Of a stretch of 64,000 nucleotides of DNA, positions 1 to 64,000 are shown piece by piece. Source of the stretch: a bacterium (lineage in GTDB: Bacteria > Bacillota > Clostridia > TANB77 > UBA1234); assembly GCA_963637565.1 (NCBI GenBank), contig CAVHNT010000044.1:519-64518 (forward strand), read 5' to 3'. Below the pieces are notes generated by a model. It ran no database searches. It worked only from the letters and a program-made list of their open reading frames with translations, and had not been told where the DNA came from. Within the stretch, counting starts at the first letter, position 1; every line of letters starts with the position of its first letter. A program made the position numbers and the translations under genes.

Positions 1-441
1 CTAACGCCACTTGCAAGACTATAGAAAAAATTGTTAGTAGCATAGTATTTCTTACAATTTTGTATTATTCCAATTAAGTCTGTTTTGTTTCTATTGAATG
101 TAGGAAGTCCTGTTTGATTACTATTTAAATAAGCAACGGATTTTTTTAATGCTTTTCTTGTTGCGGACCCTACAATTCCGTCTTGAGATAGGTTATTATA
201 TTTTTGAAAATGTTTTACTGCATTTTTTGTTTTTGTTCCAAATATTCCGTCAACATCTATTGTATAGCCATTTTTCTTTAATAGGTCTTGTACCCACTTA
301 ACTCCTGTTCCTCTAGAACCATATTTTACGAGATAAGTTGGTTCTGTGTATGGACTTGTGTAAGCTGCAAATGAAATTGATGACATTGCGATTATCAGTA
401 CGAATACGGATATACTTAGCAATATTTTTTTTGACAATTTC
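1..441 (-). CDS. Secreted peptidoglycan-binding domain protein (PG_binding_1), 5' partial at window edge
   Basis: The minus-strand ORF starts at ATG 441 behind RBS AGGAGGTG. The N-terminus MKLSKKILLSISVFVLIIAMSSISFAAY is a signal peptide. The motif GSRGTGVKWVQDLLKKNGYTIDVDGIFGTKTKNAVKHFQKYNNLSQDGIVGSATRKAL is a classic PG_binding_1 repeat. The ORF runs off the window start. Confidence 0.6.
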
Positions 442-662
442 ATTATGTATCACCTCCTAGTAAACTTTGTTACGCTACATTTATATTGTAACATGAAATT
501 GAAATACTTGTTAATGCACAAATCTTGGAAGTATTGTAATTGTAAGGTAATGTTATATTTTTGCAAAATTAACATTTATTCTAATATGTTGAAAGGTATT
601 TGCTTTTATGGTATAAACTAATAGAGAAACTAATGAAAAATAATAAATATGAGGGGAAATAT

Positions 663-1331
663 ATGATTGAAAAAAAGCTTACGAATAAAAAATTAATCAT
701 TAAAAACTTAAAATGGGTTATTTTACTTTTTGGTGTTATTGGCTTTTTAGCATTGGCAGAAGATGTTTTTAATAAAGAAATAATGAAAGGAGATATTATT
801 GGATATAATCTTGTTTCAAATTTTCTAATATCAGATGTTGCAACTCCATTTGCGGTACTTATCACAAATTTTGGCGGACCAATAATGTTAGTTGGATTGA
901 CAGCTATTTTATTTATACTAATAAAAAACAAAAAGATTGGGATATCAATATTTGCAAATTTAGGTGTGATAATCATTCTTAATCAACTACTTAAACAAAT
1001 TCTTCAAAGACCAAGACCAACTGGTTATAGGCTAATTGAAGAAAGTGGTTATAGTTTTCCTTCAGGACATTCTATGGTTAGTATGGCTTTCTATGGATAC
1101 TTGATTTATCTGATATACAAGCATATAGAAAATAAATATTTAAAATGGACATTGATTTCAATATTAAGCATTTTAATTATTTTAATAGGAATTAGTAGAA
1201 TATATTTAGGTGTACATTATACGAGTGATGTTGCAGCAGGCTTTTTAATATCGGTTTCTTATTTGATGGCATATATTCCTATTGTAAACAAATTTTTGAC
1301 AAGGAGAAATGAAGATGAACTTGAGAAGTAA
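663..1331 (+). CDS. PAP2-family membrane phosphatase (undecaprenyl-diphosphate / phosphatidylglycerophosphate phosphatase-like)
   Basis: PAP2 motifs are present: KQILQRPRP, PSGHS and SRIYLGVHYTSDVAAG. The protein has several TM helices. RBS GAGGGG precedes the ATG at 663. Confidence 0.75.
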   Translation: MIEKKLTNKKLIIKNLKWVILLFGVIGFLALAEDVFNKEIMKGDIIGYNLVSNFLISDVATPFAVLITNFGGPIMLVGLTAILFILIKNKKIGISIFANLGVIIILNQLLKQILQRPRPTGYRLIEESGYSFPSGHSMVSMAFYGYLIYLIYKHIENKYLKWTLISILSILIILIGISRIYLGVHYTSDVAAGFLISVSYLMAYIPIVNKFLTRRNEDELEK

Positions 1332-1713
1332 AAGAAAGTTAAAAGTTAAGACTAAGAAGCTTATAAACAGTTTTAAATATGCTGGTGAAGGCTTTATATC
1401 ATCATTTAAAACAGAAAGAAATATGAAAATTCATATAATAATAATGCTACTTGTCATTTTAGCAGGAGTGTTGTTAAAAATAAATAAATTAGAATGGATT
1501 ATTTGTACAATATGCTTTGCTATTGTAATTGCGGGTGAAATGTTTAATACGGCGATTGAAACTGTTGTTAACATGATTACAACTGAAAAAAATGCAATGG
1601 CGAAAAACGCAAAGGACATATCTGCTGGTGCAGTTTTAATACTTGCTATCGGAGCTGCTGCAATAGGTCTTTCGATATTCGTTCCAAAGATATTAGAATA
1701 TATCGCACAGTAA
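1309..1713 (+). CDS. dgkA: Diacylglycerol kinase / undecaprenol kinase (DgkA family)
   Basis: DgkA signature FKYAGEGFISSFKTERNMKIH ... GEMFNTAIE is present. It is a small 3-TM protein. Its start overlaps the PAP2 gene end, so the two are likely translationally coupled. Confidence 0.75.
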   Translation: MKMNLRSKRKLKVKTKKLINSFKYAGEGFISSFKTERNMKIHIIIMLLVILAGVLLKINKLEWIICTICFAIVIAGEMFNTAIETVVNMITTEKNAMAKNAKDISAGAVLILAIGAAAIGLSIFVPKILEYIAQ

Positions 1714-1833
1714 AGAGGGAATAATCAATTGTAGATATTAAATTTAAAAATGACCATAAATAATCGCTTTCATTGGTATCAGAATGCAATGAACTTAATA
1801 TATATATTATATAAATTAAAAGGGGTTTGTATA

Positions 1834-3498
1834 ATGATTAATATCAATGAAAATACTGTGGCAGTTGAAACGTCTGCTGAATTAAAAAATGTTTTGGAAG
1901 CTAGTAACGATATAACTTATATATATTTGGCGAATGACATTACTTTAGAACAAGGAATAACAATTCTAGGGACAAAGGCACAAGTAACAATAGATGGACT
2001 CTATCCTGCCGACGAAACAGGGAAAATACATACATATACAGATATGAATAGTGCGGGTAGTGGAGATGCTATTGGTGTAAGAACCGCTAGTAACATACAT
2101 GTAAAAGTAAAAAACCTTAACGTCGTTGGAAAAAATTATTATGGGTTGATTTATGTATCTGAAACTTCTGCACACAAAGATGTAATTATTACTTATGAAA
2201 ATATAACATATAATGGTCCACAAATCACCTATCATCCTAGTGGACTTTCTATTTATCAAGATATGAACATAAACATAGTTGCCTCTACAGCTTCTCCTGC
2301 AAATGAGGTTGGAGAAGTTGGGAGTATTCAAATGGGTGGAAAAGTAGTAATAACACACAATGCGACTGGAGATTCAACATTTTGGTTTAGAGGAACAACA
2401 GGTACGCCATATATTGAAATACTGCAGGATGCTGATGTTTCTATAACCACCACAAGAGATATTGCATATACATCGAATTATTTAAAAGTCACTGTAAATA
2501 AGAATGCGAAATTTAACGTTAAAAGCAAATATGGATTCTTTAGAGATAATGGACATCAGGCATCTAGCATTTTAGTTGATGAAAATAGTGTGTTTTCAAT
2601 AATTCAAAGTCAGGCAAATGGTACTGTTGCAACATTAAATTGTCGAGGCGACTTCGAGGTGAATAGCGGTGCTACTATTTATTTAGAAGCTAATTATCAG
2701 AACTCGGCACCACTTATACTATTTAATACAACATCATCAAAGTTTAATATAAATAATCCTAAGAGTTTAATTCTATATAATAAAAGTTACAATTGTTTAG
2801 GTTTTGGAAATACCTCAACATTCAATATAAATTGTGGCAAACTTGATTATTGGGCAACATCTCCAGAGCTAATTGAAACAGGAAATATTGGCAATAATCC
2901 ACTGTATGCTTGGTATAAGTCAGGCACAGAAAACTTAAGTATGATTTCAAGTGTAACGTCGTCAAAAACAACAATAACAAGTACTAATTTAACAGATGAA
3001 GAAAAGACAAAGTTACCAGACTTGACTCTCTTAACATTTCAAACTGCAAAGACTATAAGGATTATGGAATTTGGAACTTTAGAATTATTAAGTGCACCAT
3101 CTAAAATAGAATTCCAGCGTCCAATAATAAAAGAAAATCCTCTTATACTTGGCAGGAAAAATGACGAAATAACTATATTAGTTAGTGATTCTAGAGTAAT
3201 TAGTTCGGAATGGTATTTATACGCGTATATAGAAAAACCACTCACGAGTTCAAATCAGAAATATACGTTAAAAGACTCACTAATTTTTGTGTCTGAAAGT
3301 GGAAAAATAAAAACGTTAAGTGATACTCCAACTCTAGTATACACAGGCAGTTCGAGTGGTGGAACATCGAAAACAACGGATATAAAATGGAATAAAACTG
3401 ATGGAATATTATTTCAAGTTATAGATGCTCTTTACAATGGAGAAACATATACTACTCCAATTAATTGGATTCTTACTGAAGAAAAAATAGAGTCTTGA
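1834..3498 (+). CDS. Hypothetical protein with predicted right-handed parallel beta-helix (pectin-lyase-like) repeats
   Basis: The likely start is M at 1834 (MININENTV) behind AAAGGGG. The sequence has repetitive N/T/S/G-rich short beta-strand segments and no signal peptide. It ends with a TGA stop, which shows TGA is a stop codon in this genome. Confidence 0.4.
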   Translation: MININENTVAVETSAELKNVLEASNDITYIYLANDITLEQGITILGTKAQVTIDGLYPADETGKIHTYTDMNSAGSGDAIGVRTASNIHVKVKNLNVVGKNYYGLIYVSETSAHKDVIITYENITYNGPQITYHPSGLSIYQDMNINIVASTASPANEVGEVGSIQMGGKVVITHNATGDSTFWFRGTTGTPYIEILQDADVSITTTRDIAYTSNYLKVTVNKNAKFNVKSKYGFFRDNGHQASSILVDENSVFSIIQSQANGTVATLNCRGDFEVNSGATIYLEANYQNSAPLILFNTTSSKFNINNPKSLILYNKSYNCLGFGNTSTFNINCGKLDYWATSPELIETGNIGNNPLYAWYKSGTENLSMISSVTSSKTTITSTNLTDEEKTKLPDLTLLTFQTAKTIRIMEFGTLELLSAPSKIEFQRPIIKENPLILGRKNDEITILVSDSRVISSEWYLYAYIEKPLTSSNQKYTLKDSLIFVSESGKIKTLSDTPTLVYTGSSSGGTSKTTDIKWNKTDGILFQVIDALYNGETYTTPINWILTEEKIES

Positions 3499-3540
3499 AA
3501 TCCATGAAGTGCTGTGAAAAAATTTGTATATTTATAGAAA

Positions 3541-3603
3541 AAGAAAGGGATGTATAAGTGATTACTATTAGTAATCTTTTTATAATCCCTTTCTTTATTT
3601 TTA
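3541..3603 (+). terminator. Putative intrinsic terminator (long hairpin + T-run) after beta-helix gene
   Basis: AAAGAAAGGGAT (3541-3552) pairs with ATCCCTTTCTTT (3585-3596). A nested palindrome ATTACTAtTAGTAAT lies in the loop. An ATTTTTAA tract follows. Confidence 0.45.
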
Positions 3604-3887
3604 ATTCTATATAATAGTAAAATTATTAAAAGTTAAAATTCAGCCTTAATTTCTTTTTTGAATTCTTATTATAAATGCAAATACGAATCTTATACTTGGT
3701 TTGTATTTTAGTACAATATTTAATAAATTTAATTCTGTATTTATTATAGCAATCCTCAAAATTATAAATAAATTTAACTTTGCAACGTTTACAGCAAGGC
3801 TTGTTATAAACCGTTACCAAATTGCTTTTATATATTTTGTTGTTACATTTAATTATAGCTATATTGTCTAACCTTTTCCAATTATCA

Positions 3888-4271
3888 CTAAACTTTTTGC
3901 ACTTGAAAAGTAACTGTTGCATCTTCAGTATTAGCAATAGTGTCTAGTTGAACAGTTAATAAACCAGTTGTAGGATCATAGGTGTATTCTGTAACAACGC
4001 CATTTACCATTACACTATCATCAACTAGTTTAATCAATGTTGGATCTAAAGTATCTGTAAATACTGGCTTTTCATAAGGACTATCAGCATTATTTGTGAT
4101 TGTAACGGTATACATCAAATTACCACTTGCCCAATTTTGCTTATCAGCTTTCTTAACGATAGTTAAACCAGCTATTAACTCAGTAATGACGGCTTCAGAA
4201 GTAAGTGTAGTTGGAACAGCCTCATAATCTCCCACAACATTGGCAATATTGCTTAGTTTTACATTTGCCAT
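3888..4271 (-). CDS. DUF11 (conserved repeat domain) protein, possible spore-surface/appendage-type protein
   Basis: The 127-aa protein resembles the single-copy DUF11 / B_ant-repeat fold (TVTITNN...TDTLDPTLIKLVDDSVMVNGV...TYDPTTGLLTV...ATVTFQV). It has no signal peptide and stands as its own transcription unit. Confidence 0.45.
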   Translation of the reverse strand: MANVKLSNIANVVGDYEAVPTTLTSEAVITELIAGLTIVKKADKQNWASGNLMYTVTITNNADSPYEKPVFTDTLDPTLIKLVDDSVMVNGVVTEYTYDPTTGLLTVQLDTIANTEDATVTFQVQKV

Positions 4272-4513
4272 AAAAAATCCTTCCTCTCAATATATATATG
4301 AGATATAATGAAAAAATGATAAAAATATGTCGAAAAAACTTTAATTCGAACGAAAAATTTATTTTCATTTCAATTGAAAAACACCCAGAACCGAAAACTT
4401 AAATTTTGAAGATTTTAAGCTTTCTTATGCAAATAAACGGCGTTATTGAAAGTTATCACCATTTGTGTTAAAATTCAACATGGTAGAATTTAATAATATA
4501 AGAGGGTGAAAAC

Positions 4514-5134
4514 GTGGACAGAAAAATAAAAAAAGAGTTAAAAGATTTTAAGAACTTTAAGAAAAACTTCGAGTTTATTCAAAAAGAAATAGTACAAGAA
4601 GGCGAAAATTTGTTTTGTGATGGTGAACTATTACAAAGAAGTGAAGAAAAGCCTATAGGCGAAACTGAAAAATGGATAAATGTTGGATATAAGTTAAAAG
4701 GTCCTTTCTCAAAGGTGTTGTCAAATCTCTTTCCTTATGAATTTGTTTTTCGAGGTAAACATTTAAATAGTATTGAAACTTTCTTCCAAGGAATAAAGAT
4801 TAAAGATAAAAATACCCAAGAATATGTATTTAAATATAGTGGATTGGATTCAAATAATATAAAGGCAGCAAGTGATTTTAATTGGAAAGAGTCTGGCATT
4901 GTGTACTGGCAAGGCAAAGAAATAAAGAGGGATAGTGACGAGTACGATAATCTAGTTGATGAACTATATATATCAGCTATACAAAATCCATTATACAGAA
5001 ATGTACTTAAAAATATTAATAAACCTATTATCCATTCTATAGGTGAAGTGGACAAAAAGAAAACTGTTTTTACTAGATATGAATTTGAGTTTATGCTTAA
5101 TTGTCTTGTTGAATTTTTAAAATTGGAGAGGTGA
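4514..5134 (+). CDS. NADAR / DUF1768 (YbiA-like N-glycosidase) domain protein
   Basis: A GTG start sits behind RBS AGAGGGTGA. The motif FSKVLSNLFPYEFVFRGKHLNSIETFFQGIK matches the YbiA/NADAR core (FSNF..P..F..GK...SxEHyFQAqK). The later PIIHSIGEVDKKKTVF matches the LVEHTEND.YWG region. Confidence 0.55.
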   Translation: MDRKIKKELKDFKNFKKNFEFIQKEIVQEGENLFCDGELLQRSEEKPIGETEKWINVGYKLKGPFSKVLSNLFPYEFVFRGKHLNSIETFFQGIKIKDKNTQEYVFKYSGLDSNNIKAASDFNWKESGIVYWQGKEIKRDSDEYDNLVDELYISAIQNPLYRNVLKNINKPIIHSIGEVDKKKTVFTRYEFEFMLNCLVEFLKLER

Positions 5135-5138
5135 TAAT

Positions 5139-5366
5139 ATGGAAAAATTAGAATTAAAGGATTTTGATTTGCTTGGTATTATAGATTTACAAGATGTATA
5201 TGGAATTGAATCTATGGTTACTCCTATTATGTCTGATGGAAAGATAATATCATATCTATCACGTTCTAAAGAATATTACAATGTAAAAAACATGAAGGAG
5301 TTATCTCAAACAAGAGAAAAATTAAAAGAATTATTAACAGAATCGGTATCTAAAAAAATTTTGTAA
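5139..5366 (+). CDS. Hypothetical small protein (75 aa), middle gene of the NADAR–PRTase cassette
   Basis: RBS GGAGAGGTG lies 6 nt upstream of the ATG. The gene is 5 nt after the NADAR gene and 11 nt before the PRTase gene. No motif recognised. Confidence 0.45.
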   Translation: MEKLELKDFDLLGIIDLQDVYGIESMVTPIMSDGKIISYLSRSKEYYNVKNMKELSQTREKLKELLTESVSKKIL

Positions 5367-5377
5367 TATTAGAATAT

Positions 5378-6391
5378 ATGCTTAATTGTTCTGCTAAAGT
5401 GTATTTTAAAAAATTTGAAGAATATATAAAGAATGGAAAAAAGGACAAATACAGAGCTGAATTACAACAGGCTGAAAAATGTTTGATAGAAGATACTACG
5501 AGTATGATATCAGTTTTGGAAGGAAAAAAAGTGGACAAAAGCTTTATTACAAATATATTGCCTGAGGGAAATGAAAATTGTGAACGTAGATTTATTGAAA
5601 TGGACAATAAGGCTATATTGTACCTTTTTGCGAAGGAAATTCAAAAACTAAATATTGGAAATAATTTCGAGGTTTTAACTCCAGGCTATGGAAGTGTGTA
5701 CATAGGTCCATTTCTTAAAATTATGTGTGGCTATAATTATAGTAACATGATGAAAAGCAAGTATATTGATGAAACAAATGGCACGATATCTCATTCTTTA
5801 GTAGATTTACTATCTAATGATAAAATGTTACATTCTGATGTTGGAATTTTGTTATTAGATGATAATATCGGCACTGGTTCTACAATGGTTGATATTAAAC
5901 AAAAGCTGAAAAAAATAGGAAAAAACAATGTGATGTCTGGCGCTGTTCAATATAATTGGAGAAATTATTATAGAGTTTCAATAGGAGAAAAAACGGATAT
6001 AGAAAGATTTGAAGTAGATGATTATGACTTTTTAACGCCACTTAATTATGCTGGACACAAATTGTATGAACATGCTGTAAATGCTTTGAACTCTAGTGGA
6101 ATGGAATATATTGAATATTTAAATACAAAGGGATACAGAATGAATGATAGGTATTGTGACATTGTAGGAGATTTACTTCGTGGCTTAACATGGGCTGGGA
6201 AAGCTAATTTAGAGCTTATTCCACTAAAGAAAAGTAATAATGAATTATGTGAAGTTCTTCCTAAATACAAACATGGACCATTTAGAGTAAGTAATACAAA
6301 TGCAAGACTAATGATACAATTCATGTATAAATCATTGCAAGACTTACTAGATAAAGATATTGATGATAAAGAGTATAGTAATAGAGAATGA
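5378..6391 (+). CDS. Phosphoribosyltransferase (PRTase type I fold)-domain protein of unknown specificity
   Basis: The PRPP-binding loop DVGILLLDDNIGTGSTMVDIKQKL matches the canonical VLLVDDvltTGxT motif. The 337-aa protein is longer than housekeeping PRTases and has extra N- and C-terminal regions. It is tightly linked to the upstream gene. Confidence 0.55.
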   Translation: MLNCSAKVYFKKFEEYIKNGKKDKYRAELQQAEKCLIEDTTSMISVLEGKKVDKSFITNILPEGNENCERRFIEMDNKAILYLFAKEIQKLNIGNNFEVLTPGYGSVYIGPFLKIMCGYNYSNMMKSKYIDETNGTISHSLVDLLSNDKMLHSDVGILLLDDNIGTGSTMVDIKQKLKKIGKNNVMSGAVQYNWRNYYRVSIGEKTDIERFEVDDYDFLTPLNYAGHKLYEHAVNALNSSGMEYIEYLNTKGYRMNDRYCDIVGDLLRGLTWAGKANLELIPLKKSNNELCEVLPKYKHGPFRVSNTNARLMIQFMYKSLQDLLDKDIDDKEYSNRE

Positions 6392-6706
6392 GAAGATTTT
6401 ATCTTGAATAAAGATGAAACAATTTTGCTACCAGTAGTGAACAAATTGCCTTTGACGCATAACATTATGTTATTAGAGAAAATAAAAGATAAAAAATAAG
6501 ATTTTTGTGTGCAAATAAAGTGGCGAATAATAAATATCAAAGGTTGCTTTAAATCATCAAATAGATATGAACTTGTACGAAGTAAAGGTGTTAACAGCTG
6601 AAAATAACACTGTCGGAAAAAAACACATTGATAATTTTTTAAATGAAGCAAGAATGATAGAGAATGGAAGTCGGTAAAAAGTATTAACTGAAAAAGGAGT
6701 AAGATT

Positions 6707-7153
6707 ATGGGAATAATATCATTAGCAAGTGGTAATTCATGTTGGAGAGGTTTGGATTATTATAAATATAAAAAGATTATTAAATTAAATAAAATAAATG
6801 AAAATGTGTATGAAAGTGTTGTAGAAGGAACTGATAAGTACAATGTGCATTTAGATATTGAACATCCTAGAAAATCTACATGTGATTGTCCTTTAGCTAA
6901 TGGTAAAAGAATAATATGTAAGCATATAGTTGCAACGTATTTTGAAGCTTTGCCAAGAGAAGCAAAAGAATTTGAAGAAGAACAGAAAAGATTACAACAA
7001 GAGTATGAAAAAGAGCAAGAGGAGGAATATAATAAAGCAATTAAATATTTAAACAAAATGACAAAGCAAGAATTAATTAACGAATTAATTCAAGTGCTCG
7101 ATTATGGACCCGAATGGCTATATAACGATTTTGTAAAAAGAAATCTATACTAG
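6707..7153 (+). CDS. SWIM zinc-finger domain protein
   Basis: The motif CDCPLANGKRIICKHIVA fits the SWIM signature CxCx(n)CxH. The protein has an acidic, coiled-coil C-terminus. RBS AAAGGAG is present. Confidence 0.5.
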   Translation: MGIISLASGNSCWRGLDYYKYKKIIKLNKINENVYESVVEGTDKYNVHLDIEHPRKSTCDCPLANGKRIICKHIVATYFEALPREAKEFEEEQKRLQQEYEKEQEEEYNKAIKYLNKMTKQELINELIQVLDYGPEWLYNDFVKRNLY

Positions 7154-7213
7154 AGATAAATTAAAAAATGTAAAAACAGTATTGAAAAAAATATAAATTG
7201 AAAAGGAGGAATA

Positions 7214-8068
7214 ATGAAGATAATTGAAAATAAATATTCTGACAATACTTTTGAAAATATAAAACATATTGATAATTATGGAAATGAATATTGATATGCC
7301 CGTGAATTACAAAAAGTATTGGAATACAAGGATTGGAGAAACTTTCAAAAAGTAATAGATAAAGCAGTTTTATCAGCAAATAACAGTGTCTCAAGTGAAG
7401 AAAATTGGGTTGTTGAGATCAACAAGCCAATAAAAACTGGTAAAGGAAAAGAAGAAATCATTAAAGATTATAAACTTTCAAGATATATATGTTATTTGAT
7501 AGTGCAAAATGCTGATCCAAATAAAGAAGTTGTTGCTTTAGGGCAAACATATTTTGCTATTCAAACGAGAAAGCAGGAAATAACTGAACAAGAATATGAC
7601 TCATTATCAGATGATGAGAAAAGATTTTATCAAAGAAAATTAACAAAGCAAGGTAACTATACACTTCAAAAAGTTGCTTCAGCTGCTGGTGTTAAAAATA
7701 TGGCTGAATTTCATAATGCAGGATATGAAGGATTATATAATGGCGAAACTGCTGATGATATTTTTAAAAGAAAAAAATTGCGTTATAGAGAAGATATTTT
7801 AGATAATATGAATGAAGATGAATTAGTAGCTAATTTATTTAGAATAAATCAAACTAAGCAAAAACTTTTAAAAGATAATGTACAAGGAGAAAAAGAAGCA
7901 AAAGATGTACATTATGAAGTTGGACAAAAAGTTAGAAAAACAATTGCAGATATCGGCGGAATGATGCCTGAAGAAATGCCAACACCTAAAAAGAGTTTGA
8001 AAGAACTAGAAAGAGAAAAGAAACAATTGGAAAACAAAGAGCAAAAGAAACTAGATGAAATGAAATAA
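7214..8068 (+). pseudogene. dinD: DNA-damage-inducible protein D (DinD) homologue interrupted by an in-frame TGA at 7292-7294
   Basis: The ATG at 7214 behind RBS AAAAGGAGG gives MKIIENKYSDNTFENIKHIDNYGNEY, then TGA, then YARELQKVLEYKDWRNFQKVIDKA...YICYLIVQNADPNKEVVALGQTYFAIQTRKQE. This matches the DinD family across the stop. The TGA sits where a conserved Trp (TGG) is expected (EYWSARDL in E. coli DinD). Confidence 0.6.
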
Positions 8069-8147
8069 AGATGTAATGAGAAATGATATGAGTGAAAGTG
8101 GATTTGCTTTAGAGCTGAAATATTTAATAAAATAAGGAAGTGAAAAA

Positions 8148-9071
8148 ATGGACATGTATCAAAAAAGAAAAATGAGACAAGAAATGAATAGTAGTGGAAA
8201 TAAAGAAGAAAATAGCAAAACAAGTATTAACTGGTACCCAGGCCACATGGCGAAGGCTAGGCGAGAAATTGAAGAAGCTATAAAATTGGTTGATGTTGTT
8301 ATAGAAATAGTAGATGCAAGAATTCCTAAATCAAGCAGGAATCCTGTGTTAAATGAAATAATATCGGACAAGCCAAGAGTTATAGTTTTAAATAAGACCG
8401 ACTTAGCAAATAGAAACGAAACCAAAAAGTGGATTGAGTATTTTAAAAAATATAATCAGGTGGCTATTGAAGTAAATTCAAATCAAGGAATTGGTGTTAA
8501 AGATGTTGTTAATGCTACTTATGATTTTATGAGTGAAATGCTTAAGAAAAAAGAAGAAAAAGGACAAGTTGGAGCATCTGTAAAGGCAATGATAGTAGGT
8601 ATTCCTAATGTTGGCAAATCGACCTTTATAAATAAGATTGCCGGTAAGTCGACAGCTGCAACTGGAAATAAACCTGGCGTGACTAAGAAAAATCAATGGG
8701 TTAGATTAAATGATAAGATACAATTATTAGATACTCCTGGTGTGCTATGGCCTAAATTTGAAGATGAAATTACAGCAAGGCATTTGGCATACATTGGTAC
8801 TATAAAGGACACTATATTGGATGTCGAAGAACTTGCACTACACTTGATTGAAGAATTATTGGTCTGTGATAAAGAAAAATTATTTGAAAGATATAAAATT
8901 TCAAATGATTTTGAATACGAAATGCCTGTTGAAGTAATGGAAGAGATTGGCAGAAAAAGAGGATGTTTAGTTAGAGGTGGAGAAATTGATTATACTAAAG
9001 TGGCTAATATTCTTTTAGACGAGTTTAGATGTGGAAAAATAGGAAATATAACACTAGAATGTGCTAAATAA
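8148..9071 (+). CDS. rbgA: Ribosome biogenesis GTPase A (YlqF/RbgA)
   Basis: INWYPGHMAKARREIEEAIKLVDVVIEIVDARIP is the circularly permuted GTPase signature. The motifs VLNKTDL and GIPNVGKST are present. Confidence 0.85.
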   Translation: MDMYQKRKMRQEMNSSGNKEENSKTSINWYPGHMAKARREIEEAIKLVDVVIEIVDARIPKSSRNPVLNEIISDKPRVIVLNKTDLANRNETKKWIEYFKKYNQVAIEVNSNQGIGVKDVVNATYDFMSEMLKKKEEKGQVGASVKAMIVGIPNVGKSTFINKIAGKSTAATGNKPGVTKKNQWVRLNDKIQLLDTPGVLWPKFEDEITARHLAYIGTIKDTILDVEELALHLIEELLVCDKEKLFERYKISNDFEYEMPVEVMEEIGRKRGCLVRGGEIDYTKVANILLDEFRCGKIGNITLECAK

Positions 9072-9086
9072 TATGAGGGATAAAAT

Positions 9087-9464
9087 ATGAAAAAAGAAGA
9101 TGTATTGCAGTATTCATCACTTGTTTTAGCGTATATGGGGGATGCTGTATATGAAAAATATATACGAGAATATGTTATTAAAGAAGGAAATTGTAATAAT
9201 GGCTTATTGCATAAAAAAAGCATAAAATATGTTAGTGCTAAAGGTCAATGCGAAATATTAAAAAGAATAGAAGAGAAATTAACAGAGGAAGAGAAGGATA
9301 TTGTTAGAAGAGGAAGAAATTCAAATCCACATTCTAGTGCTAAAAATGCAGATATAGTTGAGTATAAACACGCGACAGGATTTGAAGCATTAATTGGATA
9401 TTTATATTTGACTGAGCAAACAGAAAGACTTACGGAAGTGCTTAGTTGGTGTACAGAAAAATAA
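9087..9464 (+). CDS. mrnC: Mini-ribonuclease 3 (MrnC/YazC)
   Basis: LAYMGDAVYE, the RNase III-like catalytic signature, is present. The 125-aa size and the FEALIGYLYL motif fit. Confidence 0.75.
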   Translation: MKKEDVLQYSSLVLAYMGDAVYEKYIREYVIKEGNCNNGLLHKKSIKYVSAKGQCEILKRIEEKLTEEEKDIVRRGRNSNPHSSAKNADIVEYKHATGFEALIGYLYLTEQTERLTEVLSWCTEK

Positions 9465-9530
9465 AAGATAAAGATTAATATATTATTTAAAAAGATTTAA
9501 GTCAAAATAATATCAGAAATGTGCTTAAAA

Positions 9531-9575
9531 TTTTGCAAAAAGCTTGATTTCCGTAGAATAATATGGTAAAATTTG
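9531..9575 (+). promoter_or_regulatory. Putative sigma-A promoter of the rimP-nusA-infB operon
   Basis: TTGCAA is followed by a spacer and an extended -10 TGgTAAAAT. A leader hairpin at 9601-9624 follows. Confidence 0.4.
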
Positions 9576-9739
9576 CATAGCATAATAAAGAAGATACATG
9601 AAGAGTGAGGCACGCCTCACTCTTTACTTATGCAAAGGGAAAGTTAAATTTTTCTTCTACATAGAAACATTTAATTTAAACATAAGATTTTCTTAGAGCA
9701 GAGAATCAGAGATTTTCAACTTTCTTGAAGGAGGAATAT

Positions 9740-10204
9740 ATGACTAAATTGGAAAAAGAACTTGAAAAGATTATAGAGCCTATTGTTAATGGCTTAGGCT
9801 ATTCTTTATATGATATTGAGTATGTAAAAGAAGGCAAGGAATGGTTTTTAAGACTATATATTGATAATGAGAAAGGCATAGATTTAGATGACTGTGAAAA
9901 AGTGAGTAATGCAGTTAGTGATGAGCTTGACAAAGTTGATCCTATCGAATCTGCATATTCATTAGAAGTTTCTTCTTGTGGATTAGAAAGAAGATTAAGA
10001 GAAAAAAAACATTATGAAGCGGCACTACAAAAAGAAGTTGAAATCGGGCTTTTTAGAGCTATTGAAAAATCTAAGAAGATTATAGGAAAACTAGAAGAAG
10101 TTGATGATGAAAAAATAGTTGTTTCTGATGAAAACAAAAATAAAATAGAAATAAATTTTGATAATATATCAAATGCAAAAATATTATTTAATTGGGAGGA
10201 ATAA
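9740..10204 (+). CDS. rimP: Ribosome maturation factor RimP
   Basis: ATG 9740 sits behind GAAGGAGG. It has the RimP fold motifs and the conserved operon position before nusA. Confidence 0.85.
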   Translation: MTKLEKELEKIIEPIVNGLGYSLYDIEYVKEGKEWFLRLYIDNEKGIDLDDCEKVSNAVSDELDKVDPIESAYSLEVSSCGLERRLREKKHYEAALQKEVEIGLFRAIEKSKKIIGKLEEVDDEKIVVSDENKNKIEINFDNISNAKILFNWEE

Positions 10205-10209
10205 GAAAA

Positions 10210-11268
10210 ATGAATAAGGAATTTTTTGAAGCATTGGAAGAATTAAGTGTAGAGAAAGGAATAAATAAGGAGTATTTACTTGATGCAATTGAGTCAGCTT
10301 TGGTTACAGCTTATAAAAAGAATTTCAACTCACAAGAAAATGTGAAAATTGTTATAGATGAAGAAAAAGCTTCAATAAAAGTATATTCATTAAAAGAAGT
10401 TGTTGAAGAGGTTTTTGATCCAGCAATAGAAATATCTGTTGAATCAGCACAGAAGTACAAAAAGAGAGCTGAAATTGGTGATATAGTTGAGGTTGAAATT
10501 ACACCAAAAGATTTTGGAAGAATCTCTGCACAAACTGCTAAGCAAGTTATTATTCAAAAAATAAGAGAAGCTGAAAGAGAAATTGTTTTCAGTGAGTATT
10601 CTGATAGACAAGGCGAAATTGTTAGTGGGTTGGTTCAAAAGGTTGATAAAAATGTTATGATTGTTGATCTTGGAAAAATCGAAGGAATTATGACAGCCAA
10701 TGAGCAAATTGAGAGTGAAGAATATCATGTTAATGACAAAATAAAAGCTTATGTTTTAGAAGTACAAAAAAATAGCAAGGGTGTTCCTCAAATGTTGATT
10801 TCAAGAACTCATCCTGGATTTGTAAAGAGACTTTTTGAACTTGAGATTCCTGAAATTTATGAAGGGCTAATTGAAATAAAAAATATCGTTAGAGAAGCTG
10901 GTTCAAGAACTAAGATTGCAGTATATTCAAAAGATATGAATATTGATCCTGTTGGTTCTTGCGTTGGCCCAAGAGGAATAAGAATTCAAAATATATTAAA
11001 TGAATTAAGAAATGAAAAAATAGATGTTGTTGAATGGAGTGAAGATCCAGTTCAATATATAGCTTCTGCATTAAGCCCAGCTACGGTTTTAGCTGTTGAC
11101 ATCAATCAAGATGATATGTCATCAAAAGTTGTAGTACCAGATAATCAATTGTCTCTTGCAATTGGTAAAGATGGACAAAATGCAAGATTATCTGCAAAAC
11201 TTACTGGATGGAAAATTGATATAAAGAGTGAAAGTCAGATAAAAGAAGAAATGGGTACAAATAATTAG
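10210..11268 (+). CDS. nusA: Transcription termination/antitermination factor NusA
   Basis: The N-terminus MNKEFFEALEELSVEKGI is followed by S1 and KH domains (GDIVEVEI..., VGSCVGPRGIRIQNI). RBS GGGAGG is present. Confidence 0.9.
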   Translation: MNKEFFEALEELSVEKGINKEYLLDAIESALVTAYKKNFNSQENVKIVIDEEKASIKVYSLKEVVEEVFDPAIEISVESAQKYKKRAEIGDIVEVEITPKDFGRISAQTAKQVIIQKIREAEREIVFSEYSDRQGEIVSGLVQKVDKNVMIVDLGKIEGIMTANEQIESEEYHVNDKIKAYVLEVQKNSKGVPQMLISRTHPGFVKRLFELEIPEIYEGLIEIKNIVREAGSRTKIAVYSKDMNIDPVGSCVGPRGIRIQNILNELRNEKIDVVEWSEDPVQYIASALSPATVLAVDINQDDMSSKVVVPDNQLSLAIGKDGQNARLSAKLTGWKIDIKSESQIKEEMGTNN

Positions 11269-11287
11269 TTTTTAAGAAGGTGAATAT

Positions 11288-11551
11288 ATGAAAAAAATTC
11301 CATTAAGACGTTGCTTGGGGTGCTATGAATCTAAACCTAAGAAAGAATTATGCAGAGTTGTTAAAACTACAAATGGTGAGATTTGTATAGATAAAACAGG
11401 AAAGATTAATGGCAGAGGTGCATATATTTGTTATAATGTTGAGTGTTTAGAGAAGGCAATAAAAGCAAAAAGACTTGAGAAAGAATTTGAAACAAATATT
11501 TCAGATGAGATATATTCGAATTTAAGGAGAGATATATTAAGTGATAAATAA
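11288..11551 (+). CDS. ylxR: YlxR/RnpM (DUF448) RNA-binding protein
   Basis: PLRRCLGCYESKPKKELCRVV is the YlxR signature. It occupies the conserved position between nusA and infB. Confidence 0.8.
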   Translation: MKKIPLRRCLGCYESKPKKELCRVVKTTNGEICIDKTGKINGRGAYICYNVECLEKAIKAKRLEKEFETNISDEIYSNLRRDILSDK

Positions 11552-11864
11552 AGTTTTTTCTATGCTAGGTCTTTCTATGAAAGCTGGAAAGCTTGTGTGT
11601 GGAACTGATGTGTGTATTGAGAATATTAAAAATAACAAAGCATTTTTAATAGTAATTGCAGATGACGCATCAGAAAATACAAAAGAAAAATTTGAAAGAT
11701 TGTGCAAACAATATAAAGTAAATCTTATATATTTTGGAGATAAATTTTCTTTAAGTAGAGCGGTCGGCAAAGTTGATAAGGCTGTATATGCTGTTTTAGA
11801 TAAAGGGTTTAGTGAAAAAATATTGCAAATTGAAAAAGAGAATCAAAAGGGGGCTACAAATTAA
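11541..11864 (+). CDS. ylxQ: L7Ae-family ribosomal-protein-like protein (YlxQ)
   Basis: [16 protein letters not shown] ... [12 protein letters not shown] has the L7Ae/L30e fold. The start may be GTG 11541 or ATG 11562. Confidence 0.75.
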
Positions 11865-11865
11865 T

Positions 11866-14800
11866 ATGGGAAGAATGAAAGTACATGAATTAGCTAAAGA
11901 ATTGAATATGACAAGCAAGGAACTAATGGATAAATTAATTAAGTTAAATTATAACGTAAAGAGCCATTTGTCTACGCTTGAAGAAGATGAGGTTGAAAAA
12001 ATAAAAAAACAACTGAGAGAAAGTAATTCTAATTCGACTTCAAATGGTAAAAATGAAAAAGATGTTCCTAAAAAGGAAAAGAAGCCAATAGCTCCTGTTA
12101 TCATAAGAAGAGAGGTTACTAGAATAGAAAGTAGTAATCCACAAATTAAGAGAATGGATAGTAAAGAATCACCTAGAGACGAACTAGGTGTTGTTCAAAG
12201 AAGAACGGATACATCTATGAATATTAAATATAGAACCCCTCCAAGACAAATAGGAAGTATAACCCCTAAAGCAGAAACATCAAAAGCAGAGCCTGTAAAA
12301 AATGAAGTAAAGAAAGTTGAGTCTCTAAAAGTTGAATCTAAAAAAGAAGAAAATAAAGAGGAAATAATATCAAAAGAAAAAGTTATCGAAAATGTAGATA
12401 AAAAGAATATAGTAGTTAAAGAAGAAGTTAAAAAGGAAGAAACAAAGCCGATTGTGAAAGAAGAAGCAAAAGGCGAAAACAAGCCTAAAGAAATACCAGT
12501 ATTAAAGGATGAAGTTGAAGTGAAAAAAGAGCGACCAAAAATGGAATCTAATGAAAAGCAAAATAATAAGCCAAGATTTGAAAACAGAAATGTGGATAAT
12601 CAATATCAAAAGCAAAGACAAGATAATAATAGAAATAATCAAGAAAGATTTCAAAATAATAATCAAAATAGATATCAAAAATTTGATGGAAACAAAGATG
12701 GCAACAGGGATAATAGATTTGATAATAAGAGAAATGATAATAGATTCCAAAAAGATAATAAATTTCAAAATAATAAAGATCAGAGAAATAATAATGATGG
12801 CAACAGGCAAGGCGGCTATAATAAAGACCAACGTAAATTCAATAATAACAACAGACCTGCTCAAACTAGAGAAAATAAGGTAGAGAAAGATATAAAGGGG
12901 ATTATTGCTGCTAATACAGAAGTATCTACTAAAGAAGCAGGAAGAGAAGCCGTTAGAACTGGTTATAAAGATAAAGAAAAAGACAACAGAAAATTTGAGG
13001 AGTCAACCAAAAAGGTAAGTAAATCTAGAAGCTCTAGAGCAGAAAGGGACGACATCAACTATGATAAATTAAAAGATTTACAATCTGAAAGCAATTTCTC
13101 AAATATGTTTAATGATACAGACAGTAAAATGTTTGATTACTATGATTTATCTAGAGGCAAAGGCAAAAAGAAAAATAAGAAAAAGCCAACTGAAAGTAAA
13201 GAACATATTGATCAAAAAATATTTGAACTTACAGATATTGATTTGCCAGAAACTGTTACAGTTAAAGAGCTTGCTGAAAAATTGAAAAAACAAGCATCTG
13301 AAATTATAAAGAAATTAATGGGCTATGGTGTTTTAGCAACACTTAACAACGAATTAGATTTTGATACAGCATATTTAGTAGCTAGTGAATTTGGAGTAAC
13401 TGCTCATAAGAAAGAAACTTTATCTGATGAAGATATTCTATTTGATGATACAGATGATAATGAAGATGAATTAGTTCCAAGACCTCCAATAGTAGTTGTC
13501 ATGGGACATGTAGACCATGGTAAGACTTCACTTCTTGATGCAATCAGATCAACAAATGTAATAGAAAAAGAAGCTGGTGGTATTACACAACATATAGGTG
13601 CTTATAAAGTTGAAATAAATGGAAGAGAGATTACATTTATAGATACTCCTGGACACGAAGCTTTTACAGCTATGCGTGCAAGAGGAGCACAAGTTACAGA
13701 TGTTGCAATTATAGTTGTAGCAGCTGATGATGGTATAATGCCACAAACAATTGAAGCAATAAATCATGCTAAAGCAGCTGGAGTATCAATAATTGTTGCT
13801 ATAAACAAGATTGATAAAGAGGGTGCAAATATAGATAGAGTAAAACAAGAGATAATGGAATATGGTTTGGTACCTGAAGAATGGGGTGGCGACACAATTT
13901 GTGTTCCAATATCAGCAAAACAAAACAAGAACATTGACTCATTATTAGAAATGGTTTTACTTGTTGCTGACATGAAAGAATTGAAAGCAAATCCAAATAA
14001 ACAAGCAAAAGGAACAGTATTGGAAGCAAGACTTGATAAGAATACTGGTATTACAGCATCACTTCTTGTACAAAGAGGAACATTAAATATAGGTGATACA
14101 ATTGTTGTAGGAAGTGTAATAGGAAAAATCAGAGGAATGATAGATGACAAAGGACAAAAAGTTAAAGCTGCTGGTCCATCAACACCAGTTGAAGTTATCG
14201 GTCTTTCTGAAGTGCCAGAAGCTGGTGAAGTATTCTACGAAGTTGAAAATGAAAAAGTTGCAAAACACTTAATAGACAAGAGAAAACGTAAACAAAGAGA
14301 AGAAATGTTAAGAATGGCTGCACCGGTTACATTGGATAATCTATTCAATCAAATTGAAGAAGGTAAATTGAAAGATTTGAACATAATAATAAAAGCAGAC
14401 TTAGCAGGTTCTGTTCAAGCTTTAAAAGCTTCACTTGAAAAGATAAGAAATGAAGAAGCAAGAGTTAGAATTATTCATAGTAATGTTGGTGGAATTACAG
14501 AATCAGATATTACACTTGCAAAAGTAACAAATTCAATAATAATAGGATTTAATGTTAGAGCTGATTCAACAGCAAAATCGATGGCAGAAAAAGAAGGAGT
14601 ACAAATAAACTTATATTCAGTAATTTATAATGCTATTGATGATGTCACCGCAGCACTAAAAGGAATGCTAAAACCAAAATACAAAGAAGTAATTCAAGGT
14701 ACAGCAGAAGTAAGACAAACATTTAAAATTACTAATGTTGGTATGATTGCAGGATGCTATGTATTAGATGGAAAGATAGTAAGAAATTCTGGACTTCGTG

Positions 14801-14976
14801 TAATTAGAGATAATGTTGTAATTCATACAGGAAAGCTTTGTTCATTAAAGAGAATGAAAGATGATGCAAAAGAAGTTGCTGCTGGTTATGAATGTGGTGT
14901 TCAAATTGAGAACTACGAGGACATTAAAGTTGGTGACAAGATTGAATCATTCATACTAGAAGAAATTAAGCAGTAA
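11866..14976 (+). CDS. infB: Translation initiation factor IF-2
   Basis: ATG 11866 ([13 protein letters not shown]) sits behind AAGGGGG. The G-domain motifs are [24 protein letters not shown] and NKIDK. A long low-complexity K/E/N/R/Q-rich N-terminal region is present. Confidence 0.95.
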
Positions 14977-15016
14977 ATTCTATTGACTTTAAAGTAATAA
15001 AATTAGCAAGTCTTCA

Positions 15017-15051
15017 GCTGCCACTAAAAAGTAGCTGAAGACAACGTTGAC
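15017..15051 (+). terminator. Hairpin downstream of infB (possible terminator/processing site; no T-run)
   Basis: GTCTTCAGCT ... AGCTGAAGAC forms a perfect 10-bp stem with a 13-nt loop. Confidence 0.3.
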
Positions 15052-15111
15052 TAATGAGGTATTATAAATTCAAAAAATTATTTTGCATAATATACCAGAA
15101 AGGAACGTAAA

Positions 15112-15480
15112 ATGGAAAGAGTAGAAAGAATTGAAGAGGAAGTAAAGAAAATAGTTAGTAAGGCTATAGATAGAGATTTAAAAGATCCAAGACTTACAGG
15201 ACTTATAAGTGTTACAAAAGTGGATGTTTCGAGAGATTTGAAATATTGCAAAGTTTATGTAAGTATGTTAGGTGTTGCAGATCAAAAAGAGGCAATGGAT
15301 GCGTTAAAATCTTCAGCAGGTTTTGTAAGAAGAGAAATTGGTGCCAATATAAGAATGCATTCAACGCCAGAAGTTAAATTTGAATTTGATGATTCAATTG
15401 AATATGGAAATAAGATTCAAAAGATGATAAATGATTTAGATATTAAACCTATCGAAAACGATAGTGAAGAAGGGGACTAA
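15112..15480 (+). CDS. rbfA: Ribosome-binding factor A
   Basis: RVERIEEEVKKIVSKAI...LTGLISVTKVDVSRDLKYCKVYVS is the RbfA signature. Confidence 0.9.
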   Translation: MERVERIEEEVKKIVSKAIDRDLKDPRLTGLISVTKVDVSRDLKYCKVYVSMLGVADQKEAMDALKSSAGFVRREIGANIRMHSTPEVKFEFDDSIEYGNKIQKMINDLDIKPIENDSEEGD

Positions 15481-15483
15481 GTT

Positions 15484-16437
15484 ATGTCAGTTTTAGATAG
15501 TATAAAAGAAAAAATTGAAAATGCAAATTCAATTTTAATATTAACACATGAAAATCCCGATGGAGACGCAGTGGGTAGCTCTATAGGCTTTATGCATGGA
15601 TTAAAAAAATTAGAGAAAAATGTAGATGTATATATACCTGAACTAAGCAAAGTGTATGATTTTTTGCCTGGTTATGAAGAAGTAAAAACAAAGCTTACAG
15701 GAGATGAGGAATACGATTTGTGTATAGCTCTAGACAGCAGCGACGTTGAAAGACTTGGATTTGGAAAAGATTGGTTTAAGAAAATAGGAAACACTATTGT
15801 AATAGACCACCACATAACAAACCAAAACTTTGGGGATGCGAACTACGTTAATGCAGTTGCTTCATCAACTTGTCAAAATATCATTGTTATTTTAGCATCA
15901 CTTGAAGTAGCAATAAATAAAGACATGGCAACATGTATATATTCTGGAATGCTTACAGATACAGGCGGATTCAGATATAACGTTCAATCAGAAACATTTG
16001 AGTTTGCTGGAATGCTTTTGGAAACAGGAGTAGATATAGCTAAAATATATAGAAGATTGTTTGATGAAACGACTGAAGCAAGAACAAGACTATTAGCAAG
16101 GTCACTTAATAGATTAGAAATTCTAGAAAATGGCAAGATTGCATTTACCTACATAACACAACAAGATTTTGATGAACTGCATAACGAAGATGGAGATCAA
16201 GAAAATATTGTGAATTATGGAAGAAATATTGAAGGTGTGGAAGTATCGATATTCATAAGAGAAAAAGATGGAAACTATAAAATTAGTTTGAGATCAAATG
16301 AATATGTTGATGTATCAAGAATTGCTGCAAAGTATGCTGGTGGCGGACATATTAAAGCAGCAGGATTTGAACTTGCAATGCCTTTTGAACAAGCTAAAGA
16401 AACAGTTGTAAAAGAAATAGCTAGTCAACTTAGATAA
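15484..16437 (+). CDS. nrnA: DHH-family bifunctional oligoribonuclease / pAp phosphatase NrnA
   Basis: The motifs HENPDGDAVGS, DHH (IDHH) and a DHHA1 C-terminus with GGGH are present. It occupies the conserved position after rbfA. Confidence 0.85.
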   Translation: MSVLDSIKEKIENANSILILTHENPDGDAVGSSIGFMHGLKKLEKNVDVYIPELSKVYDFLPGYEEVKTKLTGDEEYDLCIALDSSDVERLGFGKDWFKKIGNTIVIDHHITNQNFGDANYVNAVASSTCQNIIVILASLEVAINKDMATCIYSGMLTDTGGFRYNVQSETFEFAGMLLETGVDIAKIYRRLFDETTEARTRLLARSLNRLEILENGKIAFTYITQQDFDELHNEDGDQENIVNYGRNIEGVEVSIFIREKDGNYKISLRSNEYVDVSRIAAKYAGGGHIKAAGFELAMPFEQAKETVVKEIASQLR

Positions 16438-16529
16438 GAAATAATCCCTTAGTTAAAAACTAAGGGATTATTAAAACGATATAAATAAAAAATTGCATGG
16501 ATACTATAAAAGAGGAGAGAAAATATCAA

Positions 16530-17357
16530 ATGTTAGACGGAATTTTAATCATAGATAAACCAGCCGGAATAACATCACATGATGTGGTTGCAAAGGTAAG
16601 AAAAGCATTAAAAACTAAAAAAGTAGGACATACAGGCACTCTGGATCCACTTGCAACAGGTGTATTAGTTGTGTGTGTTGAAAAAGCTACGAAACTTGTA
16701 AATTATTTGACATGTGATGAGAAAGTTTATGAAGTTGAAATGAAATTCGGAATAAAAACTGATACAGGTGATATAACAGGAAAAATAATTGATGAGGACA
16801 CTAACTATGAGATAGATATGAGTAAAATTCAAAGAACAATAAGTAAATTTATTGGAAAGCAAGAACAGATACCACCTATGTATTCTGCAATAAAAGTAAA
16901 TGGAAAAAAGTTATATGAATTAGCTCGTGAAGGAATTGAAATAGAACGAGAAGCAAGAAAAATTGAGATATTTGAAATAAAAAATATAGAATGGAAAGAC
17001 GAAATATTGAAATATACAGTGCATTGTTCAAAAGGAACGTACATAAGAAGTTTGTGCGAAGATATTGCAAGAGAGCTTGGAACTATAGGAACAATGACTA
17101 ACTTAAGAAGGATTCAATTAGGTAAATTTCAAATAAAAGATGCAATAAAAATAGAAGATATATCAGAAGAAAAAATAATATCAATAGAAAAACTTTTCGA
17201 CAAAGAAATTGATGTAAAAAACAATTTAAAAGAACTACTAAACGGTATGAAAATTCAGTGTATAAGACCAGATGGACTATACAAATTATACGCCGACAAA
17301 TTTATAGGTATAGGAAAAATAGAGAAGAATTATTTAAAAAGAGAAATAATTTTGTAG
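16530..17357 (+). CDS. truB: tRNA pseudouridine(55) synthase TruB
   Basis: GILIIDKPAGITSHDVVAKVRK...KVGHTGTLDPLATGVLVVCV is the TruB catalytic Asp motif region. Confidence 0.9.
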   Translation: MLDGILIIDKPAGITSHDVVAKVRKALKTKKVGHTGTLDPLATGVLVVCVEKATKLVNYLTCDEKVYEVEMKFGIKTDTGDITGKIIDEDTNYEIDMSKIQRTISKFIGKQEQIPPMYSAIKVNGKKLYELAREGIEIEREARKIEIFEIKNIEWKDEILKYTVHCSKGTYIRSLCEDIARELGTIGTMTNLRRIQLGKFQIKDAIKIEDISEEKIISIEKLFDKEIDVKNNLKELLNGMKIQCIRPDGLYKLYADKFIGIGKIEKNYLKREIIL

Positions 17358-17465
17358 AAAATGGAAAATGAAAAAATTTGCGAGAATACCTTAAATATGT
17401 AAAAATATAAATGTACTTAAGTAAGGGGAAGTATTGCTAGAAAAAATAATTTAAGGAGAATTTAT

Positions 17466-18779
17466 ATGATAAAGAAAAATGACGATTTGGAAGTGAACAT
17501 TTCTGATATAGGCTATGAAGGTGAAGGAATAGCCAAAATAGATGGATACACAACTTTTATAAAAGGTGGACTAAAAGGCGAAAAAGTAAAAATAAAAATG
17601 CTAAAAGTGAATAAAAATTTTGGCTTTGCAAAACTACTTGAAGTATTAGAAAGAAGTGATGAGAGAGAAGAGCCAGTTTGTGATGTTTTTGGAAAATGTG
17701 GTGGATGCAATTTACAACATATTAACTATGAAGCACAATTAGATTATAAGACAAGCATGGTAAAAAACACATTAAAAAAGGCCCTAGGATATGATGTTTA
17801 TGTTGAACAAACGATTGGAATGGGAATACCATACAATTACAGAAATAAAGCACAATATCCTGTGGTAGATGATAAAATAGGTTTCTTTGCGGGTAGAACA
17901 CATGCTTTAATTGAAAATGAAAAATGTTACATACAAAATGAAATATCAGATAAGCTTGCAAAAGACGCTTTTAAAATATTAAAAAAGCATAATATTACTT
18001 CATATAATGAGAAAAATGGAAAAGGTTGTTTAAGGCATATAATAACCAGAATTGGCATAAATACAGGCGAGCTAATGCTTATACTAGTAATAAACGAAAA
18101 AAATATAAAACATAAAGAAGAAATAGTTAGTGAACTAATTAAGAAATATCCAATGTTAAAATCAATAATTCAAAATATAAATTCAAAGAATACTAATGTG
18201 ATACTTGGAAATGAATGTATTACTTTGTATGGAGAAGGATATATAACAGACATACTAGGCGAATACAAATTTAAAATATCACCGCTGTCATTCTACCAAG
18301 TAAATCCAGTACAAACAGAAGTGTTGTACAACATAGCAAAAGAATATGCAAATTTGCAAGGAACAGAAACAGTATTTGATTTGTACTCAGGAATTGGAAC
18401 AATATCGATTTTTATAGCAGATAGTGCCAAAAAAGTATATGGGGTGGAAATAGTTGGACCTGCGGTTATTGATGCAAAAGAAAATGCCGAAATAAACGAG
18501 ATAAGAAATGTAGAATTCATACAAGGAGAAGCCGAAGTGATAGTTCCCCAAATGTATAAGGAAGGAAAAAAAGCAGATGTAGTGTTTGTAGATCCACCAA
18601 GAAAAGGCTGTGATGAAAGATTACTAAAAACAATAAAAGAGATGAAAGCTGAAAAAGTAGTATATATAAGCTGTAATCCAGCAACATTAGCAAGAGATTT
18701 GAGATATTTAACTGACAATGAGTATGAAATAGAAAAAGTACAACCAGTTGATATGTTTCCACAAACGCGGACATGTTGA
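17466..18779 (+). CDS. rlmD: 23S rRNA (uracil-C5)-methyltransferase RlmD/RumA family (TRAM + Fe-S + SAM MTase)
   Basis: It has an N-terminal TRAM domain, a Fe-S cysteine cluster CDVFGKCGGC, the SAM motif FDLYSGIGT and the C-terminal motif DPPRKG. Confidence 0.85.
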   Translation: MIKKNDDLEVNISDIGYEGEGIAKIDGYTTFIKGGLKGEKVKIKMLKVNKNFGFAKLLEVLERSDEREEPVCDVFGKCGGCNLQHINYEAQLDYKTSMVKNTLKKALGYDVYVEQTIGMGIPYNYRNKAQYPVVDDKIGFFAGRTHALIENEKCYIQNEISDKLAKDAFKILKKHNITSYNEKNGKGCLRHIITRIGINTGELMLILVINEKNIKHKEEIVSELIKKYPMLKSIIQNINSKNTNVILGNECITLYGEGYITDILGEYKFKISPLSFYQVNPVQTEVLYNIAKEYANLQGTETVFDLYSGIGTISIFIADSAKKVYGVEIVGPAVIDAKENAEINEIRNVEFIQGEAEVIVPQMYKEGKKADVVFVDPPRKGCDERLLKTIKEMKAEKVVYISCNPATLARDLRYLTDNEYEIEKVQPVDMFPQTRTC

Positions 18780-18993
18780 ATGTGTTGTGTTGCTATGTCG
18801 TAGAAGCTAGTTATATCAAGGCGTTTATAGAATTGGTATGTAGATAAAAATACTTATTTTTAATTAAAAATTGATAAATTATTTTGAACCTCGTTTGCGG
18901 AAGGTAGATGAAATTTTGTATACTTGTCAAGAATGTGAAACAAAATTTCAAAAATTAATTGTAATACTACAAGTGTGTACTAAGTGCTATGCA

Positions 18994-19032
18994 ACAGCAC
19001 ATTTACAATTTTATGTAAATGTGCTATAATAT
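18994..19032 (+). promoter_or_regulatory. Near-consensus sigma-70 promoter upstream of the GC-rich ORF
   Basis: TTTACA, a 17-nt spacer, then TATAAT. It lies about 140 nt upstream of GTG 19175. Confidence 0.55.
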
Positions 19033-19174
19033 TGCTGTGTCTTAAAGATTTAGACCATTCAATGCAGTTGTTAGACTAACACCTACGTTGGAAAAGTTTG
19101 ATTACATTTTGATAATCAGGCAAAAGCAAGCAATTACCCCAAAAAGGATAGAATAGGAGAAAGGGCAATAAAAA

Positions 19175-19531
19175 GTGAAGATTCGTAGTATGATTAGTTG
19201 TGGACCTCTGAGAGCTGGTCAGCTCTATGACGTGCAGCAGGCAGACGGAAATCTCGTTGTGCTGAAGGGTGTGCCAGGAATTTGGGAGACGGGCAATTTT
19301 GTGATTGAATCGCAACAGCCTGAAGTTTACCTGGCTATTGCCTACGAGTTTCCCATTGTTGGGTACCCCCTCAGTTGCAAAAAAATTGATGGGTGCCGTG
19401 AAACCGGAGAAGTAAGGATTCTTGAAACCATCACGACCTCTCCTGTTATGGCGATGAACTACATAGGTGGAAACATTTGGAGTGTTTTCACCTATAGTGG
19501 CAATCTGTACATCGTACAGGTAGTTGCTTGA
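19175..19531 (+). CDS. Hypothetical 118-aa protein, compositionally foreign (about 48% GC in a roughly 29% GC genome)
   Basis: A GTG start sits behind AGGAGAAAGG. Its codon usage is rich in G/C-ending codons, unlike its neighbours. It has its own promoter upstream and a hairpin+T-run downstream. No recognisable motif. Confidence 0.5.
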   Translation: MKIRSMISCGPLRAGQLYDVQQADGNLVVLKGVPGIWETGNFVIESQQPEVYLAIAYEFPIVGYPLSCKKIDGCRETGEVRILETITTSPVMAMNYIGGNIWSVFTYSGNLYIVQVVA

Positions 19532-19535
19532 TTAA

Positions 19536-19580
19536 AAAACAGCTTTGGTGACTTTTAGTTGCCAGAGCTATTTTTTATGT
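19536..19580 (+). terminator. Putative intrinsic terminator after GC-rich ORF
   Basis: CAGCTTTGG...CCAGAGCT is an imperfect stem, followed by ATTTTTTAT. Confidence 0.35.
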
Positions 19581-19731
19581 AATAGGAAAGTAACAAATTT
19601 GCAACTTTTTATGTATTAATTTTCTTTCCTATTGCATAAAAAACTTTAATTTATGCGAGAGATTTTCTTTCTTTCAGTCGAAAACTCTCGAGGGTCGAAA
19701 GAATGAAAATCGAAGATTTTCATCTTTCTTG
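19571..19731 (+). repeat. Composite palindromic intergenic repeat, copy 1 (module A 19571-19645 + module B 19653-19731)
   Basis: Module A is TTTTTATGTAATAGGAAAG-(loop)-CTTTCCTATTGCATAAAAAAC, with 15-bp arms. Module B is ATGCGAGAGATTTTCTTTCTTTCAGTCGAAAACTCTCGAGGGTCGAAAGAATGAAAATCGAAGATTTTCATCTTTCTTG, with two hairpins. The same sequence recurs at 21658-21818(-), 28994-29154(+), 50791-50867 (A only), 44518-44610 (degenerate) and 35653-35681 (B tail). Confidence 0.85.
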
Positions 19732-19806
19732 TCTATTACTAGTATTGAAAATATAGTGTTAATATATTAAGATAGATGTGTATTATAAAGATTATTATTT
19801 TAGGAG

Positions 19807-20406
19807 ATGGATAGATTGAAACTTATACTTGCATCAAATTCGAAATGGAGAAAGAAATTAATTAATATGGCAGGCTTTGATTGTGAGGTAATTCCAAGCA
19901 ATGTTTCGGAAAATATAGAGTTCAATTCGCCAGACGAATATGTTATGGAACTTTCAAGAAGAAAGGCAACAGAAGTGGCTGGTAAGTTAACAGAGGGGAT
20001 TGTAATTTCAGCTGATACGATTGGATATATGGATAATGAAAAATTTGAGAAACCAAAAAGCAGGGAAGAAGCTTTTAGAAACATAAAGAAGCTTTCAGGC
20101 AGAGTTAATTATGCTGTTACTGGTGTTACAATTATAGATATTGAAAAAAATAAGAAAACTACATTTGCAGAAAAAACGGAAGTTTATTTTAAAGAGATGT
20201 CGGATGAAGAAATAAATTGGTATATAGATAACGAAAAATCAGTATATGATTGTGCTTGTTACTCAATAGAAACAGCTGGTTCGTTATTTATTTCAAAAGT
20301 TGTGGGTAATTATACTAATATAGTTGGCTTGCCAATAAGTAGGATATACGAAGAAATTAGAAATTTTGGATATTCAATAAGTGACTTTCCAGTGGTAAAG
20401 GATTAG
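19807..20406 (+). CDS. maf: Maf-like nucleoside triphosphate pyrophosphatase (septum formation protein Maf)
   Basis: LILASNSKWRKKL...ISADTI are the Maf motifs. The true start may be TTG 19816, because GGAG abuts the ATG at 19807. Confidence 0.8.
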   Translation: MDRLKLILASNSKWRKKLINMAGFDCEVIPSNVSENIEFNSPDEYVMELSRRKATEVAGKLTEGIVISADTIGYMDNEKFEKPKSREEAFRNIKKLSGRVNYAVTGVTIIDIEKNKKTTFAEKTEVYFKEMSDEEINWYIDNEKSVYDCACYSIETAGSLFISKVVGNYTNIVGLPISRIYEEIRNFGYSISDFPVVKD

Positions 20407-20614
20407 TTAATAGCCTTTTGTGGCTGAAAAAACAAGAAAGATAAGAAAATAGCCTGCCTTTAAATGTTTTTCATTTAAAAGACAGGCCATTTTCATGTTG
20501 GTCAGTTTAACTTGTATTTAGTTTGGGCACATTCAAAATATTAATTTTGGTATAGAGTCCATCGACAGCAACATTAGTCAAAACATTTATTAGTTAAAAA
20601 TGCACAGATTAGGT

Positions 20615-21541
20615 TTAATGGATTAATTCCTGAACATTAATTGAAATGCTACTTGATGCTTCGAGGGTTTCGGATTCAGAAGAAAAGCCATTGCTAGCAC
20701 CATTGTAACTGATTTTCCTGGAAGCAAATACTTCTGCTAACTTAAGAGAATAGAGTGCATCATTATTCTTAAGATAGAAATGTAAGAAACTACTAAAGAG
20801 TGCATCACCAGCACCAATGGTATTAACAACATTTTCGTTATATACTGCTGAGAGTGAATACAGTTTGTCATGTTCTCTTTCGTACAAAAGTGCACCGTTT
20901 TTACCCAATCCGACAACAATGATTGAGAGATTGGGGTATAGATCCTTAAGTTGTAAAACAAAGCCAATTTGTTGACCTTGAATTCCTTCGTCACTGAGGA
21001 ACAAAATCGTTGCGTTAGACATGAATTCCTTATTGTAATCATCATGTACACTTCTTAGAACATGCACGTCCGTCGCAATTAACTTATTCGCTTCTCTTGC
21101 TAATCTTAGCAAAGGTCTGTTGAAATTAACGTTGCATGCCACAATCAAATCATATTTACTGATATCAACCGTGTGGAACGGAAATTGAGTAGCTTGAATA
21201 TCTTTCAAATCGGAGTAGATTTGGCGTTTTCCATCATCAGAGTGTAGCACTACTGAAGATGGAGTACCTTTGAGAACTTGGCGAATATTTTCCGTTTTGA
21301 TAGAGTCCTGTTGCAACGTATCGAGGATTATTCTGGCTGTTAAGTCGTTTCCTAACAGTGAAATCAGCGAAACATCGTCGGAAAGCGTAGAAAAGGACTT
21401 AGCAAGATTATATCCAACGCCACCAACATTCGAATTTACTCCGAAAGATGGGTAGCAGACTGGAAAGTAATTAATCGGAAAATTTCCAACTTTGACATTC
21501 GTCTCCACGTTTGCTAAGCCAGAAACAAGAACCTTTTTCAC
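20615..21541 (-). CDS. PfkB-family carbohydrate/nucleoside kinase (ribokinase-like)
   Basis: A GTG start sits behind AGGAGGG. The N-terminal motif is GNFPINYFP, and the C-terminal motif is VNTIGAGDALFSSFL (the PfkB DTxGAGD motif). Its GC content, about 40%, is higher than the flanks. Confidence 0.75.
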   Translation of the reverse strand: MKKVLVSGLANVETNVKVGNFPINYFPVCYPSFGVNSNVGGVGYNLAKSFSTLSDDVSLISLLGNDLTARIILDTLQQDSIKTENIRQVLKGTPSSVVLHSDDGKRQIYSDLKDIQATQFPFHTVDISKYDLIVACNVNFNRPLLRLAREANKLIATDVHVLRSVHDDYNKEFMSNATILFLSDEGIQGQQIGFVLQLKDLYPNLSIIVVGLGKNGALLYEREHDKLYSLSAVYNENVVNTIGAGDALFSSFLHFYLKNNDALYSLKLAEVFASRKISYNGASNGFSSESETLEASSSISINVQELIH

Positions 21542-21657
21542 AAAAATCCCTCCTGTTCAAAATTGTTCGAGCAGAAATACTAAAGGGTTTACTTGATAAC
21601 GAGACTACAATATTTTTCGCAAAATTGCAAGCTTTTTTTACAAGATTTTCTATTGTG

Positions 21658-21818
21658 CAAGAAAGATGAAAATCTTTGATTTTCATTCTTTCGACTCTCG
21701 AGAGTTTTCGACTGAAAGGAAGAAAATCTCTCGCAATAGAATAAAGTTTTTATACAATAGGAAAAATTTAATACATAAAAAGTTATAAATCTGCTACGTT
21801 CCTATTGTATAAAAAAAC
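21658..21818 (-). repeat. Composite palindromic intergenic repeat, copy 2 (inverted relative to copy 1)
   Basis: Its reverse complement reads TTTTTATACAATAGGAACGTAGCAGATTTATAAC...CCTATTGTATAAAAAC + ATTGCGAGAGATTTTCTTCCTTTCAGTCGAAAACTCTCGAGAGTCGAAAGAATGAAAATCAAAGATTTTCATCTTTCTTG. It is about 90% identical to copy 1. Confidence 0.85.
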
Positions 21819-21863
21819 GTGAGCTTTTCATATAATTGAAAACTCACGTTTTATTGATTTACA

Positions 21864-22793
21864 TTAACCTCTAAATGGCTCTAAATTGCTTAATACCCAG
21901 TCATGATCACCTTTAGTTATTATCGCACCACAATATTCACATTTTCCTGATGATGTTACGTTTGTTGGAGCACCACAGTTAGGGCAGTTAGATGTCTTCA
22001 TTTCTCCGTTACTTTCTTGAGTTTTTAAGCCCTTCTTTCTTATGAATGTCATTAAGTATGTTGTTGTTCTTCTTGTTGTAGCATCACCCTTTAATATTTT
22101 ACCTGTTTCTTCGTCTTTGATGTAGTCTATCATAGAAGAGTTAAGAAGAATTTTTAATGTGTCTTTGTCATTGTCTTGGCTAAATGAGTAAAGATTTGCG
22201 TAATTTACAGCAATTCTGTCCATTACATTTATTTGTTTCTTTTCAATGTATTGTTTTAATTGAGTTGAATGTTGCTCGAAAAGTTCTTCTGTTTCAAATG
22301 TTCTGATTTCTTCCCAATTTCTCTTAGTCCAACATTCTTGCAATTTTACAAATGTATTCTTTGCAGATGATAAGAATTTATCTTCGTTAAAGAATTCGTC
22401 GACAGCTTTAATATCCTCTAAAACTTTTTGAGAAGAGTATCTTGAAGTAGTATTATTGTTATAATTGCTGTTGTTATTATTTGTATGTGTATTATAGTTA
22501 GATGGTCCAGAAGGTTTATTCTTATTTTTGGTCAAAGCGACAATTATTATAATAACAATCACTGCAAGTACAAGAAATCCATTATCTTCTCCAGAGCTTG
22601 ATGAACCGTAATCCGAACTGCTCCAATCAGAGTCCCAACTAGAACTACTCCAATCAGAACTGCTCCAGTCAGACCCACCCCAATCAGAATCATAAGATTC
22701 AAAGTTTCCAACATCTGCAAGTGTTAGTGTTGTGAATGAAAGAGCAAGTATAAAAGTGAGGATAAGAGCCAATATCTTAAAATATTTTTTCAC
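21864..22793 (-). CDS. Tim44-like domain membrane protein with C-terminal zinc ribbon
   Basis: It has a signal peptide, then SDW/SSS low-complexity repeats, a TM helix (FLVLAVIVIIIIVAL), a Tim44-like region (FVKLQECWTKRNWEEIRTFETEELF...) and a C-terminal CPNCGAP...CEYCG ribbon. Confidence 0.5.
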   Translation of the reverse strand: MKKYFKILALILTFILALSFTTLTLADVGNFESYDSDWGGSDWSSSDWSSSSWDSDWSSSDYGSSSSGEDNGFLVLAVIVIIIIVALTKNKNKPSGPSNYNTHTNNNNSNYNNNTTSRYSSQKVLEDIKAVDEFFNEDKFLSSAKNTFVKLQECWTKRNWEEIRTFETEELFEQHSTQLKQYIEKKQINVMDRIAVNYANLYSFSQDNDKDTLKILLNSSMIDYIKDEETGKILKGDATTRRTTTYLMTFIRKKGLKTQESNGEMKTSNCPNCGAPTNVTSSGKCEYCGAIITKGDHDWVLSNLEPFRG

Positions 22794-22811
22794 TTATATT
22801 CCTCCTTTTAA

Positions 22812-24059
22812 TTATTGCAATTTTTGACCACAATTATTGCAGAATTTGCTATCTGGTTTTACAGCATTTTTGCAATTTGGACATTCTGTTATTTGTTGAG
22901 GCTTTGGGTTTCCACAATTGCTACAGAACTTTCCTGTGCATTTTGCACCACAAGAACATTCCCATTCTTCATCATTTGAAGTAACAACTGGTGTGCTTTC
23001 GGCAGTTTCATCAACTTTTGTGGTTGGAGCAGGAGTATTAACATTTGCTTGATTTGGAGTTGGGTTTGTATAGCTTACATTGTTTGCTACATTAGATGTA
23101 ACTCCTCCGAAAGTATTTCCTGAGGCCATGTTCATCATTCCAATTCCCATGAATCCATTTGCAGCACCATTTGAGTTAGAAGCAGCAGCTTCAACTGCAT
23201 TTGCGTAAGCACTTGTAAGTCTACCTTGTTGTTGATATTGATCTCCAGCAAGTTCGTACTCATCAATTTTTTTCTTAGATTCGTCTGTTAATGTAACGCT
23301 TTCAACAACGAAAGCAAGTAATTGAATGCCTCTGTCAGTTATAGTTGCATCAACTTCTTCTTTAGCCATGATTGCTCTAATTTCATCAGTTTTATTTGGT
23401 AAAGAAAGTGCTTCTATTTTATATTCATCTTCAGACAAGCTATTTAAAATGTTGCTAAATGCACCAACAACTTCAGAACGCATTTGTTCAACTAATTCGT
23501 CTTTTCTGTATACTGTTGCTGTACCACCAATCTTTTCCATAAAGATAGCAGGATTACTAATTTTGAACGTGTATGTACCAAAACACTTAATATCAAGTCT
23601 CATTGGTGTATATCCGCCCATTCTTGCGTTTAAAAGTGGATGACCCCAGTCTTTATATGGTACTGGATTTGGAGTGCCAAATTTATTTCCGATTATTTCT
23701 TTTACATTAAAGAAATAAACAGCTTGTTCTTTTGCAACCCCTCCACCAAATTTGAATCTAGTCCACATTTCTTTAAATACGGCTCCAAAGTCGCCACCGA
23801 AGAATGAAGGTGATGAGCTTGAATCAAAAGTATAATAACCAGATTCTGCTGTTGCATCTAAGATTTTACCATTATCATAAATAACAGCAACTTGACCAGG
23901 TGCAACCATGATGGCACTTCCTTTTGATATTATGCCATCATCTGTTGATACTCTTTTCATAAGAACATCATTTCCCATGTCTTCACATTTAATTACTCTT
24001 AAAAATTGATCACCAAAGGTACTACCTATGGCGCTTGTTGCAGCTTTAATTAATCCCAA
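22812..24059 (-). CDS. SPFH/band-7 domain protein (COG4260, YdjI-like) with C-terminal tandem zinc ribbons
   Basis: A TTG start sits behind AAAGGATG. It has an SPFH-like core and a C-terminal WECSCGAKCTGKFCSNCGNP...CPNCKNAV...CNNCGQ, which gives two or three CxxC ribbons. Confidence 0.55.
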   Translation of the reverse strand: MGLIKAATSAIGSTFGDQFLRVIKCEDMGNDVLMKRVSTDDGIISKGSAIMVAPGQVAVIYDNGKILDATAESGYYTFDSSSSPSFFGGDFGAVFKEMWTRFKFGGGVAKEQAVYFFNVKEIIGNKFGTPNPVPYKDWGHPLLNARMGGYTPMRLDIKCFGTYTFKISNPAIFMEKIGGTATVYRKDELVEQMRSEVVGAFSNILNSLSEDEYKIEALSLPNKTDEIRAIMAKEEVDATITDRGIQLLAFVVESVTLTDESKKKIDEYELAGDQYQQQGRLTSAYANAVEAAASNSNGAANGFMGIGMMNMASGNTFGGVTSNVANNVSYTNPTPNQANVNTPAPTTKVDETAESTPVVTSNDEEWECSCGAKCTGKFCSNCGNPKPQQITECPNCKNAVKPDSKFCNNCGQKLQ

Positions 24060-24284
24060 TGAAAATCATCCTTTCTATATTTCGATTTGTTATGACAAAA
24101 TTTGAATGCATATATATGATACTATTTTTTTTTCAAAAAAGCAATCAAACAGCTTTGTAATTTTTCGTTTAATATTTATTCAAAAAATTGTGCGTGTATA
24201 CAAAAAATTAATTCATGTAACAAAATTTTTCCTTCATTTGAAGAATATTTAGAATTGAAATTAAAAATTTTCATAATTCTGGTA

Positions 24285-25442
24285 TTAAATCATCTTCAAG
24301 TATATTTCATACATTTCTTTTACAGTATCATCCCAATTCTTATATAAATCTCTAAAAGCACCATCTGAAATTTTTTTATAAAGTTCATCATCAGTTATCA
24401 TTTTTTCGATTTGATTAGCGTAATCGTGGGTTGAGTTCTTAGCAATTATTCCATTAACGTTATTAGTAACTGTTGCAGTTGTTGCGGCACCTTCTATAAA
24501 GATTGTAGGTGTGTGTTGGGATGCTGCTTCTACTTGTACGAGCGAGCTTGCGTCATAAAGTGAAGGAAATAAGAAAAGATCTGCTCTTGCATAAATTTTT
24601 TTCATTAGCTCTCTATCGGTAATTCTGCCACATAGCAATACTTCGTTACCTAATTGTAGTTCTTTTATTTTTTCCTTTAATTTTTCCTCATCTTGTCCAC
24701 TGCCAACATATAGCATTTTAAATTTGAAACCCTTGTCTTTTAGCATTTTTAGTGACTCAACAATAAATAATACATTTTTTAATATATTTATTCTTCCAAC
24801 GAATAAAAATACTTTTTCATCATTTGAAATATTATATTTTTTATTAATTTCTTCCTTTGCAGCAACGATGTCTTCAACAGGTAGCATGTCTGTTGCGTTA
24901 TTAAGCACATCTGGTAATTTTTTTACACCATATTCTTCATGGAAAATCCTTGCAATTTCAGAATTTACGGCATAGCAATTATCGCATTTGTCAAACACCT
25001 TTACAATTTTATTTGTTAATATGTTAGCTATGAAATTTATTTTTGTTGCTCGCATAAAATCTTGTTTAAATTGACTGTGCATAGTTGCAATAACTGGAAT
25101 ATTATGCTTTTTAGCATAGTTTATGCCGATTTTTCCTATTGAAAAAGGTGAGTGAATATGGACAATATCTAAATCGCTTTTTTCTAATTCTTGCTTGAAT
25201 TTTTTATCTATAGCAGGGGCTGGAAGTGAGTAATCAATAAAAAATAAAGGTATTGATTTTGCACGAACCACCTTATATGGAAGAGTTGTATCGTCAAAAT
25301 CTTTTTTTGGTATGGCTGGTGCAAAAACTGTTACATCATTAAATTTAGCAAGTCTGCGTGCATAGTTATCTACCACCATTACTACCCCATCAATCATTGG
25401 AAAAAATGTATCTATAAATAATCCTATTTTTAATCTTTTCAT
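24285..25442 (-). CDS. Glycosyltransferase family 4 (GT4; glycolipid/diacylglycerol glycosyltransferase-like)
   Basis: It has a GT-B fold with the EX7E-like motif region FLFPSLYDASSLVQVEAASQHTP. The 385-aa size fits GT4. Confidence 0.7.
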   Translation of the reverse strand: MKRLKIGLFIDTFFPMIDGVVMVVDNYARRLAKFNDVTVFAPAIPKKDFDDTTLPYKVVRAKSIPLFFIDYSLPAPAIDKKFKQELEKSDLDIVHIHSPFSIGKIGINYAKKHNIPVIATMHSQFKQDFMRATKINFIANILTNKIVKVFDKCDNCYAVNSEIARIFHEEYGVKKLPDVLNNATDMLPVEDIVAAKEEINKKYNISNDEKVFLFVGRINILKNVLFIVESLKMLKDKGFKFKMLYVGSGQDEEKLKEKIKELQLGNEVLLCGRITDRELMKKIYARADLFLFPSLYDASSLVQVEAASQHTPTIFIEGAATTATVTNNVNGIIAKNSTHDYANQIEKMITDDELYKKISDGAFRDLYKNWDDTVKEMYEIYLKMI

Positions 25443-25645
25443 AAATCTACCCCTTCAATATTTTATTTTTAATAATATCAAAAACATTGTATCATTTGTT
25501 GCTAGTATTGTACAAGCATAAAACAATGTGGTATAACATGTTTGAAAAAATGTGAAAGAAGGTTGAAAAAGATGAAAGTATTATTTATTATACTAATTTA
25601 GTAAAAGAAAATGGTGGCAAATTTACAGCAAAATGGGTATATGGT

Positions 25646-25891
25646 ATGGTTGTTTATACTGATGATGGCACCAAAGAGTATACATGGAGCAAAGATCATT
25701 TTTATTTTGTAGACACACCTTGTAAAAGTAGAAATGTTGGCTATCCATTAGATTCGATAGCAATTGTTCCAGCTTTTAATAAATATCTGGCAGAACTAAC
25801 AGTGGAAGACAAAGCTGAATACAAAAAGAAAGATAAGATAGATGAGGTTGTTGATTTTATTGTAAATAGTTTAAAAAGTAAAGGAAGATAA
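25646..25891 (+). CDS. Hypothetical 81-aa protein (possibly a gene remnant)
   Basis: The ORF has no clear RBS. Its in-frame upstream extension lacks a start codon, and a short signal-peptide-like ORF (MKVLFIILI) sits in another frame just upstream. Confidence 0.25.
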   Translation: MVVYTDDGTKEYTWSKDHFYFVDTPCKSRNVGYPLDSIAIVPAFNKYLAELTVEDKAEYKKKDKIDEVVDFIVNSLKSKGR

Positions 25892-26085
25892 ATTATGATA
25901 GTGGCAGGTTTCTTGGCGTGAATGCAAGTGATGTAGAAAGAAATCAAGCAATCATTAAAAATTATTCTAAACGAGAAGAAATGCAAGCGTAGTGTGCGAA
26001 ATTGCTTACTATGATGAAGAAAATTTTATGGTTTAAAGAGGAAAAGTTTTGTTCTTAAACTTAATTAATACTCATAAAATGTATT

Positions 26086-26820
26086 ATGAAAAAAATTAGA
26101 ATATTTTTAGTTTTAATGTTAATAATTTTATGTTTTTTTATTGCTAAAAGTAGCAATTTAAATAGTAATGTTATGCCAGTATCAGCCATAACTATAAACG
26201 CGTATAACGCAGATAAAAAAATAGCATATTTAACATTTGATGACGGCCCTTCAAAGAATGTAACGCCCGAAATACTAGATATTCTTGAAGATTATAATAT
26301 TAAAGCATCATTTTTTGTTATTGGAATTAAAGCAAAAGAAAATCCAGAAATTCTAAAAAGAGAGTACGAAGAAGGACATTTTATAGGAAATCACACATAT
26401 ACACATAATAATAGAAAAATATATAGGTCAAAGGAAGCATTTTTGGAAGAACTAGAAGAAACTGATAAAACAATAGAAGAAATACTAGGAATAGAAAATT
26501 TTAGATGTAAAATTTTTAGATTTCCTAATGGATCTGTATCTAAAGCATATGCATATGAAAAAAAGCTTTGTTTCGGGTATTTAGACGAGATAGGCTATAA
26601 ATATGTGGATTGGAATGCGTTAAATAATGATTCTATTCGAAAATATACCAATGAACAACTATTAAAGAATTTAAAAGATACGGTAAAAGGCAAGAAAATT
26701 GTTATAGTATTGATGCATGACTCTGGTGATGTTAATAAAACATATGACGTTTTAGAAGATTCAATAAAGTTTTTAATTGATGAAGGCTTTGAATTTCGCA
26801 CATTATACGACTTTATTTAA
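26086..26820 (+). CDS. Polysaccharide deacetylase (NodB homology domain) with signal peptide
   Basis: YLTFDDGPS is the NodB motif 1, and HTYTH the NodB His motif. A signal peptide is present. Confidence 0.8.
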   Translation: MKKIRIFLVLMLIILCFFIAKSSNLNSNVMPVSAITINAYNADKKIAYLTFDDGPSKNVTPEILDILEDYNIKASFFVIGIKAKENPEILKREYEEGHFIGNHTYTHNNRKIYRSKEAFLEELEETDKTIEEILGIENFRCKIFRFPNGSVSKAYAYEKKLCFGYLDEIGYKYVDWNALNNDSIRKYTNEQLLKNLKDTVKGKKIVIVLMHDSGDVNKTYDVLEDSIKFLIDEGFEFRTLYDFI

Positions 26821-26963
26821 GAAATTACGACCGCAAGTTATGTAAATTTTTTTGACAAATGTTCAGTTTTTTATTGCATAATAACATTTTTATGATAAAA
26901 TCAAGAAAAAGAATCAAATTACATAATTACGACCGACCAATAATTTGGAAGGGAGGTATATAA

Positions 26964-27794
26964 ATGAAAGTTGCAGTCATTTCGGATATTCATGGAAACC
27001 TTGAAGCATTGAAGACAACCTTAAATGATATAAAGAAAAGAAATGTAGATAAGGTTATATGTCTTGGCGACATTATTGCGCGCGGGCATCATCCGCAGCA
27101 ATGCATAAATATTGTAAGAGCGGAATGTGATGTTGTTCTTAGAGGAAACTGTGATAGATTTTTTTCTAACACTTTTGATGGTTTTTCTTCTGAAATTGAA
27201 GAAAAAAGAATTCGTTGGGTTCAATCAATGCTATCGAAAGAAGATATGAAATATTTATCCTCTCTACCGTTTTCTTATGAGTTTTATATGAGTGGTAGCT
27301 TAGTGAGACTCTTTCATGCAACTCCAGAGAAAGACGATGAAACTGTTATAAATCAAGATGATTTTCAAACAAAGTATAGAATGTTTCTTCCAAGTAAGAA
27401 TACTATATCTGATAAAATAGCAGACGTTGTATTGTATGGACATATCCATTATCCTTACTTTGACAGTCTTTATAACAAAACATTAATAAATGTTGGGAGT
27501 GTTGGTAATGCGTGTGTAAGTATAAGAAATGACATTAAAGACAGTTGTGTTCTTGAAACCACAAGGGCAACATATTTTATCCTAGATGGAGAATGGATGA
27601 GTCGTGAATACAAAGAGGACATTGCATTTACCTTTGTTAAAATAACTTATGACATTGAAAAGGAGCTTGAAGATATAGAACTGAATGTTGAACCAGTGAT
27701 TTATGGAAAAGAGGTAAGAGAAGGTCGGTTTCGTAACATGAAGAAAATCATGAACAACTACAAGCGGCTTGGCATGGACATTGAAAACATATAA
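26964..27794 (+). CDS. Calcineurin-like metallophosphoesterase
   Basis: MKVAVISDIHGN, GDIIARG and GHIHYP are the metallophosphoesterase motifs. Confidence 0.75.
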   Translation: MKVAVISDIHGNLEALKTTLNDIKKRNVDKVICLGDIIARGHHPQQCINIVRAECDVVLRGNCDRFFSNTFDGFSSEIEEKRIRWVQSMLSKEDMKYLSSLPFSYEFYMSGSLVRLFHATPEKDDETVINQDDFQTKYRMFLPSKNTISDKIADVVLYGHIHYPYFDSLYNKTLINVGSVGNACVSIRNDIKDSCVLETTRATYFILDGEWMSREYKEDIAFTFVKITYDIEKELEDIELNVEPVIYGKEVREGRFRNMKKIMNNYKRLGMDIENI

Positions 27795-27813
27795 CAGAAG
27801 GGAGAATAAAAAG

Positions 27814-28956
27814 ATGTACGAATTATCGTTCAGAGAAACCCAGAAAATTGGTGAGATTGCTAAGAAGTTTAACATCGTTGAAGGAAAGATTGAGTGGATT
27901 CTTCCTATTGATAGTGGCAGAATTAATTATACTTATAAGATTGTTGTGAATACTGGAAATGATACTGTATCATATTTGCTTCAAAGAATTAATCATAATG
28001 TATTCAAATCTCCTGAAGAAGTAATGAATAATGCAATCTTGGTTACTAATCATATTAGGCAAAAGGGGAGAAATACAATTAAATTTATTGAAGTAAAACC
28101 TGGATATAGTGCTCATGAATATTTATATATTGATGATGAAAATGGTGAGAAGCATTATTGGCGACTTAGCGAGTTTATACATTCAGAAGTTTTTCAAAGT
28201 ATTACAAAGAAGGAAGATATGTATGTATTAGGAAATGTGATTTGTGATTTTTCTAAGATTTTAGAAGATTTTGATGCTAAATCTCTAAAAGAGACTATTC
28301 CTCAATTTCATAACACTAGAAAAAGATTTGAGAATCTTCTTGTATCGGTTGCTAATAATTTGCTTTCAAATAAAGATGAGCATCGTGCTATGAATCCAAT
28401 TGCCAAAGATGCAATTGAATTTGTTATTGCGAGAAGAGAGAAACTTTCTGAAATTGTTATTGCACTTGAAAATGGAACCATTCCATATAGAGTTACGCAC
28501 AACGATCCAAAATTGAATAATATTTTGTTTGACAGAAAGACAAACAAACCTATTTGTTTGATTGACTTGGATACTGTTATGCCAGGTTCTATACTATATG
28601 ATATTGGTGATGCAATTCGTTCGGGTGCAAATACTATTTCAGAAGAATCTAAAAATTATTCATCTGCAACTTTGGATATGGAGCTTTATTATGAATTTGT
28701 TAAAGGATGTTTAGACTCTAATATTCTTACTGAGGCAGAGGTAAAGTTAATACCGCTTTCGGTATGGACAATTACTTTGGAATTGGGTATGAGATTTTTA
28801 ATGGACTATATTGATGGAAACATTTATTTTCCTGTAGAATATGGAGAACAAAATCTTACTAGAGCTTGGATTCAGTTTTCCCTTGTAAAAAACATTGAAA
28901 GGCAATTTGATGATATGCAACAATTTATTGAGAAATATCAAAGAGATAAGATTTAA
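27814..28956 (+). CDS. Phosphotransferase (APH/choline-kinase-like) family kinase, possibly sugar 1-kinase
   Basis: ATG 27814 sits behind GAAGGGAG. The Brenner motif HNDPKLNNILFD and the motif LIDLDT are present. Confidence 0.6.
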   Translation: MYELSFRETQKIGEIAKKFNIVEGKIEWILPIDSGRINYTYKIVVNTGNDTVSYLLQRINHNVFKSPEEVMNNAILVTNHIRQKGRNTIKFIEVKPGYSAHEYLYIDDENGEKHYWRLSEFIHSEVFQSITKKEDMYVLGNVICDFSKILEDFDAKSLKETIPQFHNTRKRFENLLVSVANNLLSNKDEHRAMNPIAKDAIEFVIARREKLSEIVIALENGTIPYRVTHNDPKLNNILFDRKTNKPICLIDLDTVMPGSILYDIGDAIRSGANTISEESKNYSSATLDMELYYEFVKGCLDSNILTEAEVKLIPLSVWTITLELGMRFLMDYIDGNIYFPVEYGEQNLTRAWIQFSLVKNIERQFDDMQQFIEKYQRDKI

Positions 28957-28993
28957 AAAAGAGAGTGGTAAGGATTTATTTTCTTACCACTTG

Positions 28994-29154
28994 TTTTTAT
29001 GTAATAGGAAAGTAACAGATTTGCAACTTTTTGTGTGTTAATTTTCTTTCCTATTACATAAAAAACATTAATTTATGCGAGAGATTTTCTTCCTTTCGGT
29101 CGAAAATTCTCGAGGGACGAAAGAATGAAAATCGAAGACTTTCATTCTTTCTTG
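28994..29154 (+). repeat. Composite palindromic intergenic repeat, copy 3
   Basis: TTTTTATGTAATAGGAAAGTAACAGATTTGCAACTTTTTGTGTGTTAATTTTCTTTCCTATTACATAAAAAAC + ATGCGAGAGATTTTCTTCCTTTCGGTCGAAAATTCTCGAGGGACGAAAGAATGAAAATCGAAGACTTTCATTCTTTCTTG. It lies between two convergent genes. Confidence 0.85.
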
Positions 29155-29155
29155 T

Positions 29156-29482
29156 TCAGTTTTCACAGTCTTCAGGTTTAAATTCACAATCTACGAACAT
29201 TTTATCAACAATAGTTTTAGCATCAAATTCAATAGGAAATTCAACTTTCATTTTTTGAATTATTGTAAATTTGCAAGAACCATCACAAACGCCTTTGCAA
29301 CAATTATCGTGATTTTTCATAGAGATGATTGGATTTCCACAGCATTCGGTTTTAATTTTACCAACATTAATAGATGGCGTTGTAGTAACCGGAATACAAA
29401 CAGTTAAAAACTTTTCTATTTGTGCTTTACATTTGTTGAAATCTGGAAAGTTTTTTCCACACTCTTTCTCATCATCAAACAT
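29156..29482 (-). CDS. Hypothetical cysteine-rich small protein (possibly spore-coat associated)
   Basis: The 108-aa protein has 13 Cys (CCGNP, CCKGVCDGSC). It lies next to the Coat_F genes. Confidence 0.35.
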   Translation of the reverse strand: MFDDEKECGKNFPDFNKCKAQIEKFLTVCIPVTTTPSINVGKIKTECCGNPIISMKNHDNCCKGVCDGSCKFTIIQKMKVEFPIEFDAKTIVDKMFVDCEFKPEDCEN

Positions 29483-29593
29483 TTAATTCACATCCTTTAT
29501 AGTTTTTTAGAAAATTTCTTTTCTATATTAGAATATGAATTAAACTAGCCGAGTGTGAATTTTTTATGCAATATGAAAGCAATCTTTGACTTT

Positions 29594-29839
29594 TTATTGT
29601 GCACTAAATTTTTGCTTAGCACAATCAATTTTGTTTTGTTCTACTGGAGCTTCATTATACCAACCTTTTTCTGACATAAGATTGTAAATTTTATTTTGAA
29701 TATCTAAACTCTTATTTAAAGCATTTTGAAAAGTAGTATGAACTTCAGCTGTTGGAGATTCTATCATTCCGTGCATATATAAATCACAAACTCCTTTTAC
29801 TACCAAAAGTTCTTTTTCCATTAATTCTTTATCGCTCAT
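29594..29839 (-). CDS. Coat_F domain spore coat protein (CotF/YraD-like)
   Basis: ELLVVKGVCDLYMHGMIESPTAEVHTTFQNAL matches the Coat_F consensus. Confidence 0.6.
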   Translation of the reverse strand: MSDKELMEKELLVVKGVCDLYMHGMIESPTAEVHTTFQNALNKSLDIQNKIYNLMSEKGWYNEAPVEQNKIDCAKQKFSAQ

Positions 29840-29849
29840 TGTTACCTCC

Positions 29850-30023
29850 TTATAATAAATTAAAAAAACTATTATATAGTTCTGTATGTGTTTGTTCTAA
29901 CTCTTTTAGGTAATTTGAAAGAGTTTGATCAGCTAATTGATTTGCTGTTATTTTACTAGAAGATTGCATAAACTTTTCGTGTCCTAATGCATCTTCTACA
30001 TATAAAAGTTCTTTACTTGTCAT
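29850..30023 (-). CDS. Small Coat_F-like protein (YraE-like)
   Basis: The ATG (MTSKELLYVEDALGHEKF) sits behind AGGTGGTGA. It is a short helical protein paired with the downstream Coat_F gene. Confidence 0.45.
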   Translation of the reverse strand: MTSKELLYVEDALGHEKFMQSSSKITANQLADQTLSNYLKELEQTHTELYNSFFNLL

Positions 30024-30197
30024 ATATATCACCACCTAGAAAATATGTTTTCCAGATTTAATATAAATATTCTAAAAGAAAAAAATTTATAGGAAGAATA
30101 AATAATATAAAATAGACTAGCAAAGTTTAAGTTTGTATGGTATCATGATATATATGTACGATGTATTCAAAATCTGTATCTGGTTGGAGGAATAAAA

Positions 30198-30770
30198 TTG
30201 AAACATATACCTAATATTTTAACAGTTTTTAGAATTATTTTAATACCCTTTATAGTACTATCAATAGTAAATGGAAACTTTTTACTTTCAATTATTCTTT
30301 TCACAATCTCATCAATATCTGATATTTTAGATGGAGTAATAGCAAGAAAATTTGATTATATAAGTAATTTTGGAAAGCTTATGGATCCAGCTGCAGATAA
30401 GTTAACTCAAATATCGATTGTGTGTACATTGGGGATAAAAAATATAATACCAATATGGATTTTTGTAGTTCTAATATTAAAAGAACTTATAATGATGATT
30501 GGTGGATTATATTTGTACAAAAGAAAAGATTTTGTAGTTTATAGCAAATGGTATGGAAAGTGTACAACAGTATTGATATATATAGCTGTTGTAAGTTCAT
30601 TTTTGATAGAAGTAATACCAGCATTAGGAAAAAATATAATGATATTTGGATATAATATGTCTTTTGACGTAATAATATTCATTGTTGCATTGGTATTTGC
30701 ATTATTTTCATTATTAAGTTATATCCAAGAGTTTGGTGTTAATATTCTAAAAAACAGAAAAGACAAATAA
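30198..30770 (+). CDS. pgsA: CDP-diacylglycerol--glycerol-3-phosphate 3-phosphatidyltransferase
   Basis: A TTG start sits behind GGAGG. DILDGVIARKFDYISNFGKLMDPAADKL is the CDP-alcohol phosphatidyltransferase motif D(x)2DG(x)2AR...G(x)3D(x)3D. Confidence 0.85.
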   Translation: MKHIPNILTVFRIILIPFIVLSIVNGNFLLSIILFTISSISDILDGVIARKFDYISNFGKLMDPAADKLTQISIVCTLGIKNIIPIWIFVVLILKELIMMIGGLYLYKRKDFVVYSKWYGKCTTVLIYIAVVSSFLIEVIPALGKNIMIFGYNMSFDVIIFIVALVFALFSLLSYIQEFGVNILKNRKDK

Positions 30771-30830
30771 TTGTAAAATTTAAAGACCGTTTGAAACATA
30801 ATGGTCTTTAAAATATTGAAAGGAAAGAAT

Positions 30831-32093
30831 ATGAGTGAAATTAAAATAATGGGTGGAGGATTAGCAGGAACAGAAGCTGCATATCAAATCGCCAAGAGGG
30901 GTATAAAAGTAAAGCTATATGAAATGAAACCAAAAAAATTTTCACCAGCACATTCAAACAAGAATTTAGCAGAGATAGTTTGTAGTAATTCATTGAAATC
31001 AAATAGTATAACTAACGCTTGTGGACTATTAAAAGAGGAACTTAGAAGATTGGATTCACTTTTGATAAAATGTGCTGACGAAACAAAAGTACCAGCTGGT
31101 CAAGCTTTGGCAGTTGATAGAGAAAAATTTTCTGAACTTGTTACACAAAAAATAGAGGAAAATCCAAACATTGAATTAATTCATGAAGAAGTGGAAAAAA
31201 TCGAAAGTGATGATATAACAATAATAGCCACAGGTCCACTTACATCAGAAAGTTTATCTGAAGAAATTGCTAGAATAACAGGTAAAGAAAAATTGTTTTT
31301 TTATGATGCAGCTGCACCAATTGTTTTAAAGGATTCAATTAATATGGAAAAAGCTTTTACTGCAGACAGATATGGCAAAGGAGAAAGTGACTATATAAAT
31401 TGTCCAATGACAAAAGAAGAATATGATAAATTTTATAACGAATTAATAAATGCAGAAATTGTGAATAAACATGAGTTTGAAAAAGGAAATTTGTTTGAAG
31501 GATGTATGCCAATAGAAGAAATGGCACGACGTGGTTCGCAAACATTAACTTTTGGACCACTTAAGCCAGTGGGATTCGATAAAAAATATTATGCAGTAGT
31601 ACAATTAAGACAGGATAATAAAGAAGATACAATGTATAATCTTGTGGGATTCCAAACAAATTTAAAATTTGGAGAACAAGCAAGAGTATTTAAACTTATT
31701 CCAGCATTAGAAAACGCTGAATTTGTAAAATATGGTGTAATGCATAGAAATACATATATAAACTCTAGCGAATTGTTAGATGAAACTTATAATTTGAAAG
31801 GAACAAATATTTATTTTGCAGGTCAAATATCTGGTGTAGAGGGATATGTTGAATCTATAGCATCTGGATATGTAGCAGCAATTAATGCTGTTCAGAGAAT
31901 AAATAATGGTGATAAAATTGTTTTTTCTGATGAAACAATAATTGGAGCACTTGCCAAATATATATCTACTCCAAATAAAGATTTTCAACCAATGAATGCG
32001 AACTTTGGAATATTAAATTCGGACAAAAAAATTAAAAATAAGATTGAAAGATATGAATATTTAGCAAATCGATCATTAGCACACTTTGAATAG
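30831..32093 (+). CDS. trmFO: Methylenetetrahydrofolate--tRNA-(uracil54-C5)-methyltransferase TrmFO
   Basis: [21 protein letters not shown] is the FAD-binding motif. SNSLKS and a conserved Cys are present. Confidence 0.85.
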
Positions 32094-32110
32094 AAAAAAA
32101 GGAGGTACTT

Positions 32111-33358
32111 ATGAAAAAAATATTATTAACATTAGTTTTGGGCATGTTTTTGATATCTAGCACTGTGTTTGCTGGAAGTGTAAACGTACAGTTAAATGGA
32201 AAAAATATAGACTTTACAGATGAAAAGGGAAATAAGGTTGAAGCACAAATTATAAACTCAAGAACAATGGTGCCAATGAGAAAAATATTTGAACTTTTGG
32301 GAGCATCAATAGAATGGAATGGAGAAACTCGAACCGTTTTAGCAACTAAAAATAATACAACTATAAAATTACAAATTGGTAATGAAATAGCTGAAGTAAA
32401 TAAGAACGGAAAAAATGAAAGAATAAAACTTGATTCAAAACCAATTATAATGAATAGCAGAACTTTGGTGCCTCTTAGATTTATATCTGAAAGTTTAGAC
32501 AAACAAGTAGGCTGGGACAGTGAGAATCAAACCGCAATAATAATTGATTACGATTATTTCTTGGAAAAAATAAAAGTTAACACACCTACCTTTTATAAAG
32601 CACTTACAACCATACCAACACAAAGTGCTACAATACAAATTACAAGAAATTATAACGATTTAACAAATAGTACAAATAATACCACTTCCACAGTTTATGC
32701 AACATTAACTCAAAAAGCAACTAATAAGCAAAATATACTAATAAATTTTAGTGGAAATTCATTGCTATTTAAAGAAATAGTTGAAGAGGGATGGGGAGAT
32801 ATAGCATTAGATGTAACTTACGATAATAATGGGGTAACGTATACAACACAATCACCAATACTTTCAAAAATGTTGAATTCAAATAGAAAAACATATGATG
32901 AACTTGGACTTGTTGGAAGATATAATACGTCTTTTTCAGAGCTTGCTAAGGAATTGTTAAAAATAAATGAGAACAATTTAAATGTAAATACATTTAGTAG
33001 AATCAGAGAAGAATATGATAATTTTTTAAAACTATTTTCTATTTCAGAAAGCAATGGAGTATCAACTATTAAGGCAAATGAAATAAAATATTCCAATGCA
33101 AACAATGTATACATTGATTATACAAAATTTGACAACATAATTGTTGAAAATGAATTTCTTCAAGTATATAATTTAATCAACAAATTATTATTTAATTATG
33201 ATGTGAGTATGGATGAGTTATTATATGATACATCAAATATAAGTGTAGACTTAATTTCACAGGTTCAAGATGATAATATAATAACAAATATAACAATTAA
33301 ATTACAAAATGATTATAACGAGTTGTACACATATGTAATTAAAATTAATAAAAAATAA
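32111..33358 (+). CDS. Copper amine oxidase N-terminal domain (Cu_amine_oxidN1) secreted protein, paralogue 1
   Basis: It has a signal peptide, then INSRTMVPMRKIFELLGASIEWNGETRTV and a second copy NSRTLVPLRFISESL. These are the tandem 'stalk' domains. Confidence 0.7.
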   Translation: MKKILLTLVLGMFLISSTVFAGSVNVQLNGKNIDFTDEKGNKVEAQIINSRTMVPMRKIFELLGASIEWNGETRTVLATKNNTTIKLQIGNEIAEVNKNGKNERIKLDSKPIIMNSRTLVPLRFISESLDKQVGWDSENQTAIIIDYDYFLEKIKVNTPTFYKALTTIPTQSATIQITRNYNDLTNSTNNTTSTVYATLTQKATNKQNILINFSGNSLLFKEIVEEGWGDIALDVTYDNNGVTYTTQSPILSKMLNSNRKTYDELGLVGRYNTSFSELAKELLKINENNLNVNTFSRIREEYDNFLKLFSISESNGVSTIKANEIKYSNANNVYIDYTKFDNIIVENEFLQVYNLINKLLFNYDVSMDELLYDTSNISVDLISQVQDDNIITNITIKLQNDYNELYTYVIKINKK

Positions 33359-33374
33359 ATAGGAGGTGCTTATT

Positions 33375-34736
33375 ATGAAAAATTCAAAAATAATTGCATT
33401 AATATTGTCAATGAGTATGATACTTTCAATGTTTACTATGGTATTTGCTTATGATATGACAACACAAAATGATATGCTACTTATATCACAAAATCCATTT
33501 GCAGATGACTCTATTAAAGTATTAGTAAATGATCAACAAATTGATTTTACTGATGAAAATGGAAATGTAGTTGAACCTAAAATTATAAATAGTAGAACAA
33601 TGGTACCAATGAGAAAAATATTTGAAGTTTTTGGTGCTAATGTTGAATGGGAAGGAACAACACAAACAATAACAGCAACAACAGAAAGTAAAACTTTAGT
33701 TCTACAAATAAATAATCAAGAAGCAACGGTTAAAAGCGGAGATACAGAAGAAAAAATAATGTTGGATTCCGCACCAGTTATATATGATAGTAGAACATTA
33801 GTACCAGTTAGGTTTATAGCTGAATCATTAGAATTACATGTCGATTGGGTGCCTGAAACAAGAACTGTTGTAATTTTGGATTCAAGTTTCATATATGATA
33901 GATTACAAAAAGAAACACCAAATTTGTATGAGTTTATGAGCTACGAAGGTATAACACCAGAAACACTTCAGACTGCATTTAAAGCAAACGCAACATTAAA
34001 TTATAAAGATTCAGATAAGAATATTACAAATTTAAAATCAGTTTTAAATGGTGTTATTAAGTATGGTTCAAATAAGATGTTTGTAGACATGACTTTGAAA
34101 ACAACTGGAAAAGGTACTTTATTAGATACTTTGAAAGAAAATGGATTTGATGATATTTCACTAAGCAAAATTGCAGATTTTAGTGAAAAAGTTATATATA
34201 TAAAATCATCTCTATTAGAATCAGAGATAGGGAAGAAGTGGGCAAAACTTAATTCAACAGAAGTTTTTGATAAATATAACACGATTTTATCTAGCAAAAC
34301 TTCATTTAAAGATACAATTGAAACAGCACTTAATGAGATGAAATTAACTGAAAATTCTTATTCTGAAATTAATAATGTGTTGGATTATGTATGTGCATTT
34401 GCTAATGATAAGTATTTAAAAGTATCAGGAAGAACAACAAAAACATATACATATGAAATAGATTTAGACGATATTATTGAAATATTAGATTTAAATATTA
34501 CGAGAGCAGAATTAAAAGAAGAAAATCAAATATCTGATGCTAGTATAAAGATTTCTACAAAAGTTAAAGATGGTTATGCAACAGACACAAGCTTGGCTAT
34601 GTCTTTAAAAATTGAAGATGATGCTGAACAAGTTGAAATAAAACTTGATTTAAGCCAAAGTGTTGAAAAAATAAATGAAGCAATTACAATCAACATACCA
34701 ATTGAAAGAAATGTGGTAAATATAAGTGAAATGTAA
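33375..34736 (+). CDS. Copper amine oxidase N-terminal domain secreted protein, paralogue 2
   Basis: ATG 33375 sits behind AGGAGGTG. It has the same INSRTMVPMRKIFEVFGANVEWEGTTQTI / DSRTLVPVRFIAESL domains, with a divergent C-terminus. Confidence 0.7.
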   Translation: MKNSKIIALILSMSMILSMFTMVFAYDMTTQNDMLLISQNPFADDSIKVLVNDQQIDFTDENGNVVEPKIINSRTMVPMRKIFEVFGANVEWEGTTQTITATTESKTLVLQINNQEATVKSGDTEEKIMLDSAPVIYDSRTLVPVRFIAESLELHVDWVPETRTVVILDSSFIYDRLQKETPNLYEFMSYEGITPETLQTAFKANATLNYKDSDKNITNLKSVLNGVIKYGSNKMFVDMTLKTTGKGTLLDTLKENGFDDISLSKIADFSEKVIYIKSSLLESEIGKKWAKLNSTEVFDKYNTILSSKTSFKDTIETALNEMKLTENSYSEINNVLDYVCAFANDKYLKVSGRTTKTYTYEIDLDDIIEILDLNITRAELKEENQISDASIKISTKVKDGYATDTSLAMSLKIEDDAEQVEIKLDLSQSVEKINEAITINIPIERNVVNISEM

Positions 34737-34814
34737 TTTAAAAGGAAAATAAAGGTATAAAAACCTCTTTTAGGGAAATAATCATATTAAAAATAACCCT
34801 AAAGGAGGTTTTTT

Positions 34815-35564
34815 ATGAAAAGAAAAGTTTTTATAATTAGTATACTAACAATGTTATTATTTGTTTCTTTAAATGCTACAAATACAGAGGCAATGACTTA
34901 TTATGAGAATGTAAATTTCGTTACTGGAATGGTTACTGCGAGTGCACTTAATGTAAGATGTGGACCAGGAACAAAATACAAAGCAATAGGGATGATTTAC
35001 AAAAATGAATATGTAAGGGTTTTTGCAAAGGTCGGAGATTGGTACGTTATTCAAACAAATAGCGATTTGATAGGTGCGGTTAGCAAAAAATATATAAAGA
35101 ACGCAACCAGCAGTTCAAGTCAGGGTGGAAATACATCAAGCAACACAAATAATACTAACACATCAGATTCATTATCTGGATATAGTACAGATGAAAAAGA
35201 ATTGTTAAATCTTATAAATGAGCAAAGAAAAGCATATGGCTTACCAGAACTTTCTTTTAATAGCGAATTACAAAGAGTAGCAAAGGCCAAGGCACAAGAT
35301 TTAGTAGCAAATAACTATTTTTCACATAATTCTCCAACATATGGAAGTCCATTTGATATGATGAAATCATTTGGAATAACTTACAAAACGGCAGGAGAAA
35401 ATATTGCAGGAAACTCTACTTTAAAAGGGGCTGTAGATGCATGGATGAATTCAACTGGTCATAGAGAAAACATACTAAATAATGCATATAATTATACAGG
35501 AATTGGTGTTGTGGATTCTCCAAAGTATGGAAAGATAATGGTTCAAATGTTTATAGGAAAGTAA
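34815..35564 (+). CDS. Secreted SH3b + CAP (SCP/PR-1, YkwD-like) domain protein
   Basis: It has a signal peptide, an SH3b-like region (ALNVRCGPGTKYKAIGMIYKNEYVRV...GDWYVIQ), an S/N/T linker and a CAP domain (YFSHNSP...GENIA...W...S.GHRENIL). Confidence 0.7.
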   Translation: MKRKVFIISILTMLLFVSLNATNTEAMTYYENVNFVTGMVTASALNVRCGPGTKYKAIGMIYKNEYVRVFAKVGDWYVIQTNSDLIGAVSKKYIKNATSSSSQGGNTSSNTNNTNTSDSLSGYSTDEKELLNLINEQRKAYGLPELSFNSELQRVAKAKAQDLVANNYFSHNSPTYGSPFDMMKSFGITYKTAGENIAGNSTLKGAVDAWMNSTGHRENILNNAYNYTGIGVVDSPKYGKIMVQMFIGK

Positions 35565-35590
35565 AAAATAGAGGTACGAATTATTTTATT

Positions 35591-35650
35591 CGTGCCTCTA
35601 CAGACTGTTGACAAACCCTTATGCTTTTCACACGAGGTTTGTTAACAGTC
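35591..35650. terminator. Bidirectional terminator hairpin between convergent genes
   Basis: CAGACTGTTGACAAACC ... GGTTTGTTAACAGTCTG is a 17-bp stem with 1 mismatch. A T-run lies on the left and A/T-rich sequence on the right. Confidence 0.5.
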
Positions 35651-35670
35651 TGACTGAAAAGCTTTGATTT

Positions 35671-36714
35671 TCATCTTTCTTGATTTTCTTGTGCAAAAGA
35701 ATTATTTATTACTTTATCGAAAGGAGCGACTTTATTCAATTCACCAGCTTCAGTTATTACCTTTTGCAATAGATTGAATGATTCTTCACTCATAACAGGG
35801 GTTTCATTCCAAACATCAATCTCTTTGTAATGTTCAATTGCTTTTGTAAGAATGTCTATATCTGTGTCAGGAAAAGACGATACAACAGCATTTGCAATTT
35901 CAGAAGCAGAGTGTGAATTTACATAGTTTAATCCTTTCTTTATCGCATTGACAAAATGTGATATTGTATCCTTATTGTTTTCAATATAGCTCTTTTTAGC
36001 AAAGTATGATGTGTATGGAATTTCATCAGTTGATGCACCAACAGCTGCAACAATATATCCTTGATTATTTAGTTCCAAGCTAGATGCTGTTGGTTCAAAA
36101 ACTGTTACAAAATCTCCGGTGCCTGAAACGAATGCACTCGTCATTGCATCAAAACTTATTGATGTGTCTAAGTTTAAATCTTCTTTTGGATTTATTTCGT
36201 TTTGCTTTAATACATATTCAAATGTCATGTATGGAACTCCACCAGTTCTTCCTGGCAATATATGTTTTCCTTTTAACATATTCCAATTAAAATCTGAAAT
36301 TTTTTCTCTTGCAACTAACATTGAACCATCTCTTTTGGTTAATTGGGCAAACACCTCAGTATAGTCAGAAGCACCTTCATTATATACATATATTGCGGCT
36401 TCTGGTCCTGCAAAACCAATATCAACTTGATTTGATAAGACTGCCGTCATTACATTGTTAGCTCCGCCACCGTTTATCAATTCTATTTCCAATCCTTCTT
36501 CTTTAAAGAACCCTAGATTAATTGCAACGTATTGTGGAGCATAAAAAACAGAATGCGTTACTTCACTAACTGTAATTTTTTGTACCTTGGTTTCAGGTGT
36601 ATCACCAGAATTTATTACTTGATGGTTTAAATTATCTTTTTTGCAAATCAAAGCAATAGTAATTACAATTACGACTGCCATGATAGAGATTAAAGTATAA
36701 GTTAATCTTCTCAT
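35671..36714 (-). CDS. ABC transporter substrate-binding protein (NMT1/THI5/SsuA-like)
   Basis: An N-terminal TM/signal anchor is followed by an NMT1-like periplasmic binding fold (VFYAPQYVAINLGFFKEEGLEIELI...). Confidence 0.7.
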   Translation of the reverse strand: MRRLTYTLISIMAVVIVITIALICKKDNLNHQVINSGDTPETKVQKITVSEVTHSVFYAPQYVAINLGFFKEEGLEIELINGGGANNVMTAVLSNQVDIGFAGPEAAIYVYNEGASDYTEVFAQLTKRDGSMLVAREKISDFNWNMLKGKHILPGRTGGVPYMTFEYVLKQNEINPKEDLNLDTSISFDAMTSAFVSGTGDFVTVFEPTASSLELNNQGYIVAAVGASTDEIPYTSYFAKKSYIENNKDTISHFVNAIKKGLNYVNSHSASEIANAVVSSFPDTDIDILTKAIEHYKEIDVWNETPVMSEESFNLLQKVITEAGELNKVAPFDKVINNSFAQENQER

Positions 36715-36862
36715 ATATACCTCCTCATATAAGTGAACTTACTTATATATTATTATGCGATTATAAATAAAATGTGCCAATTTTAATTTTGACTTTATCT
36801 AATTGAAGTTAAATAGATAGAGACGTGTTAAAATTGACACAACCATATGATAACTTTATCTT

Positions 36863-37681
36863 TTAAACTTTAACATGCATTATAAATCTCATAATAACCT
36901 TTTCTAGTAGGATAACTGATTTATACATCAATGCTGCGACAATTCCAAGGATTATTACGCTGGTCATAACTAAATCAAGTTTAAAAACTTGCCCTCCATA
37001 TACTATTAAGTATCCAAGACCTGCTTTGGAAACCAGAAACTCGCCCGAAATTACACCAACAAGTGAAAGTCCTATATTAACTTTCATAGCATTTATAAGT
37101 GATGAAATGTTAGAAGGAAAGACAATCTTACTAAAAATTTGCCACTTGTTTGCATTAAAAGTGTTCGCCATTTTAATTAAATTTTTATCTGTTGATGTAA
37201 AACCATTTAACATTTCTAGAATTGTGACTATTATAGAAATAGCAAGTGCCATTACTATTATTGCGGATGTCCCGGCTCCAGCCCAAACAATTATAATAGG
37301 TCCGAGAGCAACTTTAGGTAGACTGTGTAAAATAATTAGAAATGGTTCTGCTACCTTTGAGGCAAAATCTGACCACCAGAGTAAAAAGGCGATTATAGTT
37401 CCTAATAGTGTTCCAAGTAAAAATCCTACTAAAGTTTCATAACATGTTATTCCAACATGCAATAATAAGTTGTTTGATGAAAAATTTAACATTGTGTTCA
37501 ATATACGCGAGGGTTGGCTAGTTATAAATGGATTTATAACACCAATGTTTCCTAGTATTTCCCATAGAAGAATGAAGGTAACAAGTATAAAAAGTTGAGT
37601 AAATAAAATTTTATATTTTCTTTTTTTCTTATTTTTTAAAAATGATTTTCTTTCATCAGAAATTGTATTATCCATTGGCAT
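36863..37681 (-). CDS. ABC transporter permease (SsuC/TauC-like, BPD_transp_1)
   Basis: It has six TM helices and the EAA-like loop motif region. Confidence 0.75.
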   Translation of the reverse strand: MPMDNTISDERKSFLKNKKKRKYKILFTQLFILVTFILLWEILGNIGVINPFITSQPSRILNTMLNFSSNNLLLHVGITCYETLVGFLLGTLLGTIIAFLLWWSDFASKVAEPFLIILHSLPKVALGPIIIVWAGAGTSAIIVMALAISIIVTILEMLNGFTSTDKNLIKMANTFNANKWQIFSKIVFPSNISSLINAMKVNIGLSLVGVISGEFLVSKAGLGYLIVYGGQVFKLDLVMTSVIILGIVAALMYKSVILLEKVIMRFIMHVKV

Positions 37682-38436
37682 TTAACTCCTTCCAAATGCA
37701 ATCAAAATACTTACTGAAAGCAGGATCTTCTCTGCAATTTAAAGGAGTTCTGTTTGAAATGTCAAAATTAATATCATAAACATTCTTTATTACAGCTGGT
37801 CTTTTAGAAAGTACAATGATTTTATCAGACATGCTTATACTTTCTGGAATATCATGCGTTACCATTATTGCGGTTTTATGTTCGTTTTTGATTATGCTAT
37901 AAACATCATTTGTGACATCTAAACGAGTTTGGTAATCAAGTGCAGAAAAGGCTTCATCTAGTAGAAGGTAGGAGGGCTTGGTAGCTAATGTTCTTATAAG
38001 TGCAACTCTTTGCTTCATTCCACCTGAAAGTTGAGATGGATATTTGTCAATAAACTCCCCGAAGTCCATATGTGTTTAGAAGGTTTAATGCATATTTCTT
38101 ACTTTCTTCGTTTAACATATTTTTAATTTCAAGACCTATAAGTACGTTTTTATACACTGTTCTCCAATCTAATAAATAATCTTTTTGAAGCATATATCCA
38201 ATGTTTTCTATTTTTCCTGTAATATCTTTTCCATCCAAAATCACATTGCCTGATGACGGCATTTCTAATCCTGCTATTATAGAAAGCAAAGTCGATTTAC
38301 CGCATCCACTTGGACCAACTATGCTAATAAAATCACCTTGTTTAAAAGAATAAGAAAAATCTTTGATTGCTAGAACTTCGCCATTAATGTCTTGATAGAC
38401 TTTTGAAATCTTATTCAAGACTAATCCATTTTTCAT
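37668..38436 (-). pseudogene. ABC transporter ATP-binding protein split by a +1 frameshift in a G4/C4 homopolymer (two ORFs 38047-38436 and 37668-38069)
   Basis: The upstream half carries Walker A GPSGCGKST and ends ...LLNTYGLRGVY*. The downstream half begins MDFGEFIDKYPSQLSGGMKQR and has Walker B LLLDEAFSALD. Removing one G from CGGGGAG (plus strand CTCCCCG, about 38054-38058) restores a continuous ...LLNTYGLREFIDKYPSQLSGG.... Confidence 0.7.
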
Positions 38437-38581
38437 ATTGTATTCCTCCTTGAGTAAGCATTTATGCTACATATTATGAAAAAATAAGCGTAATTGTGAC
38501 AAAATGTCTATTGATACTTCTCTTTATTGTATTGCATAATTTGAAAAAGTAAGACATACACTTTCTTTGAGGTGATTTAAG

Positions 38582-39793
38582 TTGAAAAGAATAATTGCTA
38601 GTGTATTAGCTGTTTTTATCATATTTTTAAGTTTCGCAAATGGAATTGTTTTTGGATTTGATAGTGAAAATCTAGATGAAGATTTAACTCAAGAGGAACT
38701 TGCGGCAGTTGTTAATATGAAAGGAAAGCCAAGCATATTATCAAGGTCTGCCCTTGTTTATGACAGAAAATATAAAAAAATATTATATGAAAAAAATATT
38801 GATGAGAAGGTTCCAAATGCGTCAACAACCAAAATATTAACAGCTATAGTTGCATATGAGAATGCTGACATAAATGATGAAGTTGTTATAAGCGAAAGGG
38901 CAGCCAGTATTGGTGGTTCAACAATTAACTTGAGAAAAGGAAATAAAGTCCTTTTAGGTGACTTAATGAAAGGATTACTTATTTGTTCTGGAAATGACGC
39001 TGCAATAGCAATAGCGGAACATGTTTCTGGAAGTGCTGAAGATTTTTGTGTTGAAATGAATAAGAAAGCAAAAGAAATCGGTGCAAATAACACAAATTTT
39101 GTTACGCCGCATGGACTAGATAATGATTTACATTATACAACGGCAAGAGATTTGTTATTAATTGCAGACTATTTGCTAAATATCGAATATCTTGCAAATA
39201 TAGTTAATATGCGAGATGCAACCATAAAAATAGACACATACGAAAAAAATCTACATAACACAAATGAAATGCTATCAATATACAAGGAAGCAAATGGTTT
39301 GAAAACTGGGTACACGAGTAAAGCTGGAAGGTGTTTAGTTACATCTATAACAAGGAATGATAGACAGGTTATTTCGATTGTTTTGGGATGTGATACTAAG
39401 AAACAAAGAACAAGTGAAAGTATTCAACTGTTGAATTATGCATATAATAACTTTGAAGTTGTTGATATATATGAGAATATGAAAAAATCTTTTATAATTA
39501 ATGTGGAAAAAAGTAAAAACAGAATATACGAAATAAATATAAATGGTAAGAAAGAAATGTTGCTACCTATTGGAGAAAAAGAAGATATATTGTATGAGTA
39601 CGATTTGAAAAAAGATATGTCTGCACCAGTTTTTAAAGGGGAAAAAATAGGAAGTATAGTTATAAAGAGCCCTAAAGACGTAATTGAAACGTTAGAAATA
39701 AGAATGCCTAAATCAATAAAACGAAAAAGTGTAATAGAGTACTTTAATAAGATAATTGGTAGTCAGCTTGAATATGTGTTAATAAATGTTTAG
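38582..39793 (+). CDS. D-alanyl-D-alanine carboxypeptidase (peptidase S11, DacA/DacF-like)
   Basis: It has a signal peptide and the S11 motifs SxxK (ASTTK), SxN (SGND) and KTG (KTGYT). A TTG start sits behind GAGGTGA. Confidence 0.85.
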   Translation: MKRIIASVLAVFIIFLSFANGIVFGFDSENLDEDLTQEELAAVVNMKGKPSILSRSALVYDRKYKKILYEKNIDEKVPNASTTKILTAIVAYENADINDEVVISERAASIGGSTINLRKGNKVLLGDLMKGLLICSGNDAAIAIAEHVSGSAEDFCVEMNKKAKEIGANNTNFVTPHGLDNDLHYTTARDLLLIADYLLNIEYLANIVNMRDATIKIDTYEKNLHNTNEMLSIYKEANGLKTGYTSKAGRCLVTSITRNDRQVISIVLGCDTKKQRTSESIQLLNYAYNNFEVVDIYENMKKSFIINVEKSKNRIYEININGKKEMLLPIGEKEDILYEYDLKKDMSAPVFKGEKIGSIVIKSPKDVIETLEIRMPKSIKRKSVIEYFNKIIGSQLEYVLINV

Positions 39794-39914
39794 TATTATC
39801 ATTTTTTTTGAAATTATTTACCCATTAAAAAGCATTTTGTTGTTGAAATATGCTTAAAATTGTAGTATCATATGTGTGGGGAATTATCTTCTAGTATAAT
39901 TCGAAGGAGGATAT

Positions 39915-40439
39915 ATGAAAAACAAAGAAATAAGAAAAATACTTGTTGTTATAATGTCTTTGGCAATGATTATAGCATTTAATTCGACTGTGCTTGCAAC
40001 AATTGGATCTGTTTCAGCCAATAGTTCAATAGATACAGTTGATATGCCATTACCACCGGTAGATGATGATAACAATAAAAATGATGAGCTAGTACCTGAT
40101 GCTTCAAATAAAAAAGAGAATGATATGACAGAAGCTGGCGAAACAGTTGTTGGGAGAATTAGTAGAAAAGAAAAAAGAATAGCAGAATTGACAGATAAAT
40201 ATAATGATGAGGTATATGGTAAAGTTGCATACTATTTAGAAGTTGCACAAAAATATAGTTTACCAATATGTTTTATAGGAATAGCTATGGGTTCTTTTAA
40301 TTTTTTGATAGTGGGCAATAAGAAACTTGACAAAAAAGAACAAGGTTATGGCTGGATAGTAGGATTTGTAATAGGGTTAGTAGTTTTTAATGTAATGCCT
40401 TTATTATTTGCATTGTTTGTTGCTGGCAGAGGTGCTTAA
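39915..40439 (+). CDS. Hypothetical exported/membrane protein
   Basis: RBS AAGGAGG is present. It has a signal peptide and two C-terminal TM helices. No motif recognised. Confidence 0.45.
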   Translation: MKNKEIRKILVVIMSLAMIIAFNSTVLATIGSVSANSSIDTVDMPLPPVDDDNNKNDELVPDASNKKENDMTEAGETVVGRISRKEKRIAELTDKYNDEVYGKVAYYLEVAQKYSLPICFIGIAMGSFNFLIVGNKKLDKKEQGYGWIVGFVIGLVVFNVMPLLFALFVAGRGA

Positions 40440-40531
40440 GAATAATGCAAAAGGACTTTTTGTCCAAATGATATTAATTTGTAATTTAGTTGTAGATTTA
40501 TACTAAAGCATAAATAGGAAGGTGAATGATA

Positions 40532-43438
40532 ATGAAAGTACTTTTCGCTATGGGAAATGACCAAGTGTCAACAAATGTTGCCAATAGGTATTATGAAAAA
40601 TATGGAGAGGTTTTAGAATATAAGAATGTGTTCTTTTTTAAAGCTCTAATTGAAGAAGTAAAAAGAGATAAAACATATGACAGGATTGTAATAAGTGAGG
40701 AATTAGAACAATTTAGAGCAAAGGATTTAGAACAAGTAGATAGGTATTTATTTAATAGCATTGACAAGATAACAGATGAGATTCAGGACTCAGATATTAT
40801 ATTTATATGTTCAGATAGAAGAGAAAAAGGAGACGCTTTTGTAAGTAAGTTGTTTAGTATAGGTATTTACAACTTATTGCTTGGAGACGACAGAAATGTA
40901 AATCCTCTTTGTGAAATAATAAAAAAGCCTAAGAATAAAAGGGAAGCAAAACAGTATTTAAATATAGATGCATCATCAATTGTTAATACTTCGATGACAA
41001 CAGATGATGAGGTTGATGAATTCCAGATGAGAAGTATATTAAGCTTTTATGAAGGAATAAGAAATCAACCTGAAAAGTATTTGGAAACTTTTGACAGAAT
41101 AGCAGAGCAGTATAGCAGAAAACAATTAAAAATCATAGTTTCAATGCTACCAAAACAAATCACTGATGTGGTGTTACAGGCAGATAGATATAAGTATTTA
41201 GCATCTTTACCGCAACAAGATGCACCTACTCAAGTTGCCCAACCAACTCCTGTAAAAGAGCAAAAATCGAAGAGTGGAGGCTTTTTGGGTGTCTTTAGAA
41301 GGCATAAAGTAGAGCAACTTCAACCAAAAGTTGAAAAACAAGTTCCACCAGTGCAATCTATACAACAAGGTGGACAAGTTGATTTGAGTAGCAACGAGGA
41401 TGAGCAAAAGCAAGCAGAATTAATGGCTCGAGCTCGTGAAGAAGCTAAAGCGAGAGAAAAAGCCGAAGTCGAAGCCAAAAAGCAAGCAGAGCTTGCAGCT
41501 AAAGCAAAAGCTGAGGTAGAAGCAAGACAACAAGCAGAACTTGCAGCTAAAGCAAAAGCCGAAGTCGAAGCAAGGCAACAAGCAGAACTTGCAGCTAAAG
41601 CAAAAGCTGAGGTAGAAACAAGACAGCAAGCAGAACTTGCAGCCAAAGCAAAAGCTGAAGCAGAGGCAAGACAGCAAGCAGAGCTTGCAGCTAAAGCAAA
41701 AGCTGAAGCAGAGGCAAGACAGCAAGCAGAGCTTGCAGCTAAAGCAAAAGCTGAAGCAGAGGCAAGACAGCAAGCAGAGCTTGCAGCTAAAGCAAAAGCT
41801 GAAGCAGAGGCAAGACAGCAAGCAGAGCTTGCAGCTAAAGCAAAAGCTGAAGCAGAGGCAAGACAGCAAGCAGAGCTTGCAGCTAAAGCAAAAGCTGAAG
41901 CAGAGGCAAGACAGCAAGCAGAACTTGCAGCTAAAGCAAAAGCTGAAGCAGAGGCAAGACAGCAAGCAGAACTTGCAGCTAAAGCAAAAGCTGAAGCAGA
42001 GGCAAGACATAAAGCTGAATTAGATAAAATAGCTGCTGAAAGAAGAGAAAAAGAAAAACTTGCAGAATTAGCAAAAATAGAAGAACAAGAAAAGATTAAT
42101 GATATAGAAAAAGCCAAAAAAGATGCTGAACTTGCTGCAAAAGAACGTTTAGATCAAATGGCTAAAAATGAAAATGTAATTATAGAAGTAAAACCTAACT
42201 TGAATGCACCAGATAGACCAGTAGAACCTATTAAAAATGTACAACCAGTTTTACAAAAAACTTCTGATGCCATAAAAGCAAATTCTGAAAACAAGCAGCA
42301 AGAAACGACTACAACTAAAAAAGAAGAAGTTGTTAAAAATATTCAAGAAAACAAAAATGCAAATTTAGCTGTTGATGAAAGTCGTCAACAAAGTGTTAAA
42401 CCAAATTCAGTTGCTGTTTCAGAAGATGAGAAGAGAATGAAGGCAGAACAAGAAAAATTAGCAATGGAACAAAAGAGAATTAAAGAGGAACAGGCTAAGT
42501 TAGAGGAAGAAAAGAAAAGGTTAAGAGAAGAGCAAGAAAAACTTATAAATGCTCAAAATCAATTAAAAGCTAATGCTACAAATGAGTATAGTGCGCCACA
42601 ATATACTAATACTCCAGCAAATACACAAATTGCTCCTCTTGATTATAAAAAGATGGTTGTTTTTGTTGGTGCAAACAAAGTTGGTACAACATTTATTACA
42701 AATGCAATAGCTCACTCAATGGCAAATGCGAAGATAAATACATCAATATTGGATATGACTAGAGATAGAAGCATGTTTTATTTATACAATCAAAATGATA
42801 AAACATTAAGAAAAAGAGCAGAAGAGTGTATGCAAAAAGTAATGGATGGAGACGATTGCTATTTAGAAACAACAAATAGATATTTAAAAGTATACACCAC
42901 AATTCCAGGAACACTGACAGACCCACGAAGGGGTTATAAGCATAAAGCAATTATAGAAACAGTTAAATCAAACTGCAACTTAACGATTGTTGATGCTGAT
43001 TTTACAACACCAATTGATTACTTTGATCAAGCAAATGAAGTATATTTAGTCCAAGATTTAGATTTATTAAAAATGCCTGATACTACTCTATTTTTAAGAG
43101 AGTTAAAAAATAGAGGAATGGACATGAAAAAAATAAGAATAATAATTAATAAGTATGTAAAAACATCACTATCACAAAAACAAATTGTTCAGACATTATC
43201 ATCTTATAGTGATCCTAGTATGTCGTTTTATGATACGGTATTACCAGGAAAAGTCATGTCGTATATAGTACCTTACAACCTAAACAATTATGCTAAATAT
43301 GTTGATTCTGTTTGTAGTGGAGTGCTAAGTTACAAAGGATATTCAGCCGATTTTATGCAAGCAATAGACGAAATTGGCTCGGCAATATTTCCAAAAAATA
43401 ATCCTACTGGAAAAACTTCAAGGAGATTTTTTGGATAA
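40532..43438 (+). CDS. Large repeat-containing protein: N-terminal receiver-like domain, 16-aa tandem coiled-coil repeats, C-terminal degenerate ParA/MinD (CpaE/TadZ-like) domain
   Basis: The N-terminus is MKVLFAMGNDQ.... There are about 12 near-identical AELAAKAKAEAEARQQ units. The C-terminus has KKMVVFVGANKVGTTFITNAIAHS (a deviant P-loop) ... NLTIVDADFTTP (Walker-B-like) ... IRIIINKY. Confidence 0.5.
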   Translation: MKVLFAMGNDQVSTNVANRYYEKYGEVLEYKNVFFFKALIEEVKRDKTYDRIVISEELEQFRAKDLEQVDRYLFNSIDKITDEIQDSDIIFICSDRREKGDAFVSKLFSIGIYNLLLGDDRNVNPLCEIIKKPKNKREAKQYLNIDASSIVNTSMTTDDEVDEFQMRSILSFYEGIRNQPEKYLETFDRIAEQYSRKQLKIIVSMLPKQITDVVLQADRYKYLASLPQQDAPTQVAQPTPVKEQKSKSGGFLGVFRRHKVEQLQPKVEKQVPPVQSIQQGGQVDLSSNEDEQKQAELMARAREEAKAREKAEVEAKKQAELAAKAKAEVEARQQAELAAKAKAEVEARQQAELAAKAKAEVETRQQAELAAKAKAEAEARQQAELAAKAKAEAEARQQAELAAKAKAEAEARQQAELAAKAKAEAEARQQAELAAKAKAEAEARQQAELAAKAKAEAEARQQAELAAKAKAEAEARQQAELAAKAKAEAEARHKAELDKIAAERREKEKLAELAKIEEQEKINDIEKAKKDAELAAKERLDQMAKNENVIIEVKPNLNAPDRPVEPIKNVQPVLQKTSDAIKANSENKQQETTTTKKEEVVKNIQENKNANLAVDESRQQSVKPNSVAVSEDEKRMKAEQEKLAMEQKRIKEEQAKLEEEKKRLREEQEKLINAQNQLKANATNEYSAPQYTNTPANTQIAPLDYKKMVVFVGANKVGTTFITNAIAHSMANAKINTSILDMTRDRSMFYLYNQNDKTLRKRAEECMQKVMDGDDCYLETTNRYLKVYTTIPGTLTDPRRGYKHKAIIETVKSNCNLTIVDADFTTPIDYFDQANEVYLVQDLDLLKMPDTTLFLRELKNRGMDMKKIRIIINKYVKTSLSQKQIVQTLSSYSDPSMSFYDTVLPGKVMSYIVPYNLNNYAKYVDSVCSGVLSYKGYSADFMQAIDEIGSAIFPKNNPTGKTSRRFFG
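41435..42010 (+). repeat. 48-bp tandem repeat array (about 12 units) inside CDS 40532-43438
   Basis: The unit is GCAGAGCTTGCAGCTAAAGCAAAAGCTGAAGCAGAGGCAAGACAGCAA. Five consecutive units (41675-41914) are 100% identical, and the outer units carry 1-4 substitutions. Confidence 0.9.
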
Positions 43439-43450
43439 AGGAGGGATAAA

Positions 43451-43711
43451 ATGGATTCAGAGAATACAATATTTTTTAAGGTGGAAAAAGAAAAGAAAGC
43501 TAATTCGAAGCAAATATTAAGACAAGTATATGAAGCATTAGTTGAAAAGGGCTATGATCCAATAAATCAGATTGTTGGATATATTCTTTCTGGAGATCCA
43601 ACATATATAACTAGCCATAAAGATTCAAGAAGTTTGATCCGTCAATTAGAAAGAGATGAACTTCTAGAAGAACTAGTAAAAGAATATATTGGAGTTAACG
43701 AAGAAAAATGA
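43451..43711 (+). CDS. ireB: UPF0297 protein IreB (YrzL)
   Basis: [53 protein letters not shown] matches the IreB/YrzL family. Confidence 0.85.
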
Positions 43712-44118
43712 GAATAATTGGTTTAGACTATGGAGAAGCAAGAACTGGTGTTGCGATATCTGACGCATTAGGTATAACTGCACAGGGACTTGAATCTATT
43801 GAGCATGGCGAAAGTGAAAAAAAACTGTTGAACAGACTTGAAGAAATCATAAAAGAACATAATGTAGAAAAAATCGTTATAGGATATCCACTAAATATGA
43901 ATGCAACTAAAGGCCCAAGAGTTCAAAAAACAGACAAGTTTATTGAGAAACTTGTAAATAGATTTCACTTAGAAGTGATTAAAATAGATGAACGATTGAC
44001 AACGGTTTCTGCACATAGAACAATGCAAGAGCTAGCTATAGGTAAAGACAAAAAAAGAAAGATTGTAGATACTATATCTGCTCAATACATATTGCAGATG
44101 TATCTAGATAGAAATTAA
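43708..44118 (+). CDS. ruvX: Putative pre-16S rRNA nuclease / Holliday junction resolvase-like YqgF (RuvX)
   Basis: [19 protein letters not shown]...[13 protein letters not shown] are the YqgF motifs. Confidence 0.9.
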
Positions 44119-44139
44119 AAGAAATGAAAGGAGAAAAAA

Positions 44140-44457
44140 ATGGACGATAACATGAACAATAATGATGAATTTGAAGGAATGGAAGATTTTGATGAATTAG
44201 ACAATAAAATCATATTAAATGATGAAGATGGAAATGAAGTTGAATTTGAATTCTTAGATGTAGTAGAAGTTGACGGAACAGAATATGTTGTATTATTACC
44301 AGTAGAAGAAGCTGATAAAGGCGAAGTAGTAATATTCAGAATCGAAGGCGAAGGTGAAGATGAAAGTTACGTTAGCCTAGAAGATGAAGAAGAAGCAGAA
44401 AAAGTATTCGAAGCATTTAAAGAAAAGACAAAAGACGAATTTGACTTTGTAGACTAA
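44140..44457 (+). CDS. DUF1292 family acidic protein (YrzB)
   Basis: It is a small, very acidic protein in the conserved position after ruvX. Confidence 0.7.
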   Translation: MDDNMNNNDEFEGMEDFDELDNKIILNDEDGNEVEFEFLDVVEVDGTEYVVLLPVEEADKGEVVIFRIEGEGEDESYVSLEDEEEAEKVFEAFKEKTKDEFDFVD

Positions 44458-44477
44458 TTTAGAGTAGTTAAAATTGA

Positions 44478-44506
44478 CTCGTATGGATTAAAACCATGCG
44501 AGTTTT
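44478..44506 (+). terminator. Intrinsic terminator after DUF1292 gene
   Basis: The hairpin CTCGTATGG-ATTAAAA-CCATGCGAG is followed by TTTTTCT. Confidence 0.5.
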
Positions 44507-44517
44507 TCTATGTTAGA

Positions 44518-44610
44518 GTTTTTTTTCCTTTCATTAGAAAACTTTCGAAGGTAAAATCGGATATTTTCTTCTTTCTTGTGCGACAGGAAAATAACAGGAT
44601 TTTGCAATTC
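44518..44610 (+). repeat. Degenerate copy of the composite intergenic repeat (B-like then A-like fragment)
   Basis: CCTTTCATTAGAAAACTTTCGAAGGTAAAATCGGATATTTTCTTCTTTCTTG resembles module B. GACAGGAAAATAACAGGATTTTGCAA resembles the module A left arm. Confidence 0.5.
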
Positions 44611-44622
44611 TGTAAACATAAT

Positions 44623-44651
44623 TATTGAAAAATATGGAAAATTATAGTATA
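44623..44651 (+). promoter_or_regulatory. Consensus sigma-A promoter (TTGAAA-17-TATAAT)
   Basis: TTGAAAAATATGGAAAATTATAGTATAAT precedes the YnbB-like gene. Confidence 0.55.
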
Positions 44652-44678
44652 ATGTGTCGAGATGAAAGGATGGGTAAA

Positions 44679-45899
44679 ATGGATGAATTAATAGGACAAT
44701 TAGAGGAAGATATAAAAGAACAATTTGAAATAAATGAAAAGATTGAGTTTGAAAATTCCAAAAAGGTGTTAGAGGCTTTTAAAAAGTATCAAATAAGTGA
44801 AGCACATTTACATGGAACCACAGGTTACGGATATGACGATATGGGAAGAGATGCAATAGAAAAAGTGTATGCTGAAATATTTAAAGCTGAGGATGCTTTA
44901 GTAAGAATGCAATTTATCTCAGGTACACATACAATATCTACAACTATGTTTGGAATATTAAGACCTGGAGATACAGTGCTTAGTATAAATGGAAAGCCTT
45001 ATGATACTCTTGACGAAACGTTAGGAGTAAGGGAAAATCCAAGTTCTTTAAAGGCTTTGGGTGTAAAATATGAACAAATAGATTTATTGTCAAATAATAA
45101 ATTTGATTTGAAGGCTATAGAAAGAAGAGTTGCCGAAAAGAATGTAAAGCTAGTAATAATGCAACGTTCAAGAGGTTATGCTTATAGAAATGCATTTTTA
45201 ATAAGTGAATTAGAAGAAGCCATAAATGTTGTAAAGAAAGCAGATCCAAATACTTTAGTTATGGTTGATAATTGCTATGGGGAATTTACTGAAGAAAGAG
45301 AGCCAATTGAAGCTGGAGCAGATGTCGCTGTTGGTTCACTTATTAAAAATATAGGTGGTGGAATCGCACCAACAGGTGGATATGTAGTTGGAAAAAAAGA
45401 GCTTATTGAATTAATAAGTGACAGATATAGCGCACCAGGTTTAGGCAAAGAAGGTGGTGCGACTTTTGATTTTAATAGAAAAGTATTGCAGGGATTGTTT
45501 TTTGCACCACATATTGTTTGTGAAAGCAAAAAAATAGGAATATTTGCTGCGAGATTGTTAGAAAAACTAGGATATGAAGTTTCACCAAGATATGATGAGA
45601 AAAGATCAGATATAGTGCAAATGATTAAATTTAGAGATCCTAATAAACTAATTAAGTTTTGTCAAGGAATACAATCAAATTCACCAGTAGATTCTTTTGC
45701 AATGCCAGAGCCTTGTGATATGGCTGGATATGACAGTAAAATTATAATGGCAGCAGGAGCATTTACATCTGGTTCTTCAATAGAACTAAGTTGTGACGGT
45801 CCATTAAGAGAGCCATATGTAGGTTATTTGCAAGGTGGGCTTACATATAATTATGGAAAAATTGCTGTAATTGAAACAGTAAAGAAAATGAATGAGTAG
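44679..45899 (+). CDS. Aluminium-resistance-family PLP-dependent enzyme (YnbB / Met_gamma_lyase family)
   Basis: LHGTTGYGYDDMGRD...FISGTHTI...GSLIKNIGGGIAPTGGY are the family motifs. The start may be 44670 or 44679. Confidence 0.7.
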   Translation: MDELIGQLEEDIKEQFEINEKIEFENSKKVLEAFKKYQISEAHLHGTTGYGYDDMGRDAIEKVYAEIFKAEDALVRMQFISGTHTISTTMFGILRPGDTVLSINGKPYDTLDETLGVRENPSSLKALGVKYEQIDLLSNNKFDLKAIERRVAEKNVKLVIMQRSRGYAYRNAFLISELEEAINVVKKADPNTLVMVDNCYGEFTEEREPIEAGADVAVGSLIKNIGGGIAPTGGYVVGKKELIELISDRYSAPGLGKEGGATFDFNRKVLQGLFFAPHIVCESKKIGIFAARLLEKLGYEVSPRYDEKRSDIVQMIKFRDPNKLIKFCQGIQSNSPVDSFAMPEPCDMAGYDSKIIMAAGAFTSGSSIELSCDGPLREPYVGYLQGGLTYNYGKIAVIETVKKMNE

Positions 45900-45908
45900 G
45901 AGAAAAAA

Positions 45909-47141
45909 ATGGACGTTATTGTAATTGGCGGTGGTGCTGCTGGAATGATGGCAGCCATAATGTCTGCTAGAAATGGAAATAATGTTACTATACTTGAAAA
46001 AATGAGAAGTATGGGAAGGAAGTTATCTATCACAGGTAAAGGTAGATGTAATATAACAAATGCTACCGACATGGAAAATTTCATAAAAAATGTTCCTGGA
46101 AATGGAAAGTTTTTGTACAGTGCTTTTAGCCAATTTACTAATCAAGATGTGATAAACTTTTTTAATGAAATAGGAGTGAAGACAAAAGTAGAGAGGGGAG
46201 AAAGAGTATTTCCTGTTTCAGATAGTGCTATGGAAGTTATAGATAAACTAAAAAAAGAACTAGAAAAAAGAAAAGTTAAAGTCATTGTAAATTCAAAAGT
46301 TGAAGAAATCTTAGTTGAAAACGGCTGTGTAACTGGCGTAAGATCAGAAAATAATATATATAAGTGTGATAAAGTAATTTTAGCGACTGGAGGAAAAAGC
46401 TATCCTTCAACGGGTTCAACTGGTGATGGTTACAAAATGGCAGAAGCTTTGGAACATACAATAGTAAAACCAAAAGCATCATTAGTACCTCTAGAATTGT
46501 ATGAAAAAGATATAATTGAATTACAAGGACTTTCATTAAAAAATGTATCTATAAAATTAGTAGATAATCAAAAAGTTGTGTATGAAGACTTCGGAGAAAT
46601 GTTATTTACACATTTTGGCGTATCGGGACCAATAGTATTAAGCTCAAGTGCACATTTATTAAGAGTGAAAAATATAGAGGAAAAATTGAAAAACAAAGAT
46701 ATTGTATTTTCAATAGATTTAAAGCCCGCATTAACATTTGAAAAATTAGATACAAGGATACAAAGAGATTTTGAAAAATATACAAGAAAACAATTTAAGA
46801 ACAGTTTGAATGATTTGTTACCAAGTAAGATGATAGATTACATTATAAAAAAATCTGATATACCAGAGGATAAGCAAACAGATCAATTAACAAAAGAGGA
46901 AAGACGAAAGTTAGTACAATTATTAAAGAACTTAGAGTTTAAAGTAAAAGGATTTAGACCAATAGAAGAAGCTATAATAACAGCTGGTGGCATAAACATC
47001 AAGGAAATAAATTCATCAACGATGGAATCTAAATTAGTAAAAGGACTTTATTTCGCTGGAGAAATAATAGATGTAGATGCTTATACAGGGGGATTTAATC
47101 TACAGATAGCATTTAGTACCGCATATATAGCAGCAAAGTAA
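45909..47141 (+). CDS. HI0933/YhiN-family NAD(P)/FAD-dependent oxidoreductase
   Basis: MDVIVIGGGAAGMMAAI is an FAD Rossmann motif. TGKGRCNITN is the HI0933-family signature. Confidence 0.8.
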   Translation: MDVIVIGGGAAGMMAAIMSARNGNNVTILEKMRSMGRKLSITGKGRCNITNATDMENFIKNVPGNGKFLYSAFSQFTNQDVINFFNEIGVKTKVERGERVFPVSDSAMEVIDKLKKELEKRKVKVIVNSKVEEILVENGCVTGVRSENNIYKCDKVILATGGKSYPSTGSTGDGYKMAEALEHTIVKPKASLVPLELYEKDIIELQGLSLKNVSIKLVDNQKVVYEDFGEMLFTHFGVSGPIVLSSSAHLLRVKNIEEKLKNKDIVFSIDLKPALTFEKLDTRIQRDFEKYTRKQFKNSLNDLLPSKMIDYIIKKSDIPEDKQTDQLTKEERRKLVQLLKNLEFKVKGFRPIEEAIITAGGINIKEINSSTMESKLVKGLYFAGEIIDVDAYTGGFNLQIAFSTAYIAAK

Positions 47142-47222
47142 TGTCGAAAAATGACGAACGAAAAAGCTTGAAAAAACACTATAAAAATATAAAATTGTAA
47201 ATTAAAGGGAGAAAAAATATAT

Positions 47223-47843
47223 ATGCTAAATACTTTCTATACTATAAAAGAAGATGAATATTCAGCAGAACTTATAGAAAAAAAATCAAAATTCATTGCA
47301 ACTTTACTAAAAGTGTCGTCTGAAGAACAAGCTGTTGAAATTATTGAAAAGATAAGAAAAAAGTATAGAGATGCTAAGCATAATGTATTTGCTTACCGAA
47401 TTGCTAACACACTAGAAAGATATAGTGATGACGGTGAACCAAGTGGAACAGCAGGAGTACCAATATTAGATATTTTAAGAGGCGAAAAACTTGAAAATGT
47501 TTTAGTAGTTGTTACACGTTACTTTGGTGGAATACTATTAGGTACAGGTGGGTTAGTAAGGGCATACAGTACAGTTGCAAAACAAGCAATAGCTGATGCT
47601 GTTAAGATAGAAATGAAATTAAGCAATGAATATGAGGTCGTAGTAGATTACAATTTCCATAACATTTTGCAACATTACTTTAGGGAAAATTCAATAATTA
47701 TTAAAGATACTATTTTTTCTGATAAAGTTAGCATTAATATCATTGTATATACTGAAAAATCAGAAGGTTTAATGGATAAAATTATTGAAAAAACAGAGGG
47801 AACAGCGAAAGTGATATTAAAAGAAACATATTATCACGAATAA
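47223..47843 (+). CDS. YigZ/IMPACT family protein (UPF0029)
   Basis: KKSKFIATL...HNVFAYRI...GEPSGTAGVPIL...VVVTRYFGGILLGTGGLVRAY are the YigZ motifs. Confidence 0.8.
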   Translation: MLNTFYTIKEDEYSAELIEKKSKFIATLLKVSSEEQAVEIIEKIRKKYRDAKHNVFAYRIANTLERYSDDGEPSGTAGVPILDILRGEKLENVLVVVTRYFGGILLGTGGLVRAYSTVAKQAIADAVKIEMKLSNEYEVVVDYNFHNILQHYFRENSIIIKDTIFSDKVSINIIVYTEKSEGLMDKIIEKTEGTAKVILKETYYHE

Positions 47844-47866
47844 ATGGAAAAATATTACAATTTAAT

Positions 47867-47895
47867 ATTGCTTTTTCCAAATTTTGGTAGTATAC
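47867..47895 (+). promoter_or_regulatory. Putative sigma-A promoter upstream of spo0A
   Basis: TTGCTT, a 17-nt spacer, then TATACT. A 0A-box-like TGTCAAA lies downstream. Confidence 0.35.
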
Positions 47896-47977
47896 TTTGG
47901 ATGTAGTGATAAAGTAACTTATTTGGCGTACAATAAAATGTCAAATAAGGACTAAAATGTTAGGAGGAATTTGAAAA

Positions 47978-48775
47978 ATGCAAGAAAAAATTAAAGTTGT
48001 AATAGCAGATGACAACGTAGAATTTGCAGAAATAGTTAAAAATTTTCTGAATCAAAAAGAGGATATTGAAGTAATAGATATAGCAAAGGATGGAGAAGAA
48101 GCTGTTAAGATATTAAAAGAAAAAGAACCAGATGTAGCACTGCTTGATGTTATAATGCCACAATTAGATGGAATAGGCGTTCTTGAAAAGTTAAATGCAA
48201 TGCCTAAAAAGTTAAAAACTAATTTCATAATGTTATCAGCAATTGGTCAAGATATTATAACACAAAAGACAGTTGTGCTTGGTGCACAGTACTATATGCT
48301 AAAACCTTTTGATTTGGAATTACTTGCAAAAAGGCTAAGAGAAATAAAACATGGTATGGTAGAAGCTCCTAAATATGTTGGAATACCACTAAAAAAATCT
48401 ACATACATAACAGATGGAAAAGATACCCTTGAAACATCAATAACAAATATAATACATGAAGTTGGCGTACCTGCTCACATAAAAGGTTATCAATACATAA
48501 GAGAAGCAATTACATTAGCTGTAAATGATATGGATGTAATTAATTCTATCACGAAACAATTGTATCCGACACTTGCAAAGAAATTCAAAACAACTCCATC
48601 AAGAGTAGAAAGGGCAATACGTCACGCAATAGAAGTTGCATGGACTCGTGGTAGTATGGATGCAAATAATGAAATGTTCGGAAACACAATATCAGCCACC
48701 AAAGGCAAGCCAACGAATTCAGAATTCATAGCAATGATAGCAGATAAGCTAAGACTTGAAATGAAATCAGCATAA
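47978..48775 (+). CDS. spo0A: Stage 0 sporulation protein A (master sporulation response regulator)
   Basis: A receiver domain (VVIADDN...DVIMPQLDG) is followed by the Spo0A-specific C-terminus [15 protein letters not shown]...[33 protein letters not shown]. Confidence 0.95.
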
Positions 48776-48899
48776 TGCTTGTGTGAGAACGATTACAAGA
48801 TTTAATAAACCTATAAAGTCTATAAAAATACATATAAAAATCCACAATGAAACCAATAAATATAAAAAGTAAAAGCCTATAAACTTTTATGATTTATGG

Positions 48900-48940
48900 G
48901 GTAAGAAAATAAAAAACTTTTCCAATTTATTTAAGAATTT
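48900..48940 (+). repeat. 41-bp direct repeat, copy 1 (identical copy at 50130-50170)
   Basis: GGTAAGAAAATAAAAAACTTTTCCAATTTATTTAAGAATTT recurs exactly at 50130-50170. Confidence 0.9.
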
Positions 48941-49001
48941 GTTTTACAAGTTAAAAACAAATTTTAAGTAAAGGGGAGAAGTTTTTTGTAATATAATTAA
49001 G

Positions 49002-49193
49002 TTGCAACACCAAAATATAAAACGAAAGAAGGCAATTATCAAGGCAAAAGAAAATAAAATTTTTGGAAATGGAACAATAGATAATTTGGTGGTGGTTGGA
49101 ATAGATGGAACAGGGATAGATGTTATTGTAGAAGATGCAATATACTTAGAAGAAAAATTTTTAAAGATTCCTGATTGGTTACGAAAAATTTGA
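49002..49193 (+). CDS. Hypothetical small protein (63 aa, TTG start)
   Basis: The ORF has weak start signals and no recognised motif. Confidence 0.25.
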   Translation: MQHQNIKRKKAIIKAKENKIFGNGTIDNLVVVGIDGTGIDVIVEDAIYLEEKFLKIPDWLRKI

Positions 49194-49268
49194 CAAAATA
49201 TATTAAAGGTAGTACAATTAATGTAATAATTGTCGTAAAGCTTTTAATTTAGAGGGGAGAGGATAACT

Positions 49269-50045
49269 ATGAAAAATATTGATTTAATGTTAGTTAGAGG
49301 GCATGAAATCTCTTTTGAAATTGTTGATAACGAAAAGGGTAATAGTGAAATAACAGCAATTTCAGATAGTACGGCTAGAATTCTTTGGCTTGAACTAAAT
49401 AGAGCTGGTAAAGTAATTCATTCTAAAGAAAAAGGTGCAAATGGAACTCGTCTTGAAAAAAAAGTTATATTAGGTGGAACTGCTACCAAGGAAACAGGCT
49501 ATTTAAATTATAAAAATACAAAAGTTGGAGAATTTGAGATACAGAATATTAGAGGCCTTGAAGGAAAAAAGGTTAAAGAAATTTCTAGGTTTGATAATGG
49601 GTTGGAAGTTGAAGAGGAAATGAATTCGTTTGGTGGAAATAATCAAAATTATATGAAAAAAGTTAATGGTATTCCTGCTTTTTCTATGAGACGAACGGAT
49701 GATGGAATTACACTTACTCGTTATGATCGTGTGGGTAACAAACTTGAGGACTTTTATTATGATAAGTATGGAATGCCGGTGGATAGAAATGGTATAAATT
49801 TTCCGGGTGTGTATGGATATGAAACACTGGATAGTATAGACATGGACAATGAATATGTAATGGCAGATTTGATTTTAAATGATTTTGTTCAAGATATAGG
49901 TATACCTATAGATATGAGAGATATGGTGAGAGAGACAGAACAAACGAGATATAAAGAAACCCCTGTAGTAAGTATAGTAAAGGAAAATATTATGGAGAAT
50001 ATTAGGACAATTGGAGATAATGAAAAAGACACAGATGATAGATAA
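49269..50045 (+). CDS. Hypothetical protein (258 aa)
   Basis: RBS GAGGGGAGAGG is present. No recognised motif. It lies inside the segment bounded by the 41-bp direct repeats. Confidence 0.45.
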   Translation: MKNIDLMLVRGHEISFEIVDNEKGNSEITAISDSTARILWLELNRAGKVIHSKEKGANGTRLEKKVILGGTATKETGYLNYKNTKVGEFEIQNIRGLEGKKVKEISRFDNGLEVEEEMNSFGGNNQNYMKKVNGIPAFSMRRTDDGITLTRYDRVGNKLEDFYYDKYGMPVDRNGINFPGVYGYETLDSIDMDNEYVMADLILNDFVQDIGIPIDMRDMVRETEQTRYKETPVVSIVKENIMENIRTIGDNEKDTDDR

Positions 50046-50129
50046 AAAATATATGCATACTAATTAATCTTGACATGTACTCTTTATTTGCTTTATATTG
50101 AAGAAACTTTTCAAAGTAATAATTTGGTT

Positions 50130-50170
50130 GGTAAGAAAATAAAAAACTTTTCCAATTTATTTAAGAATTT
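50130..50170 (+). repeat. 41-bp direct repeat, copy 2
   Basis: It is identical to 48900-48940. Confidence 0.9.
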
Positions 50171-50179
50171 TGGTGCAAT

Positions 50180-50208
50180 TTAGTTTACAGTGATAAAGAC
50201 CTATGATA
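50180..50208 (+). promoter_or_regulatory. Sigma-A-like promoter (TTTACA-17-TATACT) upstream of ankyrin gene
   Basis: TTTACAGTGATAAAGACCTATGATATACT. Confidence 0.45.
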
Positions 50209-50272
50209 TACTGTCAACGAAATGTGTAACTATTGAGCATTCCTTTGCAATTAAAAAGGAGGAGAGCTTACC

Positions 50273-50761
50273 ATGAACGTAAAGAAAAAGATTGTTACTA
50301 TTGTTTCAAAAGATGCTTTTACTAAAAAAGATTTATTGGAAAGTATTAAAAATGGATTAATTCCGGATAATGCGATTTCATGGGCAGCAGAAAATGGACA
50401 CACAGAATTGGTGGAGCTACTTGTTTCTAAAGAAGCAGATATTATTGAAAATCGAAATTATCCATTAGAACTAGCATCAAGAAATGGTCATACCGATATT
50501 GTAAAGCTATTGATTGACAGTGGTGCAAGGACGTATGATAGTGAATTGGATGAAGGGTATTGTCTTAGATTGGCTGCAAATGAAGGACATGTGGAGATTA
50601 TAAAATTACTTCTTGATGCTGGTGCAAATCCAGTTGCAGACAATTATCATGCACTATATTTAGCTTTAACTAAACAAAATAATGAAATAGTTGAAATTTT
50701 GCTTGATGCGATATGTCAAAAAAGAACTAGTGTTGTACAAAAAGTTGAGAATAATGTCTAA
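50273..50761 (+). CDS. Ankyrin-repeat protein
   Basis: It has 3-4 ANK repeats (AAENGHTELVELLVSKEADI..., ASRNGHTDIVKLLIDSGA..., AANEGHVEIIKLLLDAGANP). Confidence 0.8.
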   Translation: MNVKKKIVTIVSKDAFTKKDLLESIKNGLIPDNAISWAAENGHTELVELLVSKEADIIENRNYPLELASRNGHTDIVKLLIDSGARTYDSELDEGYCLRLAANEGHVEIIKLLLDAGANPVADNYHALYLALTKQNNEIVEILLDAICQKRTSVVQKVENNV

Positions 50762-50765
50762 AAAA

Positions 50766-50800
50766 TAAAGATGGGCAGTAGATTTTAATTCTACTGCTTA
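50766..50800 (+). terminator. Intrinsic terminator after ankyrin gene
   Basis: The hairpin GCAGTAGA-TTTTAAT-TCTACTGC is followed by TTATTTTTAT. Confidence 0.55.
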
Positions 50801-50867
50801 TTTTTATGTAATAGGGAAGTAACAGAATTGCAACCTTTTATGTATTGATTTTTATCTTTCCTGTACA
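50791..50867 (+). repeat. Solo module-A copy of the intergenic palindromic repeat
   Basis: TTTTTATGTAATAGGGAAGTAACAGAATTGCAACCTTTTATGTATTGATTTTTATCTTTCCTGTACAATACAAA. The right arm is partly degenerate. Confidence 0.7.
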
Positions 50868-50945
50868 ATACAAATTAAGCAAAATAATTTCTATTATATT
50901 TTGTAACAAAGTGATAAAATAGAGAGAAGAAATGGGGGAAATTGT

Positions 50946-51989
50946 ATGAAGAAAACCATTATGTTGACAATTTTAGCAATTTATGTTATACTCATTTGCG
51001 TTGGTTGCAAGAGCGGAAGATTATTTATGGGTAGTGATAATCTTGAAGAAAATAGACAAACTATAAATAATGAAAAATATGATTTTGTACCATCAGGCGA
51101 ATATGAGGTTTCAAGTGGGGATGAGACTTCATCTGGTGAGGAAGAAATCGAAGATAATAATGAAATTACGGAAAACTTTGTGTACAATGAATCGGGAAAG
51201 ATAATAATAGCAATGTTTCACAGATTTGCGGATAAGGATCTTGATGAATGGACGCGTTCTTATGATAATTTTTATAATGATTTAAAGTATTTATACGAGC
51301 ATAACTATCGTACTATTTCTTTGAATGATTATATAAATAATGATATAAAGGTTCCTGTAGGATGTACGCCGATTGTTTTTACGTTTGATGATGGCTCAAA
51401 AGGTCAATTTAATTTGATAAAAGATGAGAATGGAGAATTGGTTGCAAATCCTAAATCTGCGGTTGGTATCATGGAAAGGTTTTATGAAGAACATCCTGAT
51501 TTTGGATTAAATGGTACGTTTTTTATTAACTCTAGTTCTTTTTTCACGGGTGAAGGAACTAACGAAGAAAAGCTTAAATATTTGATTGACAGAGGATTTG
51601 AAATAGGAAATCATACGAGCACTCATGTGAATTTTAGTAAAGCCACTCCAGAAACAATACAAAAAGAGGTTGGAACTGTTGCAAACTTAGTAAGAAAGTT
51701 GGCTGACGGTTATGAAATTTCTGCACTTGCGTTACCTTATGGAATTTCATCAAAAGAATATAAATCATATATAGCTAAAGGCGAATTTGATGGGCAAAAG
51801 TATGAAAATAAAGTTATTTTGCTTGTGGGGGCAAATCCTGCACTTCCATCAAATAACGAAAAGGTTAATTTGTTAGCACTTCCAAGGGTTCGTGCGACAG
51901 GTGGTGGAAAGAGTGTTGAATGTGATTTGTATTATTGGCTTGATGTAATGGATAAGAATCCAAAAATGAAATATGAAAGAATATCATAA
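50946..51989 (+). CDS. Polysaccharide deacetylase family lipoprotein (NodB domain)
   Basis: The lipobox is LICVGC. The NodB motifs are FTFDDGS and NHTSTH. An acidic S/E-rich linker is present. Confidence 0.75.
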   Translation: MKKTIMLTILAIYVILICVGCKSGRLFMGSDNLEENRQTINNEKYDFVPSGEYEVSSGDETSSGEEEIEDNNEITENFVYNESGKIIIAMFHRFADKDLDEWTRSYDNFYNDLKYLYEHNYRTISLNDYINNDIKVPVGCTPIVFTFDDGSKGQFNLIKDENGELVANPKSAVGIMERFYEEHPDFGLNGTFFINSSSFFTGEGTNEEKLKYLIDRGFEIGNHTSTHVNFSKATPETIQKEVGTVANLVRKLADGYEISALALPYGISSKEYKSYIAKGEFDGQKYENKVILLVGANPALPSNNEKVNLLALPRVRATGGGKSVECDLYYWLDVMDKNPKMKYERIS

Positions 51990-52015
51990 ATTAATATATG
52001 AAAGGAGAAATTTTT

Positions 52016-53962
52016 TTGACAGAAGAATTAAAAACAAATGAAAATGTGCCTAAGAAAAATAGACCATTTAGAAGAAATAACAACAAAAAGAAAATGTTAA
52101 GTAATTATTCAACGCAGCAAGTGGCACCTGCTTTTGAAGAGAATACTACGAATGAGGGAAAAGAAATAAAAGAAGCGAAAGAAGTAAAGAAAAGCTTTAG
52201 AAGGCCAAGAAAAAGTGCGAAAAAAGATGTCGATACTAAGGCAGAAGAAAAAGCTGTTAGTGTATCAGAGCTAAAAACTTCAAAAGGTATTAAGATAGCA
52301 CGCGACAGACTTAAAATTATTCCTTTAGGTGGTCTTGAAGAAGTAGGAAAGAATATGACAGTATTCGAGTATGGAAATGAAATGATTCTTGTTGACTGTG
52401 GTGTTGCCTTTCCAGAAGATGAGATGTTGGGCGTTGACTTAGTTATACCAGATTTTTCTTATTTAACTAAAAATAAAGAAAAACTAAAAGCAATGGTAAT
52501 AACACACGGACATGAAGACCATATCGGTTCGATTCCTTATGTATTAAAGGAAATAAATGTTCCAATATATGCAACCCGTTTGACTCTTGGATTAATAAAA
52601 AACAAACTAGAAGAGCACAAATTAGTAAGAAGTACGTCAATGAAATGTGTTAAAGCTGGTGATGTTATCACATTAGGAAATTTTAAAATAGAGTTTATAA
52701 GGGTAAATCACAGTATAGCTGATTCTGTTGCACTTGCAATCACAACTCCTGTAGGAACTGTTGTGCATACAGGTGACTTTAAGATTGACTATACTCCAAT
52801 AGATGGTAATTTGATTGATCTTGCTAGATTTGCAGAACTTGGTAAAAAAGGTGTTCTTGCATTGATGTCAGATAGTACAAACTCTGAAAGACCTGGTTAC
52901 ACAATGTCTGAAAGTAGTGTTGGAAAAGTGTTTGATGGAATATTTGCAGATTGTAAAAAAAGAATTATTGTAGCAACATTTGCTTCGAATATTCACAGAG
53001 TTCAACAAATTGTTAATTCGGCAATGAAAAATAATAGAAAAGTTGCAATATGTGGTAGAAGCATGGAAAATGTAATGAATGTTGCAATAGAGCTTGGCTA
53101 CTTAGATATACCAGAAGGTGTATTAATAGATATTGATGAAATCGACAATTATGCACCAGAACGTTTAACACTTATTACAACTGGTAGTCAAGGCGAAGAA
53201 ATGTCAGGACTTTCAAGAATGGCATCTGGTACACACAGAAAAGTTACTATAACAAATCAAGACTTGGTAATTATTTCTGCAACACCAATTCCAGGTAACG
53301 AAAAATTAGTTTCTAATGTAATTGACGATTTGTTTAAGATTGGTGCAGAAGTTATATATCATACTTTGAAAGATATCCATGTTTCAGGACATGCATGCCA
53401 AGAGGAACAAAAGCTAATACTTTCACTTGTTAAACCAAAATACTTTATACCTGTACACGGTGAGTTTAGACATTTGCAAGCTCATGGTGAAACTGCTATA
53501 AAAGTTGGTGTTGACCCTAATAATGTTATAATGCTTGCTAATGGTAAAGTTTTAGAGTTGGACAAGAATTTCTGTAAGGTAACAGGAACAGTTCCTGCAG
53601 GTCAAATATTAGTTGATGGACTAGGTGTTGGAGATGTTGGAAATATTGTATTAAGAGATAGACAACACTTATCACAAGATGGCTTGATAATTGTAGTTAT
53701 TGCAATGGACAATAAAACAGGAAAAGTAATGGCCGGACCAGATGTTATCTCAAGAGGATTTGTATATGTTAGAGAATCTGAAGATTTAATGGTAGGAATG
53801 CGTAAAGAAATCTTAAAAGATATTGAAAAAATACAAGATAGTGGAATTAAAGATTGGAGTACAATAAAGAATACTATAAGAGATACAGTACATGATTTTG
53901 TATTTTCGAAGACTAGAAGAAATCCAATGATTATTCCAATCATATCTGAGATAAATGAATAA
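52016..53962 (+). CDS. rnj: Ribonuclease J
   Basis: A TTG start sits behind AAAGGAG (alternatively the ATG at 51998). It has a basic N-terminal extension, then LKIIPLGGLEEVGKNMTVFEYGNEMILVDCG ... ITHGHEDHIG, which is the metallo-beta-lactamase/beta-CASP fold. Confidence 0.85.
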   Translation: MTEELKTNENVPKKNRPFRRNNNKKKMLSNYSTQQVAPAFEENTTNEGKEIKEAKEVKKSFRRPRKSAKKDVDTKAEEKAVSVSELKTSKGIKIARDRLKIIPLGGLEEVGKNMTVFEYGNEMILVDCGVAFPEDEMLGVDLVIPDFSYLTKNKEKLKAMVITHGHEDHIGSIPYVLKEINVPIYATRLTLGLIKNKLEEHKLVRSTSMKCVKAGDVITLGNFKIEFIRVNHSIADSVALAITTPVGTVVHTGDFKIDYTPIDGNLIDLARFAELGKKGVLALMSDSTNSERPGYTMSESSVGKVFDGIFADCKKRIIVATFASNIHRVQQIVNSAMKNNRKVAICGRSMENVMNVAIELGYLDIPEGVLIDIDEIDNYAPERLTLITTGSQGEEMSGLSRMASGTHRKVTITNQDLVIISATPIPGNEKLVSNVIDDLFKIGAEVIYHTLKDIHVSGHACQEEQKLILSLVKPKYFIPVHGEFRHLQAHGETAIKVGVDPNNVIMLANGKVLELDKNFCKVTGTVPAGQILVDGLGVGDVGNIVLRDRQHLSQDGLIIVVIAMDNKTGKVMAGPDVISRGFVYVRESEDLMVGMRKEILKDIEKIQDSGIKDWSTIKNTIRDTVHDFVFSKTRRNPMIIPIISEINE

Positions 53963-54004
53963 TAAATTTAATATGAAATAGAATTCTAAAATTAGGAGGA
54001 AAGC

Positions 54005-54862
54005 ATGAATTACTTAAAAGACATTTTAAGAGGAATACTAATAGGTGTAGCTAATGTTATACCGGGAGTTAGTGGAGGAACAATAGCACTTTCACTTGGA
54101 GTGTACGAAAAGATTTTGTCAGCAATAAACAATTTTAGAAAAGATTTAAAGGGAAGTATAAAAACACTATTCCCTTACGCAATAGGTGTGGTTATTGGAA
54201 TAATCTGTTTGGCATTTGGAATTGAATGGCTTCTTAGCAAATATCCAATTCCCACAATAACAGCATTTATAGGTTTGGTACTAGGCGGATTGCCTTCAAT
54301 TTATGTAAGAGTAAAAAATGAAAAAATTAAGTGGACACATATTGTTTCATTCATACTTTTTGCATTAGTTATAATAGTGCCAACAATAATTAGTGCACAA
54401 ATTGTTGGTGTTGGGCATTTTGTTGAATTTAGCTTTATTTCAGTTTTATTGATGTTTGCTTTAGGACTTATTTCGGCAATTAGTATGGTAGTTCCAGGGG
54501 TCAGTGGCTCTATGGTACTTATGATGCTAGGATATTACGAAACAATTTTGCATACTATCAACGTATGTGTTAAGTCATTGGCTAAATTTGATTTTGGTGC
54601 AATGTTTCAAACATTTGGTATATTAGTTCCATTTGGAATAGGCGTGTTATTAGGAATACTTATAGCTTCGAGAGTGATAGAAAAATTGTTGCAAAAATAT
54701 CCAAACACTACAATTTGGGGTATAATTGCATTAGTTGCCACTTCACCTTTTGCTATGTTATATGGACGTGACTATGGTGACACTACATTAATTTTAGTAT
54801 TAGTGTCAATTATCACATTTGTTGCAGGCTTTTATACAGCATATAAATTATCAAAAAAATAA
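54005..54862 (+). CDS. DUF368 family membrane protein (putative undecaprenyl-phosphate translocase, PopT-like)
   Basis: The motifs PGVSGGTIALSLGVYE and PGVSGSMVLMMLGYYE form the DUF368 internal duplication. Confidence 0.7.
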   Translation: MNYLKDILRGILIGVANVIPGVSGGTIALSLGVYEKILSAINNFRKDLKGSIKTLFPYAIGVVIGIICLAFGIEWLLSKYPIPTITAFIGLVLGGLPSIYVRVKNEKIKWTHIVSFILFALVIIVPTIISAQIVGVGHFVEFSFISVLLMFALGLISAISMVVPGVSGSMVLMMLGYYETILHTINVCVKSLAKFDFGAMFQTFGILVPFGIGVLLGILIASRVIEKLLQKYPNTTIWGIIALVATSPFAMLYGRDYGDTTLILVLVSIITFVAGFYTAYKLSKK

Positions 54863-54927
54863 ATGCGAAATTAAGAATGAAAACTATATTTTCAATTTCA
54901 TGAAATTTAGAAGGAGGAATATATAAA

Positions 54928-56571
54928 ATGAGTAAGGAATTAGCAGATTTGGTGTTTCCGAATATAGACAAAACACCAGAATATTACGAAGAATTATATC
55001 CAAAAAGAAATTTAAAAGAAGGAGCTGTTGTAACTAGATTTGCACCAAGCCCTACGGGATTTATACATATTGGTTCTTTATTTACAGCAAATTTTGCAAG
55101 TCGTTTTGCAAGACAAACAGGTGGTGTATACTATCTAAGAATAGAAGATACAGATGGAAAAAGAGAAGTTGAAAATGGTATACCACTTATAATAAATGGT
55201 TTAAAGGTATTTGATGTAAAATTTGATGAAGGTCCAACAGATGAAAATCATGAAAGTGGAAATTATGGTCCATACATACAAAGTAAAAGAAAAGAAATAT
55301 ATCAAGCATATGCAAAATCTTTGGTTGAAAAAGGTTTAGCATATCCTTGTTTTTGCAGTGAAGATGAACTAAATGAAATAAGAGAAAAACAAGAAAAACT
55401 AAAAATTAGACCTGGATATTATGGACAATTTGCAAGATGCAGAACAATGAGTGAAGCTCAAATGATTGAAAGAATAAAGAATGGTGAAAAGTTCATAATA
55501 AGATTAAAATCACCAGGAAATCCTAACAAAAAAGTAAGGTATACAGATCTTATAAGAGGAACAATAGAATTCCCTGAAAATGATCAAGATATAGTTATTA
55601 TAAAATCTGATGGATTACCAACTTATCATTTTGCACATGCAATAGATGATCATCTAATGAGAACAACACATGTAATAAGAGGCGAAGAATGGTTATCTTC
55701 AGTTCCATTACATTTGCAATTGTTTGAAATGTTAGGATTTGAGATTCCTACTTATGTTCATATGCCAACAATAATGAAAGATGATAATGGAAGTAAGAGA
55801 AAGATTAGTAAGAGAAAAGATCCAGAAGCTGCAGCAAGCTATTATAAAGAAAATGGAATACCAAAAGAGGCAGTATTAGATTACCTATTAAATATATTAA
55901 ACTCAAATTATGAAAGTTGGAGAAAAGAAAATCCAAAAGCTTCAAGTTATGATTTTGTTATATCTCCAGAAAAAATAAGCGTAAGTGGTGCAATGTTTGA
56001 TTTAGTAAAACTTGCAGATGTTTCAAAGAATACAATTGCCAACTTTACTGCTGAAGAAGTATATAATCAAGGCTCAGAATGGGCTGAAGAGTTCGATAAA
56101 GAATTGGCAGAATTAATGAAAGCTCATAAAGATTTTACTATAGGTATATTGAATATCGAAAGAACTGGAACAAAAATAAGAAAAGATATTTCAAAATGGT
56201 CAGACTTAAGAGAAAATTTAGAGTATTTATATGATGAAGTTTTCTTTGAAAAACATCATGATGATGAGTGGCAAAACATAACTGACAAAGAAGCAATAAA
56301 AGCAATACTTGCAGAATATTTAAACATGTATGATGAGAATGATGATAAAGACACATGGTTTAATAAAATAAAAGACTTATCAGAAAAACATGGATATGCA
56401 AGAGAAGTAAAGGAATATAAAAAGAATCCTGAAAACTTCAAAGGTCATGTTGGTGATGTGAGTACAGTAATAAGGGTTGCTTTAACAGGCAGAAAAAACA
56501 CACCAGATTTATATGAGATATTGAAGCTTATGGGTAAAGAAAGAATAGCAAAGAGGTTTGCAAGAATATAG
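54928..56571 (+). CDS. gltX: Glutamate--tRNA ligase (class I aaRS; long-form GluRS)
   Basis: TRFAPSPTGFIHIGS is the HIGH motif, and KISKRK the KMSKS motif. The 547-aa protein has an extended C-terminal domain. GlnRS cannot be fully excluded. Confidence 0.7.
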   Translation: MSKELADLVFPNIDKTPEYYEELYPKRNLKEGAVVTRFAPSPTGFIHIGSLFTANFASRFARQTGGVYYLRIEDTDGKREVENGIPLIINGLKVFDVKFDEGPTDENHESGNYGPYIQSKRKEIYQAYAKSLVEKGLAYPCFCSEDELNEIREKQEKLKIRPGYYGQFARCRTMSEAQMIERIKNGEKFIIRLKSPGNPNKKVRYTDLIRGTIEFPENDQDIVIIKSDGLPTYHFAHAIDDHLMRTTHVIRGEEWLSSVPLHLQLFEMLGFEIPTYVHMPTIMKDDNGSKRKISKRKDPEAAASYYKENGIPKEAVLDYLLNILNSNYESWRKENPKASSYDFVISPEKISVSGAMFDLVKLADVSKNTIANFTAEEVYNQGSEWAEEFDKELAELMKAHKDFTIGILNIERTGTKIRKDISKWSDLRENLEYLYDEVFFEKHHDDEWQNITDKEAIKAILAEYLNMYDENDDKDTWFNKIKDLSEKHGYAREVKEYKKNPENFKGHVGDVSTVIRVALTGRKNTPDLYEILKLMGKERIAKRFARI

Positions 56572-56706
56572 TTTTGTAATATTGAGAAAAGAACAGTTAT
56601 ATGTTTAATTAATTTTAAATATATCCTGTTCTTTTTATTGTATATAACTTATTATAATTGGAAAAAATTATCATATAAAATAGCTTGTGAAAGGAGCAAA
56701 TTTGGT

Positions 56707-57009
56707 ATGATAACAAACATTAATAAAAAGGTAATATGTGTTAAAGATATTCCATCAAATATAATTGAGGAAGCAATATTTATTTTAAAAACAGATGTTA
56801 CTTCTTCTAATGAAAAAGTTGAAAAGAAGAGAAAAGAAATAATAGAAGGTGAAGCACAAAATTTTTTAAAAGATTATATGGATGATATTCCAGAATATGA
56901 GATTGATGAAGAGAAGAAGGACTTTAAAAGTGTCAAGATTAAGTCAATTCTTATCACTATTGGTGCAGTAGTTTTGTGTTATTTGGTTTCTTTGCTATTC
57001 AAACTATAA
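56707..57009 (+). CDS. Hypothetical small protein with C-terminal TM anchor
   Basis: The ATG sits behind GAAAGGAG. The C-terminal motif is ILITIGAVVLCYLVSLLF. Confidence 0.4.
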   Translation: MITNINKKVICVKDIPSNIIEEAIFILKTDVTSSNEKVEKKRKEIIEGEAQNFLKDYMDDIPEYEIDEEKKDFKSVKIKSILITIGAVVLCYLVSLLFKL

Positions 57010-57087
57010 TAAAATTCAATCGATGATATTTTTCTGTTGAATAAAAATAAAGGTCAAGCATATATTTGTAACTAGGAGGCGATAAAT

Positions 57088-57918
57088 ATGGAAACAACAA
57101 TAGACAGAACTAGTTATAGACGAAGTAATATTAAGTGCGAAGTTAAGGAAAGAAAAAAGACTAAATTAGTGAAGATATTTTACAATGAAATAATTGCAGC
57201 AATGTCAATATTAGTTGCAGTACTTATTATAAAACTTTTTGATTTAAAAACAGCGTCTGATTGGATTAAGCAGAACATTGAAAATGGTATATCATACGAA
57301 ACTTTAGCTTTAAATGTAAAGGAAAGAGCAACAAAAATAGTGAATAATTTTTTAAAAGTATATGAATCAGGAGATGTTTCTAAAAACAAATTTGATGAAT
57401 CGAATTTGGAAGTGAAAGTAAATGAAAGCAATTTAATAAATTTGAGTGGCGAAAGTACTGTGTTTGAATATGAAAGTGCAGTTGAGGGAATTAATCAACT
57501 CTCAGAAGATGCAAAGTATATAAAAGAAAATTATAAATTGTTAATGCCTTTGAAAGGTACAGTTACTTCGAAGTTTGGTTGTAGAGTTGATAATAATCCA
57601 ATAGTAAGCAATTATCATACAGGTCTGGACATTGCTGCTAATATCGGAACAACTATAAGTTCTGTTCTAGATGGAACAGTGACTGAAGCTGGAAATATAA
57701 GTGGATATGGAAAGTGTGTGATGATAAAGAAGGATGAAATATTAGTTGTATATGCTCATTGCTCAAAGATTAATGTAAAAAAAGGTCAGAAAATCGTGCA
57801 AGGGGATAAAATAGGAGAAGTAGGGATGACCGGAAATGCTACTGGTCCACACCTTCATTTGGAAATCAGATATGAGGGTAGGTATGTGAATCCCGAAGAT
57901 ATTTTTGAATGTCAATAA
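57088..57918 (+). CDS. M23 family metallopeptidase, SpoIVFA-position membrane protein
   Basis: An N-terminal TM segment is followed by the M23 motifs HTGLDIAA and GPHLHLEI. It is translationally coupled to the downstream S2P gene, as in spoIVFA-spoIVFB. Confidence 0.65.
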   Translation: METTIDRTSYRRSNIKCEVKERKKTKLVKIFYNEIIAAMSILVAVLIIKLFDLKTASDWIKQNIENGISYETLALNVKERATKIVNNFLKVYESGDVSKNKFDESNLEVKVNESNLINLSGESTVFEYESAVEGINQLSEDAKYIKENYKLLMPLKGTVTSKFGCRVDNNPIVSNYHTGLDIAANIGTTISSVLDGTVTEAGNISGYGKCVMIKKDEILVVYAHCSKINVKKGQKIVQGDKIGEVGMTGNATGPHLHLEIRYEGRYVNPEDIFECQ

Positions 57919-58496
57919 AAATTCATATATATTTAATATTGATGGCTGCGTATATGTTTGCTATTGGTAAGATAGAAATGTTTGCATATTATTATTTATT
58001 TGTGTTAATGCACGAACTATCGCATATATTAGTGGCTTTAATTTTAGTGGTTGATGTAAAAGAGATAGAATTATTACCAATAGGAATCAATGCAAAATAT
58101 GAAAATAAAATTTCGTTAATTAGGGAACTAATTATAAGTCTTGCTGGACCAATTGCAAGTATTCTTTTTGCAATCGCTTTTGAAAATAAAGTATTTGTTT
58201 TTATGAATATATGTATTGCAGTGTTTAATTTAATTCCAATATATCCTTTAGATGGAGGAAGAATACTACAAAGTACTTTAAAGATAATATTTGGAGAATA
58301 CACTGGAAAAAAACTAAGTTATACAATAACAAAATTTTTCTTGATAATTTTGTCATTAGTTTCATTATTTTTGGCGGCCTATGCTCAAAATTACTATTTT
58401 ATAATACTAACAATATATGTGCTTTATATAGCAAAAGAAGAGGTGAAAAAAGAGCACTTTTATGGAATAATTAACTATTTACAAATTGACGAATAA
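57909..58496 (+). CDS. spoIVFB: Site-2 protease (M50B), pro-sigma-K processing enzyme SpoIVFB-like
   Basis: The HExxH motif is HELSHILVA. NLIPIYPLDGGRIL is the LDG motif. It is a short-form S2P (195 aa) that overlaps the upstream gene. Confidence 0.7.
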   Translation: MSIKIHIYLILMAAYMFAIGKIEMFAYYYLFVLMHELSHILVALILVVDVKEIELLPIGINAKYENKISLIRELIISLAGPIASILFAIAFENKVFVFMNICIAVFNLIPIYPLDGGRILQSTLKIIFGEYTGKKLSYTITKFFLIILSLVSLFLAAYAQNYYFIILTIYVLYIAKEEVKKEHFYGIINYLQIDE

Positions 58497-58524
58497 AGAT
58501 TAAACTAAATATGAGGTGGAATGG

Positions 58525-61500
58525 ATGAAAACTAATGAAAAAGGATATTCGCTAAATGTTTTAGTTATAACAATAGCTGTTATGCTTATTCTTACGACTA
58601 CAGCTATATTAACGGTTAAGAATTTGACTGGAGATAGAGAGATAGCAAACTTCATGAATGATATACAAGAAGTTGAAATATATGCAAAAGACTATTATTC
58701 TAGGAAAAAAGTTTTGCCAATTAGATATGATGAAAATAATCCAATGGTATTTAATATGAATGATGCCATGCAACTTCAAGTTGATGAGGGAGACGAAGGC
58801 GATTATTACGAAATTGATTTGGATAAATTGGGAAAGATAAAGCTTTCAGATAATGAGCGTGGATACATACTAAACGAAAATTCTCTAAAAGTTTATGTTA
58901 AAGAACCAATAAAATATAACGGAGTAGAGTATTATACTTTGACAAAAGAATTGCTTGGAATAGATAAGGTGTATGGAAAAAGCGATTCATTTGAAATTCG
59001 CGTAACAGGAAATTCAATAATGTGGACTTCTTCGTGCCAATTGATGGTGTCAATACCTGATCGTGAAGATATAGATGGAAAATGGATATTTAAATACTAT
59101 GATAAAGGTCCTATTACGGCTAAAGAATTTAAAAATTTTGGAACATTCTTTGAGTATGGTAAACCCATCGAAGTAGATAAAAATGGTATTTATAGCATTT
59201 ATGTACAAAATGATGAAGGCTTTGCAAAGGTTGTAAACATTGTTGTTACTAAGATTGATGATGTTTCGCCATACATATATTTAGATGGAAACAAGATTGT
59301 TGCAATGGATGAAGAAACAGGAATAAAAGAAATTAGATACAAGATTTTAGATTATACTATTCCTGAAAATGAACGTTTAAAAAAAATTGAAACATATGTA
59401 CAAGGCGTAGCTGAAAATCTTCCAAGTTCAGCAAACGGTGACTGGACATACCTAGAAGCTTATACTGGTGTGAAAGTCGGAAATCCTAACATGGGAAAAA
59501 TGATTACAACATATAAATCAGAGTATGAAGAATATTTAGAAAAATATTCACAAATAGATGCTGATCCTTCTGGAGACTTAACAGAGTTAGATGATGAATA
59601 TCCACAATTTCAACATAACGGAATTATGTATGGTGATAATGAAAAAAACATAGCCTTATATGTTGGAGACGACGCCGAAAACGGTAGTGTAACTAGCAAA
59701 GATGGATTAACTATGATGATTGTGTCGAGAAAAATGTTACTAGAGAATAATCTTGTGGATACTATAATAAAACCACTCAATAGTGCAAGAGTGGTAATAA
59801 ATGATGGAGAAAAATATACAGGGGAAAAAGAGGTAAATTTAGTAATAAAAGCACAAGGCGCAGAGTCAATGTTTATTACAACAGATTCAACAGTTACTCC
59901 TGAGGCAAATGATTGGGTAGAATTTAAAACTATAGTAAATAACTATAATCTTGGAGTTGAAAATGGAAAAGCAACTGTGTATGTTTTTGTGACAGCAAAT
60001 CAAATAGAAGATGGAACATTAAAATATATTATGGTTTCAGATGACATATATGTAGATACCACTAAACCAACTAAAGAAGCACCAACAGTAAAAATGTTAG
60101 ATAACAACAGAATTAAGGTTACAAGTAATCAAAAAGATGATGGTAGTGGAATTGCTAAAATTGAGTTTGGATATAAAAAAGAAGTAGATAAAGCATACAC
60201 TTGGAAAAATAGTTTGGACAATATAGTTTTGGAATCTGGAGTAAAATACACGATAAAAACTAGAGCAACTGACCATGTTGGAAATATTCAAGAATCTGAT
60301 GAGGCCGAAATTGAAGCAGATATTCAAATAACAAGAATAGTTCCTAATGAACCTGCTATGGCTACAGGAATGAAGGCAATAGCTTGGGATTCTGATATGA
60401 AGGAGTTTGAAATAGATTCAAGCACTTGGAAAACGAATACAGGAACAAAACTTACATGGTATGAGTATTTAGAAGATGAGAATAATACAGATTCCAGAAA
60501 AAACATATGGGCAAATGCAAAAACATCTGATGGAAGTTATTGGGTATGGATACCAAGATTTGCATATAAAATAACTTATTATACAGATTCAGCAAAAACT
60601 AAAGTAAAAGGTTATTATCAAAACTCTGCTTCTGATGGTATACATTATTACAACAGTGATGGGACAACCATTGCAACAGATCCAGAAAATGTAAAATCAC
60701 AATATGTGAATATTGATGTTATTTTCTTATCTGGTACATCTAATTCACAATATAGAGAACAAAATGAAACTACAAAATTGTCAGTTATAAAAGAATTGCC
60801 AGCTAATTACATAGTTCATCCAGCTTTTCAAAGAGCTTCTTCAAATGCAACAAATAATCTTTTAGGAAAATGGAGTAGTGAATTAACAGGAATATGGGTA
60901 GCAAAGTTTGAAGCAAGTAGAAGTGATGCAACTTTTACAAGTATAGGAAGTACAGAAAAAATAAAGTCTGTACCAAGTGTTAAGAGTGTTACAGGAATAT
61001 CAATAAATGATGCTTATAAATATTCATTAGAAATGCTACCAACAATGTATTCACATCTAATGAAAAATAGTGAGTGGGGAGCAGTTTCATATCTAGCACA
61101 TAGTGCATATGGAAGAAATGGAAATGAAGTATTAAGTAATAGAATTTCAGATATAATTACTGGTGCAGGTGGCTCAACAAGTGATAGTACATATACATGT
61201 ACTGAAGATAAATTCAAAAGTACATATGCATACAACGCACAAGATAACGGAGACAAAAAGAGTGGAATATACGCAAGCACCACAGGAAATGTATCTGGAA
61301 TATATGATATGGCTGGTGGAGCAAATGAATTTGTTGCCACATATTTGAATAATGGTAATGATGTATTAGCAACAAACGGAAAAGCATTAGTTAATGAAGA
61401 AACTATTGCAAACAGAGAGATATATAGCCCAGCATCAACAGATCAACCAGTAAATAATTACAGGCGAAACGGAATAAATGATGGAGTGTATGGAACAGCT

Positions 61501-64000: not shown

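Follow-up and report, generated by a model that had tools for sequence, protein, structure and literature searches.

A 41-bp direct repeat pair downstream of spo0A as a probable scar of genomic-island turnover

The locus lies in a 64-kb stretch of DNA, called the window below, and runs from spo0A to an ankyrin-repeat gene (Table 1). An exact 41-mer, GGTAAGAAAATAAAAAACTTTTCCAATTTATTTAAGAATTT, occurs twice in the window on the + strand: copy 1 lies downstream of spo0A, and copy 2 lies 1,230 nt downstream of copy 1, against the ankyrin promoter. The original prediction, made from the sequence alone, had described these as perfect direct repeats around a 1.2-kb insert of two ORFs and no integrase, and had offered an att-site duplication, a decayed element and a duplicated regulatory region as possible origins.

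Table 1. Features of the spo0A to ankyrin interval, in window coordinates
Feature	Position	Strand	Description
spo0A	47978..48775	+	Pfam Response_reg and Spo0A_C (2e-45)
L region	48776..48899	+	conserved spacer from spo0A stop codon to hairpin; aligned across six lineages
41-mer, copy 1	48900..48940	+	first 9 nt, end of L region; other 32 nt, most of hairpin 5' arm
Predicted hairpin	48909..48989	+	81 nt, long, A/U-rich, A-tract/U-tract base; RNA fold, covariation
Hairpin 3' arm (RA)	48941..48987	+	carries GGGGAG (48973-48978); first 47 nt of the "insert"
Sequence in place of integrase gene	48988..49268	+	63-codon ORF and promoter-like site
63-aa ORF	49002..49193	+	TTG start, no Shine-Dalgarno site
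Orphan 258-aa protein gene	49269..50045	+	beta-hairpin meander, YD/RHS-like repeats, C-terminal helices
Spacer, 258-aa gene to copy 2	50046..50129	+	promoter-like site 50070-50099
41-mer, copy 2	50130..50170	+	solo 5' arm, no partner arm; abuts ankyrin promoter region
Ankyrin promoter-like site	50184..50212	+	TTTACA-17-TATACT with TG
Ankyrin-repeat gene	50273..50761	+	Pfam

With up to three mismatches allowed, no further match to the 41-mer was found in the 64-kb window, and 100 shuffles gave a chance expectation of 0. A repeat search stretched the 41-mer leftwards to 52 nt at 90%. This extension was persuasive by eye and was rejected, because the similarity of the flanks did not beat that of shuffles (p 0.05-0.27), indicating that the repeat is a sharply bounded 41-mer. 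Two copies around the same insert were also present in an NCBI MAG contig (L001, GCA_963644455.1), and the k=31 Logan contigs of SRR13434665 (L003, L014, L013) had breakpoints exactly where a 41-bp repeat would put them; the k=31 graph of these contigs fits linear and circular forms of the segment alike. Logan contigs of other strains ended exactly at the first shared 31-mer, and one contig (L005) read through. The repeats described in the original prediction were thus confirmed as exact and were found in independent assemblies, and the pair is beyond chance. The search for further copies that it had called for showed that the 41-mer is no genome-wide motif: it was found as a single copy in each of two related species-representative MAGs, and in one metagenome contig. 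A scan of viral contigs with a 26-mer core of the 41-mer gave no match.

Most of copy 1 is one arm of a predicted RNA hairpin. The fold (-31.6 kcal/mol, z -7.1) was equalled by none of 200 shuffles. When eight sequences were compared, 92% of the cells paired and 8 of 29 pairs were changed on both sides; shuffles gave 2.5 +/- 1.2 such changes, and none of 500 attained the observed level. The apex is a perfect 11-nt inverted repeat with an 8-nt spacer (AAATTTGTTTT-ACAAGTTA-AAAACAAATTT). As a stable stem-loop with a U-tract past the stop codon, the hairpin looks like an intrinsic terminator of spo0A. A scan of 47000-52000 against Rfam gave chance-level matches only. Copy 2 showed no significant structure when folded (z 0.7).

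The 3' arm beside the 41-mer was 97.9-100% identical in eight other sequences (L006, L011, L012, L026, L027, L029, L031, L032), which lack both window ORFs at this position, and the two-armed hairpin also follows spo0A in lineages without copy 2 and without the two ORFs. Consequently, the first 47 nt of the presumed insert are the conserved partner arm of copy 1. The last 30 nt of copy 1 were invariant across lineages A, B, C and D, a conservation that the pairing of copy 1 with the 3' arm accounts for. Identity of spo0A to lineage C was ~80-85% and climbed to 93-100% from ~48670 on, and the L region with the 41-mer was 92.7% identical, against 85% for spo0A itself. The last ~100-150 nt of spo0A is, to judge from these identities, part of a block swapped between lineages, the putative terminator included.

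The 63-aa ORF is unlikely to be a real gene, since a search of 5.8 billion proteins gave no homologue and the ORF was uncalled in the MAG contig (L001); the missing Shine-Dalgarno site and the TTG start also led us to reject it. A promoter-like site lies at 49190-49218 (TTGACA-17-TACAAT, 11/12). When 48988-49268 was compared with all fetched loci as DNA and in translation, matches were obtained in the same strain group only.

The 258-aa protein matched nothing in Pfam or PADLOC. It had seven homologues in 5.8e9 proteins, and a profile search found 18 relatives in 1.84e9 representatives, the distant or weak ones being RHS-repeat proteins. An AF2 model (pLDDT 72) had 14 strands, and Foldseek matched it only weakly, to OspA-like single-layer sheets and Rhs/teneurin repeats. 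The cluster at >=90% held only three members. The family also neighbours spo0A in other lineages, including one without the hairpin (L010); it therefore need not be foreign cargo, and the gene may be resident rather than carried by an island. In L010, and there only, an IS91-like gene adjoins the homologue. Exact-protein look-ups with YigZ, the deacetylase, the ankyrin protein and the 258-aa protein recovered the window's own strain alone. G+C was 29-33% inside the insert and 28-35% outside, and phage and plasmid collections gave no match (tblastn with the 258-aa protein; blastn with the hairpin and the 63-aa ORF).

The spacer between the 258-aa gene and copy 2 matched none of the fetched loci. 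Homology between this spacer and the region upstream of the ankyrin gene in relatives was convincing by eye and was rejected since it did not beat shuffles. Downstream of copy 2 the ankyrin-repeat gene was present as had been predicted. The joint between the 41-mer and TGGTGCAATTTAG was confined to this species, being seen only in the window, L001, L013/L017 and L005, and in 0 of 13 related contigs. The flanks of copy 2 matched nothing, either by shuffle-tested similarity or by comparison with the fetched loci.

A tyrosine-integrase gene begins ~10 nt behind the same hairpin in six related lineages. GGGGAG of the hairpin 3' arm is the Shine-Dalgarno site of this gene, with the ATG ~10 nt further on, and the A-rich/CTTTTCC portion of the 41-mer is predicted to pair with it; the hairpin in these relatives is thereby predicted to mask the integrase ribosome-binding site. 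Eight integrase remnants were found in databases, all starting with MLQIDYDIDDF and all 30-78 aa long. The profile match was to Phage_int_SAM_4 (28.2 bits, cut-off 27), and a C-terminal piece in L022 matched Phage_integrase (63.9 bits). The hairpin-linked integrase was truncated or decayed in every copy found. A viral-contig scan with the 5' coding sequence gave no match, a 27-aa integrase fragment had none in phages, and no intact element was recovered.

In two related lineages, a second 3' fragment of spo0A was found. In L018 and L019 it lies at the far end of the insert (45 codons, E 5e-24), and in L023-L025 and L028 a 75-aa Spo0A_C fragment lies beyond an island with a resolvase and HamA/HamB (Hachiman). 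These fragments start at the equivalent of ~48590-48630, so that in two relatives the repeats that bracket the insert begin within spo0A and not at the 41-mer. By analogy with known elements, such a fragment marks elements that integrate at a gene's 3' end and supply a new end in its place. The integrase behind the hairpin and the far-end fragments together indicate that the spo0A 3' end is an integration hotspot for islands. The last ~100 nt of spo0A and the putative terminator would move between lineages together with such elements. The slot from spo0A to the ankyrin and deacetylase genes carries cargo that varies by strain, with at least five states within and between species: Hachiman, SHOCT proteins, a small hydrophobic-peptide module, an SLH/Wzy block, the 258-aa gene, or nothing. 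In lineage C, a 300-nt direct repeat, 99% identical, surrounds the ankyrin gene.

The comparison with relatives for an empty site, proposed in the original prediction, gave one example, a conspecific 1.7-kb contig of a k=31 assembly (L005; spo0A 99.6% identical). In it, spo0A is followed by a single 41-mer with two mismatches and directly by the ankyrin promoter. This 41-mer is flanked on the left as copy 1 is and on the right as copy 2 is, 50171-50761 with the ankyrin promoter and gene being common to the occupied and empty states. This one contig suggests that the bracketed stretch can go cleanly through the repeats. Both window copies have A5 and T11, and L005 has G5 and C11; its spacer region is nearer to lineage C than to its own species. 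Neither feature is predicted by a simple deletion from the occupied state. L005 lacks the ancestral hairpin 3' arm and may accordingly show the site after a deletion, and not as it was before insertion. Since the arm is ancestral, we lean towards the empty state being derived by deletion.

When the segment was examined for the features of an integrative element, direct repeats were present at both ends as the exact 41-mer pair. No recombinase was found between the repeats or beside them, neither ORF having a Pfam domain, tblastn of a related integrase gave no match in the whole window, and ten size-matched ORFs of the window proved on inspection to be housekeeping genes. The absence of an integrase between the repeats, noted in the original prediction, thus held by both Pfam and tblastn. 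A tblastn search of the window for a duplicated spo0A fragment at the distal end found no second Spo0A C-terminal fragment. The composition of the segment was host-like, and no phage, plasmid or viral contig matched it. The window holds no integrase remnant, and what links it to the integrase family is the shared hairpin.

These results divide the origins that had been offered. An att-site duplication is favored by the empty site, but copy 1 is a hairpin arm that is also found in genomes without copy 2 or the ORFs. A free-standing att core around foreign DNA is disfavored by the G+C of the insert, which is the same as that of its flanks, and the 41-mer as an att boundary by the two relatives whose repeats begin within spo0A. 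The idea of a decayed element gained from the integrase-gene remnant directly behind the copy 1 hairpin in related lineages.

We consider it probable that turnover of genomic islands at the spo0A 3' end left the repeat pair as a scar, and that the pair is not an autonomous element. The segment would be what remains of an island without its integrase, and a single reciprocal exchange inside the 41-mer, by which the segment was gained or lost, would separate the occupied from the empty state. As the segment has no recombinase, the exchange would most likely have occurred by host recombination or replication slippage over the 41 bp of identity. Its net effect would be the precise loss of the hairpin 3' arm, the junk stretch and the 258-aa gene. 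Such a loss would also take out the putative spo0A terminator and place the ankyrin promoter directly behind the spo0A 3' region. No integrase is left in the window lineage, and a second arm copy, without its partner, lies at the ankyrin promoter. Tandem arrays of integrative elements and recombination within such arrays are on record, including for elements that target icd (PMC7192596).

A local rearrangement with no mobile element appears rather unlikely. Illegitimate or homology-facilitated recombination, for instance following uptake of DNA from a short-allele strain, would have copied a piece of the terminator arm to a place before the ankyrin promoter; the short allele would arise, or have arisen, by deletion, and the repeat would be functionless. 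The host-like composition is consistent with this, as are the lack of a recombinase, of terminal inverted repeats and of phage or plasmid homology, the TTTTG microhomology at the joint between the 41-mer end and TGGTGC, and a spo0A-ankyrin interval that is arranged differently in every lineage, including the 300-nt repeat of lineage C. The exact end point of the copied piece is left unaccounted for, however, and it is ignored that the copied arm is part of an integrase-associated hairpin at an integration hotspot. The final step, loss by host recombination, is the same as in the island-remnant explanation.

It is unlikely that the repeats are live att sites, in which the 41-mer would be the crossover core of a tyrosine recombinase and the 1.23-kb segment a non-autonomous cassette that excises as a circle and re-integrates by an integrase acting in trans. 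The exact, sharply edged identity with unrelated flanks is as in attL/attR, the single-copy site in L005 is precise, the inverted repeat of the hairpin apex resembles a recombinase core site, and the integrase family is physically tied to the hairpin in relatives. Against this, all integrase copies found are truncated, and no integrase of that family was found in the 64-kb window. In the two relatives with a duplicated spo0A fragment, the repeat starts inside spo0A. The identity of the 41-mer stops 6 nt short of the apical spacer, so that the putative core is not common to copy 2. No viral contig matched, and the three-member cluster of the 258-aa protein indicates that the cassette is not spreading.

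A duplicated cis-regulatory element, with the 41-mer as a protein- or RNA-binding site that co-regulates two transcription units, is very improbable. Copy 2 does end 13 nt upstream of the promoter-like -35 of the ankyrin gene, and lineages A to D show no change in the last 30 nt of the 41-mer, but in copy 1 this conservation is accounted for by pairing with the 3' arm. Moreover, other sequence precedes the ankyrin promoter in 13 related contigs, which also speaks against the duplicated regulatory region of the original prediction; related MAGs have one 41-mer copy each, no Rfam family matched, and copy 1, located past the end of spo0A, has a doubtful ORF and no clear gene behind it. We rejected a transposon, IS or MITE (no inverted repeat joins the insert ends, the duplication is 41 bp against 2-15 bp, and there is no transposase), an integron cassette (the boundary is GAATTT/GTTTTAC and not GTTRRRY, there is one hairpin and no array, and no integrase in the window), and a simple recent tandem duplication with uniform divergence (both edges of the identity are abrupt and the flanks are no better than chance).

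In E. coli, prophage e14 and phage 21 integrate at the icd 3' end and bring a replacement for it. Similarly, inserts at the spo0A end of relatives are closed by a second spo0A 3' fragment with spo0A intact, the integrase gene lies at the junction, and successive elements and remnants stack at one site. The window differs in having no integrase and no duplicated gene fragment, and its repeat is 41 nt of a putative terminator hairpin arm, outside the coding sequence. The literature searched made no mention of spo0A as a target and gave no report of it as an integration site. The locus is thus an ordinary, known kind of genome scar, at a hotspot for which no report was found.

Intervening elements of sporulation genes interrupt the gene, and excision in the mother cell restores it. 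They include skin in sigK and SPbeta in spsM, with others in gerE, spoVFB and yabG (cf. references in PMC7192596, PMC10747680). The spo0A locus is similar in that an element remnant with a recombinase lies at a sporulation gene of an endospore-forming Firmicute, with short direct repeats at the edges and precise removal possible. In contrast, spo0A stays uninterrupted throughout, its neighbouring recombinase is dead or missing, and there is no sign of developmental excision. Like defence islands and other variable-region hotspots, the locus is one slot between core genes with differing cargo per strain, but the window cargo has no defence function recognisable by PADLOC and is just 1.2 kb. It also resembles terminators that occlude a downstream ribosome-binding site, with copy 1 predicted to pair with the integrase GGGGAG and a U-tract after spo0A; unlike in those, no downstream gene remains to be controlled in the window, and the arrangement is known here from sequence and a predicted fold.

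The window itself carries little weight, since its segment is a small remnant that has no integrase and contains one orphan gene. The hairpin is a tidy natural case of a putative terminator doubling as a predicted occluder of an integrase ribosome-binding site. A stronger reading, which joins a dedicated attachment region, island cargo, read-through coupling and usable attL/attR, is quite doubtful as a whole. If it were true, the spo0A 3' end and hairpin would serve undescribed small tyrosine-integrase islands of uncultured gut Clostridia that bear defence and toxin-like cargo. The integrase would lie directly behind spo0A in the same orientation, its ribosome-binding site sequestered by the spo0A terminator. 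Integrase synthesis, and with it the excision or exchange of islands, would thereby be tied to read-through from spo0A. The 41-bp repeats of the window would then be the still-usable attL and attR of a mobilisable mini-island.

The wider meaning of the locus lies in spo0A. This gene is used as a universal marker of endospore formers, and islands have inserted repeatedly at its 3' end in one clade of uncultured gut Clostridia. Assembly of the region is affected, because the 41-bp repeat breaks k=31 contigs, and exchange at the spo0A end bears on strain-level typing and on spo0A-based phylogenies.

The 41-mer GGTAAGAAAATAAAAAACTTTTCCAATTTATTTAAGAATTT occurred exactly twice in the 64-kb window, on the same strand, with its copies 1,230 nt apart and 1,189 nt between them (the insert). 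No third match with up to three mismatches was found in the window, and 100 shuffles also gave none. The exact direct repeats of the original prediction were confirmed by this exact search and by an independent NCBI MAG contig (L001, GCA_963644455.1), which had the same layout, both 41-mers identical and nine differences in the insert. The neighboring spo0A, 258-aa ORF and ankyrin-repeat gene were as described there, and the 41-mer was not the genome-wide motif that had been considered as an alternative. In Logan k=31 contigs of SRR13434665, the breakpoints were exactly those predicted from a 41-bp repeat: L003 stopped at the first shared 31-mer, L014 (1,249 nt) consisted of the insert with 30 nt of repeat on either end, and L013 began 30 nt ahead of the ankyrin promoter. 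Extension of the repeat to 52 nt by a repeat search and outer likenesses seen by eye were no better than shuffled controls, which leaves a 41-mer with sharp ends.

Positions of the features discussed, in the window and in related contigs
Feature	Sequence	Position	Remark
spo0A	window	47978-48775	
High-identity block with L012	window	48670-48990	last ~100 nt of spo0A, spacer and hairpin
Spacer	window	48776-48899	between spo0A stop codon and hairpin
41-mer, copy 1	window	48900-48940	
Hairpin pairing	window	48909 onward with 48952-48989	
Hairpin partner arm (RA)	window	48941-48987	
Promoter-like site of 258-aa gene	window	49190-49218	TTGACA-17-TACAAT
TGTCGTA	window	49231-49237	by eye only
258-aa ORF	window	49269-50045	
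41-mer, copy 2	window	50130-50170	
Ankyrin-repeat gene	window	50273-50761	then polysaccharide deacetylase, then RNase J
258-aa gene	L001	11292-12068	
300-nt direct repeats	L006	703-1002 and 1737-2036	
Region with 258-aa homologue 3' of spo0A	L010	1-2217	
232-aa ORF	L011	103-801	- strand
Second spo0A 3' piece	L018	11477-11831	
Type I block 3' of spo0A	L023	6799-12245	

Copy 1 is an arm of a hairpin and not an isolated motif. Paired with the sequence behind it, 134 nt past the spo0A stop codon, it forms an A/U-rich hairpin of 81 nt that has an A-tract/U-tract at its base, and no shuffle was as stable as this fold (-31.6 kcal/mol, z = -7.1). What had been taken as the insert thus begins with the 47 nt of the partner arm. 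Copy 2 had no partner arm and its surroundings folded no better than shuffles, as was also the case for L005, a conspecific contig with a single 41-mer. The two-armed hairpin was found directly 3' of spo0A in all recovered related lineages but three, namely L005, L030 (a type III contig of the sister species) and L010. The carriers were L006 and L012 of lineage C (spo0A 85% identical in DNA), L011 and five more contigs of its species (95.6%), L015, L021, L022 and L018-L020. In an alignment of eight sequences, pairing was kept in 92% of cells, and both-sided changes were seen in 8 of 29 pairs versus 2.5 +/- 1.2 in column shuffles, a level reached by none of 500 shuffles. None of the hairpin-carrying relatives had a second copy of the arm, or a 258-aa gene at this position.

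In all these relatives, an ORF starting MLQIDYDIDDF(I/M)(D/E/T)YC(E/D)VK followed about 10 nt after the GGGGAG of the 3' arm, so that CTTTTCC of the 41-mer pairs with the ribosome-binding site of this gene. When the reconstructed 46-aa integrase N-terminus was used as query, eight proteins were found, all of 30-78 aa and every one with a different C-terminal end. The longest clean version matched Phage_int_SAM_4 over the Pfam cut-off, and the frameshifted continuation in L022, in which the tyrosine, H-x-x-R and G-H are present, matched the catalytic Phage_integrase domain at 63.9 bits. These stumps and domain matches indicate that a tyrosine-integrase gene formerly lay 3' of the spo0A hairpin across the clade and has decayed in every relative examined. 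Conservation was unusually high over the first ~20 codons of this dead gene. A putative spo0A terminator that would also occlude an integrase ribosome-binding site is a new detail. In the window, likeness to the relatives ended a few bases past the hairpin, with no ATG there; the next 280 nt had no match, and no recombinase was found either within the segment or elsewhere in the window. The 63-codon ORF within these 280 nt was rejected as a gene, as it has a TTG start and no SD, was not called in the MAG and has no homologue among 5.8 billion proteins; it is probably spurious.

The loci of the relatives point to the 3' end of spo0A as an integration hotspot. A target-gene end duplicated at the far side of the insert is the classic mark of integrators that enter the 3' end of a gene and preserve it, and e14/phage 21 at icd is a case of such integration. 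In L018 and L019, a second spo0A 3' piece of 45 codons was present 1.84 kb downstream of spo0A (protein 91% identical to the resident gene, E 5e-24), with a spacer and a self-complementary hairpin of its own. It lies behind an integrase remnant and an unannotated 283-aa gene, bracketing both. In the sister species, one Spo0A protein (P0046, recorded in 58 collection blocks) was common to all ten fetched contigs, among which the locus took three forms. Type I (L023, L024, L025 and L028) had a 5.2-kb block 3' of spo0A coding, in order, an integrase-like N-terminus/HIRAN fusion ORF, a serine resolvase, HamA and HamB of Hachiman (HamB PADLOC E 2e-96), a 115-aa ORF and a small hydrophobic-peptide module. 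Behind it came a Spo0A_C fragment of 75 aa that had its own spacer and a different terminator, then the ankyrin gene. The sequence of this fragment (WERGQIDVNNQMFRN) differs from the resident spo0A, so it looks foreign. Type II (five contigs, like L011) had the hairpin, integrase stump, peptide module, two SHOCT genes and ankyrin gene, and type III (L030 only) had the other terminator directly 3' of spo0A and no spacer, hairpin or integrase. Stacks of integrative elements at one site, with recombinants among them, are well documented (PMC7192596). The window and L012 were 80-85% identical over most of spo0A and 93-100% identical from ~48670 through the spacer and hairpin. Such a step is what a block travelling with elements would give, and suggests that the spo0A-3'/spacer/hairpin block was exchanged horizontally. 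Our literature search found no report naming spo0A as an integration target.

Two other oddities were seen at related loci. In L006, 300-nt direct repeats, 99% identical, bracket the ankyrin promoter and gene; each unit contains an ORF for a 28-aa hydrophobic peptide (MIENDYILFAIKVLLIASFLKILINKKK) and then a terminator-like hairpin, and resembles a type I toxin module. In L011, the N-terminal 31 residues of the ankyrin protein are fused to HisI/HisE-like sequence in an ORF of 232 aa, with a long His/Arg-rich ORF on the opposite strand; the fusion could be a chimera of the MAG contig.

Five contigs on record encode exactly the Spo0A protein of the window, and the two-copy (occupied) state fits four of them: L001, and L002, L003 and L004, which stop within the repeat. 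In L002, position 2 of copy 1 is variant and the contig stops two bases further on, which a shared repeat of 39 nt would predict. L005 (Logan, SRR19415677, 1,743 nt) contains spo0A, the spacer, a single 41-mer (GGTAGGAAAACAAAAAAC..., two mismatches), TGGTGCAATTTAGTTTACAG and the ankyrin gene, with 99.6% identity to the window in spo0A and 97.1% in the ankyrin gene. The empty site proposed as a check in the original prediction therefore exists, in a conspecific contig. L005 does not prove insertion, because the missing 3' arm is ancestral and the joint at copy 2 is derived. This joint of the 41-mer to TGGTGC was confined to the window's species, and ...ATTTATTTATCTTTGACATT preceded TGGTGC in 13 of 13 related contigs, which argues that copy 2 is a derived feature common to the occupied and empty forms. 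Without the 3' arm, L005 had no terminator-like fold after spo0A; together with the ancestral state of the arm, this argues for L005 as a deletion product. A simple change from occupied to empty fits other differences more poorly: both window copies have A5 and T11 whereas L005 has G5 and C11, as in lineages C and E, and the L005 spacer region is only 92.7% identical to that of the window and by eye resembles lineage C more, with roughly six differences over 165 nt. L005 is also one short contig of a k=31 assembly, in which low-depth tip-clipping could in principle thread through the repeat. Given this mixed evidence on polarity and the single contig, we regard a presence/absence polymorphism as probable, with the two states probably one exchange apart, within the 41-mer, in either direction.

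The 258-aa gene has a good SD behind its promoter-like site. Just downstream of that site, TGTCGTA is a 6/7 match to the Spo0A box TGTCGAA. The family is tiny: seven relatives with 58-98% identity were found in 5.8 billion proteins, and a profile search gave 18 relatives in 1.84 billion representatives, with a weak tail of RHS-repeat proteins. In the AlphaFold model (pLDDT 72), helices follow a beta-hairpin meander of 14 strands. Its only structure matches, to sheets of the OspA type and to Rhs/teneurin repeats, were weak, and the protein had no match in Pfam, PADLOC, phage or plasmid collections. The lineage C homologue sits upstream of the deacetylase, with an SLH protein on one side and a Bax1-I gene on the other, and that of L009 adjoins comEC. 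In L010 it is directly 3' of spo0A, behind an unrelated G+C-richer terminator, and an IS91-family (Y2 transposase) gene follows where lineage C has the Bax1-I gene. Because these relatives occupy other positions in the same neighborhood, the gene may be an old, fast-evolving resident of the region rather than imported cargo. The G+C of the insert equals that of its flanks. The >=90% cluster of the 258-aa protein had three members and the ankyrin clusters had 59, on well over 100 contigs. In the wider group, the occupied form is the rare one. Between the window and L001, the gene has four amino-acid changes (K53N, E88K, M199L, I203V) and one synonymous change, read from both sequences, a hint of relaxed or diversifying selection with counts too few for a test.

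We propose that an integrase island with the left end spo0A-3'-spacer-hairpin-int would have been acquired at the spo0A 3' end by the clade ancestor, or independently by several lineages. In the window's species, the integrase would have disappeared, and the hairpin 5' arm would have come to have a second copy, placed against the ankyrin promoter. Copy 2 could have arisen by Campbell-type recombination of a hairpin-carrying circle with a chromosome keeping only the 5' arm, by illegitimate recombination that homology facilitated once a short allele had been taken up, or by within-array recombination. Through the 41-bp identity, the 1.19-kb segment could now be lost precisely or, by the reverse exchange, gained. 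As the enzyme is absent, the parsimonious agent of this exchange is homologous recombination by the host, or slippage; its main rival, site-specific recombination in trans, we consider unlikely. The earlier interpretation of the repeats as traces of an integrating element holds for the empty site and the restricted 41-mer, and fails where it would have two att cores enclose a foreign cassette. We lean toward the repeat-bracketed segment being a relic within an island array that is decaying at a gene-3'-end hotspot. Island relics of this sort are a known kind, and spo0A as the target gene is a new detail; the segment itself is of modest interest, and the locus family as a whole of more. Loss of the segment would also take the putative spo0A terminator, and spo0A transcription would then run into the ankyrin gene.
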